Sequence record: OR906198.1 | DNA length: 64,000 nt | Origin: Escherichia phage BP32 | Reading direction: 5' to 3' (one strand) | Shown here: positions 1 to 64,000 of the stretch, piece by piece | How positions within the stretch are numbered: the stretch's first letter is position 1 | Layout of the letters: every line of letters starts with the position of its first letter | The notes under the pieces: generated by a model | Database searches by the model: none | What the model saw: the letters and a program-made list of their open reading frames with translations, nothing else | Told to the model about the DNA's origin: nothing | Position numbers and translations under genes: made by a program

Positions 1-1386
1 AAAGATAATGAATTGCTTAAACGAGTATATCGTCTGACTTATTCTCGTGGGTTACAGTATTATATTAAGAAATGGCCTAAACCTGGTATTGCTACCCAGA
101 GTTTTGGAATGCTGACCATTACCGATATGCTTGACTTCATTGAATTCACGTTAGCTACTCGGAAATTGACTGGAAATGCAGCAATTGAGGAATTAACTGG
201 ATATATCACTGATGGTAAAAAGGATGATGTTGAAGTTTTGCGTCGAGTGATGATGCGAGACCTTGAATGCGGTGCTTCAGTATCTATTGCAAACAAAGTT
301 TGGCCAGGTTTAATTCCTGAACAACCTCAAATGCTGGCAAGTTCTTATGATGAAAAAGGCATTAGTAAGAATATCAAGTTTCCAGCCTTTGCGCAATTAA
401 AAGCAGATGGAGCTCGGTGTTTTGCTGAAGTCCGAGGCGATGAATTAGATGATGTTCGTCTTTTATCACGAGCTGGTAATGAATATCTAGGATTAGATCT
501 TCTTAAGGAAGAGTTAATCAAAATGACTGCTGAAGCCCGCCAGATTCATCCAGAAGGTGTGTTAATTGATGGCGAATTGGTATACCATGAGCAAGTTGAA
601 AAAGAGCCAGAAGGCCTAGATTTTCTTTTTGATGCTCCTGAAATCAGTAAAGCTAAAGAATTCGCCGAAGTAGCTGAATCACGTACTGCTTCTAATGGAA
701 TCGCTAATAAATCTTTAAAGGGAACTATTTCAGAAAAAGAAGCTCAATGCATGAAGTTTCAGGTCTGGGATTATGTCCCGTTGGTAGAAATATACTGTCT
801 TCCGGCGTTTCGTTTAAAATATGATGTACGTTTTTCTAAACTAGAACAAATGGCATCAGGATATGATAAAGTAATTTTAATTGAAAACCAGGTAGTAAAT
901 AACCTAGATGAAGCTAAGGTAATTTATAAAAAGTATATTGACCAAGGTCTTGAAGGTATTATTCTCAAAAATACCGATGGATTGTGGGAAAATGCTCGTT
1001 CAAAAAATCTCTATAAATTTAAAGAAGTAATTGATGTTGATTTAAAAATTGTAGGAATTTATCCTCACCGTAAAGACCCTACTAAAGCAGGTGGATTTAT
1101 TCTTGAATCAGAGTGTGGAAAAATTAAAGTAAATGCAGGTTCAGGCTTAAAAGATAAAGCCGGTGTAAAATCACATGAACTTGACCGTACTCGCATTATG
1201 GAAAACCAAAATTATTATATTGGAAAAATTCTAGAGTGCGAATGCAACGGTTGGTTAAAATCTGATGGTCGCACTGATTACGTTAAATTATTTCTTCCAA
1301 TTGCGATTCGTTTACGTGAAGATAAAACTAAAGCTAATACATTCGAGGATGTATTTGGTGATTTTCATGAGGTAACTGGTCTATGA
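1..1386 (+). CDS. 30: ATP-dependent DNA ligase, 5'-truncated at window edge (frame open from nt 1; the track's 13 start is an internal TTG)
   Basis: Adenylation motif KADGARC (KxDG lysine); translation is near-identical to T4 DNA ligase as recalled; C-terminus ...FGDFHEVTGL. Confidence 0.93.
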   Translation, partial: KDNELLKRVYRLTYSRGLQYYIKKWPKPGIATQSFGMLTITDMLDFIEFTLATRKLTGNAAIEELTGYITDGKKDDVEVLRRVMMRDLECGASVSIANKVWPGLIPEQPQMLASSYDEKGISKNIKFPAFAQLKADGARCFAEVRGDELDDVRLLSRAGNEYLGLDLLKEELIKMTAEARQIHPEGVLIDGELVYHEQVEKEPEGLDFLFDAPEISKAKEFAEVAESRTASNGIANKSLKGTISEKEAQCMKFQVWDYVPLVEIYCLPAFRLKYDVRFSKLEQMASGYDKVILIENQVVNNLDEAKVIYKKYIDQGLEGIILKNTDGLWENARSKNLYKFKEVIDVDLKIVGIYPHRKDPTKAGGFILESECGKIKVNAGSGLKDKAGVKSHELDRTRIMENQNYYIGKILECECNGWLKSDGRTDYVKLFLPIAIRLREDKTKANTFEDVFGDFHEVTGL

Positions 1387-1571
1387 AAGCTTACTTAGAA
1401 ACAATTGTCGTGGCTCAAAAAGAAGGTGGAGATGTTTCTACTTCTGTATCACAAGTCATTCTCGAATTTGTAGATGCATATGCTTATAATAAATTTACAG
1501 AAACATTTGATGCCTATGAAAAAGGACCAAAGTTTGAAATATATCGTACTCTCTTACCACTAGATTACTAA
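1383..1571 (+). CDS. hypothetical small protein (62 aa)
   Basis: ORF with ATGA start/stop overlap with ligase (translational coupling); no recognisable motif. Confidence 0.45.
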   Translation: MKAYLETIVVAQKEGGDVSTSVSQVILEFVDAYAYNKFTETFDAYEKGPKFEIYRTLLPLDY

Positions 1572-1590
1572 AGGCCTTCGGGCCTTTAAT
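1571..1590 (+). terminator. hairpin aaggcc-ttcg-ggcctt followed by T-rich run
   Basis: UUCG-loop stem-loop read directly downstream of the 62-aa ORF. Confidence 0.45.
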
Positions 1591-1592
1591 TT

Positions 1593-1600
1593 TATAAATA
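1593..1600 (+). promoter_or_regulatory. T4-type late promoter TATAAATA upstream of alt
   Basis: Exact TATAAATA about 24 nt upstream of the alt start; alt is late-expressed and packaged in T4. Confidence 0.55.
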
Positions 1601-1623
1601 GAATAAACACTAGAGAGGATATG

Positions 1624-3717
1624 ATGGAACTCATTACAGAATTATTTGACGAAGATACTACTCTTCCGATTACAAACTTAAATCCAAAGAAGAAAATACC
1701 ACAAATTTTTTCAGTTCATGTCGATGACGCAATTGAACAACCAGGCTTTCGTTTATGTACCTATACATCTGGAGGTGATACTAATCGCGATTTAAAAATG
1801 GGCGATAAAATGATGCATATTGTTCCTTTTACATTAACTGCTAAAGGTTCAATTGCTAAATTAAAAGGTCTCGGTCCAAGCCCAATTAATTACATCAATT
1901 CAGTTTTTACTGTTGCAATGCAGACGATGCGCCAGTATAAAATTGATGCCTGCATGCTTCGTATTCTTAAGTCTAAAACTGCTGGTCAAGCTCGACAAAT
2001 TCAAGTTATTGCTGATAGACTTATCCGTAGTCGTTCAGGTGGCAGATACGTCCTTCTTAAGGAACTCTGGGATTATGATAAAAAGTATGCATATATTCTT
2101 ATACATCGCAAAAATGTATCACTAGAAGACATTCCAGGAGTTCCGGAAATTAGTACCGAGCTCTTTACTAAAGTTGAATCGAAGGTCGGCGATGTTTATA
2201 TCAATAAAGATACCGGAGCTCAAGTAACTAAAAATGAGGCAATTGCAGCATCTATTGCACAAGAAAATGATAAACGTTCTGACCAAGCTGTTATTGTTAA
2301 AGTTAAAATTTCCCGTAGAGCAATTGCACAAAGCCAGTCATTGGAATCTTCTAGATTTGAAAGCGAATTATTCCAGAAGTATGAATCTACTGCAGCTAAT
2401 TTCAATAAACCTGCTACAGCTCCTTTAATTCCCGAAGCAGAAGAAATGAAGCTTGGAATTAATTCATTAGCTTCTAAAACTAAGGCAGCAAAAATTATTG
2501 CCGAAGGAACCGCAGATGAACTTCACTATGACTATAAATTCTTTTCAAAAAGTGAGGTTAATGAAGTTTCTGAAAAAATTAAAGATGTAATTCTTAATGC
2601 GATTAAAAATGAACCAACTACTTCAATAAAATGTTTAGAGAAATACGCAGCAGCTGTTAATAAATTCTTTGAAGAATATAAAGATAATTGGCTTGATAAA
2701 CATAATAAAACCCGTAAAGGACAGCCAGATGAAGTCTGGGAAGAAATAACTAAAAATTCCTGGAACGCAGCAAAAACTAAATTCCTCAAACGAATGATTT
2801 ATAGCTTTTCTGGAATTGGTGCAGGTCCAATGATTGATATTACTATTGCCCGTGATGGTTCTAAATATACCCCATCGCAAAAGCGCGGCATTAGAGAGTA
2901 TTGTGGATCAGGATATACTGACATCAATAATCTTCTTTTAGGCCGCTACAATCCAGAACGATATGATGTAATGAGTGAAAAAGAAATTGAATCTGCGATA
3001 AATAATTTAGATTCAGCCTTTGAAAATGGTGACCGTATACCAGAAGGCATTACAGTTTATCGTGCTCAAAGTATGACTGCTCCTATATACGAAGCACTAG
3101 TTAAAAATAAAGTGTTCTATTTCAGAAATTTTGTATCTACTTCTTTAACTCCTATCATTTTTGGACGTTTTGGAATTACACATGCTGGTATCGGTCTTTT
3201 AGAACCAGAAGCTCGTAATGAATTAACAGTTGATAAAAATGAAGAAGGAATAACTATTAATCCAAACGAAATAAGAGCGTATAAAGAAAATCCTGAATAC
3301 GTTAAAGTTCAAATAGGATGGGCAATTGATGGAGCTCATAAAGTTAATGTTGTATATCCAGGAAGTCTCGGAATAGCAACTGAAGCTGAAGTTATTCTAC
3401 CGCGCGGATTGATGGTCAAAGTTAATAAAATAACTGATGCTTCTAATAATGACGGAACAACAACTAATAATACAAAACTCATTCAAGCTGAAGTTATGAC
3501 TACGGAAGAACTCACCGAATCAGTAATTTATGATGGTGACCGTCTAATGGAAACTGGTGAAGTAGTTGCAATGACAGGTGATATTGAAATAGAAGACAGA
3601 GTTGACTTTGCATCATTTGTTTCATCAAATGTTAAACAAAAAGTAGAATCATCTCTTGGAATTATTGCGTCTTGCATAGATATTACAAACATGCCTTACA
3701 AGTTCGTTCAAGGATAA
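1624..3717 (+). CDS. alt: Alt ADP-ribosyltransferase (capsid-packaged, injected)
   Basis: N-terminus MELITELFDEDTTLPITNL matches T4 Alt as recalled; ART motifs YRAQ (Arg), FVSTSL (STS), EAEVILPRG (ExE); RBS GAGAGGA favours the second ATG (1624). Confidence 0.85.
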   Translation: MELITELFDEDTTLPITNLNPKKKIPQIFSVHVDDAIEQPGFRLCTYTSGGDTNRDLKMGDKMMHIVPFTLTAKGSIAKLKGLGPSPINYINSVFTVAMQTMRQYKIDACMLRILKSKTAGQARQIQVIADRLIRSRSGGRYVLLKELWDYDKKYAYILIHRKNVSLEDIPGVPEISTELFTKVESKVGDVYINKDTGAQVTKNEAIAASIAQENDKRSDQAVIVKVKISRRAIAQSQSLESSRFESELFQKYESTAANFNKPATAPLIPEAEEMKLGINSLASKTKAAKIIAEGTADELHYDYKFFSKSEVNEVSEKIKDVILNAIKNEPTTSIKCLEKYAAAVNKFFEEYKDNWLDKHNKTRKGQPDEVWEEITKNSWNAAKTKFLKRMIYSFSGIGAGPMIDITIARDGSKYTPSQKRGIREYCGSGYTDINNLLLGRYNPERYDVMSEKEIESAINNLDSAFENGDRIPEGITVYRAQSMTAPIYEALVKNKVFYFRNFVSTSLTPIIFGRFGITHAGIGLLEPEARNELTVDKNEEGITINPNEIRAYKENPEYVKVQIGWAIDGAHKVNVVYPGSLGIATEAEVILPRGLMVKVNKITDASNNDGTTTNNTKLIQAEVMTTEELTESVIYDGDRLMETGEVVAMTGDIEIEDRVDFASFVSSNVKQKVESSLGIIASCIDITNMPYKFVQG

Positions 3718-3720
3718 ATC

Positions 3721-5778
3721 ATGGAACTTATTACAGAATTATTTGACGGCGCTTCGGCGCCGGTTGTTAACTTAAATCCTAAGCATAAAATACCTCAAAT
3801 TTTTGCTATTCAAGCCGGTGAAGAAAGCGTGCTTCCTGGATTTAGATTTTGTACATACACCTCTGGCGGTGATACAAATAAAAACGTTAAGCCAGGCGAT
3901 AAAATGATGCATATCGTAATGATAGGCGTTAATGAGAAACTATCATTAGTTAAACTTAAAAACTTGGGTGGAAATCCAATTGGTGTCATTAATGCGGTTT
4001 TTGATACTGCTCTTCAAACAATGAAGCAGTATAAAATTGACGCATGTCTATTCCGCGTACTAAAGAGTAAAACAAACGGTGCAGGTCGGCAAATGCAAGT
4101 TATTGCCGACCGTTTAGTACGTACTAAAGGAGCAGGTCGATATGTTCTTTTAAAAGAAATCTGGGACTATGATAAAAAATATGCATATATTATGGTTTAC
4201 CGTAAAAATGCCAATTTAGAAGACATTCCAGGTGTACCTCCTATTTCAACTGAGTTATTCACAAAAGTTGAATCAAAGGTTGGTGATGTTTATGTAGACG
4301 TTAAAACAGGTAATGCTGTTCCTAAAGCTGTCGCTGTTGCTGCTTCTATTGCTTTAGAAAATGATAAGCGCACGGATCAAGCTGTTATTCAGAAAACTAA
4401 AATTAGTCGTCGATTAGCAGCTCAAGCTCAATATTCTACTGTCGATGCTTCACTTCAGGGTGATAGCTTCGCTGCTAAGAAATATCAAGAGTTTGAATCT
4501 AAAGTTCCGGTATATAAAGCAGAAGGACCAATGAACTCTGGCGTTATTCAGGTTGGTTCAAACTTCAGCAAAGGAGCTATCGGTGGTATGAGAAGTGCTT
4601 CTCGTTTTAAATCTAGTGATTATGAACTCGAAAGCTTCCGAAATCATATTGCATTGGCTCATGCACGTTTACGTGATCCATCTATCAAGTTACAGAGCGA
4701 TATAACATATCAAGGTTCTCAAGAATATTTAAAGAATAAAGAATTTTTTGATTATAAAACTGATAAAATTTTAAGCGATCTTGCTGACATTAATATTTCT
4801 AATAGCTTTGATGTTATTAAGAAAATTGTCAATGATTTAGTTAAAGGTTCTAAAGCCACACCAGATGAAAAGGTAGCTATTGTTCAATTTGTCATGAATG
4901 GCGTTTATAAATTGATTAATGAGTCTGCTTCTCAAGCGTATGAATATGCAAGTACTGAAGTAACTCCAAAAGGATTAACTCAGGCTGAGTCTGATGTAAT
5001 TGAAGATTATTGTGCAGATTCATATGTTGAAATGAACTCGTTCCTTTTAGGTAAACCGGATTCTACCCGTGAAGAATATATGGAACGAGCTATTAAACAC
5101 ATCGAGACAATGGATTCTGCCTTTGCCAAAGGGTCAGTTCTTCCTCCAGGAACTACGCTTTACCGTGGCCAAGAAGTTACCTTTAAAACTTTACGTCATA
5201 ATATTGAAAATAAAATGTTCTATTTCAAGAACTTCGTATCCACATCACTTAAACCAAATATCTTCGGTGAGTATGGTAAAAACTATATGGCCCTAGATGA
5301 TTCCAGTGCAGTATTTTCTGGTGAAGGAGAAGGTTCAGTTGATGCTGAAGATTTAATGCATATGGGTAGTCATTCTGCATATGCTAATGAAGATGCTGAA
5401 ACTAGCGTGGGTATGGTAATTAAAGGAGCTGAGCGAATCAAAGTTATCGTTCCAGGTCATTTATCAGGATTTCCATCAGAAGCTGAAGTTATTTTACCGC
5501 GTGGAATTTTGCTGAAGATTAATAAAGTGAGTACGTACATGATGAAAGAAACTGCTTATAACAAGTATCTAATAGAAGGCACAATCGTTCCTCCTTCTGA
5601 ACAATTAGAAGAATCGGTATATGACGGCGACCATCTAATGGAAACTGGTGAAGTTCGTCCAATGGCTGGATTTAATCAATTCCTTGTAGAAGAATCAAAA
5701 GAAGAGGAAAACGAAGTTTCTCAAATCTTGGCTTCTTTGGTTAACATCAACGGAATGTCTAAAAAGTTCAAAATGTAG
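3721..5778 (+). CDS. second Alt-family ADP-ribosyltransferase paralog (685 aa)
   Basis: Conserved N-terminus MELITELFDG...KIPQIF...PGFRFCTYTSGGDTN...GDKMMHIV; ART motifs YRGQ, FVSTSL, EAEVILPRG; central region diverges from copy 1. Confidence 0.8.
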   Translation: MELITELFDGASAPVVNLNPKHKIPQIFAIQAGEESVLPGFRFCTYTSGGDTNKNVKPGDKMMHIVMIGVNEKLSLVKLKNLGGNPIGVINAVFDTALQTMKQYKIDACLFRVLKSKTNGAGRQMQVIADRLVRTKGAGRYVLLKEIWDYDKKYAYIMVYRKNANLEDIPGVPPISTELFTKVESKVGDVYVDVKTGNAVPKAVAVAASIALENDKRTDQAVIQKTKISRRLAAQAQYSTVDASLQGDSFAAKKYQEFESKVPVYKAEGPMNSGVIQVGSNFSKGAIGGMRSASRFKSSDYELESFRNHIALAHARLRDPSIKLQSDITYQGSQEYLKNKEFFDYKTDKILSDLADINISNSFDVIKKIVNDLVKGSKATPDEKVAIVQFVMNGVYKLINESASQAYEYASTEVTPKGLTQAESDVIEDYCADSYVEMNSFLLGKPDSTREEYMERAIKHIETMDSAFAKGSVLPPGTTLYRGQEVTFKTLRHNIENKMFYFKNFVSTSLKPNIFGEYGKNYMALDDSSAVFSGEGEGSVDAEDLMHMGSHSAYANEDAETSVGMVIKGAERIKVIVPGHLSGFPSEAEVILPRGILLKINKVSTYMMKETAYNKYLIEGTIVPPSEQLEESVYDGDHLMETGEVRPMAGFNQFLVEESKEEENEVSQILASLVNINGMSKKFKM

Positions 5779-5838
5779 TTTACAAGTCCCTCGTGTTGTG
5801 TTATAATAATCTTACTGACATAACATGAGGAACACAAA

Positions 5839-6129
5839 ATGAAATCTTCTTTACGCTTTTTAGGTCAAGAACTCGTAGTTGAAGGCGTTATTCCTGCTGA
5901 TAACGCTTTTAATGAAGCAGTTTATGATGAATTTATCAAAATTTTTGGAACAGATAAAAAGTTCGGAATTTTTCCTTCTGAAAATTTTTCAAAGCCAGAA
6001 CAGACTGAAAGCATTTTCCAAGGTGTAGTAACAGGTAAATTTGAGTCAGAAGCTCCGGTAAAAATTGAAGTTTATATTGAAGACAGTTTAGTTGCTTCAG
6101 TTGCTGCTTTTATTTCATTCCGTAAATAA
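5839..6129 (+). CDS. hypothetical protein (96 aa)
   Basis: ORF with upstream RBS GAGGAA; convergent with gene 54. Confidence 0.5.
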   Translation: MKSSLRFLGQELVVEGVIPADNAFNEAVYDEFIKIFGTDKKFGIFPSENFSKPEQTESIFQGVVTGKFESEAPVKIEVYIEDSLVASVAAFISFRK

Positions 6130-6133
6130 AAAC

Positions 6134-6155
6134 ATGGGGACCGAAAGGTCCCCAT
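6134..6155. terminator. bidirectional hairpin terminator atggggacc-gaaa-ggtccccat
   Basis: Perfect 9-bp stem with GNRA loop between convergent genes. Confidence 0.55.
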
Positions 6156-6157
6156 TG

Positions 6158-7123
6158 TTATATTGCTCCTAATATTTTACTTTGCGAGTTGACAATTCCC
6201 GTCATAGTATTAATGTTTGAAATGCTTCCTGCAGTTCCTCCTAATCTACTAAGTCGTGAAAGCGAATTAGATAGTCCAGTAACACCTCCACTATTTCCGA
6301 GAACGCTTTGAATGCCATTTATAGCAGCAGATTCAAGCCATTCAAGCGCAGCTTGTCTATCAACTGCTCCAGCCTGCATGACTCTATACGCAAAAGTAAC
6401 ATCAAATGTAGTTATTTGGTTATCTCCATCATATGATAACTCAGGAGCGCTCACTGACACTGGAATGCATCCGGTGAACATCACAGCAGTATGAGGTAAT
6501 CCATTACGAGCATGAAGATTAACCTGAATGTCTGCCTCGACATCTTGTGGCAAAGCACGCAGTCCAGTTACTGGGTCTTGAACAGCGTTAACCCAGTCTT
6601 GCATCGCACGATAATTACATGCTTCTGAATCCATTCTAAATGAAATAACCAAAGGGTCTAATTCTCTCCCAGTTATACGAACATTAGGAGAATTATAGTT
6701 CCAGTCAGTTTCATAGGATAATCTATTCTCTGGCATTTTTACAGAATATATCATCAATCCAGATGAGTTATATGCCATGTTAAAGAAGTCAATTAAATAT
6801 GTACCAACTGTAAATGAGCCTAATAAACTTTGAACTGTACGTTGACTCATGGCACCAATAAGATATTTACTAACTCCTGATTTTCTTATCAGTTTTTGTG
6901 TGCCAGCAGTAATTAGCGTGGTAATTCCCTGATTAATATCGCCTTGAGTCAATCCTAACCAATCTGAATTTAAACCCAAGTTATTATAAGAAAAGTTGCT
7001 AATTGAACTTATCAACGAAGAGCTTTTAGTTGATGGAGTTGTCGCAAAAACGCAGCTAAACATATTATTACGTTGGAAATCTGCGTTTATTGCTTGATTA
7101 TTAAATTCCTCTAAAGAATACAT
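6158..7123 (-). CDS. 54: baseplate tail tube initiator gp54
   Basis: 321 aa; position and length match T4 gp54 in the 29-48-54-alt synteny. Confidence 0.85.
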   Translation of the reverse strand: MYSLEEFNNQAINADFQRNNMFSCVFATTPSTKSSSLISSISNFSYNNLGLNSDWLGLTQGDINQGITTLITAGTQKLIRKSGVSKYLIGAMSQRTVQSLLGSFTVGTYLIDFFNMAYNSSGLMIYSVKMPENRLSYETDWNYNSPNVRITGRELDPLVISFRMDSEACNYRAMQDWVNAVQDPVTGLRALPQDVEADIQVNLHARNGLPHTAVMFTGCIPVSVSAPELSYDGDNQITTFDVTFAYRVMQAGAVDRQAALEWLESAAINGIQSVLGNSGGVTGLSNSLSRLSRLGGTAGSISNINTMTGIVNSQSKILGAI

Positions 7124-8217
7124 TAAAAAGTCCCCGCATATAAAGAAGCACGGTTTAACGTGATAATTTCTCTCATAGTAATCTCGAGAGTAAATGTACT
7201 AGGGAGGTTTGGAGCAATAGCTAATCCGTTAAAGTTACCATTAGGTGTTTTATCAAATCTGATACTCTGTATTTGGCATGGGCCAAATATTTCCGTTTTT
7301 CCATCAAACTTAGATGTTGCACCAAAGTTTTTCACCATCCAAATTGTCGGGTTTGAAACTACTAGAACGTTAGTTAAACTCGATGTCATTTTCTCAAATA
7401 GTGTTTTATTTTTAGCTGCGTCTTCCGGAGATAAAGGTTCAATTAACGTAGAACGATACCAATCATCTAAATACCCCTTTATTTCAGCAGCATATTGAGA
7501 TTTGCCCGTTTCACCATAAGAAAAATAGTTAAAATATTGATAGATATTAATAATAGCCATTAAATCTTCTGTGGAACGTGGAGTCAAATCCCATGTAAAC
7601 ACTTTAGTTCTATTTTCAGCGCCACCATACATACTTCTGGCTGTCGTATAAATCTGTTCATTATTATCAGCCATTATACCTTGTGTTATACTTTCCAGTG
7701 CCCCAAATACTGCAGTTGAAGCAATATTACTTAGCACACCAGTAGCAGTACCTCCGCCTCTGCTGATAAGACTTTCTTGAACATCATTAAATCTATGTGA
7801 TGATGTATCAACATCAGATTTAGATCTTGGTAAAAGAATATTTGCAACAGGGGCTTTACTTATTGTTCCTGAATTATTATCTGATATTAATCCATTTGAC
7901 AGTTTTGATACTGTATTACTGATAGTGTTTCTGGCTGTACGTAAAATACTCGAAGATGAAGAAGAGTAGTTAGATCTCATCGATCTAAGACTTCCAGAAT
8001 CCCTAGATGACATATTGTATGCAGTAAATAATAATCCATTCTTATATAGATCTGTTACCTGGAAGTCCCCTGTAGTGTCATTACCACTAGCACGCCCAGT
8101 TGGAAACTGGGCAGTATATGTTTTAGTTGCTACTTCTGATTTAGTACTCTGTCCGGCTGAAATTTTCTCACCGGACTTTTTAATTAAATCAGCAGTTATT
8201 TCTTTAACAATTGCCAT
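7123..8217 (-). CDS. 48: baseplate tail tube cap gp48
   Basis: 364 aa, same as T4 gp48; synteny. Confidence 0.85.
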   Translation of the reverse strand: MAIVKEITADLIKKSGEKISAGQSTKSEVATKTYTAQFPTGRASGNDTTGDFQVTDLYKNGLLFTAYNMSSRDSGSLRSMRSNYSSSSSSILRTARNTISNTVSKLSNGLISDNNSGTISKAPVANILLPRSKSDVDTSSHRFNDVQESLISRGGGTATGVLSNIASTAVFGALESITQGIMADNNEQIYTTARSMYGGAENRTKVFTWDLTPRSTEDLMAIINIYQYFNYFSYGETGKSQYAAEIKGYLDDWYRSTLIEPLSPEDAAKNKTLFEKMTSSLTNVLVVSNPTIWMVKNFGATSKFDGKTEIFGPCQIQSIRFDKTPNGNFNGLAIAPNLPSTFTLEITMREIITLNRASLYAGTF

Positions 8218-8225
8218 ATTATTCC

Positions 8226-9998
8226 TTAATTAACTCCTGTCGCGTCAAATACACCGGGAGCAGTTGTACTCGTAACAGGTGTCATATTATGAACGACAGT
8301 ATTTTTCTTAATAACATTATTAGTATTATTGATCGAAGGAGATACTTGTTGAACAGGAGCTTGCTGTGCTTTGTTCTTTTCAATAACCTGGACTTGTTTT
8401 GCTTCTGGCGATTTAGCAGAAGTTTCAGGCTTGGCGTTAGGCTGATTTTTCTTAAGCTCTTGATAAGTAGCATCAATTTTAGAAAATCTAGCAGCAAGTT
8501 CTTTTTTAACTGCCGGTGAATTATTTAAATCTGGGTCATCCATCCGTTTTTTAAGGTCTTCATAGGCAGCTTCAACTGATTTAACTGTTGAGTCTTTACT
8601 CATATCAGCCGAATCAGCATATTTTTCAAAGCGAATCATCGCCGCGCGCGCTTCATTAGCCTTCATTAAAGCATTTTTTCTTTCTTCAGGTGAAAGTTGC
8701 TTTAATTTTTCTTCTTCTGCTGCACGTTCTTCGTCGGTAGTTAGTGCTTCTTTATTATCAACGCCACGAATCCAGTTAGATGCACGAGTTTTCCAGTTCG
8801 CAATTTTGTCTAGTCCTTCTGCTATTGGACCAAGGTCTCCATTCATTCGTTTATCTTGATAATTTGCAACTTTTTCCTGGTCTTCTTTATTGAGAGATGC
8901 TCCAGTAGAATTTTGGAAATTTTCTAGCGCTCTTCCTTCTACTTCATCAGCGGTATCCTTCATACCAGGAATAACTCGAAGAATTGCCGCAGATAATTTA
9001 GCCATTCCAAGCTGAATAAGTTCTCCTAAATTATAAAGAACCTTTCCAAGCCCTTCTACAATAGCTACTGTCAATCCGCCCCAATCTCCCGCTTCCCAGA
9101 ATTTTTTAATTTCATCAATAGAACTAAAGATGCTCTGTAATAAAGGACCCCATGTTCCAGTTTCGCTAGAGAATTTAGTAAAGTCTGTACTAAACAAATC
9201 CCAAGCCTGTGAAAATTTATCTGACCAATATTTGAAATGAACCATCAGCAGGTCTATTCCGACAACAACAGCCAATATCATTGCTGTCATTTTAGCAGCT
9301 TCAATAGCAGCACTGACGGTATACTTAAATAGCATGCTTGATATTTTATCAGTAATTGAAATAGATTTCTTAAATCCGAAATCAACAGTCTTTGTTAATT
9401 TATCTAAAGCTTGAGATAATTTTAAGTTAAATGCGTCTTTTTTCTGTTTTTCTTCTGGCGATTCTTGTTTAGGTTCAACTGGCTGAGGGGTAGGGAAAAA
9501 ATCAGCATCAGGATCATTATTAACTGCTTCAGGAGCTGGTAATAAAGGACCCACAGATTCAGCTGTATCGTCCTCAACAACTTTAACAGGAATAGCGCTT
9601 TCGACTGTGGCTAAACTAGTTCCTGTTTGTTGAATTCCGGCTGTCTGAATTTTTTGCTCTAGTAAACTTGTTAATTTATCTAATTTGCTCCCGAGTGATT
9701 CACCGATTTCTTTATTAATATTATTGCCAATTTCGACAGTTTCAGCAATTAACTCAGAACCAGCAGTAGTATCACTCACTGCGCTTTCTACGTTGTCAAT
9801 TGCTCCAATTATTTCATTCGATTTTTCTTCGACAGTTTGAGCAATTAATTCAGAAGCAGCTTGAGCATCATCCAATTTCGTAGATATATCGTTAAGTCCA
9901 GATAAAGTGTTAGAAGCGGATTTAGCCGCTTCCTGTGTTGGTTTATTATCTGAAATAACTTTTCTACGCATCGTTTGCATTTCTTGTGGCTTTTTCAT
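8226..9998 (-). CDS. 29: tail tape measure / baseplate hub protein gp29
   Basis: 590 aa, same as T4 gp29; coiled-coil rich; synteny. Confidence 0.85.
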   Translation of the reverse strand: MKKPQEMQTMRRKVISDNKPTQEAAKSASNTLSGLNDISTKLDDAQAASELIAQTVEEKSNEIIGAIDNVESAVSDTTAGSELIAETVEIGNNINKEIGESLGSKLDKLTSLLEQKIQTAGIQQTGTSLATVESAIPVKVVEDDTAESVGPLLPAPEAVNNDPDADFFPTPQPVEPKQESPEEKQKKDAFNLKLSQALDKLTKTVDFGFKKSISITDKISSMLFKYTVSAAIEAAKMTAMILAVVVGIDLLMVHFKYWSDKFSQAWDLFSTDFTKFSSETGTWGPLLQSIFSSIDEIKKFWEAGDWGGLTVAIVEGLGKVLYNLGELIQLGMAKLSAAILRVIPGMKDTADEVEGRALENFQNSTGASLNKEDQEKVANYQDKRMNGDLGPIAEGLDKIANWKTRASNWIRGVDNKEALTTDEERAAEEEKLKQLSPEERKNALMKANEARAAMIRFEKYADSADMSKDSTVKSVEAAYEDLKKRMDDPDLNNSPAVKKELAARFSKIDATYQELKKNQPNAKPETSAKSPEAKQVQVIEKNKAQQAPVQQVSPSINNTNNVIKKNTVVHNMTPVTSTTAPGVFDATGVN

Positions 9999-10528
9999 TC
10001 AAATAATCCAATAATATTGCCAATTCCGGTTATTGGACCATTAGGGCCAGGAATTGCTAAAGTTGTAAAAATATCATTTGCCCATTTTAAAACGAATGCT
10101 GGCATCTCAAGAAAATTAATTTCTTTAACTTCATCATTGACCTTAAGCAAGCATTTGGATAACATATCGCTCACAGTTAAAAATTGTTCAAATTTTCCAG
10201 GAGGTCTAAAATAAAATGTATTTCCTTGGTATTGAAATTCTAATCTTTGGCATACATAAACATCATTAATGTCATAAGTATAACCATCTATTTCTTTACG
10301 AGATTTAATCTTTCCATTAAATTCCAATAAATGAATAGAAACGAAATCAACTTCTGCCGGTGATAAATTCGGACAAATAGAATCAATAAGAAGTTTTAAA
10401 TTTTCATCAGGACCTTTAACATCTTTTAAAATGTTATAGTGTTTAAGACCCATTTTAGGAATAGAAACTTCTTTATTGCTTATTGGAAGAACTACTTTCT
10501 TCAGTGGTAGTATCAGATTTAAATTCAT
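9995..10528 (-). CDS. 28: baseplate hub distal subunit gp28
   Basis: 177 aa, same as T4 gp28; synteny. Confidence 0.8.
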
Positions 10529-11648
10529 TTTTAACCTTAACTGGGTCTATTGTTTCCAGTTTCGTTGCATTAGTGAACATATATAGATGAGTTACCGAAT
10601 TATTATTGGATAATTCATGGATGACTTCATCAACGTAAAATTCTGTTTTAAATTGGTTTTTACTATCATTAAAAATAATTTTAACGCCAGGAGTCAAGTT
10701 AAAATTACCGACAGTAGAACATTTAGCATAGCCATCGTATTGCGCCATAGTTTGAAGACGAATAGCTTCTTCATATCCATTCCTATAAGTCATTTCAGAA
10801 TAAGCACCTGACCTTGACACTACAATAGAGTTTTCGCCTTTTCCTGTAGTAATCATTGGCAATGAAGAATCTAAAAATGAATGCGCATAGATAGTAGCGT
10901 TTTTCATTGGGTCACGTTTGTGAGGATTCGATTTAGTCAACCAAACGAAATCATATGCTAATGGATATTTTAATTCTTGGATGAATTGACCTATTAAAGA
11001 TGGCTCACCGACAATCATTGGATATGGTTCTTGATTTATCATCATATCATAGTCCATCATGTTAACTCCCATGATGTCTTGCCACACAAACACAAATTTG
11101 TCACTTCCTACAGCTAGAGCAACTTCTCTGACATATGACAAATAGTTTTCAAATGTACTAGTCCACGGAATATCAGGAACATAAGCATTTATAGCATTTA
11201 TAGGTGGAGTCAATAGCGTACGGTCTTGATAAATGACGCCAAGCATTTCCTTTATAGATTCACCTGCATCAGGGAAAAACGGTCTGCCAAATTTAAGATT
11301 TTCTATAGAATGAATAGTTCCCAATTCAATAGCAATGATGTTATCACCCTTTGAATCTACTGACACGGAAAAATGCTTACATCCATAAATTCTTGTTTTA
11401 ACATTATTAATATCGTTTGCATTAGCTACAGAAATCTGAATTATTTCATTTCCATCCATTTTTGTATGGATATTTTTAGAATCATAAAACTGCAGCATTC
11501 CTTCATTTCGGCCATAAAGAGAATCCCGCATAGTTAATGTGGTAATAGTAGCAGCTAATTCAACAAATCTATTATTACTCCAAGCGTCGTAGCTATCAAA
11601 TAATTTAACGCTGAGATTTGGATATCCTGGGCGTTGCAACATACTCAT
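10473..11648 (-). CDS. 27: baseplate hub subunit gp27
   Basis: 391 aa, same as T4 gp27; overlaps gene 28 start by 56 nt. Confidence 0.85.
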
Positions 11649-12397
11649 TATTGTTTATCCTTCTCAATCAGTTTTAATACGAATCCGCGCTCGGCAGGAA
11701 TCATTTTCATTATTGAATTTAAACTATAATTACTTTTTACGAGTGTGTGATTAATTTGATAAAAAGTAAATATCTCATCTGGGTTAACTAATAGCTTAAA
11801 CACATCTACTATATCAGTGTATTTTTTTACATACTTATCACAGCATGACATGTGTAGCGTTAAATTAATAGGATTCATTGCATCGAGAATTTTTTCTAAT
11901 GTTTCTATCTCGATGGCGTCAACAAGTTCTATTTGACTTGATTCACTAATTTCCTTCCAATCATACCATATTTCATCTACTTGAACAGAATGAATATTTT
12001 CAGTAATCATCTTTGCTTTATTTTCATAAAACTCAGAAGGAAACTTTAATTTAATTTTAACATTAGCTACATCAAAAACAGGTTCCTTTAATTCTTTTTG
12101 ATATATTTCAAATGGAACTGTCTTTTCTTTTTTACATTTTGGACATACAAATGTGACCGGTACTTTAGTTTTACCTATTGACCCTACAAATACCTGCAAA
12201 AATATAAATGGTTGCCAAGTCTTCGGATAGTCTCCAAAATAATCGGCAATTAAATCAGCAATTATTTCTTTTTGTTCTTGTGGTGACCGATGTTCTATAT
12301 CGTTTCGAACTAACAAAAAATCTCGATAATCTTCTACCGTAAATGGTTTAAAACGATGAACACCATCTGGTAATTTACAACGAATAATGTTTGCCAT
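11648..12397 (-). CDS. 51: baseplate hub assembly catalyst gp51
   Basis: 249 aa, same as T4 gp51; CxxC...CxxC cysteines; synteny. Confidence 0.8.
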
Positions 12398-12414
12398 AGA
12401 TGCTCCTTTTATTC

Positions 12415-12426
12415 TATTTATAAATA
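12415..12426. promoter_or_regulatory. back-to-back late promoters in palindrome TATTTATAAATA (minus for gene 51, plus for gene 26)
   Basis: TATAAATA readable on both strands in the divergent 51/26 intergenic region. Confidence 0.5.
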
Positions 12427-12447
12427 TGATAAATAAAGGAGCTAAAT

Positions 12448-13074
12448 ATGTATGAATACAAATTTGATGTGAGAGTTGGTTCTAAAATAATCAACTGTCG
12501 CGCATTTACTCTTAAAGAATATCTAGAACTTATTACTGCTAAAAAGAACGGTTCAGTAGAAGAGATCGTTAAAAAGCTAATCAAAGAATGCACAAATGCA
12601 AAAGATTTAAACCGCCAAGAATCAGAACTACTATTGATTCATTTATGGGCACATTCTCTTGGAGAAGTTAATCACGAAAACTCCTGGAAGTGCACCTGTG
12701 GAACTGAAATACCAACCCATATAAATCTATTACATACACAAATAGATGCACCAGAAGACCTCTGGTATACACTGGGTGACATTAAAATTAAGTTCCATTA
12801 CCCTAAAATTTTTGATGATAAAAATATAGCCCACATGATAGTATCATGTATAGAAACGATTCATGCTAACGGTGAAAGCATTCCAATTGAAGACTTGAAT
12901 GAAAAAGAGTTGGAAGATTTATATTCTATCATCACAGAGTCAGATATTGTAGCTATAAAAGATATGCTTTTAAAGCCTACTGTGTATTTGGCTGTTCCAA
13001 TTAAATGTCCAGAGTGTGGAAAATCTCACGCTCATGTAATAAGAGGACTCAAAGAATTCTTTGAGCTATTGTAA
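12448..13074 (+). CDS. 26: baseplate hub subunit gp26
   Basis: 208 aa, same as T4 gp26; synteny. Confidence 0.8.
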
Positions 13075-13472
13075 TGGCAAATATTAATAAGCTTTATTCT
13101 GACATTGACCCAGAAATGAAAATGGATTGGGACAAAGACGTTTCCAGATCCCTTGGATTAAGGTCAATTAAAAATAGCCTTTTGGGAATTATTACAACCA
13201 GAAAAGGGTCGAGACCATTTGACCCGGAATTTGGATGTGATTTATCTGACCAGCTTTTTGAGAATATGACTCCTCTTACTGCTGATACTGTTGAGCGTAA
13301 CATTGAAAGCGCAGTAAGAAACTACGAGCCACGTATTGATAAATTAGCAGTTAATGTAATACCAGTTTATGATGATTATACTCTGATAGTAGAAATACGC
13401 TTTTCGGTCATCGATAACCCTGATGATATTGAGCAGATAAAACTACAACTGGCTTCCAGTAACAGAGTATAA
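13074..13472 (+). CDS. 25: baseplate wedge / sheath initiator gp25
   Basis: 132 aa, same as T4 gp25; ATGA-type overlap with gene 26. Confidence 0.85.
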   Translation: MANINKLYSDIDPEMKMDWDKDVSRSLGLRSIKNSLLGIITTRKGSRPFDPEFGCDLSDQLFENMTPLTADTVERNIESAVRNYEPRIDKLAVNVIPVYDDYTLIVEIRFSVIDNPDDIEQIKLQLASSNRV

Positions 13473-13498
13473 TGCTTCACGTATAAACGTGGTATAAT
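13471..13498 (+). promoter_or_regulatory. candidate T4 middle promoter (MotA box aaTGCTTcA about 13 nt upstream of -10 TATAAT)
   Basis: MotA-box-like TGCTT motif and TATAAT hexamer upstream of uvsY. Confidence 0.45.
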
Positions 13499-13538
13499 GA
13501 ATCTAAGTCCATCCAATAACAATTGAATAGAGAACAAT

Positions 13539-13952
13539 ATGAAATTAGAAGATCTTCAAGAAGAATTGAAGAAAGATGTGTTTATAGATTCGACTAAATT
13601 ACAGTATGAAGCAGCTAATAATGTGATGTTATATAGTAAATGGCTTAATAAGCATTCAAGTATTAAAAAGGAAATGCTTAGAATTGACGCGCAGAAAAAA
13701 GTTGCTCTTAAAGCTAAATTAGACTACTACTCGGGACGAGGAGATGGTGATGAATTTAGTATGGATCGTTATGAGAAATCAGAAATGAAGACAGTTCTAT
13801 CAGCTGATAAGGATGTTTTAAAAGTTGATACTTCATTACAATATTGGGGAATTTTATTGGATTTCTGTAGCGGAGCTCTTGATGCTATTAAATCACGTGG
13901 ATTTGCTATTAAGCATATTCAAGACATGCGAGCATTTGAGGCTGGAAAATAA
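13539..13952 (+). CDS. uvsY: recombination mediator UvsY
   Basis: 137 aa, same as T4 UvsY; position between 25 and uvsW. Confidence 0.85.
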   Translation: MKLEDLQEELKKDVFIDSTKLQYEAANNVMLYSKWLNKHSSIKKEMLRIDAQKKVALKAKLDYYSGRGDGDEFSMDRYEKSEMKTVLSADKDVLKVDTSLQYWGILLDFCSGALDAIKSRGFAIKHIQDMRAFEAGK

Positions 13953-14176
13953 TGAAATATAGCATTGATGATGCTTTTAATTATGAAGAAGAATTCGAAA
14001 CGGAAATTCAATTCTTAATGAAAAAGTATAATCTCAAGCGTCAGGATATTCGTATCCTGGCCGACCACCCATGCGGTGAAGATGTACTTTATATTAAAGG
14101 AAAATTTGCTGGATATCTTGATGAATATTTTTATTCTAAAGATATGGGCATTGATATGCATATGAGAGTTATATAA
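13952..14176 (+). CDS. hypothetical protein (74 aa), uvsY.-1 position
   Basis: ORF coupled to uvsY (ATGA overlap). Confidence 0.55.
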   Translation: MKYSIDDAFNYEEEFETEIQFLMKKYNLKRQDIRILADHPCGEDVLYIKGKFAGYLDEYFYSKDMGIDMHMRVI

Positions 14177-14179
14177 ATA
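14172..14179 (+). promoter_or_regulatory. late promoter TATAAATA
   Basis: Exact TATAAATA upstream of the small ORF at 14206. Confidence 0.4.
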
Positions 14180-14205
14180 GATATATAATTTAGAGGAGAC
14201 AATCA

Positions 14206-14372
14206 TGTCAGATAAGATTTGTGTTGTCTGTAAAACTCCAATCGATTCTGCATTGGTTGTTGAAACAGACAAAGGTCCTGTACATCCTGGGCCTTGTTAT
14301 AATTACATTAAAGAACTACCAGTTTCAGAAAGTTCGGAAGAACAATTAAATGAAACACAACTTTTGCTATAG
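14206..14372 (+). CDS. small Cys-containing protein (55 aa), below ORF-track cutoff
   Basis: ATG with RBS AGAGGAGA; sequence MSDKICVVCKTPID...GPCYNY; followed by a hairpin. Confidence 0.4.
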
Positions 14373-14395
14373 TGTGACCTTTAGTCTATAGTTTT

Positions 14396-14424
14396 GGCCC
14401 TTCCTTTTTGGTTGGGCCTTTTTT
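14396..14424 (+). terminator. hairpin ggccc...gggcc followed by TTTTTT
   Basis: Stem-loop plus T-tract read directly. Confidence 0.4.
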
Positions 14425-14427
14425 AAT

Positions 14428-14670
14428 TTAAAAGCTTTCTTCTACTTCATCGTCTGAATCTTCTAATTCAGCTCTTTTTCCTGCCAAAGCATCTCTCACA
14501 GAGATGTCATCAGTATCTTTTAATTCAGTTTCTTTAACTCTTTTCTTATAATAAGCTTCAAGTTCTTCTAGACCTTCTAATGTTTGACAAGAGGCAATTT
14601 TACCCATAAATTCATCAATAGAAGCTTCATAAAGAAATTGTTTAAATTCTAGTAACATCTTTTTCTCCAA
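14428..14670 (-). CDS. uvsW.1: UvsW.1-like small acidic protein (80 aa)
   Basis: Immediately downstream of uvsW on the same strand; size similar to T4 UvsW.1. Confidence 0.6.
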   Translation of the reverse strand: MEKKMLLEFKQFLYEASIDEFMGKIASCQTLEGLEELEAYYKKRVKETELKDTDDISVRDALAGKRAELEDSDDEVEESF

Positions 14671-14683
14671 AGGGCCGAAGCCC

Positions 14684-16195
14684 TTATAAATTAACTGTTT
14701 TCATTACGTAATTAAATTTTTCATCTGCGTATCGCTGAATACGATCAATGCCGTGTTTTAAAAGATAGTTTAAATGAACATATTTCTTTTTCGTATTAGC
14801 AGATTTTGGCTTAACACCGCAATCATCTATGAGGTCCCAGACCGTTGCGATTGTTTTAGAACCATGCTTACGTAATACGCGACCTATTGTTTGCAATACA
14901 ATAATTTTAGATTTAACGCCGTGCGCTAAAACAACGTGATGCAGATTTTTAACTGAAATACCAGTAGAAAATACACCATAACTAGCTACTATAATTATTC
15001 CTTTACCGTTTTCAGCTAAGGTTTTCATTACGTTGCGGGTTTCGGTATCAACTTCTCCTGATACGTAATAAACTTTATCATATTCATTTTTAATTAAATC
15101 GAAAATAGCTTTACCGTGTGATACATGCTTAAACATGACAAAAGCGTTTTCATCTTTTTGCGCAAGTTTAATAGCTAATTTAGCGATCCATTTATTTCTT
15201 TTACTGAGCCCAGTAATAATTTTTATTTCTTCTTGGTAAGTTTTTCCCTTTAATTTAGTAGTGAACTCATCGGGATAGCGAAGAAAAATACTATTAATTT
15301 TTAACTCAGTTACTTGTCCATCTTCCATTAATTTAGAAGTCGTTACTGGCTTAAATATTTCACCAAACATTCCAACATACTGCATGATATTGGCTTTGCC
15401 ATCACGTAATGAACCTGATAGACCAAATTTGAACATGCAGTTATTTAAACCTGATATGATAGATGAAATACTTTTTCCTGTAGCAAGATGGCATTCATCA
15501 TTCATCATCATTCCAAATTGTGAAAACCATTCTTTTGGTTGTTTTACTACAGTTTGCCATGTACCAACAATTACCGGTGCATCATTTTTATATTTATCAT
15601 CTTTTGATGCTCCGCCGCCGATTTTCTTTATCATTGCATGACTGAATAAACGATAATCAACAAAGTCATCAGCCATCTGAGTTGTTAAAGCAGTTGTTGG
15701 AACAATGATAAGAATTTTACCTTCATAATTTTCCAAATAATAACGTGCAAGCAAAGCTTGAATTAAAGATTTACCTGCGGATGTTGGAAGATTAAGAATT
15801 CTACGACGATTAACTAACCCTTCGAACACTGCATCTTTTTGATACCAATGCGGTTCAATTCTTTTATTTCCTGAATAGATTTCTAATTTAGAAAGCCATT
15901 CATCAAAATCTTTTCTTGATAATTCTTCTTTTTCGTTAATTTGTGGGTCAATCCAGGCTTTATAGCCAAAGTTATCACAGAACTTTTTAATTTGCCCAAC
16001 TAAGCCGAATGGAAGAAGGCGATTATAATCTAATAGACGGATTCGTCCATCCCAATGGCCATATTTGTACTTCGGATTAAAACGATACCCATCAGCTTCA
16101 AAGCTAAAGAAATCACGGAGTTCATGAAATGTACTTTCTTCACAATCAATTCTCACGTGACTAAAATCATAAAAATGTACTTTAATGTCAGTCAT
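14684..16195 (-). CDS. uvsW: UvsW SF2 DNA helicase
   Basis: 503 aa; Walker A LPTSAGKS, DEAH-like DECH box, helicase C motifs; synteny. Confidence 0.88.
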   Translation of the reverse strand: MTDIKVHFYDFSHVRIDCEESTFHELRDFFSFEADGYRFNPKYKYGHWDGRIRLLDYNRLLPFGLVGQIKKFCDNFGYKAWIDPQINEKEELSRKDFDEWLSKLEIYSGNKRIEPHWYQKDAVFEGLVNRRRILNLPTSAGKSLIQALLARYYLENYEGKILIIVPTTALTTQMADDFVDYRLFSHAMIKKIGGGASKDDKYKNDAPVIVGTWQTVVKQPKEWFSQFGMMMNDECHLATGKSISSIISGLNNCMFKFGLSGSLRDGKANIMQYVGMFGEIFKPVTTSKLMEDGQVTELKINSIFLRYPDEFTTKLKGKTYQEEIKIITGLSKRNKWIAKLAIKLAQKDENAFVMFKHVSHGKAIFDLIKNEYDKVYYVSGEVDTETRNVMKTLAENGKGIIIVASYGVFSTGISVKNLHHVVLAHGVKSKIIVLQTIGRVLRKHGSKTIATVWDLIDDCGVKPKSANTKKKYVHLNYLLKHGIDRIQRYADEKFNYVMKTVNL

Positions 16196-16224
16196 GTCTA
16201 AATACCATGTAATAAATATATCTA

Positions 16225-16232
16225 TATTTATA
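16225..16232 (-). promoter_or_regulatory. late promoter TATAAATA (minus strand) upstream of uvsW
   Basis: TATTTATA on plus strand about 30 nt upstream of the uvsW start. Confidence 0.45.
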
Positions 16233-16245
16233 CTGAGGAAATATT

Positions 16246-16926
16246 ATGATAGATAAAGATTATATTGCAGAGCTGAAGGCTCTTGATGATAATAAAGAAG
16301 CTAAAGCTAAATTAGCTGAATATGCTGAACAGTTTGGTATAAAGGTCAAAAAGAATAAATCTTTTGATAATATCGTTGTTGATATTGAAGAAGCCCTCCA
16401 GAAGCTCGCTAGTGAACCTATGCCAGAGACTGATGGGTTATCTATTAAAGACTTAATTGATGCTGCTGATGCTGCAGAGGGATTAAAATATGACGATGAA
16501 GAGGTCAATCCAGAAGCAGCACTTCTGATTGATTCTCCGGTTAAATCTGATATTAAAATTGAAGTAGTCGAAACGGATAAAATTCCTGAAAATACCGATG
16601 TTTTGATTGAAGATACTCCTTTTGTTGAAGAAAAATTCGAACAGGCTGTAGCTGAGATTATTGAATCTGAAAAGCCGTCTGTATTTACTCTTCCGGAAAA
16701 CTTTAGTCCGAATCTTCAGCTGATTGGAAAAAATCCAGGATTCTGCACTGTTCCTTGGTGGATTTATCAGTGGATTGCTGAAACTCCGGATTGGAAATCT
16801 CACCCAACTAGTTTTGAACATGCGTCGGCACACCAAACTTTATTTAGCTTAATTTACTACATTAACCGTGACGGATCAGTTCTAATTCGTGAAACGCGTA
16901 ACTCTTCTTTCGTAACATTAAAATAA
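16246..16926 (+). CDS. inh: Inh-like acidic protein (inhibitor of prohead protease), 226 aa
   Basis: Position immediately upstream of hoc; acidic composition; assignment by synteny. Confidence 0.6.
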   Translation: MIDKDYIAELKALDDNKEAKAKLAEYAEQFGIKVKKNKSFDNIVVDIEEALQKLASEPMPETDGLSIKDLIDAADAAEGLKYDDEEVNPEAALLIDSPVKSDIKIEVVETDKIPENTDVLIEDTPFVEEKFEQAVAEIIESEKPSVFTLPENFSPNLQLIGKNPGFCTVPWWIYQWIAETPDWKSHPTSFEHASAHQTLFSLIYYINRDGSVLIRETRNSSFVTLK

Positions 16927-16935
16927 GGATAACTT

Positions 16936-18066
16936 ATGGCTTTTACAGTTGATATAACTCCTAAAACACCTACTGGAGTTATAGATCAGACTCAGCAGTT
17001 TACTGCTACACCCAGTGGTGAAACTGGAGGTGGAACTATTACCTATGCTTGGACTGTAGATAATGTTCCACAAGATGGGGCTGAAGCAACTTTTAGTTAT
17101 GTACTAAAAGGACCTGCCGGTCAAAAGACTATTAAGGTGGTTGCAACAAATACAATTCCAGATACTGATGCTGAAACAGCAGAAGCTACTACAACTATCA
17201 CAGTTCAAAATAAGACACAGACAACTACCTTAGCTGTAACTCCTAATAGTCCTCCAGAAGGAGTAATCGGAACAGCCGTTGAATTTACTGCTGCCTTAGC
17301 TTCACAGCCATCGGGCGCATCTGCTACGTATCAATGGTACGTTGACGGTTCTCCTGTGAGCGAAGCAACTTCTGCTACATTCAATTATACTCCTACTACA
17401 AGCGGAGTTAAAAAAATTAAGTGTGTAGCTCAAGTAACTGCGACAGATTATGATGCACTGAGCGTTACTTCTAATGAAGTATCATTGACAGTTAATAAGA
17501 AGACAATGAATCCACAGGTTACATTGACTCCTCCTTCTATTAATGTTCAGCAAGATGCTTCGGCTACATTTACTGCTAATGTTACTGGCGCGCCTGAAGC
17601 AGCACAAATTACTTACTCATGGAAGAAAGATTCTTCTCCTGTAGAAGGGTCAACTAACGTATATACTGTCGATACCTCATCTGTTGGAAGTCAAACTATT
17701 GAAGTTACTGCTGTCGTTACAGCGACTGATTATGATAGCAAAACAGTTAAAACAACAGGTCAAGTTCAGGTAACTGATAAAGTTGCTCCGGAACCAGAAG
17801 GTGAATTGCCTTATGTTCATCCTCTTCCACATCGTACTTCAGCTTATATCTGGTGCGGTTGGTGGGTTATGGATGAAATCCAAAAAATGACTGAAGAAGG
17901 TAAAGATTGGAAAACTGACGACCCAGATAGTAAGTACTACTTGCATCGTTACACTCTTCAGAAGATGATGAAAGACTATCCAGAAGTTGATGTTCAAGAA
18001 TCGCGCAATGGATACATCATTCATAAAACTGCTTTAGAAACTGGTATCATCTATACCTATCCATAA
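16936..18066 (+). CDS. hoc: Hoc, highly immunogenic outer capsid protein
   Basis: 376 aa, same as T4 Hoc; Ig-like internal repeats (..TATDYDA/S.. repeated). Confidence 0.88.
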   Translation: MAFTVDITPKTPTGVIDQTQQFTATPSGETGGGTITYAWTVDNVPQDGAEATFSYVLKGPAGQKTIKVVATNTIPDTDAETAEATTTITVQNKTQTTTLAVTPNSPPEGVIGTAVEFTAALASQPSGASATYQWYVDGSPVSEATSATFNYTPTTSGVKKIKCVAQVTATDYDALSVTSNEVSLTVNKKTMNPQVTLTPPSINVQQDASATFTANVTGAPEAAQITYSWKKDSSPVEGSTNVYTVDTSSVGSQTIEVTAVVTATDYDSKTVKTTGQVQVTDKVAPEPEGELPYVHPLPHRTSAYIWCGWWVMDEIQKMTEEGKDWKTDDPDSKYYLHRYTLQKMMKDYPEVDVQESRNGYIIHKTALETGIIYTYP

Positions 18067-18070
18067 TCTA

Positions 18071-18097
18071 AGGGGCTTCGGCCCCTTTCTTCATTTT
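18071..18097 (+). terminator. hairpin aggggc-ttcg-gcccct plus T-rich tail
   Basis: Read directly after the hoc stop. Confidence 0.55.
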
Positions 18098-18154
18098 GAA
18101 AGCACACAAAACACAATCAGAAAACGATGTATATAATGGCACCAACTCGATAAC

Positions 18155-18370
18155 ATGAGATTGATTATGAGAACTGAGGTTGTGGTGTTTACACTCCATG
18201 AGTCTGGAAAGTCATTCATTGAAATTGCTCGTGAATTGAACTTACATGCAAAGGAAGTGGCTGTATTATGGGCTCGAGCTATGACTGCTAAGAATAAATT
18301 TGAGACTCGAGAAAAAGTTGTCTATAGAAAAAGACATATTAATAAAAGGGTGAAAAATGGAACAGTATGA
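18155..18370 (+). CDS. hypothetical small basic protein with HTH-like segment (24.3 position)
   Basis: ORF; SGKSFIEIARELNLHAKEV resembles a helix-turn-helix. Confidence 0.45.
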   Translation: MRLIMRTEVVVFTLHESGKSFIEIARELNLHAKEVAVLWARAMTAKNKFETREKVVYRKRHINKRVKNGTV

Positions 18371-18635
18371 TCTTTATGAAAATGAATCTTTTGCTAATCA
18401 ATTACGCGAAAAAGCACTTAAAAGTAAACAGTTTAAACTAGAGTGTTTTATTAAAGATTTTTCGGAACTTGCTAATAAAGCAGCTGAACAAGGTAAAACA
18501 TATTTTAGTTATTATTGCACTGCTCGCGATAAATTGATTACTGAAGAAATTGGTGATTGGCTGAGAAAAGAAGGATTTAGCTTTAAAGTCAATAGTGATC
18601 AGCGTGATGGTGATTGGTTAGAAATTACATTTTGA
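18357..18635 (+). CDS. hypothetical protein (92 aa), 24.2 position
   Basis: ORF overlapping the previous one by 14 nt; synteny with rnlB. Confidence 0.5.
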   Translation: MEQYDLYENESFANQLREKALKSKQFKLECFIKDFSELANKAAEQGKTYFSYYCTARDKLITEEIGDWLRKEGFSFKVNSDQRDGDWLEITF

Positions 18636-18644
18636 GGATTAATT

Positions 18645-19649
18645 ATGTTTAAAAAGTATAGCAGTCTTGAAAATCATTACAATTCTAAATTCATTGAAAA
18701 ACTTTACAGTTTAGGATTGACTGGCGGCGAATGGGTAGCTCGTGAAAAGATTCATGGCACAAATTTCTCACTGATTATTGAACGCGATAAAGCAACTTGT
18801 GCTAAACGTACTGGACCGATTCTTCCTGCTGAAGATTTCTTTGGGTATGAAATTATTCTAAAGAATTACGCTGATTCCATTAAAGCAGTACAAGATATTA
18901 TGGAAACTTCGGCAGTTGTATCTTATCAAGTCTTCGGCGAATTCGCTGGACCTGGCATTCAGAAGAATGTCGATTATGGCGATAAAGATTTTTATGTATT
19001 TGACATTATTGTTACTACCGAAAGTGGTGATGTGACTTATGTCGATGATTATATGATGGAATCATTCTGTAATACATTCAAATTTAAAATGGCTCCACTT
19101 TTGGGTCGTGGTAAATTTGAAGAACTTATTAAATTGCCAAATGATTTAGATTCTGTCGTCCAGGATTATAATTTTACAGTAGACCATGCTGGATTAGTTG
19201 ATGCAAATAAATGCGTTTGGAATGCTGAAGCAAAAGGTGAAGTATTTACCGCTGAAGGTTATGTATTGAAACCTTGTTATCCTTCTTGGATGCCTAACGG
19301 AAATCGTGTAGCTATTAAATGCAAGAACTCTAAATTTAGTGAAAAGAAAAAGTCTGATAAGCCTATTAAAGCTAAAGTTGAGCTGTCAGAAGCTGATAAT
19401 AAATTGCTGGGAATTTTAGCTTGCTACGTTACACTGAACCGGGTAAATAACGTTATTTCTAAAATTGGCGAAATTGGTCCAAAAGATTTTGGAAAGGTGA
19501 TGGGACTAACTGTTCAAGATATTTTGGAAGAAACTTCTCGTGAAGGTATTACTTTAACTCAAGCGGATAATCCTTCCTTGATTAAGAAGGAATTAGTTAA
19601 AATGGTACAAGATGTACTTCGTCCGGCTTGGATTGAATTGGTAAGTTAA
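18645..19649 (+). CDS. rnlB: RNA ligase 2 (RnlB)
   Basis: 334 aa, same as T4 Rnl2; nucleotidyltransferase motif I KIHGTN. Confidence 0.82.
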
Positions 19650-19653
19650 ATAA

Positions 19654-19675
19654 AAAGGGACCGAAAGGTCCCTTT
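19654..19675. terminator. bidirectional hairpin aaagggacc-gaaa-ggtcccttt
   Basis: Perfect stem with GNRA loop between convergent rnlB and gene 24. Confidence 0.55.
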
Positions 19676-19678
19676 GTT

Positions 19679-20962
19679 TTATTCATCAACGATAATTTTT
19701 GGTAGCTTAACACCTAATAAAACAGACAAATCTGAACGACCCGCCATTTTATCCATGTCTCCACCATCAATTATTCTTGCTTCTTTTTCATCTTTTGCTA
19801 CAGTGTAAGGATTTGCAGATAAAGCATATCTAACCAATAAACCGATAGATGGCTGCAAACTTTCTGGATCAACTACAACTTTAAATGCACCTACATGTTC
19901 AGGGTCATCTAAGTCAAGACCTTCTGTATACGGAGCATAGAAAATTGATCCGACAATTTCTTTTTCACCGATATTTTCTACTACACCAACGATTACATAA
20001 TCTAATGGGCTGTTAGTATCGCAATAAAGCGGTAAACCATTAGCTAAGAACCCGTAGGCATTTTGTGAAAGATATTTGTCATCTTCTGGTTTATGTTTTA
20101 ACCAACCTGATGCAGCAAGAATCGCAGCGGCACGAGCTGAAGCAACACAGAACGTTGCAGTATAAGTTGATTCTTTTTGGATATGCGAAACCATTTCACA
20201 TACCATTCGGTATAATGAACGACCAGCTTCAGGTGCAGATGCATAACTCAAATCAATGAATCCGGTATCAGTAATTCCTGTAACTTTATAGCGTTTTGAT
20301 ACTGTAATCAAAGACTGTAGAATATCTTTATTGATTTCATCCGCCATTTCAGTTGCAAGCAAATCTTCCAAGAAATTAGGAGCATCGAATCCATTTGCTT
20401 CTAAATCTTGTGCTAATTCAACTGTGATACCAGTTTTAAGTTTACGAGATTTAACTGCGGTTTGCCATTTATTAATCTGGAATCTAGCATCAGCAATTTC
20501 GCTATCAGAGCTTTCAAATTTGCTTGTTGACGCTGCGTCAGAAAATAGGCGAACCTTTAAAAGAACAATTGCAATCTGAAGAGCTAATTCTAAATCGCTT
20601 TCTTCAATGGTAGCAAATGGTGTATCTTCTAATACTTTATAAACGATATTATTATATTTGAATAAATCGCCTTTATTGAGAGTTAATTTAGACTCTTCTG
20701 TTAATTCAGTGATTTGTTCTCGGTCTACATATCCAGCTTCACCAGCGTAAGTAGCACCAGTTTTAAATGTAAATTCGTTATCTGGATTAAGGTATTTGAT
20801 ACCATAAAAAGCAGCAACAGGTTGATTAGTTCTTTGCGTTGCTACAATGTCAGAATATATTAATTTAGTGGTAGCGCGAGTCAAAGCAACGAGATTTGGG
20901 CGACCGATTGAGTTGCTATTCGTTGTGGTTGATTCGCGCAGAAGTTCGTTGATTTTAGCCAT
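19679..20962 (-). CDS. 24: head vertex protein gp24
   Basis: 427 aa, same as T4 gp24; paralogous to gp23 (shared IELAQDL-like segments). Confidence 0.88.
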   Translation of the reverse strand: MAKINELLRESTTTNSNSIGRPNLVALTRATTKLIYSDIVATQRTNQPVAAFYGIKYLNPDNEFTFKTGATYAGEAGYVDREQITELTEESKLTLNKGDLFKYNNIVYKVLEDTPFATIEESDLELALQIAIVLLKVRLFSDAASTSKFESSDSEIADARFQINKWQTAVKSRKLKTGITVELAQDLEANGFDAPNFLEDLLATEMADEINKDILQSLITVSKRYKVTGITDTGFIDLSYASAPEAGRSLYRMVCEMVSHIQKESTYTATFCVASARAAAILAASGWLKHKPEDDKYLSQNAYGFLANGLPLYCDTNSPLDYVIVGVVENIGEKEIVGSIFYAPYTEGLDLDDPEHVGAFKVVVDPESLQPSIGLLVRYALSANPYTVAKDEKEARIIDGGDMDKMAGRSDLSVLLGVKLPKIIVDE

Positions 20963-20988
20963 TGCGCTTTCCTTTTGGTTTATATGAT

Positions 20989-20996
20989 TTATTTAT
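20989..20996 (-). promoter_or_regulatory. late promoter TATAAATA (minus) upstream of gene 24
   Basis: TATTTATA on plus strand 27 nt upstream of the gene 24 start. Confidence 0.5.
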
Positions 20997-21012
20997 ACCA
21001 TAAAAACAACTA

Positions 21013-21030
21013 AAGGGACCCGAAGGTCCC
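21013..21030 (-). terminator. hairpin agggacc-cgaa-ggtccct downstream of gene 23
   Basis: Stem-loop read directly. Confidence 0.5.
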
Positions 21031-21045
21031 TTAAATCGTCAAAGA

Positions 21046-22611
21046 TTAGATACCTTTAACATATACACGGCGGAAGTAAGCGTTTTTACCAAGGCTATTC
21101 AGAATAGAAGGCATACCGCTTTGAATGCGAGAAGCCGGAGCCTGAGCAGCGGATTCTGCAAATGGGTTGATACCGATACCGTAACGAGTTTTGAATCCCA
21201 TTACTGGTTGGAAGTTCTTCGGATCGGAACCACGCAGCGGAGTCAGAGCTACATATGGAGCATAGTAAATACCAGCATCCATTTCGTTCGGACCTTTATA
21301 ACCTACAGTGAAATAATCCTGTTTAGCATACTGGTCGATATATACACGGTATTTACCACCCAGAACACCAGCAAATACTGACTTGGTAGTATCAGTGTTA
21401 AAGCCGGTAGCCAGACCCTGTGCAGCATAAGAAATGCCAGTATCAACTGAAGCCAGAACGTTAACTACGTTACGGGAAGCGATAATGAAGTTACCTTCAC
21501 CACGACCGGTCTGACGAGCAATTTCAACTGCTTCTTTGTCAATCTGGAACAACAGAGCTTTAAAGGATTCACCCGCCCAGCGAGCACCACGAATATCAAT
21601 CGGATCCTGGAAGTCAAATACACCAGCTTTAGAACCCGGAGTCAGGGTCATACCAGATTTACCAACCTGAGCTGAGTAGTTAATCCAATCAACAACTTCA
21701 CGGTTGATTTCCAGCATGATTTCGGTAGCCAGAATACCAGACAGTTCAGCATCAGCATCCATACCGTGAACAGCGCGGAGGTCTTGTGCTAATTCAATAG
21801 AGTAAGCAGCTTTCAGCTGACGAGATTTAGCTTCGATAACTTGTTTATCGATACGGAAGCCCATTTCATTCCATGGGTTATCGGTAGAACCATTGAAACC
21901 TTCCTGAAGTTCAGCGATAGAAGTAGCCATACCTTCAGCGATTTCTACCAGTACACCAGCTTCCATTTGTTTCTTAATTTCAGCATCTAATTTAGCTGCA
22001 TCAGTTGCGCTTGCATCGATTGTTACTACAGCAGAAGCCTGCAGATACACAGTACCAGTTTCCTGGAAGAAGTGAGTATAGATATCACCTACAACGGTTT
22101 GTGTGCTAGCAGCCAGAGCTGGGAATTTCTTAGCAGCACCCTGACCAGAGAACATTGCATCTGGACCATACATTGGGTGGAATGCTTCTTTAGCGCCGGC
22201 AGCGATTGGGTCTTTACCATATACTGCGCGCAGTGCGAATACCTGACCGGTTGGGCTGTTCATCGGCTGAACACCGCAAATATCGAAAGCAATCAGGTTA
22301 GGAATAGCACGACGTACCATACCCATAACAGCTGGGCCAATCTGAGTTACTGCGCCAGAAGTCTGACCAGCAGCGATGTTAGTAGCGTTGTAACCGTGGT
22401 CACCACCGATTTCAGCTTCTGTTAAGAAAGAACCGAATGCCTGAGCAATTTTTTCGTCTTTGTACTCTGGAGCTGTCTGGAAATCTTTTTCCTGGTTTTC
22501 AAAGATTTTAGCGATAATCGCTTGTTTGCTATTAGCAATTTCCGGTAAACCTTCACCTTCCAGTAATGGCTTCCATTTGTTCAAAAGTTCAGCTTTAGTT
22601 TTGATAGTCAT
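21046..22611 (-). CDS. 23: major capsid protein gp23
   Basis: 521 aa, same as T4 gp23; T4-like codon usage; synteny 22-23-24. Confidence 0.95.
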   Translation of the reverse strand: MTIKTKAELLNKWKPLLEGEGLPEIANSKQAIIAKIFENQEKDFQTAPEYKDEKIAQAFGSFLTEAEIGGDHGYNATNIAAGQTSGAVTQIGPAVMGMVRRAIPNLIAFDICGVQPMNSPTGQVFALRAVYGKDPIAAGAKEAFHPMYGPDAMFSGQGAAKKFPALAASTQTVVGDIYTHFFQETGTVYLQASAVVTIDASATDAAKLDAEIKKQMEAGVLVEIAEGMATSIAELQEGFNGSTDNPWNEMGFRIDKQVIEAKSRQLKAAYSIELAQDLRAVHGMDADAELSGILATEIMLEINREVVDWINYSAQVGKSGMTLTPGSKAGVFDFQDPIDIRGARWAGESFKALLFQIDKEAVEIARQTGRGEGNFIIASRNVVNVLASVDTGISYAAQGLATGFNTDTTKSVFAGVLGGKYRVYIDQYAKQDYFTVGYKGPNEMDAGIYYAPYVALTPLRGSDPKNFQPVMGFKTRYGIGINPFAESAAQAPASRIQSGMPSILNSLGKNAYFRRVYVKGI

Positions 22612-22629
22612 TTGTGTTAACCTTTAAAA

Positions 22630-23439
22630 TTAGAAACGAGATGCGACTTTCGCATATACACTTACAATATCTTCTGCACCAGGTGCAGCTTTATCTTCTA
22701 CAGCTTCAGTGACGAAATTCAGTCCGGCTGCTTCAGTATCAGGAGTATTTATACCCTCAGTAATAGTGCTTTCATCTTTATTAGACTTCTTCACCATTTC
22801 TACGATGGCACTCAATTTATTTGAGAATTCATCTGAATAATCCATACCTTCGACCAGAGCAGAGACTTTTTCTTTTTGAGACTCAGTCAGATCTTTAGTA
22901 CTTTCGCTCAATGCCACTTCACGCTGCACATAATTGATATATGCGTCGCGCATATTGAGTTCTTCGAACAGACGAGCTGATTCTTCTTTATGTTCTTGCA
23001 GCTCTTCTTCCATTTCAGCCACAACATCAACTGATTCTTCTGGAACAACAACGTTGTGTTCAACAAAGAGCTCTTTTAATCCACCAAGCATGGATTCAAA
23101 CAGTTCGGCTTTGATGCCTTTATCAACTGCTAATTTATTTTCAGCGAGCCATTCTTTCGCAAGATGGTCAATGAATTTAGAAGCTTGCTCAGCGATTTTC
23201 TTCTCAGCTTTTTCTTCGGCTTCTTCTTTATTTTTTTCTACTTCTTCTTCTGCTTTTTCAGCAATTTTAGCGATATGAGATTCAGCTAATTTAACGGCGT
23301 GCTGCTTGACGGTAGCTTCGAATACAGTGCCGAAAGTTTCTTTTGCTTCCGGAGAAATATTAACTGATTCGAAAATACTATCAAGAGCAACGGAAGCATC
23401 AATTTTTTGCGCTTCAGCAATCAGTTGTTCTTTAAGCAT
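22630..23439 (-). CDS. 22: prohead core scaffold protein gp22
   Basis: 269 aa; highly acidic, coiled-coil rich; synteny. Confidence 0.82.
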   Translation of the reverse strand: MLKEQLIAEAQKIDASVALDSIFESVNISPEAKETFGTVFEATVKQHAVKLAESHIAKIAEKAEEEVEKNKEEAEEKAEKKIAEQASKFIDHLAKEWLAENKLAVDKGIKAELFESMLGGLKELFVEHNVVVPEESVDVVAEMEEELQEHKEESARLFEELNMRDAYINYVQREVALSESTKDLTESQKEKVSALVEGMDYSDEFSNKLSAIVEMVKKSNKDESTITEGINTPDTEAAGLNFVTEAVEDKAAPGAEDIVSVYAKVASRF

Positions 23440-23469
23440 TTTGTAGTCCTGTTGTTTAGATAATAATAT

Positions 23470-24108
23470 TTATAACGCTTTTTTCATGGCCTCTGCGAGA
23501 GCCATATAGGCGTCATCGGCACTTGTATCGGCTTCCGCCGTCTGTGATTCGGTAATTTCCTTAGGAGTTACCCATGCATCTGGAGCACTTGGACCCCATA
23601 CTGCATCAACACCTACAGTTAATTTGAATCCTTCGTTTACGATACGATAACCTTTATTTGTGTCAGTCAATGAACCTAATCCACGAGAAGAAACTCCTGG
23701 AATCCATCCGGCACGAATATTAGCTGCTAATTTATCTCCAGGACCGTGGTCACCTTCAATAACACGAGCTCGTCCGTATACGTCATTTCCTTTCCACCAC
23801 ATATCTTCTATAATGATAGCGGCTTGCATCGGGTCAACATTAGCGCGTGGAGGATGATTTAATTCTCCGAGAGCTTGTTTAGTTAAAACTTGCTCATTAA
23901 TATAGTCTTTTACCGCTTTTTCTAATATGCGTTTTGGATAAAGACGTTTATTTCTATTGACGACTTCTGCTTGCATGAATATTCCTTCGATGTATAAACC
24001 AGGTTTTAAACCTAAGTCTTTTCCATCGTGGGATTCAAGCATTGGCACACCATCAATAATTTCGCCAGGTTGACCCCAAGTTTCAATTAGTAATTGGGGT
24101 TCATTCAT
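23470..24108 (-). CDS. 21: prohead core protease gp21
   Basis: 212 aa, same as T4 gp21; synteny. Confidence 0.85.
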   Translation of the reverse strand: MNEPQLLIETWGQPGEIIDGVPMLESHDGKDLGLKPGLYIEGIFMQAEVVNRNKRLYPKRILEKAVKDYINEQVLTKQALGELNHPPRANVDPMQAAIIIEDMWWKGNDVYGRARVIEGDHGPGDKLAANIRAGWIPGVSSRGLGSLTDTNKGYRIVNEGFKLTVGVDAVWGPSAPDAWVTPKEITESQTAEADTSADDAYMALAEAMKKAL

Positions 24109-24533
24109 TAGCTTAATCCTAATGCTTTACGGCGTTTAAGAGCTTTTTTACGCTTACGCTGAGCACGAGATTGACCTGCTGGATTGGCAATCTTCGTTTT
24201 GGTAGCTTTGCGAGCAATTTGTCTACGTTTTGCTTTAGACAGCCCAGTGGTTTGAAATGCATTACGTTCGCGTGTTTTGCGGTCTTTAGTACGTGTAATT
24301 TCACCACGAGCTGAAACATGCTTAACAATGAATTCATTTAACGGCATATTTTCATTAATAGAAGCTAATGCAACTGCTAAATCAGTTTCATCATCAAGCA
24401 TATTCTCGATAATTGTATTTATATCGTCTTTATTTAAAGCAGAAGACAATTCGTCAAAGCGACCCTGTGCTTCAGGAATAAGTGCTTCGACATTCTCGAG
24501 AACTAATTCATGAGTTTCAGGGATCAGAAGCAT
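24108..24533 (-). CDS. 68: prohead core protein gp68
   Basis: 141 aa, same as T4 gp68; basic C-terminus. Confidence 0.7.
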
Positions 24534-24777
24534 TATTCATCATCCTCGTCTTCGTCATCTTCATCAGAGTCTTTGTCTTTTTTGTCTTCTTTATCATCAC
24601 TATCTTCGTCTTCATCATCCTCGTCTTCAGGTTCTTCACCTTCGATTAAGAAATTACGAGCGATAGCGATTTTTTCTTCTTTAATTAAATCAATCGTTCT
24701 TGCAGCCATGGCTTCAGCAAATAATTTACGAGCGGCTACGAGGTCGTTTGATTTAATAGCTTCAATTAAACCTTCCA

Positions 24778-24778
<1 letters not shown>
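24533..24778 (-). CDS. 67: prohead core protein gp67
   Basis: 81 aa with poly-acidic tail; synteny. Confidence 0.7.
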
Positions 24779-26403
<1,625 letters not shown>

Positions 26404-26435
26404 TTAAGCAGGATGGGGATTTCTCCCCATTCATT

Positions 26436-26927
26436 TTATTCCCAATAATCGAGAGCGAGAGTTACTTCAAAGGTTTGGATTTCATTGTTTGAATCCCAAT
26501 CTAACTGAAGTTCACCCACGTTAGTAGGCCACAGGCCTTTAATTTCGACTTCTTTTGTTACAGTTTTAGCGTCACGAGCATATTGGCGTACAATAGCACT
26601 CTTTTTATACTCTGCTGGTTTTCCACCAGTAATTTCGTTTCCTTGCCCAGCAGCAATGCTTTGCCAATCAACAAACTTCTGACGTGCATCATGCGCCTCA
26701 TCATTCATTACTGTAATAGTCCAGTCATCGAATGTACGATCGCCTGCTACGTTAATTTTACGGTTCATAAATCCGACTGGAATTTTTTCTACAATACCAG
26801 CTGGTAAAGCAGTGGCTTTACATTGAAACGTAAAATTTTGTCCAAGATAAGAAATTTCTACTTGGAATAAGTTAGGTCGAGCAAAATCACCAGATTCAAA
26901 CGCTCGTGTTACATCATCTACAAACAT
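26436..26927 (-). CDS. 19: tail tube protein gp19
   Basis: 163 aa, same as T4 gp19. Confidence 0.88.
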   Translation of the reverse strand: MFVDDVTRAFESGDFARPNLFQVEISYLGQNFTFQCKATALPAGIVEKIPVGFMNRKINVAGDRTFDDWTITVMNDEAHDARQKFVDWQSIAAGQGNEITGGKPAEYKKSAIVRQYARDAKTVTKEVEIKGLWPTNVGELQLDWDSNNEIQTFEVTLALDYWE

Positions 26928-26941
26928 ATTAGCCTCTGTAG

Positions 26942-26949
26942 TATTTATA
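26942..26949 (-). promoter_or_regulatory. late promoter TATAAATA (minus) upstream of gene 19
   Basis: TATTTATA on plus strand 15 nt upstream of the gene 19 start. Confidence 0.5.
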
Positions 26950-27000
26950 TCCCTATGTTTAACCTAGGGCATATAGAATTAAAGAATTAAGGATATAGTG

Positions 27001-27008
27001 TATTTATA
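27001..27008 (-). promoter_or_regulatory. second late promoter TATAAATA (minus) upstream of gene 19
   Basis: TATTTATA on plus strand, just downstream (minus sense) of the gene 18 hairpin. Confidence 0.4.
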
Positions 27009-27009
27009 T

Positions 27010-27030
27010 GGCCTGCCGAAACAGGCCTTT
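27010..27030 (-). terminator. hairpin ggcctg-ccgaaa-caggcc downstream of gene 18
   Basis: Stem-loop plus T-run read directly. Confidence 0.45.
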
Positions 27031-27043
27031 AGAATGCACCGTA

Positions 27044-29023
27044 TTAACCTGCAAGACCAGTTAACTCATCGAAATCTGCACCAGTAGCAGTTGCTACGAA
27101 GTTCAAGGTAATGTAGTTAATGCTTCTAGCCGGTTGGATGTAGAATGTTGCAACAAACTCATTTCTATCAATTACTGACGGAGTGTTATTTGTTGTATCG
27201 CAAACTACACGATATTCATAAATTCCACCGAGAGCTTTAATTCCCTGTAAGTATTGGGCAGTTTCTGTGCGGAATGATGAACGAGTAAACGCGTTGTTTA
27301 ATTCGAACAAACGATATTTTGAACTACGTCCGATATTCGTTTTCAACATATTAAACAGACGACGAACGTTAATACGATCAAATGGAGAAGGAACAGAAGT
27401 AGCTGTTTTATCACCATATAATACGTAACCATCACCACCTGTACCAGTTACTGGGTTGATAGCTTCTTGGTATAAACGGTCGCGCTGAGCTTGGCGAGTT
27501 TCAATAGCAAGTTTAATAACGTTAAGAATCTGGCCGCGATTATAACCAGCTGGAGACATCCAAGTCTGAGAAACGTTATCGGTTCTTGCACATAAACCGG
27601 CAATATCAGCTGCTAATGGAACCCAACGATTTACATCATTATATTTGTCATACTGATATTTGTAGTTACCATCAATTGCTGCGTAGGTTGAACTGATATT
27701 AAAGTTATTATCAGTGTATGAACCTGTTGCGGTTCTCCAATTGACTAAGTTATCAACAGCGCGAGTTACAGGAATTCCAACTACAGTTTCGCGCGGTGGT
27801 GAGCACAATACTAAGCAATCCTGGCGAGCATCCCCAATTGAAACGACGTGTTTTTGGACAGTAGATGCTGTTTCTAAAGATTCACCGGCACAAGAACCCG
27901 CAATAAACAACTGAACGTCAACAGATTCACGGTCAGCAAAGAAGTCCCAGGCTTCCATCAAATCTCCTACTGTTACTTCAGCATTTGATGATAATCCACC
28001 AGACAGAGTTAAAATTCCGGAGAAGCCTTCTGGCCAGTTTTGTGCAGTTGCGAAAATATATTCTGAACCGCCTTTTGCGAAAAAGTCATCAATGTAGATG
28101 TTACTATCGTAAATATCTTTTTCACCACGCTTTGTTGAAAGAACAACGCTTTGAACAATAGCATCATTACGACGAACTATAATAGCGTATTGCGAATCAG
28201 TTTGTGGTCCATATCCAAACACTGCCTTAGCAGTAGATGCGCGTGTTCCGCCACCTGGATAAATTGGGAGTAATGCAGAAGCTCCTTTTGCGTAGTCAGC
28301 TTTAGATACGATTTCGATTTCGATTTTATCGCCCAACTCGCCTGGATAAAGAGCTACTACTCCTGGAATTCCATATTTTTCGAGATTTGTTTGAAATTCA
28401 ACTGCTGTCATAGCAGCTTCAGCATTTTCAATCTCAGCTAATAAAATACCGGAATCAGTAATAATTTTTCCAAGAGTTATTACTGCAGCTAAACCAGATG
28501 AAGACGAAGAAATTTCCGCGGTCCAGTTAGAACCTAATGCTGGATATTCACCGACTTCTTTCGCTTTAGCGATAATTTTTGCAGTAGGAATATTAATTTT
28601 CTTAATTTTTCCATCAGCATCTACTTCGGTAATTTTACCTTCCGTTTCAATGTCTTCTGAAACATACTTAACTGTGATTTTATCTCCAACCGCGTAGTTA
28701 CTACCTGGGGTAGAAATAGTGTATTCAATATTACCAGCAATCGGAGATGAGTTTTTAGCGGTATCTCTATCGACAGCGCGTACAACTCGCAAATCATTTC
28801 CATATTGTAAGAAATTCATTGCAGACATAAAATAGTCAGCAGTTTCAGCTGTAGGTTGACCAAAAGTATTAACTAAATCTACTTCATTTGTAACCTGTTT
28901 GATCTGAAAAGCAGGACCCCACTGGAATTTACCGGCCAAAGCTGCTGTACCAGTAGAGTTATTAACCACGGTGCTTTGAACCGTAGTTTCTTTGAGCTCA
29001 ATGCCCGGAGATAATAAAGTCAT
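27044..29023 (-). CDS. 18: tail sheath protein gp18
   Basis: 659 aa, same as T4 gp18. Confidence 0.92.
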   Translation of the reverse strand: MTLLSPGIELKETTVQSTVVNNSTGTAALAGKFQWGPAFQIKQVTNEVDLVNTFGQPTAETADYFMSAMNFLQYGNDLRVVRAVDRDTAKNSSPIAGNIEYTISTPGSNYAVGDKITVKYVSEDIETEGKITEVDADGKIKKINIPTAKIIAKAKEVGEYPALGSNWTAEISSSSSGLAAVITLGKIITDSGILLAEIENAEAAMTAVEFQTNLEKYGIPGVVALYPGELGDKIEIEIVSKADYAKGASALLPIYPGGGTRASTAKAVFGYGPQTDSQYAIIVRRNDAIVQSVVLSTKRGEKDIYDSNIYIDDFFAKGGSEYIFATAQNWPEGFSGILTLSGGLSSNAEVTVGDLMEAWDFFADRESVDVQLFIAGSCAGESLETASTVQKHVVSIGDARQDCLVLCSPPRETVVGIPVTRAVDNLVNWRTATGSYTDNNFNISSTYAAIDGNYKYQYDKYNDVNRWVPLAADIAGLCARTDNVSQTWMSPAGYNRGQILNVIKLAIETRQAQRDRLYQEAINPVTGTGGDGYVLYGDKTATSVPSPFDRINVRRLFNMLKTNIGRSSKYRLFELNNAFTRSSFRTETAQYLQGIKALGGIYEYRVVCDTTNNTPSVIDRNEFVATFYIQPARSINYITLNFVATATGADFDELTGLAG

Positions 29024-29051
29024 TTTTAATCCTCTTTAATATGCTTTAATA

Positions 29052-32192
<3,141 letters not shown>

Positions 32193-32233
32193 GATTTCTC
32201 CTAATCTGGGCTTTAATTAGTTTATAATATTTA

Positions 32234-33935
<1,702 letters not shown>

Positions 33936-33946
33936 TTAAAATCCTT

Positions 33947-33962
33947 TGGGGCCTTGCGGCCC
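33947..33962 (-). terminator. hairpin ggggcc-ttgc-ggcccc downstream of wac
   Basis: GC-rich perfect stem read directly. Confidence 0.5.
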
Positions 33963-33966
33963 CATG

Positions 33967-35424
33967 TTATGCTGGTGATAAAAAGGTAGAAAGTAATACC
34001 CATTCGCCGTCTTTACGAACGTAAGCTTGGCCATCTTTTGGAGCTTCAGGGATATAACCTGCTTCCTGTAAAGTCTGAACATCCCCCTGTAATGAAGATA
34101 CATTACTTTTAATACTACGCATTTCTTGATTAATAGAAGAAATGTTAGTTTCATTAGCTTTTATTGAATTAGTTAATCCGCGCTCTTCTACTGTTGAACC
34201 ATTTGGATTTGTGCCGCTTACTAGTTTATTTAGTGCAACAACTTGGCCTTTAATTCCAGTAGTGTTATTACCAATTTCAACTTGTAAGTTTTGAACATCA
34301 TTGTTCAGTCTATTAACTGAAGTTTCAACAGTTGAAACCCTATTTAAAAGAGACCCAGGAGGAGAAGGCTGACCTCCACTAGAATCAGTTCCAACGATTT
34401 GGTTTAGCCATGAAACGTTTGCTCGTAGTCCAGATGAAGTGTTTTCACCAACAATTCCATTTAAAAACTCAATTGATGTGGTATTATCTTTAATTTGACC
34501 TTTAATACTAGAAGGAATATCATCTGAGCCAATCGACGTTTCAATGACAGTCAATCGTTGTTTAATACCTCCGCTTTTATTTAGTTCATCATTTAAAGCT
34601 GAAATTTCTTGTGTATTAGTGTTAACATCTGTGATTATTGAAGTATTTCCTGGATATCCAATAGAAGTTTTGATAGATTTAATTTCGGAACTAAGATTAA
34701 TTTGAGATTGATCTAAATTATGCACACGTGAATATATGCTTTCACTGAATGAAGATGGTCTTTGTCCAAGTTCTTGTCTAAGATTTCCGACTTCAATTGT
34801 CAGTGAACCTACATCAGATTCAATAAATTTTTCTTCCAAATCACTTAGACGTATTCCTTGGGAAGTTATAGCATCTGTATTATTAATGATGCGGTGCTTC
34901 ATACCCGTGCTGCTATTTCCTACAACAGGAAGACCATTAATGTCTTGCCCAGCATATTGTCCTAATTCCCTTTTAATCCATAACAAATCATTTCTAATCG
35001 TTCTATAAACTGAATTTGCTTGCGAATTAAATGGACCAATATCAGAAAGAATATTATCAACCGTAGTATTTGTACCATTTAATATATCAGTATGTTCATT
35101 CGTGAGTGTCTTTAAATTTGATATATCATTTTTATTAACACTGATCTGTGATAGCGCTTCTATATCTCCTGATACATCTAAAATGCCTTGAATGGTTTTA
35201 ATATCTTCCTGAGATGTTTCAATGGCAGTTTTAAGAATTCCTACATTTTCGTCGAGAACCTCGACATTTTTAAACACAGAAACAGTTGGTCTATTCATTG
35301 ACCCATCGTTTCCATACTTAGTACTAGCTCCTAATATTTCTTCACCATTTTTAATCCATGAAATACGTTCCTGACCTTCGCCAGGAACGCTATCAACAAA
35401 AGGTAACTCTTTTAATTCAATCAT
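33967..35424 (-). CDS. wac: fibritin (whisker antigen control)
   Basis: 485 aa; C-terminal foldon [27 protein letters not shown]; coiled-coil body. Confidence 0.92.
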
Positions 35425-35433
35425 TTGTAATCC

Positions 35434-36984
35434 TTAGTAATGAATTTTAATAATATAGTTTAATGATATATTCCATGGTCTAGTTTCATAACCAATTAAT
35501 CCTTCACGATTAAGTGTACCAAGGGCATCTCTCGGTCCACCCAATTCAAATCCATCATTAGTGAAGTATGAAGCATTATCCCAGTCGGAATATTTTCTAG
35601 TTCCAAGATATCCTTGATAAACGGACGCGCCAAATGGAGCTTCATGTCTTTGGTATTCTCCCCAACCACCAGCGTGTTTATGGTATGACATTTGTTGTGC
35701 CTGAACACCACCAACATGCATTCCGTCACATCCTACGCCAAGTCTATCCTTCCCATAACCATCTTGTCCACGTTGATTTAAAATATGACCGCCCGTGCCA
35801 GCTCCTCTAACAAAAAGACCTCTCATATCAGGAATCCCTGGATTATTCCAATCACCACCAAATCTTGCTCCAACCGTGTTTCTATAATCAGGATATTGAT
35901 CTCCTGACACGGTTCCGCCGTGGCACATAACCCAACCCGGAGGTGCTGAATCACCTGCAAACATCATAATAGTTCCAACTGGAACTCTTTCGGACGCATA
36001 TCTTTCAGTGGCAACAGGTTGATCGCCATTTTTCCACATTCCGCCGCGCGACCAAATTCCGTTTGCTGTAAGATGGTCTAAATTTAAAGAACCATTAATA
36101 GTTTGTCCACCACGAGTATTAATTACATCTGCGTTCCATGCTAATGCACCAGAGCTATCACCTTCAGGGGCAATACCGGCTTGCGTCGTTAATTTAACTA
36201 CTCCGCGCATAGAACCAGTAGCTCCTCGACCATTTAGTGTTTCACCTGTTACTGCAACATCTCCCAAATTACTGTTAATTTCTGATTGTGTTCCTAAACG
36301 TATAACACCCTTATATTCTTGTGTTGCAACAGAATTCATAAAGGTATACGGAGAAATTGCATATCCTTCGCGGAGAGTTCCTTGACGAGTTTGCGCAACA
36401 GTAGATAATTGAACTACACCTCTCACAGATTCTGATGCAGTATCTTCGGAAGGAGCTATTTGTGAAATTAATTTTATTGCAAGTTTTTGTGTTTTTAATG
36501 GAGTCATTGCCGTAGTATCATCAACTCCAGCTAAAGCTGCAGGTGTAGATGATATTTTAATAACCCCGTTTGATGACTCAGACGAATATCTATTTTGGAA
36601 CACATCGTCAGTGTGGTATTTCAGTTTTTGCGGCGTTATTGATGAATTATTATCTGAACCTTCTAATGTTTCTTCATTTGTTGAATAACGCGTTAAACCA
36701 TATTTAGTTTCAGTAGCATTTGGATACAATAATCTTGTTGCTAATGTAGCTGGTGTAACGATTTTGGAATTATTAGTTCCATCTAAAACCTCTTGCTCTG
36801 ACGCAATCATTGCTATTCCTTTAACTTCCATAGTTGCATCAGGAATACCATTTACGCCGATATTACTTATTTTTGATAATGCAGACTGCACTGTCGTGAC
36901 AGTGTCAGGAAAATTCGATCCTGCAGGATCGAATTTAACATATTTTGATTCATTTGATACGTGCTGATATGTATTGTTACTCAT
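35434..36984 (-). CDS. 12: short tail fibre protein gp12
   Basis: 516 aa; position between wac and gene 11. Confidence 0.85.
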
Positions 36985-37658
36985 GCTATTCTCTCAAAAT
37001 AATAAAATACCGTAGGTTGTGTGTGACTATCTAGCGTGACAGTTTGCGCACCTAATAATTGCCAAGTTCCGTATCCAGGTTTAGAAGGAGAAATTATTTC
37101 TTGTTTGAAAGTAATTCCTTTATCAGAGTATTGTTCTAAGATATGTTCTTGGTTATCTAAATACTTAACTTGTATTTTATTTCCTATGGTAGGATGGTCT
37201 TCAAATGAATCAATTGCAATAAATTTTGCAACCATTTCCTGCAGAGCTGTTCTAACGGCACTGGTAAATTCGATTGAAGTCATTCCGTTAGTAGCTTTAA
37301 CTGGAATACCAAACATGTTAACAATAACTGGGTCACCTGGTTTGGCTGAAGTATCATTGACAGTTCCTTCAAATGACCAATAGTCTGTTTGCTGCACGCC
37401 AGTAGGAGATACACCGCTTATATTAACTAATACAGCTCCAACTTGTTGCTCTGCCATATTTCTAACATCATTGATAGCAGATTCTACATTTGGGTCATAA
37501 AACCCTTTTGCTATTTGTGAAATTGTTACAGCGCCTACTGGCTGATTATTCATAACCGAAATATCATTTTTCTTAGTTCTAAAACCAAGAAAATCTGCTA
37601 AGCGGGAAATAACTCCCGCTTTATTATTAAGTAAACTCATTATGCAATCCTTATCCAA
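36981..37658 (-). CDS. 11: baseplate wedge protein gp11
   Basis: 225 aa; synteny. Confidence 0.8.
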
Positions 37659-39445
37659 CGGTATACAGTAATAGACGGTTGAATATTACTAATATTAGCA
37701 GGAGGAGTATGTGAAGAGTTTGTTGTTGCGTAATCTTCACGGTATTTTGTATATATAGGACCAGTTTCATCTGGGTCATATTGGCAACCTCCAATAATAA
37801 CTGATCCGTTTTCGTCTTCAATTAAAACTCTTTCATCGGTTTTAGTCGCAGGAAGATTTGCGTTTTCAAGCGTTACTGATGTTGTTCCAACTGTTCCACC
37901 GGCAGTATGTGAAGGATTTCCGCTAGAATCTAAATCATTATTGTTTAAAGCAAAGTTTGGATCCGTAACATCATCATTCCATCCTACTAAAACTTGTCCT
38001 TTACCAAATAATTTCCATGAACCAAATCCCATATAAGTCACCGGATTATTTGGATTTATAGCATTTTCATAAATTGAACCAACAGGATAAATGCTGTCGA
38101 AAATAGATGATATTGAATTATACATTCTAGTATAAGAATCAACTTTTTCAACATTTGGCCAACCGATTTTATCAAAATCTGTTAAGGCTACATCACCAGT
38201 AACTTCGGTAGATGATCCTTTGCTAACATAACGGTCATCCGTTAATTCAATAATGTCATCTTTTTCTAAAAGAGTTCCTAAATCATTATTGAACCACGTT
38301 ATAACGATTATATCACCTGATTCAAATTTTCTATCAAATAAAAGACTGGTAGGTTTTCCATCTTCATATTCTATAGAATAATCTGTGTTTGATTCTTTCC
38401 ATTCACCACCAAGAGATATACAACCTTCTCGCGTATCTGAACTAGCGCCTTCACACAAAAACAGAGGATATCCAGCGGTTCCAGCCTGCTGCTGTAAAAT
38501 TCCATTAAAACGAACCTCAAGAGAATTAGGATTAATGGGTTCACCAGGAATTAATCCAAATGCAGAAAATGGAATTGATTTCATCGCCGATAAATCAGTA
38601 ACATAAATGCTTCCTTCTAAAGAAGTCTTTGATGTTAGTTTTGAATCTAGTACTTTTATTTGGCGTCTTGTATATGAACTTCTCCATTGTGATACACCAT
38701 CCATAAATGTTTCAATTTGAACGGTGTCACCAATATTACAAGGCTGTCTTAATCGAATATTAAATCCATCAAGAGGAACTAATTCGCCTTCATTTTCGCC
38801 CGGAGAGCCAAAGTCACTATTTTCGCTAAATACATCACCGTAATACAATTCGTTACCACGATGTTTTACTCTGATGTTATTGACATTATAACTAGTTCCA
38901 TTGAAAACATCTAAAAAGTCTGTTTGCCCTTGAACTTCGACTAAAAATTCTTTGCGAGCTACATTACTAATATCTGAACTAATAATTTTGTCAATTTGTT
39001 TATTTTTGACATATTCCCAACGTCCTGGAGCGCAATAAACGAGCTCTAAATCACTAAATTGAATATTAATTTCAACTGACGATGACGACCCTTTAATTGT
39101 ATCTCCGGAAGCAGCTACTAAAGTAACTGGATTGATGTTCCATGTAGCGAATACATCCCTGGCTCTAATTACCTTGTTGTAATCATTGACAGTTCCTTTA
39201 GGAAGTTGTAGAGTTACTCTTCCAGAAGAGGTATTAATAGCGTATGATTTTCCCCATTCTGCCGTTAGTGTTTGACCAGATGAAGCATCATAAGTTTTCC
39301 AGGCACCGGCTGAATATGGAACATCTCCATCACCAAGTTCATAATAAAGCTCATCAAAGTTTTCATTTATTTTTATACCACCTTTACGCAGGTAGTCACC
39401 GGTACCATCATCAACAACATTACCGATATTAATATTTTGTTTCAT
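37640..39445 (-). CDS. 10: baseplate wedge protein gp10
   Basis: 601 aa; synteny. Confidence 0.82.
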
Positions 39446-40311
39446 TATTGAGCCACCCCGATTTTCTGCGTAGCGATAACTTTAACTGCTGCTCTCATAC
39501 CGACAGTTGAAGAACTTATAGTCGCCGTTACATAATTTTCTTTAATACTAAATGCAATATTAGCGATTTCGTCTTCTTCGGTTTCATTCCCAACCCGCAT
39601 GACAGCATATTCAGAAGAAATGACCGTTGAATTAACAGTATCTACAAGAATATTTATTTCTGCCGTTTTAATTTTTCTTCCATCTACCGATTGACAAGTA
39701 ACTAGCAATTTAGCCATGTTATATTCAGTACGATGAAATAATGGAATGTCAACTGACCCAGATGTAGAAATATTCCATGTACCTTCGACCGGTGATTCCT
39801 TTTGGCCAAACATACTTTCAATAGAATAATTCCAAACTGACGTAGAATTATCAGATGAAATACAACGTAAAGTAACTTTACTATATGGGCTAGTTATTAC
39901 CAAATTACCTGAAACACCTTTAATTGAATCAATGGCTTGAATTGTTAAAGGATTAGTAACTGATATCGATCCGTTAGAATTAATGAATTCAACACAGTCA
40001 CCGAGTTCTCCTCTTTCAATGATAACTTTAACACCAACAGTAGAGGTATCAATATCATGCCTAGTACCAACTTTCACCGGAGTTGCGTACTCTGTGATAG
40101 AATGCTTTTGATAATATCCAGTAGCATGGATAATTTGGCCGTCAGCACCAGTACCATTTGCTACTGCCATTTTACGCTGATCGCCAAACGCGTTATAAAT
40201 TGCATTAAAATCACTATTAATTTTATTACCACCGTCGAATAAGATATCACCAGTAGAAGCGTTACCAATTTCGCCGGTATCAATCAATTTCTTTGGTTCT
40301 TGAATGAACAT
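39445..40311 (-). CDS. 9: baseplate wedge protein gp9 (long tail fibre socket)
   Basis: 288 aa, same as T4 gp9. Confidence 0.82.
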   Translation of the reverse strand: MFIQEPKKLIDTGEIGNASTGDILFDGGNKINSDFNAIYNAFGDQRKMAVANGTGADGQIIHATGYYQKHSITEYATPVKVGTRHDIDTSTVGVKVIIERGELGDCVEFINSNGSISVTNPLTIQAIDSIKGVSGNLVITSPYSKVTLRCISSDNSTSVWNYSIESMFGQKESPVEGTWNISTSGSVDIPLFHRTEYNMAKLLVTCQSVDGRKIKTAEINILVDTVNSTVISSEYAVMRVGNETEEDEIANIAFSIKENYVTATISSSTVGMRAAVKVIATQKIGVAQ

Positions 40312-40335
40312 AGCGGTTTCCTTATGAGTTTATAG

Positions 40336-40343
40336 TATTTATA
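40336..40343 (-). promoter_or_regulatory. late promoter TATAAATA (minus) upstream of gene 9
   Basis: TATTTATA on plus strand 25 nt upstream of the gene 9 start. Confidence 0.45.
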
Positions 40344-40350
40344 AAGAAAA

Positions 40351-40370
40351 AGGGAGCCCATGGGCTCCCT
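40351..40370 (-). terminator. palindromic hairpin gggagccca/tgggctccc downstream of gene 8
   Basis: Perfect palindrome read directly. Confidence 0.5.
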
Positions 40371-40374
40371 TAAT

Positions 40375-41379
40375 TTAAAATGTAAACAGAATATTGATTT
40401 CTTCTGTTTGATCCATTGCCATAATAATAGGTGGCCTATTTTCCATATAAATCATTTCGCCCGAATGCCTCATTAAATCTTCCGGATCATAGTAATCCTT
40501 TTCAGCTTTAACGTTTGGGTCATTTGGATGAACTTTAGCTTCAAGAGGATTCGTGATTATCGATATTTGTCTAAATCCTTTATTTCCTGGCAATGCAGCT
40601 TCAGGAAAATAAACTGAATCTAAGTATGCTTTAAAACGAATAGTATTTGCCTTAACCCGGTAAATTAATCCAAAATCATCTTGCTGCCAAGTGAGGTTAT
40701 CTTCATACCCCCATCTAGTCGGATCTTCTTTTAATTCCTCAGGCCAAGGAACCACGATATATTCATTCGTGCACCTGTTTATAGATACATCAGGCGGAAT
40801 CTCAAAAAGATATTCCCATACATACCCGTCTCCAGGTTCAATTGTTCCTTCCGCGTCTCCTCGACCTTCAGGAGGAGTCATTGACCTAACAGAAGGAGTC
40901 CATTTTCCACCTAGCTTAAGGCATTCATCCTTATTAGTTAAAGACTCAATTGAGCACATTCCGGTATCAGGAACATCTAAACAACGATATACTAACCAGC
41001 CTGCGCCTGATTCGGTAGCGTTGTAAGGAGCTGAGTTACACACTACAATATCGTTAATTCTAAATGTGTATGGATCCGGATATCTAGTATCTCCCCAATC
41101 TCGACGAGGAATAACTGCATCAAGCATAGATGGAAGAACCTTCACGGTTCCCATCATATGAGTCCACATGTCAGTTACACCTAACACAGAATCAGTGGGA
41201 TAAGGTGGGGCAAATCCCACCTCATTTTCGTTTGATGACCACGGTTCTGATCTTCCAAATGTAATAAAGATAGTGTTTTTATCCGGACCACTTCCAATTG
41301 AATTATAAAAATTCAACATTTTTTCTGTTCTAAATTTTGAAGTAACTATCGCACGATAGATAACACTTGAATCATTCAT
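40375..41379 (-). CDS. 8: baseplate wedge protein gp8
   Basis: 334 aa, same as T4 gp8. Confidence 0.82.
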   Translation of the reverse strand: MNDSSVIYRAIVTSKFRTEKMLNFYNSIGSGPDKNTIFITFGRSEPWSSNENEVGFAPPYPTDSVLGVTDMWTHMMGTVKVLPSMLDAVIPRRDWGDTRYPDPYTFRINDIVVCNSAPYNATESGAGWLVYRCLDVPDTGMCSIESLTNKDECLKLGGKWTPSVRSMTPPEGRGDAEGTIEPGDGYVWEYLFEIPPDVSINRCTNEYIVVPWPEELKEDPTRWGYEDNLTWQQDDFGLIYRVKANTIRFKAYLDSVYFPEAALPGNKGFRQISIITNPLEAKVHPNDPNVKAEKDYYDPEDLMRHSGEMIYMENRPPIIMAMDQTEEINILFTF

Positions 41380-44300
41380 CTATTTTAACCTGTGTTGGAT
41401 TTTCAGGGTCTCTTGGATTTCCTATATTATCTTTTAGACGTTTATTAACTAAATCCCTAAATTGCGCAAATGTTGTTCCAGATGCATCAAATAGAGGACT
41501 CATTAATTTACGTCGTTCAGATGGCAATTGACCTTGAAATATTGAATTATTATTTTCAGCATTATAGTCATCAGGAAGAGGATATTCTACACCAGCCATT
41601 GGGCCAGGTTCATAAATTGCTTCGCCTGTTACTGAGTCATGCTCAATTTCACCGGTTGGAGTTAATTTAGCTACTCTATCAGCATATTCAGTAGGCAATC
41701 CAGAATCCCATTTATAGTTTTTGTATTTATTAATTATAGTCTCTGTATGTTTAAGAGTTAAACCGACATTAATAAACATTGTTAAAAGGGTAATTGCTAT
41801 AAATCCAAATCCTACTGGATGAACAAAACGAATAACGTCAGATTTCCAGCGGGAAGAAGGTAAATTGGATTTAATTTTCATTACATAATATGATCTACTT
41901 CTATTAATATAGTCTATATTATTTTGAAGCAAATCCTTTCCTTTAACCCCGCGAATAATTTCGCCTTCGAAACTAGGGAGTCTTTCTGCTTTAACTTCTT
42001 GACCGGCAATTAATCTTCCCAAAAGATTATGAATAGTTACGGTCCATTGCAATTTACCATTAGAATAGCTTCTTTCTATATAAGTAACATTACATCTTCC
42101 TGTAGCTGTATAAATCGTTTGTCCTACTAAGTCTTCGGTTAAAGAATCAGATTGAACGATTATATCATATTCAGTACCAGCTCCAGATTCAATTTCAATT
42201 TCAACTTCTTCATTATAAAGAACTTTAAAAAGAAATTTGTATGATGCTTCAATTCCTTTAGTAGAATAAAAATCATAGCTACGTGATTCAAAAAATCTTG
42301 CAACAGCATCACGTTTATCAGCATTTAAATAAATGTTTCTTTTATATATCTCTGACCACAAATATTCCCACGCGTGCTCTTCTCGCGGATATTGGTTACG
42401 AATTAAATTTCGTAAATTATTATACTGAGTTCCATATCCATCAGAAAGATACTGAATATATGCTTCGCAGAATGCCTCAAAATTAGAATCCTGTAGCAAA
42501 TAAGAATCAGGCATCATTGTGCCAATCAATGGTCTTAAATCAGGATCAGCTAATCCATGCTCTTCTTCCGGGGACCAAGGAGTTTCACGCTCTTGGTTTT
42601 GTAAAAATGCTTTTAAAAATATTCCAGTTGGCTTCCAAATTATTTCAACCGTGTCTCTCACTCGATAGTTAAAATCATAGTAAGAAATTATTTCACCAGA
42701 AGACTTATAAAAAAGCATCCCAGACGCGTATTTTTTAAATCCCGTGAATTTAACATTTGGCATTACTATCGTGCAATCACCATCATCCCAATATTCATGA
42801 ACTAATCTATCTGGCGATGTTTCCGGAATATTTTCTATAACTTTGGTGTATTTTAAATCAGCATAAACTACTACAGCTCTATCAGAGTTGTTTATCCAAC
42901 AGCGTGTGTTAGATTTTTTAGACCAGTTAAAGAATGGTTCTGCATAGTATTTCATCGGCTGAGGCGTAAAAGTTTCCCAATCAGATTTTTCATCTGCTAT
43001 AAATGCCATCATATGATAATGCTTATCAGCTAGCCATTCACGAGGAAATTCATATTTAACAGCACCGATTAACTGATATTTCGCTGCAGTTTCAGGGTCA
43101 TTAACAATGTTATCACTTAAAAATTTAAAATTACTCGAAGACAGAGAAACTAATTTACCGTCAGTTGACATATTCGCATATCCAGGTTGAATACGTCTTC
43201 TTTCTTCTTCAGTGTTGCCAAAAACTCTTTTCCATGTTTTCGTGCCATGATTTAAAACATATATTCCTTTATCAGCAGAATCAATTATTTTTGATGTTCT
43301 AGGATTAGCATTTAATGTTTCAACTTCTCCGATAATAAGAGCAAAAACTTTATCACCAATAGAATCCATTTTATAACATACTGCTTTAGGATTTCCGGTT
43401 ATAGTCATCGTATCAGGTTCAAATAGCCTTTCCGAATATGTTGGAGATAATGGGTCAGAATCTATAGGTGCATTACTCGTTTTTATGTATCTAACTTTGT
43501 CTCTGGCGACAACGTAAATGTAATCATCAGTGCAAGTAATAGCTTCTGCAATGCGGTATACATTAGCTGGCAAAGTCGCGTAAGTGGCAAAAATTTCTAC
43601 ATCAAATCCTAGATGTAATTGGTCGCCAAGTTTAGCAAATGTTATATCCTGCGAACTAAATCTGACATCATCAGCTGACCATCTAACATCAGTAGATTTG
43701 CGGCCGTAGAAAATCTTGTCGTATCCTAGAACGTATGTTGTGTTTGCAGATTGGTAATATACAGTCTTAGATAAAGGATATCCTACGCGGTCATTGAAGA
43801 GCTTTACAGCTTTCCAGGTTTGTCCTTTATCATTAGATACTTTAACTACAGGTTGATAACGCTCAAAAAGATATAGAATCCCTTCTGATTCCATCAAATA
43901 AACTCGGTTAATATCCTTACATACTTGCTGAATAGAACCTTGTATTTCATGATACTCATTTTCACCAATAATAAAATTACTTATTGATGAAACATCAACA
44001 TATGATGGGCTGAATTGAAACGATTCATTCATCAATGCAGCCATTATAGTGTCATTATTAAAATTAACATAGTCAGAATTATTAAGAGTAAATTTTTCTT
44101 GAATGAATTTATTAGCTAATTGCATTTCAATCATGTTTTGAAATGTATAAGCGTTTGTAGCAAAAGTTTCAAACTCTTCAGTATAAATCCAATCAGACTG
44201 CTCAAAATCCTGCGCAGCTGTAGCTACTCTAATAATGTACGATGTCAATGGATTAGCATTATCAAAAAAGAAGCTGTTATTTGCAGTATATCCTAAGTTA

Positions 44301-44470
44301 ATCCATCTGTATTGATTACTCGGGAGATTTTCCCCCGAGTTTGTTTTTGTCTCAGCGATTTCTACAAAATAGTAGAAATTAGCACCAACGTCATCCCAGC
44401 GTACTTGCACCTGATTTGCGGATAACTTGGAAATTCTGAGACTAGTGACTGAAGGTGCTTTTACTGTCAT
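41372..44470 (-). CDS. 7: baseplate wedge protein gp7
   Basis: 1032 aa, same as T4 gp7. Confidence 0.88.
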   Translation of the reverse strand: MTVKAPSVTSLRISKLSANQVQVRWDDVGANFYYFVEIAETKTNSGENLPSNQYRWINLGYTANNSFFFDNANPLTSYIIRVATAAQDFEQSDWIYTEEFETFATNAYTFQNMIEMQLANKFIQEKFTLNNSDYVNFNNDTIMAALMNESFQFSPSYVDVSSISNFIIGENEYHEIQGSIQQVCKDINRVYLMESEGILYLFERYQPVVKVSNDKGQTWKAVKLFNDRVGYPLSKTVYYQSANTTYVLGYDKIFYGRKSTDVRWSADDVRFSSQDITFAKLGDQLHLGFDVEIFATYATLPANVYRIAEAITCTDDYIYVVARDKVRYIKTSNAPIDSDPLSPTYSERLFEPDTMTITGNPKAVCYKMDSIGDKVFALIIGEVETLNANPRTSKIIDSADKGIYVLNHGTKTWKRVFGNTEEERRRIQPGYANMSTDGKLVSLSSSNFKFLSDNIVNDPETAAKYQLIGAVKYEFPREWLADKHYHMMAFIADEKSDWETFTPQPMKYYAEPFFNWSKKSNTRCWINNSDRAVVVYADLKYTKVIENIPETSPDRLVHEYWDDGDCTIVMPNVKFTGFKKYASGMLFYKSSGEIISYYDFNYRVRDTVEIIWKPTGIFLKAFLQNQERETPWSPEEEHGLADPDLRPLIGTMMPDSYLLQDSNFEAFCEAYIQYLSDGYGTQYNNLRNLIRNQYPREEHAWEYLWSEIYKRNIYLNADKRDAVARFFESRSYDFYSTKGIEASYKFLFKVLYNEEVEIEIESGAGTEYDIIVQSDSLTEDLVGQTIYTATGRCNVTYIERSYSNGKLQWTVTIHNLLGRLIAGQEVKAERLPSFEGEIIRGVKGKDLLQNNIDYINRSRSYYVMKIKSNLPSSRWKSDVIRFVHPVGFGFIAITLLTMFINVGLTLKHTETIINKYKNYKWDSGLPTEYADRVAKLTPTGEIEHDSVTGEAIYEPGPMAGVEYPLPDDYNAENNNSIFQGQLPSERRKLMSPLFDASGTTFAQFRDLVNKRLKDNIGNPRDPENPTQVKIDE

Positions 44471-46449
44471 TGTGATATAGGCTCCAAATCGATAGTTAAG
44501 TATTGTGGACGTAAATCATTTTCAAATACAATCAGTGAACCATCGCGCGTGAAAATAACATCGTCTATTGGATCAGAATATAGCTCAATAGTCTGAACCT
44601 CAAATTTATCGGATGTTAAATTAATTTTAGCGATATTCCAATAAATCATGTCAGCTGGATAATTTATTTCACCGATAACGTAGTATTTGTCGCGTCCATC
44701 GGAACTTGCTAATTTATTAAAATCATTGCCTGTATATGGCTGAATGTTTTCATTTTCTGTAACATCACCCGAAGCAAATGGACCAATAATAACTTTACCA
44801 ATTCCTTTAGAATCTCGGTCTGTTGATACTATACGAACGTCATATAATACATCTTCTTCTAAGCCAGTATCAGGATTTACAACCTTTCGTCCGGAATTAA
44901 ATGAAAACGTATTAGATTCCATAGAACGATCTTTTATTTGATTATTGTATTTAATACCCGCTTCAGGCGTTTTATAGAAGTTTTGTACTTCACGAACCAT
45001 TTGAATTGTCGCGGATGAGCCAATGATAGAATGATCTGCATCATCTACGTATGTCAACATCTTAGATTTAGCAAAAGATGAGTTAAAAATTTCTACATCT
45101 TCGGTATAATAACGATCAATTTTATCAATTATTTGACCTTCTAGCCACTGTTCTGATTCTTGCAGCTTATTTAAAGCATATGTGACTTTTAAATTAGTCT
45201 TAACAAAAAGATAATTAGGAGAAATAATTGATGGTGTAATAGGAGCTAAATTATAATCTTTGAGATAATTTTTAATATCTTCACGTTGTACAGTAGTTAA
45301 ATATAGTCCTGATTTAGGTTTAGCAGCAATAAATGCATAACCAGGTTTAGTAGAATCAGTGAAAGTCTGAACCGCTTGAATAATAGAACCGAATCTTTCT
45401 GAAACGAATGTATCATAGTCGGTTGCAGTTACGCAGCGTTGCTGGGTTTCGCGTTTAATAGTGCCCAATTCGCGAATACGCTCAATATCTTCTGGATCGC
45501 CGCCGCCATCTGCCCCAACAAAATCTGGGTCATCGTTTGGGTTTTCGTTAATATTGATGACAGTTATATTTGTTAATGTATCTGCGTATGAAAATCCGAC
45601 TGCACCGTTCGCATCTGCACCGTTAGTACTGATATACTCAATAACAATCGTAGAGTTCTGAGTAGGTTTAAGACCTCCAATATAATTAGCGGTCAATGCT
45701 CCTTCTGCCGCGTTAACAGAAATCTCACCTTCACCAAAATAAAATTCAGTATTTCCATCAATAGTTTCACGCATGTAGTAAATTGTTGATGTAGAACCAG
45801 CATGAACCATTGACTTTCTTGTCCAGTTAATCCATTCTGCTCCATCAACGTATAGTTTAACTTGGTTTCTATCTATATTTTTGTCATAAATGATAATAGG
45901 TGTTAATTTATCATAAATGATTTCAGTTCTTACTATACGTCCTTGGGCCAATTTTAAACGTGGAAAATATTGGTTATTTTTATCACGAATAGCAATAACA
46001 TCTTCGGTAGAGACAAAGTTATAAGGATTAACAGAAGTATCCTTTGCATATGCTAAAAAGCGAGTACCGCGAGGAATAGTAATGTAATTTCTATTCAATG
46101 CATCTGTACAAGTTAGCATAATTTCAGTTTGAGCAGCTGATTTTGAAGTAGGTAAATATCCATTATCTTGTGCCGCTTGAACTACTGAACTACGTAAGTT
46201 AGCAGTACGCATAAAGCTTTCATATACGGCAGCATTACCAAACTGCTGAATGTATAATGTATTATAAGCTAAAAGGTCACACAGAACGTTTAATCTTGAG
46301 CCTTCAAAATCATAATCCAAAAATTCATTTTGGCCATTAAGCCATTCAATGAGGTTTTGTTTTATTTCAGCAAATGTACCCCCGACGAATATCTCGGGAA
46401 TAGCATTTGCTGTTCTTGTTAATTGATAATTTACAGGGGTATTTGCCAT
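44467..46449 (-). CDS. 6: baseplate wedge protein gp6
   Basis: 660 aa, same as T4 gp6. Confidence 0.88.
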   Translation of the reverse strand: MANTPVNYQLTRTANAIPEIFVGGTFAEIKQNLIEWLNGQNEFLDYDFEGSRLNVLCDLLAYNTLYIQQFGNAAVYESFMRTANLRSSVVQAAQDNGYLPTSKSAAQTEIMLTCTDALNRNYITIPRGTRFLAYAKDTSVNPYNFVSTEDVIAIRDKNNQYFPRLKLAQGRIVRTEIIYDKLTPIIIYDKNIDRNQVKLYVDGAEWINWTRKSMVHAGSTSTIYYMRETIDGNTEFYFGEGEISVNAAEGALTANYIGGLKPTQNSTIVIEYISTNGADANGAVGFSYADTLTNITVININENPNDDPDFVGADGGGDPEDIERIRELGTIKRETQQRCVTATDYDTFVSERFGSIIQAVQTFTDSTKPGYAFIAAKPKSGLYLTTVQREDIKNYLKDYNLAPITPSIISPNYLFVKTNLKVTYALNKLQESEQWLEGQIIDKIDRYYTEDVEIFNSSFAKSKMLTYVDDADHSIIGSSATIQMVREVQNFYKTPEAGIKYNNQIKDRSMESNTFSFNSGRKVVNPDTGLEEDVLYDVRIVSTDRDSKGIGKVIIGPFASGDVTENENIQPYTGNDFNKLASSDGRDKYYVIGEINYPADMIYWNIAKINLTSDKFEVQTIELYSDPIDDVIFTRDGSLIVFENDLRPQYLTIDLEPISQ

Positions 46450-46457
46450 TTTAAGTC

Positions 46458-46751
46458 CTATTTAATGAATACTTTAGATGATGCCTGAGCCACAGTATCA
46501 CCGCATGATATTGGATCAGCCATTTGAACAGCTTTCTTTCCAGTGACATATACCTTAGAAGTTCTAGGTTGTGTCACTCCGCCATGTGTTTCGTATGGCT
46601 TTTTAATTTCTGTATGTTCTGTAATTGGATCACCTGCTACGAGAACAGCAATTCCTCCAGTGAATACTTTACTTTGTGTAGCATTCACAACTGTTGGAGG
46701 CCATGCTTCATGGCCAGCAGTAACACACTTATCATAACTTAATCCTGACAT
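46458..46751 (-). CDS. 5.4: PAAR-repeat spike tip protein gp5.4
   Basis: 97 aa; Gly/Cys/His-rich with conserved PAAR-like segments (VLVAGD, GG..TQ). Confidence 0.8.
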
Positions 46752-47309
46752 TTATTTCCTCTCATACACGTAGCTTCTTAATTTATTAGCCCAACGACTC
46801 CAATTTCCAACTATAGTTTTTGTGTAATTTTTAACAAGGGTTTTTCTTATTGGAGCTGGAGGATCGGTTGGTTCAGTAGTATCAGAAGATGACCTAGAAT
46901 TACTGCCAGAACCTCCAGATTCACTTTGTTCTTGGTAGTCATATATTAATGTTACTTCGTAAGTGAATGTCTTCTGGAGGTTTTGAGGAGCTTTCCATAG
47001 ATATAACTGAGTATTAGAATCAGTTGGAAGGTCTTCCCATGAAGCAGCAGTTTTAAATTCATTATCTAAACGATATTTCAATGCGTCATTTCCAAATCCA
47101 AATACAGATTCATACGTTCCATATAAACGATTTTCTTCTACTAAAACCCCAGGAGTTTCTTCGTAACTAGTTATATTTATAGATACTAACGTTTCACCCG
47201 TTTCTAATTGAGCGGTAAAGGTGACGTCGATAGAAGAACCTTCCATGGATTCTCCTAAATCAGCGCTCATTGGAAGTATATTAGCCAATGTCAATCCTCG
47301 ATCCATCAA
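46752..47309 (-). CDS. 5.1: hypothetical protein, gene 5.1 position (185 aa)
   Basis: ORF between 5.4 and 5; overlaps the gene 5 3' end by 29 nt. Confidence 0.55.
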
Positions 47310-49008
47310 TTGTGTATTGACCAGATGAAATAGAACTCATAGATGCCATTTTTTCTGTCCAATCACCACCAACGTCCCAATCAACTGTCCCAGCAACTTT
47401 CCAAGAAAGATTTCCATTTACTGTATTAGTCTGATTTCCTTCAACTAAAGTGGTAGCATCTCCTTTAACTGTAATGTCAGCATTACCTTCAACTACAATA
47501 GTAACATTACCTTTTACTAGGATAGTTCCATTACCTTCAACTGTCTTGGTTTCATCGCCACGCACAAATATTGTGTTGCTTCCATCTATTTGGTGAAGAC
47601 GATTATCCATGTTGTAATAAATTTCTGATCCACCGACGTTAGTCTTTTTATCGCCGGCTACCAAAAAATTACCATCAGCATTTGTTATATCATACAAATT
47701 ATCAACAGTTTTTCTTGTTCTTCTTCCTGATGGTGATACTTCCTCATACGTTCCAGTCGGATGAACTAATCTGTATCGCTCTTGCCCAGGGGTATCATCA
47801 AATTCCTGAATATGACCGCTTTCAGTTTCCATTGTGTGAACATACGGATACTCACCTTTATATGAAGAAACAGGTTCTTTGAATAAAATTCTCGAATCAT
47901 TCGGAATAGGAGGGTCAGCCGGGTCAGAAGACTTTGCTACAGTAGCAGCCATTGCAGACAAAGACCTAGCTGGCGTTTTCACTTCAATACCGTATGATTC
48001 CAAATTGCCTGTAAGAATAATCATGGTAACACGGGATGCACGGCCTTTTGTTTGTTGATACCACAATGAATCACGACCGGCTTTATATGCTTTTTCCCAA
48101 TCTCCGGCTAACATAGCAGTTAACATTGTGTTAAATTTAGCTACACCGCCAACACCCATCTGAAATGCCATATTTTCTAATGCCATTTGACGAGAACGAT
48201 TAACTGCTTTCCAAACTGGGCCAACTTTAGAATGTGATTTAATGTCACGTTGCATATCAGCTAAATCACGTTCAAATAAAGTTACCGCTTCTTCCATTGT
48301 AATAGAACCTGGATTTCCGGTAATTTCACGACCAACTTGTTTTGATAAAACTTTATTAATTTGGGCCATATCACGAACTGGCTGCTTCATGATAAGATGA
48401 CCAATACCAATTGTCGGATATCCTTCTGTATCCCAATAAACTTTTAGTCTTAATCCTTCATCACGGCGAAGCATTTCAGCCATTGACATATTTGGATTAT
48501 CATCAGTTGGAATTTCTGATAATGGTCTATCATCAGGATTTATCGCAGTGTCTAGATTGCTATCTTGGATAATATTAGAAGACGAATCATATCCTACTTC
48601 TCCGCCTTGGTTTAATACGTTAGTATCATTTCCTAGACGTCTAGGATACTGCCCAGTTGGGTCAGAAAATCCTTCAAGTCTATTAGGTTTTTCGCGAACT
48701 ATCCCACCATACGTGCCAAGGACAATTCCGTTAGTTTTCCATTTGTCTAAAAAATGACCATATACTCTAGTTCCTTCTACTGGCCCTGTAACAGAACCTC
48801 CAATTCCAGACATTGCTGCAGAAGTTATCGGTTGAATAACTGACATCCATGGCAATTTATCGGTTGGAATACCCATTACATCGCCTTGTGCTCTTTGGGG
48901 TGGATGCAGACCAACCACACGAACACGAACACGACCTAATTTTAATGGGTCCATTCTATCTTCAACAACACCAACAAACCAGTTGAGGTTATTACTTATC
49001 ATTTCCAT
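47281..49008 (-). CDS. 5: baseplate central spike and tail lysozyme gp5
   Basis: 575 aa; lysozyme segment LRRDEGLRLKVYWDTEGYPTIGIGHLI; C-terminal beta-helix VxGxxxxx repeats. Confidence 0.92.
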   Translation of the reverse strand: MEMISNNLNWFVGVVEDRMDPLKLGRVRVRVVGLHPPQRAQGDVMGIPTDKLPWMSVIQPITSAAMSGIGGSVTGPVEGTRVYGHFLDKWKTNGIVLGTYGGIVREKPNRLEGFSDPTGQYPRRLGNDTNVLNQGGEVGYDSSSNIIQDSNLDTAINPDDRPLSEIPTDDNPNMSMAEMLRRDEGLRLKVYWDTEGYPTIGIGHLIMKQPVRDMAQINKVLSKQVGREITGNPGSITMEEAVTLFERDLADMQRDIKSHSKVGPVWKAVNRSRQMALENMAFQMGVGGVAKFNTMLTAMLAGDWEKAYKAGRDSLWYQQTKGRASRVTMIILTGNLESYGIEVKTPARSLSAMAATVAKSSDPADPPIPNDSRILFKEPVSSYKGEYPYVHTMETESGHIQEFDDTPGQERYRLVHPTGTYEEVSPSGRRTRKTVDNLYDITNADGNFLVAGDKKTNVGGSEIYYNMDNRLHQIDGSNTIFVRGDETKTVEGNGTILVKGNVTIVVEGNADITVKGDATTLVEGNQTNTVNGNLSWKVAGTVDWDVGGDWTEKMASMSSISSGQYTIDGSRIDIG

Positions 49009-49582
49009 AAGATTTCTCCATTATACGTATAAGGTCGTTCATAAATGAATTGATGTCTGATTTTGCTATTATTTTTATTTGACGAAGTTTTTCATTTTCA
49101 AGAACAGCAGCTTCATACGTATCGACCGCAGCAAGTGCTCCTTCGTATTGAGGATATTTTCTAGCTTTATCGCCTTTATCATACCAAACATATGGATTAT
49201 CATCGTATGATATTAAATTATAAAATTTTTCACCATTCTCATTCACGTGATATACTATTTGGTCTCCACCTACATTTTTGTATTTTTGTATAGATGCTTG
49301 ATAAGCAGCTTCTTGCGAAGTAATCCATCCATAATACGGATCATAATTATCATTACACATCAATAAAACCCAATACAACTGTGGATTTCCATATATAGCA
49401 TTTGCTAATTCTTCCGGGCGTGGTGAACCTTTAATATAATAAGTACGTAAACGGTATCCCGCAAGAGCGCGTTTGAAATAGTCTTTATAGTTTCTAAAAA
49501 TATCTGTCATAGGAATAGTCGGCGCGTTTTTATTCACCGTTTTGGCCGCATATTCAATCGGATCAAAAAATGTAAAGAGCAT
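48992..49582 (-). CDS. 53: baseplate wedge protein gp53
   Basis: 196 aa, same as T4 gp53. Confidence 0.8.
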   Translation of the reverse strand: MLFTFFDPIEYAAKTVNKNAPTIPMTDIFRNYKDYFKRALAGYRLRTYYIKGSPRPEELANAIYGNPQLYWVLLMCNDNYDPYYGWITSQEAAYQASIQKYKNVGGDQIVYHVNENGEKFYNLISYDDNPYVWYDKGDKARKYPQYEGALAAVDTYEAAVLENEKLRQIKIIAKSDINSFMNDLIRIMEKSYGNDK

Positions 49583-49595
49583 GGGCCCTCCTGTT

Positions 49596-49618
49596 TATAA
49601 ATATATTATCTATTTATA
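49596..49618. promoter_or_regulatory. divergent late promoters: TATAAATA plus (49596-49603, gene 4) and minus (49611-49618, gene 53)
   Basis: Both octamers read directly in the 53/4 divergent intergenic region. Confidence 0.5.
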
Positions 49619-49629
49619 AGGAGAATCCA

Positions 49630-50082
49630 ATGGCATATTCTGGAAAATGGGTTCCTAAAAATATATCAAAATATAGAGGTGACCCTAAAAAAATTACGTA
49701 TAGATCAAATTGGGAAAAATTCTTTTTTGAATGGTTAGATAAAAATCCAGAAATTATTGCATGGGGTAGTGAAACAGCAGTAATTCCTTATTTTTGTAAT
49801 GCAGAAGGGAAAAAACGTAGATACTTCATGGATATTTGGATGAAAGATTCTTCTGGACAAGAATTTTTTATTGAAATAAAACCTAAAAAAGAAACACAAC
49901 CGCCGGTTAAACCAGCACATCTAACAACCGCAGCGAAGAAAAGATTTATGAATGAAATTTATACATATTCCGTTAATACCGACAAATGGAAAGCAGCACA
50001 ATCGTTAGCTGAAAAGCGTGGAATAAAATTTAGAATTCTAACAGAAGATGGATTACGAGCTCTTGGCTTTAAGGGGGCATAA
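49630..50082 (+). CDS. 4: head completion protein gp4
   Basis: 150 aa, same as T4 gp4. Confidence 0.8.
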
Positions 50083-50906
50083 TGGCTATTTTTCAAATAA
50101 TTAATGAAAGCACTCCCCAAGTTCCAAAGGTTAAACAATCATTAAACGAAAAGAAATGGATTCAGATAGGTCTTGAATACAAAAAGGCCAAAGCAAAAGG
50201 AATGACAGGAAAGCAATTTGCTGAAGAAAGAGGAATCAAATACTCTACGTTTACTTCGGCAATGTCAAAATATGCTTCAGGAATTAAAACAGCTGAAAAG
50301 ATTCAAAAGCTTGAATCAAAACCAATGAATAAACTCAATAAGCAAGAAAGACAACTGCTTATGATAAATTCATTCAGACAAACATTGCGTGATAAAATTC
50401 GTAATGAAGGTGCAGCAATTAATAATAAAACCAGAAAGTGGTTTGCTGAAACTATTAAACAGGTAAAAGGACATAAAGTTGTTCGCCCGCAGCCGGGACG
50501 AATATATGCTTTTGCTTATGATGCTAAACACAAAGAAACTCTTCCTTATTGGGATAAATTTCCTTTGATAATTTATCTTGGTTTAGGTAAACATAATTTA
50601 ATGTACGGATTGAACTTGCACTATATTCCACCTAAAGCTCGTCAGCAATTTCTAGAAGAGCTTTTAAAGCAATATTCAAATACACCTACTATTACTAATA
50701 AAACGAAATTGAAAATTGATTGGAGTCAAGTGAAAGGATTTAGGGGTGCAGATCAAATGATTAAGGCATATATACCTGGTAATATTATGGGTAGCCTTGT
50801 TGAAATCGCCCCGAAAGACTGGGCGAACGTTGTGTTAATGCCACTTCAGCAGTTCGTTTCAAAAGGAAAACGTTTCTCTGCAAACAAAGTCTGGTCAAAT
50901 ATCTAA
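50082..50906 (+). CDS. 2: DNA end protector protein gp2
   Basis: 274 aa, same as T4 gp2; ATGA coupling with gene 4. Confidence 0.8.
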
Positions 50907-51012
50907 TTCTATTATCTTCCATTCTTTTCTATTGTTTGTTCTAATTGGAATTGAATGGAAGGGACTTAGACCCATTATACCACCAACATTTATAAAGCAT
51001 TATGAGGAATAT

Positions 51013-51543
51013 ATGTCGCAAGCACTACAGCAAATTTTTAACCAAGCAAATACAACTAACTTTGTAGTATCAATACCACATAGTAATACTACATCTGCTT
51101 TTACTTTAAATGCTCAGTCAGTTCCTATTCCGGGAATTAGGATACCTGTTACTGATACCGTGACTGGGCCGTTTGGACTAGGCCGAGCACAACGTCCAGG
51201 TGTTACATTTGAGTACGATCCACTCATCGTGAGATTTATAGTTGATGAAGAACTTAAGTCGTGGATAGGAATGTATGAATGGATGCTAGGAACTAGTAAC
51301 TATCTTACAGGCGAAAATACTGCCCAAAAAACAGGTCCTGAATACATTACGCTTTACATTTTAGATAATAGTAAAACTGAAATCGTGATGTCAATAAATT
51401 TTTATAAGCCTTGGGTTTCTGACTTGTCTGAAGTAGAATTTAGCTACACGGAAGATTCAGACCCAGCTTTAGTATGTACAGCAACGATTCCTTATACGTA
51501 TTTTCAAGTAGAAAAAGATGGTAAAATTATAGCAGAAGTTTAA
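51013..51543 (+). CDS. 3: tail tube terminator / completion protein gp3
   Basis: Start moved to the internal ATG with GAGGA RBS, giving 176 aa as in T4 gp3; the track's 50932 start has no RBS. Confidence 0.75.
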   Translation: MSQALQQIFNQANTTNFVVSIPHSNTTSAFTLNAQSVPIPGIRIPVTDTVTGPFGLGRAQRPGVTFEYDPLIVRFIVDEELKSWIGMYEWMLGTSNYLTGENTAQKTGPEYITLYILDNSKTEIVMSINFYKPWVSDLSEVEFSYTEDSDPALVCTATIPYTYFQVEKDGKIIAEV

Positions 51544-51592
51544 TGCTTCAGTTTCATGTGTTATAATCTTAACTAAATTTGAGGAGAAACAT

Positions 51593-52317
51593 ATGAAACT
51601 AATCTTTTTAAGTGGTGTAAAGCGTAGTGGAAAAGATACTACTGCAGATTTTATCATGAATAATTATTCTGCAGTTAAATATCAACTTGCTGGTCCTATT
51701 AAGGATGCATTGGCTTATGCGTGGGGTGTATTTGCAGCAAACACTGACTATCCTTGCTTAACTCGCAAAGAGTTTGAAGGAATTGACTATGATCGTGAGA
51801 CTAATTTAAATCTGACTAAATCAGAAGTAATCACGATTATGGAACAAGCATTTTGCTATCTTAACGGTAAAAGCCCAATTAAGGGTGTGTGTGTTTTTGA
51901 GGACGAAGGACAAGAATCAGTTGATTCCGTAGCATGTAACAAGATTATTGACGTTATAAATAATATTGAAGATCAATGGTCAGTCCGTCGTCTGATGCAA
52001 GCCCTAGGTACGGATTTGATTGTTAATAACTTCGACCGCATGTATTGGGTAAAATTATTTGCTTTAGATTATCTTGATAAATTTAATTCAGGTTATGATT
52101 ATTATATCGTTCCTGATACTCGTCAAGATCATGAAATGGATGCGGCTAGGGCGATGGGTGCTACAGTAATTCATGTAGTTCGTCCTGGTCAAAAATCCAA
52201 TGATACTCATATTACAGAAGCTGGATTGCCAATTCGTGATGGCGATTTAGTAATTACAAACGATGGTTCTCTTGAAGAACTTTTTTCTAAAATTAAAAAT
52301 ACACTAAAGGTACTATA

Positions 52318-52318
<1 letters not shown>
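51593..52318 (+). CDS. 1: deoxynucleoside monophosphate kinase
   Basis: 241 aa, same as T4 gp1; P-loop GVKRSGKDT. Confidence 0.9.
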
Positions 52319-53015
<697 letters not shown>

Positions 53016-53023
<8 letters not shown>

Positions 53024-53045
53024 GTTGATGAGGTAGTGATACTAT
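53016..53045 (+). promoter_or_regulatory. T4-type early promoter (GTTTAC -35, 18-nt spacer, TG-a-TACTAT -10)
   Basis: Read directly; matches the T4 early promoter pattern. Confidence 0.5.
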
Positions 53046-53075
53046 TATCTCATCAAAATTAATTAGGAAAATAAA

Positions 53076-53333
53076 ATGAAAACTTTCAAAGAGTTTGCTA
53101 CAAAAACTACTATCACTGAATCTTCTCACGGTATGGAAGTAAAGCTTGGAATGGCTTTAGCTGAAGCTGAGCGTCTTTTCTCTCGTATTAAAGAACTTGC
53201 TGCTGCAGTCGATCCTTCATCTTTTAAAGGAGACCAAACTAAAGTTAAAGCGCTTTTAGCATTATGCTCTGATGCAGGCGAAATCGCTAAGAACGGTTCT
53301 AAGATGAAGAAACGATTAGAAGATTTAAAATAA
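53076..53333 (+). CDS. internal protein (ipI position) with capsid-targeting-like N-terminus
   Basis: 85 aa; N-terminus MKTFKEFATK resembles the T4 capsid targeting sequence MKTYQEFIAE; located after 57B as ipI is in T4. Confidence 0.55.
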   Translation: MKTFKEFATKTTITESSHGMEVKLGMALAEAERLFSRIKELAAAVDPSSFKGDQTKVKALLALCSDAGEIAKNGSKMKKRLEDLK

Positions 53334-53353
53334 TTTCACAAAGTTGTTTACAT
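53322..53353 (+). repeat. 32-bp direct repeat, copy 2
   Basis: Identical to 52992-53023; spans the last codons of the ip gene and the next early promoter. Confidence 0.9.
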
Positions 53354-53375
53354 AGGGTTTTAGTTGTGATACTAT
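53346..53375 (+). promoter_or_regulatory. T4-type early promoter (duplicate of 53016-53045)
   Basis: GTTTAC-N18-TACTAT with TG; same flanking sequence as copy 1. Confidence 0.5.
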
Positions 53376-53403
53376 TACCCTATCAACTACTGAGGAGAAT
53401 AAA

Positions 53404-53589
53404 ATGAAACGTTGTGAATTAATTCGAAATGTTGCTATTGCAATTTCTGCTTCTGCTTTTAGTTTTTCAATGTTTGTTGGATTTATATGCGGATTATTGA
53501 CTACAGCAGAAAATGTGTTTTCACTTGTAGTAGCATTTTTAATTGGTTTAATCGCTATTGTTATGGATAAAATTTCTAAAGGTGAATAA
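53404..53589 (+). CDS. small hydrophobic membrane protein (61 aa)
   Basis: ORF with RBS GAGGAGA; two predicted hydrophobic helices. Confidence 0.5.
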   Translation: MKRCELIRNVAIAISASAFSFSMFVGFICGLLTTAENVFSLVVAFLIGLIAIVMDKISKGE

Positions 53590-54000
53590 ATGAGTATTAA
53601 CGAATATTATGTTTATGCTGGGGATTATGCAAATCCTTCTCATTTTGAAGGTAATTTAATACCTGATAAAGTTTTTAATACTCCTTTTGAAGCGTGGAGT
53701 TGGATTGAAAGCAAAAATGGATTTTCTTACCGTTATGTTGAAGTAACTGATTGGAGAGGAACTAAATATCCTAAAGACCGTTATTACGTAAATCCATCTA
53801 AGGTAAATTTTCTTTTATTCGCAGGTGATAATTATTATCCTTGTGGTGGATATGATGATTTAATTGCGTATGCTGAAACAGAAGATAAACTGCGTGATAT
53901 CATTAAAGAAAATGAAAATAAACCAGAGTATGGTTCCAATCGTTTCGACTGGTGGCAAATCGTAAATGCTCATACTCATGCTATTGTTGATAGAGGTTAA
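53590..54000 (+). CDS. hypothetical protein (136 aa)
   Basis: ORF with ATGA coupling to the previous gene. Confidence 0.55.
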   Translation: MSINEYYVYAGDYANPSHFEGNLIPDKVFNTPFEAWSWIESKNGFSYRYVEVTDWRGTKYPKDRYYVNPSKVNFLLFAGDNYYPCGGYDDLIAYAETEDKLRDIIKENENKPEYGSNRFDWWQIVNAHTHAIVDRG

Positions 54001-54002
54001 TA

Positions 54003-54290
54003 GTGATTCTTTATGCGAAAGTATCGTCCATTGAAAATGGATATAAATATGATCAAGAAGCAGTTAAAGCCTTGATTGATGATTATGGCATTTTAACGTG
54101 TTTTGAAGTTGAAAAGGTTTACATTGACCGTTCATCTTCTCAGGTTAAATTAGTAAAGGAAGACCGTAAATTTAACACAGTTAACTTTGATTTCTTTATT
54201 GAAACAGAAAAAGGTCCTCTTGAATATGATATTTTCAAGAATCCTTTGGGTCTTGAATGCATCGTAAATATGTATCATCATAAATGGTAA
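54003..54290 (+). CDS. hypothetical protein (95 aa)
   Basis: ORF; start codon uncertain (GTG at 54003 or ATG at 54015). Confidence 0.45.
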   Translation: MILYAKVSSIENGYKYDQEAVKALIDDYGILTCFEVEKVYIDRSSSQVKLVKEDRKFNTVNFDFFIETEKGPLEYDIFKNPLGLECIVNMYHHKW

Positions 54291-54400
54291 ATATGCTTTA
54301 AGAATTATTTGTTATTATTAACTCATATCGCACTGATTAATACCCTCTATCATCAAGGGTTCTTGTTAGAGAGCCTTTGTTAATAATTGGGAATTATATT

Positions 54401-55009
54401 ATGGATACTAAATTAGCTGAAATTTTTGAAGGAAAACATCCAAATTTTAGTACAGGAAAGCTGAAAGACAAAATAATAAAAGAAAATATTTTTCCATATG
54501 AGTGTGCAATTTGTAAAATTTCAAAATGGCAAAATAAGCATATTGTTCTGCAATTAGACCATATTGATGGAAATAACAAAAATCATCTTAAATCAAATTT
54601 AAGATTATTATGTCCAAATTGCCATTCGCAAACTGATACTTTTGCTGGTAAAAATATTAAAAATAATAAAAAGCGTTATAATGTTAGTGATGAAGAAATT
54701 TTAAACGCACTATTAAATTCGGCTACTATATCATCTGCAATTACTTCATTAGGTTTAAGTAAAGGCGGAAACTATAAAAGATTCATTAAAATTGCTAATG
54801 ATAATAAATTATATCATTTACTGGTAAATATTAATGAAAAGATTTTAACTGATGAAATTTACGAAGAATTAGTTAAAATCGATTATTCTAAATTTGGATG
54901 GGTTAGTAAAGCTGCTAAAATAATAGGTATAAGCCCACAAAAAGCTAGAAAATGGATAGAACGAAAGTGCCCAGAATTGATAGAACAATCTTTTTCACGT
55001 AATAAATAA
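54401..55009 (+). CDS. HNH homing-endonuclease-like protein
   Basis: CxxC...HIDGNNKNH...N...LCPNCH HNH/zinc-finger motif; lysine-rich C-terminal region; start taken at the ATG (MDTKLAE) rather than the track's TTG. Confidence 0.7.
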   Translation: MDTKLAEIFEGKHPNFSTGKLKDKIIKENIFPYECAICKISKWQNKHIVLQLDHIDGNNKNHLKSNLRLLCPNCHSQTDTFAGKNIKNNKKRYNVSDEEILNALLNSATISSAITSLGLSKGGNYKRFIKIANDNKLYHLLVNINEKILTDEIYEELVKIDYSKFGWVSKAAKIIGISPQKARKWIERKCPELIEQSFSRNK

Positions 55010-55015
55010 TATAGA

Positions 55016-55102
55016 GCGAGAATGGTCAAATTGGTAAAGGCACAGCACTTAAAATGCTGCGGAATGATTTCCTTGTGGGTTCGAGTCCCACTTCTCGCAC
55101 CA
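55016..55102 (+). tRNA. tRNA-Leu (anticodon TAA), type II, CCA encoded
   Basis: Acceptor GCGAGAA/TTCTCGC; anticodon stem CAGCA/TGCTG, loop CTTAAAA; long variable arm; T-loop TTCGAGT. Confidence 0.85.
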
Positions 55103-55107
55103 AATTT

Positions 55108-55181
<74 letters not shown>

Positions 55182-55191
55182 ATTTAATTTA

Positions 55192-55265
55192 CTCCGTGTA
55201 GCTCAGTTTGGTAGAGCGCCTGATTTGGGATCAGGAGGTCCAAGGTTCAAATCCTTGTATGGAGA
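55192..55265 (+). tRNA. tRNA-Pro (anticodon TGG), no encoded CCA
   Basis: Acceptor CTCCGTG/TATGGAG; anticodon loop TTTGGGA; T-loop TTCAAAT; only 2 nt before tRNA-Ser. Confidence 0.8.
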
Positions 55266-55267
55266 CT

Positions 55268-55352
55268 GGAGGCGTGGCAGAGTGGTTTAATGCACCGGTC
55301 TTGAAAACCGGCAGTCGCTCCGGCGACTCATAGGTTCAAATCCTATCGCCTC
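55268..55352 (+). tRNA. tRNA-Ser (anticodon TGA), type II, no encoded CCA
   Basis: Acceptor GGAGGCG/CGCCTCC; anticodon stem CCGGT/ACCGG, loop CTTGAAA; long variable arm. Confidence 0.85.
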
Positions 55353-55359
55353 CGTAATT

Positions 55360-55437
55360 TCGCTGATTTAGCTCAGTAGGTAGAGCAACTCACTTGTAAT
55401 GAGAAGGTCGGCGGTTCGATTCCGTCAATCAGCACCA
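55360..55437 (+). tRNA. tRNA-Thr (anticodon TGT), CCA encoded
   Basis: Acceptor GCTGATT/AATCAGC; anticodon loop CTTGTAA; T-loop TTCGATT. Confidence 0.8.
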
Positions 55438-55438
55438 A

Positions 55439-55515
55439 GGCCCTGTAGCTCAATGGTTAGCAGCAGTCCCCTCATAAGGGAAAGGTTACCAGTTCAAATC
55501 TGGTCTGGGTCACCA
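55439..55515 (+). tRNA. tRNA with CAT anticodon (Ile-lysidine type or Met), CCA encoded
   Basis: Acceptor GGCCCTG/CTGGGTC with one mismatch; anticodon loop CTCATAA; T-loop TTCAAAT; the T4 tRNA at this position is annotated Ile. Confidence 0.7.
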
Positions 55516-55524
55516 AATTAATTA

Positions 55525-55611
55525 GGGGAGTTATCCCGTAGAGGTAGCGGTGTGGACTGTAAATCCATTGTCATTGCGACTCGGGTGGTTCGACTCCACC
55601 ACTCCCCACCA
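55525..55611 (+). tRNA. tRNA-Tyr (anticodon GTA), type II, CCA encoded
   Basis: Acceptor GGGGAGT/ACTCCCC; anticodon stem GTGGA/TCCAT, loop CTGTAAA; long variable arm; T-arm GGTGG-TTCGACT-CCACC. Confidence 0.7.
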
Positions 55612-55657
55612 ATTTATGACTCGTCGTGAGACGCTCAGTTCTTTATTAGGGACTGAT

Positions 55658-56323
55658 ATGCATTTTTATCTTTATAAAATAACAAATAAAATTAATAATA
55701 AAATTTATATTGGTGTGCATTCTACCGAAAATTTAGATGATGGATATATGGGTTCTGGTAAATTATTAAAAAGAGCCCAAGATAAGTATGGTATAGAAAA
55801 TTTTTCTAAAGAAATATTAGAGTATTTTGATGATAAAGAATCTATGCTTGAAGCCGAGAAAAATATTGTCACAGAAGAGTTTTTAAATAGACCAGATGTG
55901 TATAATTTAAAACTTGGCGGTGAAGGTGGATGGGACCATATAAATATTCCTGGGATGCTAAACCAGAAGAAAGATGCTAGCTTAAAAGGAGCTAAATCGT
56001 TTAAATCACGTTTTGAAAATGATATTTTACTTCAAGAAAAATATCGTAAAATTGGTTCAAATGTATTTAAACGTTTGTGGTCAACTCCTGAATACAAGGA
56101 AAAATTTTTAAATAATAGCAGATTTTTAAATAAGCATCATACTCCTGAAACTATTAATAAAATGAAAGAAATTCACGCTAAAAATAATCATCAGAAAGGA
56201 GAAAAGAATTCCCAATTTGGTATGATGTGGATTCATTCATTAGATGAAAAAGTTTCTAAACGTATTAAGAAAACTGACCCAATTCCAGAAGGATGGTTTA
56301 AAGGTCGAAAAATGAAATTTTAA
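55658..56323 (+). CDS. segB: GIY-YIG homing endonuclease (SegB-like) inside the tRNA cluster
   Basis: N-terminal GIY-YIG module YLYKITNKINNKIYIGVHS...GYMGSGKLL; start placed at the ATG (55658) after tRNA-Tyr, not the track's 55550 which overlaps the tRNA. Confidence 0.75.
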   Translation: MHFYLYKITNKINNKIYIGVHSTENLDDGYMGSGKLLKRAQDKYGIENFSKEILEYFDDKESMLEAEKNIVTEEFLNRPDVYNLKLGGEGGWDHINIPGMLNQKKDASLKGAKSFKSRFENDILLQEKYRKIGSNVFKRLWSTPEYKEKFLNNSRFLNKHHTPETINKMKEIHAKNNHQKGEKNSQFGMMWIHSLDEKVSKRIKKTDPIPEGWFKGRKMKF

Positions 56324-56326
56324 TTA

Positions 56327-56402
56327 CGGGGCATAGCTCAGAAGGAAGAGCAAGGACCTTCTAAGTCCTAGGTCGTAGGTTCGATCCCTACTGCCTCGAC
56401 CA
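56327..56402 (+). tRNA. tRNA-Arg (anticodon TCT), CCA encoded
   Basis: Acceptor CGGGGCA/TGCCTCG; anticodon stem AGGAC/GTCCT, loop CTTCTAA; T-loop TTCGATC. Confidence 0.85.
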
Positions 56403-56418
56403 ATTAAGTGAGGAAAAT

Positions 56419-56769
56419 ATGAAAGGTAATGTTTATTTAGTAGTTCATGATTTAACATTCTATTTTAATCACAATGATACTGTTATTTCTGAACGTGTAA
56501 TTAATTTACTTTATCAGCATGCAGATTATGTTTATGTCGAAAACGAATACGGTCATTGGCAATTTCTCAAAAATCGTTCATTTGGTTTAGATGGTTACGA
56601 ATATTTTGAACGTAAAGACCTTTTAGATAAAATTCCGTTATCTACACAATATCAAAATCATAAGTCTTTATATAAATGCCGTCCAATTCGAAATGCTGAA
56701 TCTGCGTATGAAGCAATTGATTTATGGCGTAAACGCCGTGAACAGATTGATGCATTAAAAGAATATTAA
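56419..56769 (+). CDS. hypothetical protein (116 aa)
   Basis: ORF with RBS GAGGAAAA; no recognisable motif. Confidence 0.5.
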   Translation: MKGNVYLVVHDLTFYFNHNDTVISERVINLLYQHADYVYVENEYGHWQFLKNRSFGLDGYEYFERKDLLDKIPLSTQYQNHKSLYKCRPIRNAESAYEAIDLWRKRREQIDALKEY

Positions 56770-57079
56770 GAAGCCGGGTCGCTACCGGTAAGTCGTCGGA
56801 CTGATGTTCCCTGGGTAAGGACTGGCATTAACAAATCTTTACGATCTGTTAATGTCCCCTTACATCACAGCAGAAACGGCGCACCGAATTATCGATTCGA
56901 GGAAATATCTTTGCCGTAAGCCGAGTAGCGTTTTTGACGGAACGTTCGGATATGGTCGAGATATGGCCTTTTAAAATATTGAGTAGCGTCAACTGCTTAA
57001 TAACCGGGTTCGAATCCCGGCGTTTCGTACAAACACTTGCCTTAGCAGGTGGAACCCCGACAAGGTTGCCGCAAGGCTT
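56770..57079 (+). ncRNA. candidate stable small RNA(s), possibly the T4 species 1/2 (rnaC/rnaD) equivalents
   Basis: About 310 nt, GC-richer than surroundings, no convincing ORF; tRNA-like T-arm CCGGG-TTCGAAT-CCCGG; internal repeat GAGTAGCGT; ends at a strong terminator; lies just after tRNA-Arg as in T4. Confidence 0.35.
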
Positions 57080-57107
57080 AGCCCCAGCCGAAAGGTTGGG
57101 GCTTTTT
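57080..57107 (+). terminator. rho-independent terminator agccccagcc-gaaa-ggttggggct followed by TTTTT
   Basis: 10-bp stem, GNRA loop, T-tract read directly. Confidence 0.65.
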
Positions 57108-57240
57108 GATATCTAGGCCTTTCTGGACCTCTCTAGGCATCATTTAGTTTATACCCTTTATAATATATTATCCTATCCTTTAATTGCCCATCCCTGCCCT
57201 AGAATTCCCTAAAACTTTTTAAAAATTTTTTCACAAAACT

Positions 57241-57270
57241 GTTTACACCCTTGTCATTCCATGGTACTAT
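57241..57270 (+). promoter_or_regulatory. T4-type early promoter (GTTTAC-N18-TACTAT) with A/T-rich upstream element
   Basis: Same architecture and flanking words (ttcacaaa..gtttaca..tactat..atcaactactga) as the promoters at 53016 and 53346. Confidence 0.5.
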
Positions 57271-57312
57271 ACAACTATCAACTACTGATACAAAAACAAC
57301 TTGGAGAATGAA

Positions 57313-57576
57313 ATGGATAATTACGGCGAACTGTTCAACTTCTTTATGAAATGCGTTTCAGAAGATTTCGGTCGTACAGTGAATGATATTAAAGTTATCG
57401 GTCCTGATCATCCGATGTTTGAAACTTACGCAGTAATGGGTAATGAAGATGGTCAGTGGTATACTGTAAAGGTTGTGATTAACATGTTCACTGCTGAAGG
57501 TTATGTTAAACTGTCTTCTAAAGTTTACCATGATAACGACGAAATCGCAGAAGAATATTTTAATAATATGAAATAA
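57313..57576 (+). CDS. hypothetical protein (87 aa)
   Basis: ATG with GGAG RBS; the track's TTG start at 57301 is less likely. Confidence 0.55.
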   Translation: MDNYGELFNFFMKCVSEDFGRTVNDIKVIGPDHPMFETYAVMGNEDGQWYTVKVVINMFTAEGYVKLSSKVYHDNDEIAEEYFNNMK

Positions 57577-57606
57577 GTTTACATAGGCTCATGATTGAGA
57601 TATTAT
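57577..57606 (+). promoter_or_regulatory. candidate early promoter (GTTTAC-N18-TATTAT)
   Basis: Read directly upstream of the ORF at 57632. Confidence 0.4.
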
Positions 57607-57631
57607 GAGCCTATAATTTGAGGAAACTGTT

Positions 57632-58162
57632 ATGTCTCTTTATACCGAACTGAATGAAACTTCCGAAAAATCTTTTGATGGTATCTTATCAATAATGCAA
57701 AAGCAGGTATTAGAACAGCTTAGTGAAGCCGCAAGCAACGGACATAAGGCTTGTCGAATCCCAAGCCCACATCGTCGCCTGTATGAACGCCCTCTTATTA
57801 ATTGGCTAGAAAGCGAAGGTCTTACGGTTAAGATTTGTCCTGCCAAATTTGATATCCCACGTATTCTTAATATTTACTGGGATAAACCGATTGAGAAACC
57901 GATTGAGAAAAGTGACCCTTGGGTTGTTAATGTAAAAACATATGATAATGGATGCTCACTTGAGGTGTCTGCTGTAATTAAAGGCACTCACGGTGAAAAA
58001 TCGTGGGGTTGGCCTGGTAAAGATAAAGAAATCGTGTTAAGTGTAAAAGCTACTAGTATTAGTACTCCTATAGCTAAAAGCATTATCGCCGCCGCTGTTG
58101 AAGAAGCTGAACGAATTTGTAAAATTAAAAATAGTTTACATCTCTTAAATAGCATGATATAA
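57632..58162 (+). CDS. hypothetical protein (176 aa) with in-frame KPIEKPIEK tandem repeat
   Basis: ORF with RBS GAGGAAA; 12-bp tandem duplication at 57887-57910. Confidence 0.6.
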   Translation: MSLYTELNETSEKSFDGILSIMQKQVLEQLSEAASNGHKACRIPSPHRRLYERPLINWLESEGLTVKICPAKFDIPRILNIYWDKPIEKPIEKSDPWVVNVKTYDNGCSLEVSAVIKGTHGEKSWGWPGKDKEIVLSVKATSISTPIAKSIIAAAVEEAERICKIKNSLHLLNSMI

Positions 58163-58205
58163 TTCTTCCACAGATTTTAATTTTTAATCAACCTAAGGAA
58201 ATACT

Positions 58206-58799
58206 ATGAACACACTGAAGAAAATTGTTGAGTTTATTCGCACTAAACTTGGTTCTGCTATGGCTAAAAATCTATCTGTTGAAGAACAGTATACTGCTGC
58301 AGCAGCAAAACTACTTGATAAAATTAAAGATCTAAAAACTGCTTCTGTTAAATCTATTAATGAAGAAAAACGTATTCGTGAACTTGTTATCGAAAAGAAT
58401 CGACAGGCCGAATCAAAAGAGCGTGAAATTCGTAAACTTCTTTCCGAAGGTCAAGATGTAACAATGCATGCTAAACTCGGTTTGCTATATCGTCGAACAG
58501 CTGAGCAGTTGACTACTAAAGCTGATGGTTATGCTGAAATGCGAATTGAAATCGCCAAGAAAGTAGTTGAGTTAGATGATGCTCGTCAAGAACTTGCGGT
58601 TAAATTGGAATATATCCGTGAAACTCGTGCGGCAAATGCCCTTGGAATTAGTACTGCCGATGATGTAGTTGAAATCGCAGCACTGACTAAAGTTGATATT
58701 GAAGATACTCTTGCTCGAGTTGAAACCTTTAACGGTAATATTTCTGGGGTTGAAACTACCTCTGCCGATGTTCAGGAATACATTAATTCTCTGAAATAA
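58206..58799 (+). CDS. hypothetical coiled-coil protein (197 aa)
   Basis: ORF with RBS AAGGAAA; heptad-rich, charged; followed by a terminator. Confidence 0.6.
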
Positions 58800-58803
58800 T
58801 GAT

Positions 58804-58825
58804 AAGGGGCTTCGGCCCCTTATAC
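58804..58825 (+). terminator. hairpin aaggggc-ttcg-gcccctt
   Basis: UUCG-loop stem read directly after the stop codon. Confidence 0.55.
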
Positions 58826-58840
58826 TTGGAGTAAATAGGA

Positions 58841-59455
58841 ATGAAAATGAAAATGCAAAGTGATTTCAATTCAATGTTTGAAGAGTTCCAAAGACAGGTT
58901 GATGTTCCAGACCAATTACTAAATGCTCTTAAACGTATGGCAGAAGGACGTAATTACTATTGGGGGTCTTCATATGAAACTGATGAAAGTCTTTCTGGAA
59001 GATTTTCTAGAGGTAAAAAGTCTTTAATACGTCCTGGAATACTCATTAACAGTATTGAATCAATTCATTCATTGACGTGTGATTTTGATGTTGAATTTAC
59101 TGATTTCATTTCTCCTGAATGGACAGTTTGTTATTTAAATGACGATTATGATTATCTTGGCGTTTATAGTTTAAGTGACGCATGGTTTAAACGTAATTTA
59201 CAAAAGTCAAATTTATTTTATATTGATACTACGGTAAAATTTCAGGGAAAGAAATATTTCTTTACTCTTATAGTTGACTCTGAAACAAAATATGAAAATA
59301 AGCGTATTCTTAATAAAAGGAATATCTTGACTATTATTGATGATCTTTTTGATAAATTCGTGGAAAATCCCAATTTTGAAAGCGATTTATTACTAGAAAA
59401 ATTTGTTAAGGAATGTAGAGAATATGTCAAAGCCATCACTATACCTTCCAAGTAA
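58841..59455 (+). CDS. hypothetical protein (204 aa), first member of a C-terminal ..FV.ECR.. family
   Basis: ORF with RBS; C-terminus EKFVKECREYVK. Confidence 0.6.
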   Translation: MKMKMQSDFNSMFEEFQRQVDVPDQLLNALKRMAEGRNYYWGSSYETDESLSGRFSRGKKSLIRPGILINSIESIHSLTCDFDVEFTDFISPEWTVCYLNDDYDYLGVYSLSDAWFKRNLQKSNLFYIDTTVKFQGKKYFFTLIVDSETKYENKRILNKRNILTIIDDLFDKFVENPNFESDLLLEKFVKECREYVKAITIPSK

Positions 59456-59804
59456 ACCTTTGAAGTATGAACCAAAGCACCAGATAATTTCTACCGATGT
59501 ATTAATGGGTCCTGTTGTAGTTGTATCATTTATAGCTGGAATGGTTATAGACGTTATGACTGCTAATAAATTTGATGTAATATTTGTGTCAACACTAATT
59601 CTTCCAATGATAGTTCCATTTTTATTAGTACCTGTAAATTGGGTAGGATACTGGTATCAAGGAAGACATTATCGTAAACGCGTACGTGAATGGAAAGCTC
59701 AGTGTAAAAAGATTAAAAAGGAACACCAGCTTAAACTAGATATGTATGAATTTAACGAAATTATGAAATTTGTTAAGGAATCACGATGCAAAAGCCAAAA
59801 CTAA
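59424..59804 (+). CDS. small membrane protein (start uncertain: 59403, 59424 or 59505)
   Basis: Two hydrophobic helices; C-terminus KFVKESRCK related to neighbours. Confidence 0.45.
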   Translation: MSKPSLYLPSKPLKYEPKHQIISTDVLMGPVVVVSFIAGMVIDVMTANKFDVIFVSTLILPMIVPFLLVPVNWVGYWYQGRHYRKRVREWKAQCKKIKKEHQLKLDMYEFNEIMKFVKESRCKSQN

Positions 59805-60148
59805 ATAAAGTCAAATATTCGTTTCCTGAGGTATTATTAATTCTTGCCGTATCAGTATTTGCAGCTCTTGCGGGTAGTCTTATTGGATTAATGATTGATT
59901 GTATTATTTTAAACATCGATGGTTCAGCAATTATAACAGAGGTTTGGAGTGAACTTCGTTTTACTATAGCGATTTCATTATTTTCATTCTTTGGCACTAT
60001 ACTATATTTTCATTATGATAATTTTAACATAAATTGGCAAAGAAAAAAGGATTACAAAATACAATTAAAAGAATACAATAGCTACATGTCTTATATTGAA
60101 AATGAATCAATGAAAGAGTTTGTGAGCGATTGCAGGAAAATTAAATGA
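59786..60148 (+). CDS. small membrane protein (120 aa)
   Basis: Two hydrophobic helices; C-terminus KEFVSDCRKIK; ATGA-type overlaps with both neighbours. Confidence 0.55.
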   Translation: MQKPKLNKVKYSFPEVLLILAVSVFAALAGSLIGLMIDCIILNIDGSAIITEVWSELRFTIAISLFSFFGTILYFHYDNFNINWQRKKDYKIQLKEYNSYMSYIENESMKEFVSDCRKIK

Positions 60149-60633
60149 TTTTAAAAACTCGCTGGTATGATTTAGATGATGGGGATGATGGCATTTCAGT
60201 TGATAGAGTTGACTGGAATGGCTGTTCCGAAGATATGAAAAATTTGTTGATTAGGGAGTTTAGAATGGGATATCAACCAGTTAAGCCATCTACTGCAACA
60301 GATGATAAATTCGTGTGTATTTATAATGGTCGCGCTAAGTTAACGAACGCTGATTGGTTCACAGATAAGATTATGATTCTGTGGTATATTATTAGTCTTC
60401 CTGTGACATCATTCGTATTTTACTTTTTTATAAAAAATCCAATGGACAGAATAGGAGATTGGATTCTTTTAACCATACTTGTTAATATTTTTACAGCAGC
60501 AATATTATCTGGGATATGGTACACGTTCATTGAAATGCCATGGCGGCTACGCAGACAACAAAAGATTTTTGATGAAAAGAAATATACTCAAAATTTAAAT
60601 AACTTTATCACTGAATGCAGGAAATTAAAATGA
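60145..60633 (+). CDS. small membrane protein (162 aa)
   Basis: Hydrophobic helices; C-terminus NNFITECRKLK; ATGA overlap with the previous gene. Confidence 0.55.
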   Translation: MILKTRWYDLDDGDDGISVDRVDWNGCSEDMKNLLIREFRMGYQPVKPSTATDDKFVCIYNGRAKLTNADWFTDKIMILWYIISLPVTSFVFYFFIKNPMDRIGDWILLTILVNIFTAAILSGIWYTFIEMPWRLRRQQKIFDEKKYTQNLNNFITECRKLK

Positions 60634-61070
60634 AAACATTATCGGCTGGTATTATCTTTATGACAGAAGATAAAGATTTATTTATGGGTCGGGTTACTGG
60701 TTCTCGTAAGCCTGGAATGATGGCACATCGCTGGGATATCCCAAAGGGCCGCGTAGAAAATTCTGATTTAAACGCACTAGATGCAGCACGAAGAGAATGT
60801 TTAGAAGAGACTGGTTTTAGCAATTATAATCCAGACCTTCTAGAAGACCTAGGTGTATTTAAATATTCTAGTAATAAAGACTTACAGTTATTTTATTATA
60901 CGATTCCAGTAGAGCATGAGATGTTTAGAAATTGCCATTGCGAGTCTTATTTTGAAAATAAAGATGGCGTTATGATTCCAGAGATGGATGCTTTTGCTCT
61001 TATTCCTCGTACTCAGTGGCAATATGTGATGGGTCCTTCACTTTACCGAATAATGAACAGCCTCTTTTAA
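60615..61070 (+). CDS. nudE: Nudix hydrolase NudE
   Basis: 151 aa as in T4 NudE; Nudix box GRVENSDLNALDAARRECLEETG; alternative start at 60630. Confidence 0.8.
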   Translation: MQEIKMKTLSAGIIFMTEDKDLFMGRVTGSRKPGMMAHRWDIPKGRVENSDLNALDAARRECLEETGFSNYNPDLLEDLGVFKYSSNKDLQLFYYTIPVEHEMFRNCHCESYFENKDGVMIPEMDAFALIPRTQWQYVMGPSLYRIMNSLF

Positions 61071-61601
<531 letters not shown>

Positions 61602-61605
61602 AGTG

Positions 61606-61635
61606 GTTTACTTTCTCCTAGAATTGTGATAGTAT
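61606..61635 (+). promoter_or_regulatory. T4-type early promoter (GTTTAC-N18-TAGTAT with TG)
   Basis: Read directly upstream of denV. Confidence 0.5.
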
Positions 61636-61660
61636 ATTCACAGTTACTTGGAGGGATAAA

Positions 61661-62077
61661 ATGACTCGTATTAATTTGACTTTAGTATCTGAACTTGCTG
61701 ATCAACATTTAATCGCAGAATACCGTGAATTGCCACGCGTTTTTGGTATAGTTCGTAAACACGTGGCAAATGGTAAGCGGGTTAAAGATTTTAAAATATC
61801 TTCCGAGTTTATTTTAGGTTCTGGTCATGTTACGTTCTTTTACGACAAGTTAGAATTTTTGCGAAAGCGTCAATCAGACATTATAATGGAATGCTTAAAA
61901 CGTGGGTTTAGTATAAAAGATACTGAAGTTCCTGACATCAGCGATATTCCAGCAGAATGGAAAAATGATTATAATCCATGCAAATCAGCTATTAAATTGA
62001 GTCAACAACGACTCGATAAAAAAATTTTAATGAAGCCACACTGGTACAAGTATTACGGCAAAAATATTTACATTTAA
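61661..62077 (+). CDS. denV: endonuclease V (pyrimidine dimer DNA glycosylase)
   Basis: 138 aa; N-terminus [17 protein letters not shown]...[10 protein letters not shown] matches T4 endonuclease V as recalled. Confidence 0.93.
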
Positions 62078-62086
62078 AGGAAACAT

Positions 62087-62560
62087 ATGAAAACATATCA
62101 AGAATTTATCACTGAAGCAGCTATTAATTCTCAAATTATTGCTGAATCTTTTACTGATCTTTTGAAATTTAAAAAAGGTCAAAAAATCACTGCTGTATTG
62201 GATGATGGTACAGAAGTTGAGATGGATGTACAGGGATATAATTATGCAGTAGATGGAAAACTGTATAATAAATCCCATGCTAAATTTGATTCATTTGACG
62301 ACTTTGTTAATACAGTTGAAGATGAAAAAACTCGTAGATCAATTTCAACTGGTGATGCTAAGGTTCTTATGGCACACGGTCATGAACGTATTCGCGCTAA
62401 ACAGAATAAAATGGGTGAAGATAATTTCGCATTAGTTGGTTATCAATCTGGTAAACAAACTTATGGCTATCAGCGTACTGCTACCATGTATAATAAAAAT
62501 GGTAAAATCGCTTTCGTGAATAGTAAAGGTTCTATTCAGTACGTCAAATCATTCAAATAA
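62087..62560 (+). CDS. internal protein (ipII/ipIII-type) with capsid targeting sequence
   Basis: N-terminus MKTYQEFITEA matches the T4 capsid targeting sequence consensus MKTYQEFIAE; 157 aa, basic. Confidence 0.65.
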   Translation: MKTYQEFITEAAINSQIIAESFTDLLKFKKGQKITAVLDDGTEVEMDVQGYNYAVDGKLYNKSHAKFDSFDDFVNTVEDEKTRRSISTGDAKVLMAHGHERIRAKQNKMGEDNFALVGYQSGKQTYGYQRTATMYNKNGKIAFVNSKGSIQYVKSFK

Positions 62561-62713
62561 GCAAATAAGAAATATGGGAACAAGCTGGACCTCATGATTC
62601 TATGAGGGATTCCCGCCAACCTGTAATAAGGTCGAGCCCAAGTGCGGTAATGGGTAAATACAGAAATGGACAATTCACGCGCCATGGAATGGCCCAAATT
62701 TAGAGAGAATAAA

Positions 62714-63256
62714 ATGAGAACATTTTTAACTGGTCCTTATCTATCCCTGATGAATGCTTTTACACACCATTCTGATGCTAGAGTAGAAGAAATTTGTAAT
62801 AGTGGATTTTATGTACCTGATTCGCCACATTTATTTAAAGAATACTGCACACTTCGACTAGATGGTGGACGTCAATCCGGTAAATCAACTGCAGTAACTA
62901 ATTTTGCCGCTAATTGGTTGTATGACGGTGGAACAGTTATTGTTCTTTCTAATACTTCAGCTTACGCTAAAATTTCTGCGGGCCACATTAAAAAAGAATT
63001 TTCACGCTATTCTAATGATGATATTCGATTCCGTTTATTTACTGATTCTGTCCGTAGTTTTGTTGGTAATAGAGGTAGCAAGTTCAGAGGTTTATCGCTT
63101 TCGCGGATTTTGTATATAATCGATGAGCCTGTTAAATCTCCTGATATGGATAAAATTTACGATATTCATATTGAAACTGTGCACCACTGTTGCAATAGTA
63201 AATGCTGCATTGGTGGTATTACTCGTCCACAGTTTTTCATAATCGGAATGCAATGA
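62714..63256 (+). CDS. small P-loop NTPase of unknown function
   Basis: Walker A GGRQSGKST and Walker B ILYIIDEP; start placed at the ATG with RBS AGAGAGAA (the track starts earlier at 62666). Confidence 0.5.
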   Translation: MRTFLTGPYLSLMNAFTHHSDARVEEICNSGFYVPDSPHLFKEYCTLRLDGGRQSGKSTAVTNFAANWLYDGGTVIVLSNTSAYAKISAGHIKKEFSRYSNDDIRFRLFTDSVRSFVGNRGSKFRGLSLSRILYIIDEPVKSPDMDKIYDIHIETVHHCCNSKCCIGGITRPQFFIIGMQ

Positions 63257-63582
63257 TGACAGACACGCAACTTTTCGAATATCTTTATTTTTCGCCAAAA
63301 ACTATTAAAAATAAATTGGTGAATCATTTTGAAATTTTGGCAAATAACAACGTCTTGAGCGAATTTTATCCTAAGCAATACAAATTACAAAAAGGCGTAT
63401 TCAAAGGATGCAGAGTTTTGTGCACTGCTCCTAATGCAAGATTAATGAATAAAATTCCATATTTTACCATGGAATTTATTGATGGACCTTTTAAAGGACT
63501 AATCACCCAAAGTTTAATGGCATATGATTCTGAGCCATTTTTAATTAAAGAGCAATCTTGGATAAATTTATTTTCTAATTGA
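63253..63582 (+). CDS. hypothetical protein (about 109 aa)
   Basis: ORF starting at the ATGATG overlapping the previous stop; the track gives an earlier start at 63202. Confidence 0.4.
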
Positions 63583-63953
63583 GAGGTTATATGAAAGCAT
63601 ATCAAATTCTTGAAGGCACGCATAAAGGTACTATTTATTTTGAAGACGGTATTCAAGCACGAATTATTGTCTCTAAAACTTTTAAAGAGGACTCTTTTGT
63701 AGACCCAGAAATTTTCTATGGTTTGCATGCCCGTGAAATTGAAATTGAAACACAGCCTACAGTTAAAATTGAGGGTGGTCAACACCTGAACGTAAACGTT
63801 CTGCGTCGTGAAACTCTGGAAGATGCAGTTAAGCATCCGGAAAAATATCCGCAGCTGACCATCCGTGTATCCGGTTATGCAGTTCGCTTTAACTCTCTGA
63901 CTCCGGAACAGCAGCGCGACGTTATCGCTCGTACCTTTACTGAGAGTCTATAA
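63579..63953 (+). CDS. autonomous glycyl radical cofactor (GrcA/YfiD-like; T4 Y06I-type)
   Basis: C-terminal 60 aa [56 protein letters not shown] carry the glycyl-radical motif RVSGYAVRF and match E. coli GrcA as recalled. Confidence 0.85.
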
Positions 63954-64000
63954 TGGCAAAGATAATTATTGAAGGTTCTAAAGATGTGCTAAATGCTTTC
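63953..64000 (+). CDS. start of a further ORF ([16 protein letters not shown]...), truncated by window end
   Basis: ATG overlapping the previous stop (TAATGG); only 16 codons visible. Confidence 0.3.
   Translation, partial: MAKIIIEGSKDVLNAF

Follow-up and report, generated by a model that had tools for sequence, protein, structure and literature searches.

Vs.8 of Escherichia phage BP32, a predicted terminase-related P-loop protein encoded with Vs.7 and preceded by a conserved RNA

The window analyzed here is a stretch of 64,000 nucleotides of the genome of Escherichia phage BP32 (OR906198.1), and the gene under study lies near its 3' end, among the early accessory genes between denV and regB of this Tequatrovirus. 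It had been picked out from the letters alone as a P-loop NTPase lacking an assigned function in an early accessory block. This description is supported by our analysis, the profile match being to PHROG 1488, a family that is itself uncharacterised. In BP32 an ipII-like gene is located between denV and the gene, vs.8. The gene order on the 3' side is vs.7 (63253-63582) followed by the GrcA-like gene vs.6 (63591-63953), so that the original prediction erred in naming the GrcA-like gene as the immediate downstream neighbour. The features of the locus are as follows.

62574-62697, plus strand: conserved pseudoknotted RNA of 124 nt, the 5' leader of vs.8 in T-even phages (covariation and covariance model)
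62702-62707, plus strand: AGAGAG, a purine-rich, weak Shine-Dalgarno-like candidate 7-12 nt ahead of the ATG (read from the sequence)
62714-63256, plus strand: coding sequence of vs.8 (180 aa and a stop codon), orthologous by sequence to T4 Vs.8, PHROG 1488
62864-62887, plus strand: Walker A motif or P-loop, GGRQSGKS (G51-S58), with the terminase-type Arg-Gln inside (conservation and gp17 alignment)
63053-63091, plus strand: R114 (SVRSF) and R125-G126 (FRG), candidate arginine finger or sensor (conserved; role inferred)
63107-63130, plus strand: Walker B motif, ILYIIDEP (aa 132-139), with the putative catalytic Glu E138 (conservation and gp17 alignment)
63182-63208, plus strand: Cys/His cluster HHCCNSKCC (aa 157-165), lineage-specific
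63230-63253, plus strand: final beta-strand with the C-terminal G178-M-Q180, located where a sensor-1 or coupling motif would lie (function inferred from ASCE topology)
63253-63582, plus strand: vs.7, 109 aa, likely partner of Vs.8, sharing an ATGA overlap with the vs.8 stop at 63253-63256

According to the ORF list and the sequence, the frame of 180 codons runs from an ATG at 62714 to a TGA at 63254-63256. The longest mechanical ORF begins at 62666 and encodes 196 aa, which amounts to a 16-aa extension. Since the start methionine M1 (MRTFLT) is kept in 19 of 19 homologs, whereas the extension is unconserved and is replaced in other phages by upstream stops or a different frame, 62714 is the right start. 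The start originally predicted was thus upheld, and because it lies upstream of the Walker A motif, the latter is not excluded from the protein. Stretches comparable to AGAGAG (AAGAG or GAGA) precede the conserved start in other genera. In the T4 RefSeq record the vs.8 coding sequence is drawn 120 nt longer (219 aa) and reads through the upstream RNA element, which is thereby annotated as the N-terminus of Vs.8; in BP32, unlike in T4, a stop and an indel interrupt the extended frame. The conserved start corresponds to T4 coordinate 64,792. The start of vs.8 in the T4 reference is corrected here, and this correction exposes a conserved pseudoknotted RNA of 124 nt inside the mis-annotated coding sequence.

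The support for the structure of this RNA is alignment-based covariation: 91-94% of the cells were paired, compared with at most 47% in slid controls, and compensatory changes were found at every core pair of P1 and of the pseudoknot helix. The covariance model R1 recognized the element with 93.9 bits (E 1e-20) as a single copy in the window. Folding of the single sequence showed no gain in stability over shuffles (z = -0.33), an unconstrained search for helices in each sequence did not differ significantly from shuffled controls, and RNAalifold on a MAFFT alignment missed both P1 and the pseudoknot. The element has no match in Rfam. Its core was also found in unrelated coliphage families. Matches to an 18-nt stretch of the core in 18 bacterial contigs showed no flanking similarity and were dismissed as chance, and the PeSL promoter/stem-loop cassettes were set aside as a different and smaller element. 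The 124-nt RNA may be a more important object at this locus than Vs.8 itself.

On the 3' side, the stop/start overlap indicates that vs.8 is translationally coupled to vs.7. The vs.8/vs.7 pair is kept in five genera, with overlaps of 1-4 nt in four genera besides that of BP32, and the two proteins occur in similar numbers of phage records (929 for Vs.7 vs 1009 for Vs.8). Vs.7 matches PHROG 2049 (E 2.8e-54). Its structure was modelled with a pLDDT of 91.2 as an N-terminal helical hairpin and a barrel that weakly resembles KOW/SH3 folds, the best fold matches in the PDB being KOW/SH3-like domains at weak E-values of 0.013-0.3. Pfam and PDB sequence searches of Vs.7 gave no match, so this KOW-like fold is without sequence-level support. 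Beside low-identity vs.8-like genes (loci L008, L009, L011, and L012), where the genomic context differs, a Vs.7-like partner was not detected.

Sequence comparison identifies the BP32 ORF as the ortholog of T4 Vs.8. It matches PHROG 1488 with an E-value of 3.3e-77 (residues 3-180 aligned to positions 2-177 of a profile of length 177), and all 42 aligned homologs match this family as well; T4 Vs.8 (NP_049732.1) is 87.8% identical over 180 aa by tblastn, and a phage protein of 96.6% identity carries the annotation 'Vs.8'. In both T4 and BP32, moreover, vs.8 is followed by vs.7 and vs.6, preceded by denV or an internal-protein gene, and headed by the RNA element. The position after denV or an internal-protein gene and directly before vs.7 recurs in the window, in T4, NR1, and HY01, and in Jiaodavirus, Dhakavirus, Klebsiella, and Enterobacter phages. 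The ORF had been said to lack a match among the well-known T4 enzymes; this holds insofar as no profile assigns it to a well-characterised T4 protein, but a T4 counterpart exists, already catalogued as vs.8 and uncharacterised. In the full-text T4 literature, relevant mentions of 'vs.8' were found only in supplementary tables. Homologs are present in the 1009 records mentioned above, all of them T4-like enterobacterial phages among the matches listed. A full-library profile search returned 55 representatives of 42-259 aa, all small stand-alone proteins and none of terminase size. Searches of Pfam, NCBIfam, and PADLOC with Vs.8 gave nothing over threshold, and PDB sequence searches, by single sequence and by profile, gave no significant match.

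GenBank records label the ORF 'endoribonuclease RegB domain-containing protein', 'endoribonuclease', or 'putative terminase large subunit'. Were these labels right, Vs.8 would be an endoribonuclease of the RegB type or a true large terminase subunit, a reading that is almost certainly wrong. No match to REGB_T4 (PF10715) was obtained at E-values up to 1, and the true RegB has a gene of its own, which in relatives lies about 2 kb downstream. Likewise, the identification as a genuine terminase large subunit was rejected, as Vs.8 has no nuclease domain and the true gp17 is encoded elsewhere in the window (610 aa, 29055-30887, minus strand, nuclease domain present). In the records concerned the RegB label also stands on vs.7, vs.3, and vs.1; our guess is that it spread from old protein names of the type 'regB-denV intergenic region'.

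Both the Walker A and the Walker B motif claimed for an ORF of about 180 aa were confirmed at their sites. In the A3 alignment of 42 homologs, which reaches down to 21% identity, G52, K57, and R114 are invariant, and conservation amounts to 90% or more at R53, Q54, G56, R125, G126, E138, G178, and Q180. In alignment A1, the Walker B motif shows no variation at I135, I136, E138, and P139 and at least 90% conservation at D137. The protein ends at Q180 in nearly all members, shortly after the modelled strand E173-177. A Walker A pattern by itself could arise by chance, as by a rough estimate a few fortuitous matches are expected in the approximately 32,000 residues of the six-frame ORFs. However, the canonical pattern [AG]x4GK[ST] occurs only once among the 213 ORFs of at least 60 aa in the window. 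Since the motif is invariant or near-invariant across the 42 homologs and is the only canonical copy in the window, we regard the Walker A motif as real.

In some distant members of the wider family, His replaces the Walker A Lys and the DE pair is missing, while the fold-defining residues are kept; catalysis is therefore not universal in the wider family. These members would fit a reading in which Vs.8 does little or no catalytic work but binds NTP as a switch or scaffold and regulates a partner through its nucleotide state, as would the presence of a single RecA-like domain with no obvious substrate-binding module. However, the Vs.8 clade proper shows no variation at K57 and almost none at E138, and together with R114 and R125 these residues form the pattern of a hydrolysing ASCE enzyme, which makes the switch reading very doubtful.

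The Cys/His cluster, also part of the original prediction, is present at aa 157-165, but it did not turn out to be a conserved feature. In homologs of 57% identity or less it is replaced by unrelated residues, and it is confined to close Tequatrovirus relatives. Residues 161-169 form the only segment of the structural model with a pLDDT below 50, and the cluster is probably a disordered loop. Its sole match was a sub-threshold one to a conotoxin family of Pfam. With no conserved ligand set, the cluster was rejected as a metal site. One could nevertheless imagine that it binds a metal or an Fe-S center and that Vs.8 acts on behalf of the GrcA-like glycyl-radical protein, for instance by activating or repairing it, given that GrcA-like genes lie at most two genes from vs.8-like genes in T4 and at loci L005, L009, and L011. 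Apart from the loss of the cluster in more distant homologs and its low-confidence position, this proposal is at odds with the lack of a radical-SAM CxxxCxxC motif in Vs.8, with the persistence of the vs.8-vs.7 pair without vs.6 in three genera, and with the wider distribution of GrcA-like genes (1588 phage records vs 1009 for Vs.8), which includes 108-114 kb phages such as EC100, faergetype, and SE7. We consider it extremely unlikely, and a functional tie to the GrcA-like Vs.6 was dropped as unsupported.

The AF2 model of Vs.8 (pLDDT 81.7, pTM 0.83) contains five strands alternating with helices and predicts a single RecA-like ASCE domain. The best Foldseek matches in the PDB were ASCE/RecA-like domains, namely SLFN11, DSH9, RecD, and the ATPase domain of P74-26 TerL (PDB 4ZNK, E 6.6e-4), at TM-scores of only 0.37-0.49, which fail to separate terminases from helicases. 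As the protein stops right after the strand that follows Walker B, it has no lid, nuclease, or second RecA domain.

The closest detectable relative of Vs.8 is the N-terminal ATPase core of the T4-type large terminases (gp17), by matches that remain sub-threshold; no family match to Vs.8 attains a curated threshold. PHROG 2, the terminase large subunit, was matched by 29 of the 42 members (best E 3.9e-8), and Terminase_6N (PF03237) by 22 of the 42 at E <0.1 (best E 6.8e-5), BP32 Vs.8 itself scoring 14.5 bits, below the gathering cut-off of 22. When the family profile was run against all 213 ORFs of the window, it matched only itself and gp17 (E 2.6e-6), the alignment spanning gp17 residues 140-213 with SRQLGKT included. 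An hhalign comparison, weak in itself (probability 10.8%, E 0.003), aligned the Walker A motif, the RG pair, and the Walker B motif with gp17, placing R125-G126 opposite gp17 R245-G246, nine residues ahead of Walker B.

A further idea places Vs.8 in the kinase-GTPase division of P-loop proteins, as a small kinase acting on nucleotides or polynucleotides. A length of 180 aa is typical of nucleoside-monophosphate kinases, and the early regions of T4 encode several enzymes of nucleotide metabolism. On the other hand, Vs.8 has a conserved Glu after Walker B (hhhhDE), its predicted fold resembles the RecA-like domains of helicases and terminases and not kinases, and apart from stray single-member hits no kinase family appeared among the Pfam, NCBIfam, and PDB sequence matches, so that a kinase is highly improbable.

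In T4, vs.8 and vs.7 are both classed as early-RNA/early-protein genes (PMC9697503 supplement), and knock-down of either gene by CRISPRi-ART had no fitness effect on the laboratory host. In this genome-wide screen the vs.8 guides targeted the mis-annotated start, which gives the correction of the start practical weight.

Taken together, our results suggest, with somewhat more confidence than doubt, that Vs.8 derives from a terminase, is active as a mini-NTPase, and works together with Vs.7 on nucleic acid or a nucleoprotein. Vs.8 keeps the GRQxGK[ST] P-loop, the hhhhDE motif, a pair of conserved arginines, and a last strand tipped by a polar G-x-Q. The identity of the gene, the conservation of its motifs, its pairing with vs.7, and the fold class are established here; beyond these, Vs.8 would bind and hydrolyse ATP. 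Its working form is probably a homo-oligomer or a complex with Vs.7, and Vs.7 may supply either the half of the active-site cleft that Vs.8 lacks or a substrate-binding surface. The energy of ATP would then be spent on a nucleic-acid or nucleoprotein target in a non-essential early step of host take-over or counter-defence.

Alternatively, Vs.8 together with Vs.7 could be a counter-defence factor. The small ATPase would then be directed at an immune ATPase of the host or at the ligand of that ATPase, by mimicking, poisoning, or sequestering it, and would not be a motor for phage or host nucleic acid. The gene is located in a hyperplastic early region beside variable, virion-packaged internal-protein genes and near vs.4, which encodes an anti-CBASS sponge. 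Its dispensability on the laboratory host and its restriction to T4-like enterobacterial phages among the matches listed would also be in line with such a role, and some internal proteins negate host defences (PMC4122927). However, there was no meaningful match to a defence model, the only PADLOC match being PtuA at E 0.015, and the strict conservation of the catalytic residues argues for true enzymatic turnover rather than mimicry alone. We regard this alternative, which overlaps with the preferred explanation and differs from it mainly in the target, as fairly unlikely. A bolder extension of the preferred explanation holds that Vs.8 and Vs.7 form an unrecognised two-protein early module, a terminase-derived mini-ATPase with a KOW-like adaptor, that spends ATP on remodelling a host transcription, translation, or RNA complex or on countering a defence system, with the upstream RNA acting as a regulatory leader or RNA partner and also representing a new class of structured RNA widespread in virulent coliphages. 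This is quite unlikely to hold as a whole.

Even in T4, the best-studied of the large phages, about half of the genes have no assigned function, and vs.8 is among them. Through the present analysis, what was an anonymous ORF becomes part of a two-protein system open to testing, consisting of a conserved and probably active ATPase of the cut-down terminase/helicase motor type and a KOW-like partner.

Among known systems, RecA-like domain 1 of SF1/SF2 helicases (SLFN11, DSH9, RecD, RadD, and T4 UvsW) provided the top Foldseek matches (E 3.7e-5 to 1e-2). These helicases share with Vs.8 the Walker A/B layout and a polar motif after the strand following Walker B, but they need two RecA-like domains, whereas Vs.8 has one and is without motifs Ia, IV, V, and VI. 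As only the first helicase domain aligns with the single domain of 180 aa, the assignment as an SF1/SF2 helicase was rejected. The N-terminal ATPase domain of phi29 gp16 (PDB 5HD9, chain of 194 aa) and phi28 gp11 (7JQP) are minimal packaging ASCE ATPases of similar size, to which the fold match is weak (TM 0.48/0.45, E 0.02). They act on the portal with the prohead RNA, whereas contact of Vs.8 with a capsid is unsupported by evidence. PHROG 2586 and other stand-alone P-loop proteins of 145-175 aa, found in the large phages Proteus phiP4-3, Aeromonas Aes012, Acinetobacter 133, and Pseudomonas 201phi2-1 and PhiPA3, resemble Vs.8 in size and predicted fold (BFVD TM 0.5-0.69, E 3e-8 to 1e-3, identity 14-24%). 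PHROG 2586 is also matched by 40 of the 42 members of the Vs.8 family, and all of these stand-alone proteins are likewise uncharacterised.

Compared with gp17, which has 610 aa in all and about 360 aa in its ATPase domain, Vs.8 is much smaller (about 180 aa). It is without the lid subdomain, the nuclease domain, and the N-terminal extension of a T4-type terminase, and it is early and non-essential, unlike the late terminase gene. What the two proteins have in common is the ASCE core, the Arg-Gln P-loop, the RG pair nine residues before Walker B, and the hhhhDE motif, with gp17 S161-RQLGKT and MIYID255-E256 aligning with GRQSGKS and with the Walker B motif and following Glu of Vs.8.

The window comes from a Tequatrovirus (T4-like) genome, and a 2-kb query around the ORF matched 892 phage records with top identities of 96-97%. 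Annotations of nearly identical phages name the ORF "Vs.8 conserved hypothetical protein" and place Vs.7 and then the GrcA-like Vs.6 after it. A search with its product, which is 87.8% identical to T4 Vs.8, gave a full-length match to PHROG 1488 ("unknown function"; E = 3.3e-77). The original prediction of a small P-loop NTPase of unknown function was correct overall, and the ORF is the already catalogued T4 gene vs.8. The gene order is denV, vs.8, vs.7, vs.6 in T4 and nudE, e, denV, ipII-like gene, spacer, vs.8, vs.7, vs.6 in the window, with the following features:

62087-62560, ipII-like internal-protein gene, downstream of denV
153-nt spacer between the ipII-like gene and vs.8
62574-62697, plus strand, GC-rich RNA element of 124 nt, directly upstream of vs.8
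62714-63256, plus strand, vs.8
63253-63582, plus strand, vs.7
63591-63953, vs.6, GrcA-like gene

The ORF had been placed between an internal-protein gene and the GrcA-like gene; the first neighbor is as described, but vs.7 intervenes before the second. The region 61661-62560 is arranged differently from T4 (locus L003), as denV is followed by the ipII-like gene and ipIII is missing, whereas T4 has the order ipIII, ipII, denV. The ipII-like protein has 157 aa and is annotated as ipIV in relatives. A cluster of eight tRNA genes at 55016-56399 (plus strand) represents the T4-type tRNA region.

In some GenBank records, the vs.8 ORF is labeled "endoribonuclease RegB domain-containing" or "putative terminase large subunit". 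We rejected the RegB label, a REGB_T4 match being absent; the same label is also found on vs.7, vs.3, and vs.1 (KF925357 (HY01), KR233165, LN881732, and others) and seems to be an error carried over between annotations. The terminase label was likewise rejected, though it reflects a real but distant similarity.

The vs.8 frame opens with the ATG at 62714 and comprises 180 codons up to the TGA stop at 63254-63256. All three predicted motifs are present in the translated ORF:

aa 51-58, Walker A, GGRQSGKS
aa 132-139, Walker B, ILYIIDEP
aa 157-165, Cys/His cluster, HHCCNSKCC

A lone Walker A string could occur by chance in this amount of sequence. However, Vs.8 is the sole carrier of the canonical [AG]x4GK[ST] among the 213 ORFs of at least 60 aa in the window, and this, together with family-wide conservation and a confidently predicted alpha/beta fold, shows that the match is not due to chance.

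The longest mechanical ORF over vs.8 starts at 62666 (196 aa), and the T4 RefSeq protein (219 aa) has a still longer N-terminal extension. In the window, the T4-style upstream frame is terminated by a stop and lies out of frame with vs.8, and upstream ATGs in other genera reach stops or sit in other frames. Since M1 of the motif M(R/K)xxLT is kept in all Vs.8 homologs and the extension shows no conservation at the protein level, 62714 is the correct start, as originally proposed. The conserved start in T4 is accordingly at 64,792 and not at 64,912. The RefSeq start lies 120 nt too far upstream, and over this stretch (NC_000866 64,793-64,912; L003 4294-4413, minus strand) the RefSeq CDS reads through the RNA element.

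In the supplement of PMC9697503, T4 vs.8 and vs.7 are both classed as "early RNA, early protein", which means that the two proteins are produced. The supplement of a CRISPRi-ART screen (PMC11879866) lists both genes as "Not Fit", i.e., without a fitness defect in the laboratory host, and places the vs.8 guides at 64,887-64,937, at the mis-annotated start. These guides fall within the RNA element, with the conserved start about 100 nt farther downstream. Because they target a false start, the "Not Fit" result is not a clean test of vs.8. Our literature search found no paper with Vs.8 in its main text.

The 153-nt spacer has a GC content of 48% in its core, compared with 36% for the window, and is conserved at the nucleotide level across genera whose Vs.8 proteins are only about 40% identical. 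We collected 40 copies of the RNA element from T4-like contigs. Its invariant core reads CCUGUAAYAAGGUCGAGCC..GYGCGGUAA, and the proposed structure has five parts: P1 as the closing helix, P2 as a hairpin whose length varies, the invariant CCUGUAAYAAGG, a helix P3, and a pseudoknot in which the 5' bulge in the P1-P2 domain would pair with the variable P3 loop. P3 is a long-range helix and, being rich in G-U pairs, is specific to the sense strand. In a MAFFT alignment of 20 copies, 94.1% of the positions proposed to pair were paired (slid controls, 21-46%), and the covariation score was 0.146 compared with 0.067 after shuffling. In a model-based alignment of 35 distinct copies, the corresponding values were 91.5% (slid controls, 47% or less) and 0.249 compared with 0.132; in each case, 0 of 500 shuffles reached the observed score. 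In the model-based alignment, compensatory changes affecting both partners are seen at each of the five P1 core pairs and at all four pairs of the pseudoknot, and the pseudoknot counts are unbiased by fitting because the pseudoknot is not part of the model. On the strength of this covariation, we consider the element to be a genuine structured RNA.

With the covariance model, a single copy was detected in the window (62574-62697, 93.9 bits). A search of Rfam 15 returned no match, and a search of bacterial genomes for the core gave chance matches only; as far as could be checked, the element is undescribed. Some T4-like phages have it ahead of internal-protein genes, on both sides of such a gene, or as a tandem duplicate. 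In Klebsiella/Jiaodavirus-type phages, it precedes an internal-protein gene, with another complete or partial copy between this gene and vs.8, and one contig carries two tandem copies. This arrangement suggests that it delimits internal-protein cassettes that have been exchanged, possibly by recombination. The copies in three phage contigs are:

L004, 1943-2088 and 2422-2494
L005, 1808-1953 and 2347-2480
L041, 5049-5305

Shorter versions that share the core and have a covarying P1 of their own are present in Vequintavirus, in phages of roughly 45 kb, and in other contigs (Vequintavirus-like loci L065, L067, L071, and L076; L066, L068, L074, and L077 from phages of about 45-47 kb; L070, L072, and L036), measuring about 88 nt in the Vequintavirus and Ivi copies scored with the covariance model. 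They are intergenic, and the genes that follow them are unrelated (one for a basic protein of 112 aa together with a tRNA cluster; an HNH-like gene; one for a protein of 629 aa). Their presence in unrelated coliphage families indicates that the element is widespread and independent of vs.8, and it adds interest to the locus beyond the ORF.

A word-indexed search with Vs.8 yielded 28 clusters, and an exhaustive profile search of 1.84 billion representatives returned only 55 proteins at E ≤ 0.001, all of 42-259 aa. By tblastn, the gene is present in 1009 phage records, the matches listed including T4-like phages of Escherichia, Klebsiella, Shigella, Enterobacter, Yersinia, Salmonella, Citrobacter, and Serratia. 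Catalytic-type residues are conserved: in an alignment of 42 family members with identities down to 21%, G52, K57, and R114 are invariant, and Y9, M13, T46, R53, Q54, G56, A60, F64, R125, G126, E138, P172, G178, and Q180 are at least 90% conserved. In more distant relatives, the Walker A lysine is replaced by histidine and the DE pair is lost, so that some members of the wider family are probably not catalytic. Four such proteins (P0056, P0059, P0065, and P0068) have R-[QR]-[ST]-G-H-[ST] at Walker A and no DE after the Walker B strand; judged by these motifs, they are probably degenerate, non-catalytic derivatives of the Vs.8 fold.

The Cys/His cluster, although present in the window ORF, is restricted to close T4 relatives and is not a defining feature of the family. 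It also falls within the sole low-confidence part of the AlphaFold model (residues 161-169, pLDDT < 50). The idea of a Cys-cluster metal protein serving GrcA is prompted by this cluster and by the nearby vs.6, but was rejected since the cluster is not conserved, the vs.8-vs.7 pair is kept without vs.6, and GrcA-like genes (1588 phage records, including 108-114 kb phages) are spread more widely than Vs.8. As in the window (63591-63953), GrcA-like glycyl-radical genes of other T4-like phages (L009, 1840-2493; L011, 3780-4181) are located no more than two genes away from Vs.8-like genes, there of low identity (24-25%), the L009 protein having 217 aa with an N-terminal extension and being followed by an HNH-like ORF. 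Given how much more widespread GrcA-like genes are, this proximity is probably inherited synteny.

The vs.8 stop and the vs.7 start overlap (ATGA). In Jiaodavirus, Dhakavirus, Klebsiella, and Enterobacter phages, in which Vs.8 is 39-43% identical, a Vs.7 homolog overlaps or abuts by 1-4 nt, and Vs.7 is found in 929 phage records compared with 1009 for Vs.8. The coupling of the two genes is conserved; no Vs.7 was detectable alongside the low-identity (24-32%) Vs.8-like genes of other T4-like phages. Vs.7 belongs to PHROG 2049 and gave no match in sequence searches of Pfam and the PDB. Its confident model (pLDDT 91.2) comprises a helical hairpin at the N-terminus, variable and missing in short versions, and a small beta-barrel around two G-P-F-K-G-like turns, for which the top PDB folds are KOW/SH3-like (KIN17, Spt5 KOW5, ribosomal L24-type proteins; none under E = 0.013).

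The Vs.8 model (pLDDT 81.7, pTM 0.83) is a single ASCE-like domain with a long N-terminal helix and five beta-alpha units, the chain stopping directly after the strand following the Walker B strand. Foldseek against the PDB returned RecA-like ASCE domains, namely the first domains of helicases (SLFN11, DSH9, RecD, RadD, UvsW) and packaging ATPases (P74-26 TerL, phi28 gp11, phi29 gp16), with E-values of 4e-5 to 2e-2 and low TM-scores (0.37-0.49). Among predicted viral structures, the top matches outside the family were anonymous proteins of 145-175 aa from large phages, among them jumbo phages of Pseudomonas. A small kinase is disfavored, as both the hhhhDE motif and the fold matches speak against it.

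Vs.8 would hydrolyze ATP and, because a single RecA-like domain rarely makes a complete site, would act as an oligomer or with Vs.7, with R114 or R125 as a possible finger or sensor. The Vs.8-Vs.7 pair may act on a nucleic-acid or nucleoprotein target. A nucleotide-gated switch is a rival explanation, and a counter-defense decoy is plausible and overlaps with the ATPase reading. What this analysis adds is a correction of the start, the finding that the Cys cluster is not conserved, a probable terminase-type ancestry, the conserved pairing of Vs.8 with Vs.7 as a partner predicted to be KOW-like, and the RNA element next to the gene.

The only named family recurring in the sequence searches is the large terminase. 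PHROG 2 was matched by 29 of the 42 family members (best E = 3.9e-8) and Pfam Terminase_6N by 22 (best E = 6.8e-5, always under the gathering score). When the family profile was compared with all window ORFs, the sole significant match besides Vs.8 was the large terminase gp17 (E = 2.6e-6), aligned over residues 140-213 including SRQLGKT. With hhalign, the alignment is prolonged to the RG pair and Walker B/E256, though weakly (E = 0.003). We take gp17 to have Walker A at 161-167, Walker B at 251-255, the catalytic E256, and the coupling motif after the next strand. We conclude that Vs.8 would work like a terminase/helicase-type ASCE core, from which it probably derived. It is nevertheless not a terminase, since, compared with the large terminases, it has neither lid nor nuclease domain and scores below threshold.

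Follow-up and report, generated by a model that had tools for sequence, protein, structure and literature searches.

Introduction

Recombination is very active in T-even phages, and homologous DNA that is present in the infected cell is readily copied. In the marker rescue and the insertion/substitution recombination of phage T4, short stretches of homologous, cytosine-containing DNA in the cell are copied into the phage genome. Virulent phages like T4 are generally regarded as having next to no DNA in common with Escherichia coli. In cyanophages, host–phage intragenic recombination within the genes psbA and psbD was reportedly described by Zeidner and co-workers in 2005. In T4-like cyanophages, these two genes have been found to combine a patchy G + C content with intragenic recombination between host and phage (Sullivan et al., 2006, PMC1484495), and this cyanophage psbA recombination is the closest described analog of the mosaic that is the subject of the present work, which is located in the gene vs.6 of a T-even phage.

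The gene vs.6 is conserved in every T4-like genome compared (Nolan et al., PMC1524935), and neither the gene nor its biochemistry is new. According to the statements of Wagner et al. (2001) that are quoted in PMC8683613, the radical of the T4 protein, Y06I, is installed by the host pyruvate formate-lyase (PFL) activase, and Y06I binds oxygen-cleaved PFL and replaces the C-terminal piece that has been lost, by which activity is restored. This agrees with an earlier note on this DNA, made from the sequence alone, in which Y06I was said to substitute for YfiD (GrcA) in the repair of PFL. Concerning the DNA, we found no published description of a mosaic in vs.6, which the T4 genome review and Wagner et al. 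(2001) might mention.

Here, we describe the vs.6 gene found at the end of a 64-kb stretch of DNA of Escherichia phage BP32 (sequence record OR906198.1; the whole stretch is hereafter called the window), which is a known gene and, at the same time, provides a new and exceptionally clean case of an evolutionary process described before.

The vs.6 Gene and Its Neighborhood

Over its final 800 bases, the window has an identity of 99.9% to Escherichia phage LYE-01 and of 96% to T4, and the gene order is that of T4, so that the window can be assigned to a Tequatrovirus. The genes vs.8, vs.7, vs.6 and vs.5 follow each other in this order in a tightly packed block, in which the following features are relevant:

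63256–63582, + strand: vs.7 homolog, directly 5′ of vs.6 (open reading frame; phrog_2049; T4 annotation)
63583–63586, + strand: GAGG, a Shine-Dalgarno-like motif 5′ of the ATG at 63591 (read from the sequence)
63591–63953, + strand: vs.6 (Y06I), gene of a phage autonomous glycyl-radical cofactor, 120 aa plus TAA, 363 nt
63591–63770, + strand: 5′ half of vs.6, residues 1–60, phage-type DNA, diverged homolog of the N-terminal region of GrcA
63774–63943, + strand: host-derived patch of 170 nt, residues 62–118, attributed to conversion, 100% identical to an E. coli grcA allele
63873–63875, + strand: GGT codon of Gly95 in RVSGYAV, the predicted radical site (sequence; alignment to GrcA and PFL chains)
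63944–63953, + strand: phage-type 3′ end, consisting of the third base of GAG and of AGT CTA TAA, different from the GAA AGC CTG of E. coli
63953–64000, + strand: start of vs.5, truncated by the end of the window (sequence; T4 and LYE-01 annotation)

The open reading frame that was called mechanically extends from a TTG at 63579 to 63953, with an ATG downstream at 63591. The true start is probably this ATG, rather than the TTG: it is preceded by the GAGG motif, it gives a gene of 363 nt, equal to the annotated length of T4 vs.6, and the T4 annotation places the start of vs.6 at the equivalent ATG. The stop codon of vs.7, TGA, occupies positions 63580–63582. At the other end of the gene, the ATG of vs.5 (63953–63955) overlaps the stop codon of vs.6 in the sequence TAATG, and the start region of vs.5 has no similarity to the DNA downstream of E. 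coli grcA. A promoter and terminator scan of positions 62000–64000 gave no signal above chance, and an Rfam scan returned only tRNAs.

The Product of vs.6, a GrcA Homolog

The vs.6 protein is 98.3% identical to T4 Vs.6, from which it differs by two amino acids. With its 120 aa, it has the size of the stand-alone GrcA/YfiD-like spare-part proteins (~14 kDa), in which there is little more than a C-terminal glycyl-radical domain. It has a Pfam Gly_radical match at residues 60–101 (E = 2e-18; 67 bits with respect to a cut-off of 22) and a phrog_1209 match over its full length (residues 1–120; E = 5e-63). In a phmmer search, residues 22–120 match residues 28–127 of GrcA in PDB entry 6OWR (E = 4.6e-42), and residues 58–120 match residues 697–759 of PFL in entry 1H16 (E = 4.8e-26). 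The recognition of a GrcA-like gene in the earlier note was, then, well founded, as the Gly_radical domain, the match to 6OWR and the orthology to T4 vs.6 all indicate. The NCBIfam model TIGR04365 (“spare_glycyl”) matches residues 20–120 with 154.6 bits, which is below its curated cut-off of 170 because the N-terminal half has diverged. In fact, residues 22–60 align with residues 28–67 of GrcA, and residues 61–120, which run from EGGQH to the end of the protein and contain RVSGYAVRF, show 100% identity to E. coli GrcA, in line with what that note had stated for the C-terminal 60 residues. Judging from these matches, the vs.6 product is a homolog and presumed functional analog of GrcA and not a strict equivalog by the NCBIfam criterion.

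Gly95, the predicted radical site, is what we take to be the equivalent of Gly102 of GrcA and of Gly734 of PflB. The numbering of the radical glycines of GrcA and PflB is also found in passages of PMC8683613. The same activity as that of Y06I is presumed for the BP32 protein by analogy with the 98% identical T4 protein, and the vs.6 product would keep the fermentative energy metabolism of the host running in micro-oxic infected cells, or when oxygen intrudes.

A Step in Composition Within vs.6

The 5′ half of vs.6 (63591–63770, 180 nt) has a GC content of 0.33 and a GC3 of 0.20, whereas the 3′ half (63771–63953, 183 nt) has values of 0.49 and 0.43, respectively, which are also those of the corresponding 3′ part of E. 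coli grcA; a GC3 of 0.43 is found in the 5′ half of E. coli grcA as well. Among the 183-nt windows taken across the 64 kb, the 3′ half ranks at the 99th percentile, and its codon choice is a 0.13% outlier with respect to the long ORFs of the window itself; the AT-rich 5′ half and the host-like 3′ half that had been noticed by eye are, therefore, real in quantitative terms. The maximum chi-square method places a breakpoint after position 63768, with a value of 106.8 that was reached in none of 2000 permutations, and in a protein-guided alignment the identity to grcA is 49% to the left of 63768 and 98% to the right of it. The 5′ half is conserved among the T-even genera and, when 5,426 E. coli genomes were searched with blastn, it was without a match. 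Other GC-rich islands are present in the window at the major capsid gene (gp23), at the short tail fiber gene (gp12) and at tRNA genes, and these islands are without an E. coli match.

Escherichia grcA as the Donor of the 3′ Half

By blastn, the stretch 63769–63953 matches grcA in all of the 5,426 complete E. coli genomes, with an identity of 96.8–97.8%, and by megablast the vs.6 patch is the sole protein-coding match of the 64-kb window to E. coli DNA. The only other megablast match of the window to E. coli, of ~90%, is located at a tRNA-Tyr gene. Within the 170 nt of the patch (63774–63943) there are 0 differences to E. coli FDAARGOS_497 and one to Escherichia sp. MOD1, while the other genera show from 14 (Citrobacter) to more than 30 differences, none of them being nearer. 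The genes pflB and tdcE were also considered as donors and were rejected, their E. coli copies being only ~75–84% identical.

The glycyl-radical peptide is identical in most of the Enterobacterales and in some Pasteurellaceae and, since it is near-invariant across the Enterobacterales, protein identity is uninformative on the age of the transfer. The DNA is much more variable than the peptide: relative to E. coli, 14–35 of the 183 sites are changed in hosts with the identical peptide and 28 in phages with it, such as leB, and the phage homologs whose peptide is the same, or almost so, are 74–85% identical to host genes. When the 60 residues were recoded with the codon usage of the window (20,000 simulations), the expected identity was 76.2 ± 2.3%, with a maximum of 86%, and the observed identity is 97.8%. 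An identity no higher than that explained by protein conservation, or a uniform GC profile, had been named beforehand in the earlier note as findings that would speak against its proposal; what is found is 97.8% against 76%, and a step in GC3.

The value of dS between the 3′ half and E. coli is 0.023, in comparison with 0.42 between E. coli and Citrobacter and 1.03 between E. coli and Salmonella. Furthermore, in a neighbor-joining (NJ) tree, 13 Tequatrovirus and Mosigvirus sequences fall with Escherichia in an exclusive clade (96% bootstrap). The 3′ half of vs.6 is host-derived, its donor is an Escherichia grcA and the transfer is recent. The host origin proposed in the earlier note can thus be narrowed to Escherichia, with 0 differences in 170 nt, and its “relatively recent” transfer is upheld by a dS far below that between E. 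coli and either Citrobacter or Salmonella.

An Internal Patch in an Old Phage Gene

In a tblastn search, 1,588 phage records with vs.6 were retrieved, belonging to T-even genera on many hosts, to Aeromonas phages, to T5-like phages and to jumbo phages, and the glycyl-radical domain is present in 18 out of 18 translated phage homologs. In several of the phage genes, the codons are phage-like over the whole length. In some relatives the 3′ half has phage-like codons: Karamvirus PG7 (GC3 0.29) and the Yersinia jumbo phage Yen9-04 (GC3 0.11) are 70–80% identical to the nearest host gene (80% in the best match of PG7) and, from their sequences, look like examples of vs.6 without conversion. The same appearance is shared by several genera whose hosts are Enterobacter, Cronobacter or Citrobacter.

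In BP32, the identity to the host breaks off shortly before vs.6 ends. The 3′ half contains four differences in all, of which three are concentrated in its last 10 nt (P = 6e-4), and the 3′ end differs from E. coli at positions 63944, 63947 and 63950. The sequence found here, GAG AGT CTA TAA, is common to Mosigvirus, to the Slopekvirus Matisse and to the Pseudotevenvirus leB, and the annotation of phage Matisse assigns the ribosome-binding site of vs.5 to this GAG codon. The host tract is, therefore, internal to a gene in which the glycyl-radical domain was already present, and such a patch within a pre-existing homolog points to gene conversion by homologous recombination and not to an illegitimate fusion. 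In this respect our results depart from the earlier note, which had explained the gene as a chimera formed by the capture of a host domain: the gene is an old, full-length homolog of grcA, the patch is internal to it, and its last three codons are of phage type.

Indications of Repeated Events

The mosaic is found in ~640 phage records, including the T4 reference AF158101 and the RB-series phages, and in all of the sampled E. coli T-even phages the 5′ boundary lies at codon 60/61, in frame. The alignment in which recurrence was studied is small, comprising 13 phage alleles and 5 Escherichia alleles (four from E. coli, and that of Escherichia sp. MOD1). Among these sequences, the Escherichia alleles vary at positions 24 (A/T), 39 (T/C) and 102 (C/A/T) of the 3′ half, and the phages share alternatives at all three positions. 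In particular, BP32 has A24, which is the minority allele of E. coli, while most of its phage relatives have T24; C39 is present in Mosigvirus tp6 and in the IMG/VR Tequatrovirus contig L104, and A102 in the IMG/VR contig L107. A rough hypergeometric estimate of the chance of this overlap is ~5e-4 if all sites are counted and ~0.01 if only third codon positions are counted, and, as the shared polymorphisms are third-codon-position changes, they may have recurred by chance. The common (T24) E. coli allele is matched with an identity of at least 99% by at least 300 phage records, and 30 of the 30 T24 matches listed are at 100% identity, including T4T, RB51, RB59, RB68 and wV7.

At the 3′ end of the patch, four sites form eight haplotypes among the 13 phages and E. 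coli, and all four gametes occur at positions 177 and 180 of the 3′ half, which together indicate that the tracts have different ends. Moreover, dS between Tequatrovirus and Mosigvirus is 0.30–0.48 in the 5′ half and 0.05–0.15 in the 3′ half. Taken together, these sequence comparisons point to several independent conversion events.

A similar mosaic is observed in Klebsiella phages. In KP179 (Jiaodavirus), GC3 rises from 0.20 to 0.54 within the gene, and the first 173 nt of the 3′ half are 91% identical to K. pneumoniae grcA and 85% to that of E. coli. KPV15 has one mismatch to K. pneumoniae grcA in ~158 nt of the patch region, has a phage-type 3′ end after the patch and groups with K. pneumoniae in the tree. 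In all, 106 phage records are 95–99% identical to K. pneumoniae grcA, and those listed are nearly all Klebsiella phages; the amino-acid variants also track the host, with LEDAVKH for E. coli and LLDAVEH for Klebsiella. For these comparisons K. pneumoniae grcA was taken from chromosomes filed as plasmids in PLSDB, the scan of bacterial contigs having provided 80 grcA loci with K. pneumoniae not among them. The same conversion process is strongly suggested for the Klebsiella phages. On the other hand, a Salmonella-type patch was not found, no phage being >90% identical to Salmonella grcA, and the Tequatroviruses that are named after Salmonella, Yersinia, Serratia or Citrobacter have an E. coli-type patch. 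The lack of a Salmonella-type patch, together with the genera that look unconverted, indicates that the conversion process is not universal.

Proposed Gene Conversion From the Host and Its Alternatives

The explanation that we favor, with a probability of about 0.8, is a recurrent host-to-phage gene conversion, confined to the stretch that is similar enough for recombination. The phage lineage would long have carried a full-length homolog of grcA, and the glycyl-radical domain, almost invariant as a protein, would have kept the phage and host genes recombinable in that part. The unconverted relatives share with E. coli grcA exact runs of 11–20 nt, which could suffice for recombination to occur a first time. 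In the infected cell, DNA of host grcA would be copied into vs.6 by homologous recombination (gene conversion), possibly through phage UvsX-type recombination with fragments of host DNA. On the 5′ side, the patch may be limited by the collapse of similarity, to 49%, at codon 60/61; at the other end, nothing beyond the stop codon is similar, and bases of phage type may be required there for the ribosome-binding site and the overlapping start of vs.5. Once converted, the gene would be near-perfectly homologous to that of the host, which would make later conversions easier, and repeated conversion would keep the 3′ half of vs.6 evolving in step with grcA. In the phages of E. coli, conversion may well be selectively neutral, a possibility that we favor because the peptide is nearly invariant. 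It should be considered, however, that T4 degrades host DNA, so that the supply of donor should be limited, which counts against conversion, and that the spread of one converted allele among phages infecting the same cell could also account for the small distance between genera in the 3′ half, with no need for repeated transfers from the host. Whether the 3′ half of vs.6 is, in effect, part of the host gene pool, with an ongoing, one-way and homology-driven flow of host alleles into virulent T-even phages, is a broader question, on which we lean slightly toward the affirmative.

A 5′ boundary common to all of the sampled E. coli T-even phages, and the T24 allele carried by most of the sampled phages, would also be expected if a single capture or conversion had taken place in the ancestor of Tequatrovirus and Mosigvirus, followed by descent and recombination among phages, the Klebsiella patch being one separate event. 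Recombination between T-even phages is frequent and could homogenize the patch. We regard this history as unlikely, since BP32 has 0 differences in 170 nt to the minority A24 allele while most of its relatives are exact T24 matches, the host variants C39 and A102 are also present among the phage alleles, the 3′ endpoints vary and violate the four-gamete condition, and dS between the two genera is 3–6 times lower in the 3′ half than in the 5′ half. Another view is that no transfer occurred and that the identity derives from an extreme functional constraint, acting on the protein, the codons or the RNA. The C-terminal 60 residues, identical in most Enterobacterales and some Pasteurellaceae, would fit with it, but the same peptide is encoded with 14–35 differences out of 183 in hosts and 28 in phage leB, the simulation leads to expect an identity of only 76%, and the synonymous divergence among hosts is saturated; we give this view next to no credence.

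Identity alone, moreover, gives no direction, and the 3′ half of E. coli grcA could in principle have been acquired from a T-even phage. This is very improbable: the GC3 of the tract, 0.43, is that of E. coli and not the 0.20 of the phage, E. coli grcA occupies its normal place among the Enterobacterales sequences in the tree, none of the 5,426 E. coli genomes lacks the gene, which has a conserved ung–grcA–eamB context, and infection by a virulent phage kills the cell. On these grounds, the direction of the transfer is from host to phage. It might finally be supposed, as host DNA is present in phage lysates, that host reads entered the phage assemblies and produced a chimeric consensus. However, the same mosaic is found in ~640 independent phage records, AF158101 and the RB series included, the 5′ junction is constant and in frame, the 3′ end is of phage type, and the Klebsiella phages have the Klebsiella version instead, all of which makes an artifact scarcely conceivable.

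Implications and Comparison With Known Systems

If host-to-phage gene conversion has repeatedly renewed the patch, vs.6 would be a natural example, in the best-studied phage–host pair, of host alleles entering a virulent phage via short homology, and T4 and E. coli would allow the rate of conversion and its genetic requirements to be measured directly. In that case, the patch would also be a small host-of-origin marker for T-even phages, from which the species of a recent host, and even its allele, could be read: Tequatrovirus and Mosigvirus bear a patch of the E. coli type, and the T-even phages of Klebsiella (Jiaodavirus KP179, KPV15) one of the K. pneumoniae type. From a practical point of view, the 3′ half of the phage “grcA” is indistinguishable from host DNA, and this concerns read mapping, contamination screening of phage preparations and primer design. 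In a 2026 paper, grcA has been proposed as a PCR marker for the Straboviridae (PMC12845203). Amplification of host DNA by the published primers was considered and rejected: the forward primer lies in the phage-specific half and, therefore, the pair should stay phage-specific.

Among the known systems, the nearest to BP32 is T4 itself, with which the earlier note had also drawn a parallel: Vs.6/Y06I of T4 is 98.3% identical as a protein and has the same mosaic. Over the 170-nt core, the T4 reference departs from E. coli at 2 sites, and no difference is seen in T4T or in several other T4 records; the two phages can be told apart at the 3′ end, which reads GAA AGT TTG in T4 and GAG AGT CTA in BP32, and by the A24 allele of BP32. 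E. coli GrcA (YfiD; PDB 6OWR) is, like the BP32 protein, small and stand-alone, and the two are homologous from residue 22 of the latter. However, the N-terminal 60 residues of the BP32 protein are only ~20–25% identical to GrcA and 7 residues shorter, and vs.6 is part of a phage gene block and has phage codons in its 5′ half, whereas grcA of E. coli is located in the ung–grcA–eamB locus.

As regards the process, psbA and psbD of the cyanophages resemble vs.6 in being host-like metabolic genes of T4-like phages that bear statistical signs of segment exchange. The psbA mosaics are older and more diffuse, and exchange has occurred both ways, while in vs.6 the patch has defined ends, 100% identity to a named host species and a direction that appears to be from host to phage only; furthermore, unlike the cyanophage case, the vs.6 mosaic is seen in the model phage T4 and in its cultured relatives. 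The T4 marker rescue, finally, is a laboratory system in which the phage DNA that is copied is borne by a plasmid, whereas in vs.6 the donor would be a chromosomal gene of the host, in nature.

GC-rich islands and tRNA genes of the window

Besides the host-identical patch of vs.6, the only stretch matching E. coli records when the whole window was searched by megablast is the tRNA-Tyr region (approximately 55522-55612), at about 90%. The tRNA genes and tRNA-like calls of the window and two of its GC-rich islands are the following:

21060-22447, GC-rich island in the major capsid gene (Gp23 family)
35622-36085, GC-rich island in the short tail fibre gene (gp12 family)
55016-55611, phage tRNA cluster (Leu, Gly, Pro, Ser, Thr, a tRNA with CAU anticodon, Tyr)
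56327-56402, tRNA-Arg, the member of the cluster that lies further on
56937-57030, "tRNA-Lys (ttt)" of 94 nt, called by ARAGORN

Neither the capsid-gene island nor the tail-fibre-gene island matches E. coli DNA, and their composition therefore has another cause. A further GC-rich island, at 56773-57163, contains the tRNA-Lys call, which is not reported by the Rfam tRNA model at its gathering score and may be either a false tRNA call or some other small RNA.

vs.6 and grcA in other phages and hosts

In the IMG/VR contig L129, which appears to be Klebsiella phage KPV15, the 5' half of vs.6 lacks one base of a run of T in comparison with Klebsiella phage KP179 (approximately positions 330-345 of the locus), and the reading frame is broken; the loss is either an error of sequencing or the mark of a pseudogene. 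Among the Krischvirus genes, those of SFHK24, PHB13 and ELT4 (L094, L095 and L099) differ from that of JSE (L092) in a stretch of 25 residues and fall within the host clade, where they sit on a long branch; the differing stretch may be an older patch, derived from a host or from a phage. Furthermore, in L132, a 19-kb IMG/VR contig, the 3' half of the gene has Yersinia grcA as its nearest host sequence, with 15 differences over 170 nt against 22 for the second-nearest host. It may represent a patch of Yersinia type or, alternatively, a piece of host DNA in a contig that was classified as viral.

Regarding the Klebsiella references, two PLSDB "plasmid" records are actually chromosomal sequences, of K. 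pneumoniae (CP125156.1, 5.37 Mb) and of K. aerogenes (LR134122.1), respectively; in the latter record a run of A within grcA is one base longer, which shifts the reading frame. As a PCR/qPCR marker for Straboviridae, grcA has been used in a published assay, with the forward primer within the phage-specific 5' half and the reverse primer at the 3' end, adjoining the host-identical tract (PMC12845203, 2026).

The region from lysozyme to vs.8

At 61107-62560 the lysozyme gene e is followed by denV and by a gene encoding a 157-aa DUF7412 protein (PF24183, E = 1e-95), and then by vs.8. The interval separating the DUF7412 gene from the listed vs.8 start holds a short GC-rich stretch (62570-62720, GC 0.44-0.49). 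Since the vs.8 ORF, as listed, has 196 aa in comparison with 219 aa in T4, its true start may lie upstream. In T4 the order is e, ipIII, ipII, denV, vs.8; the internal-protein region of the window is rearranged or replaced with respect to T4, and it is also here that Escherichia phage LYE-01, otherwise near-identical to the window, differs from it.
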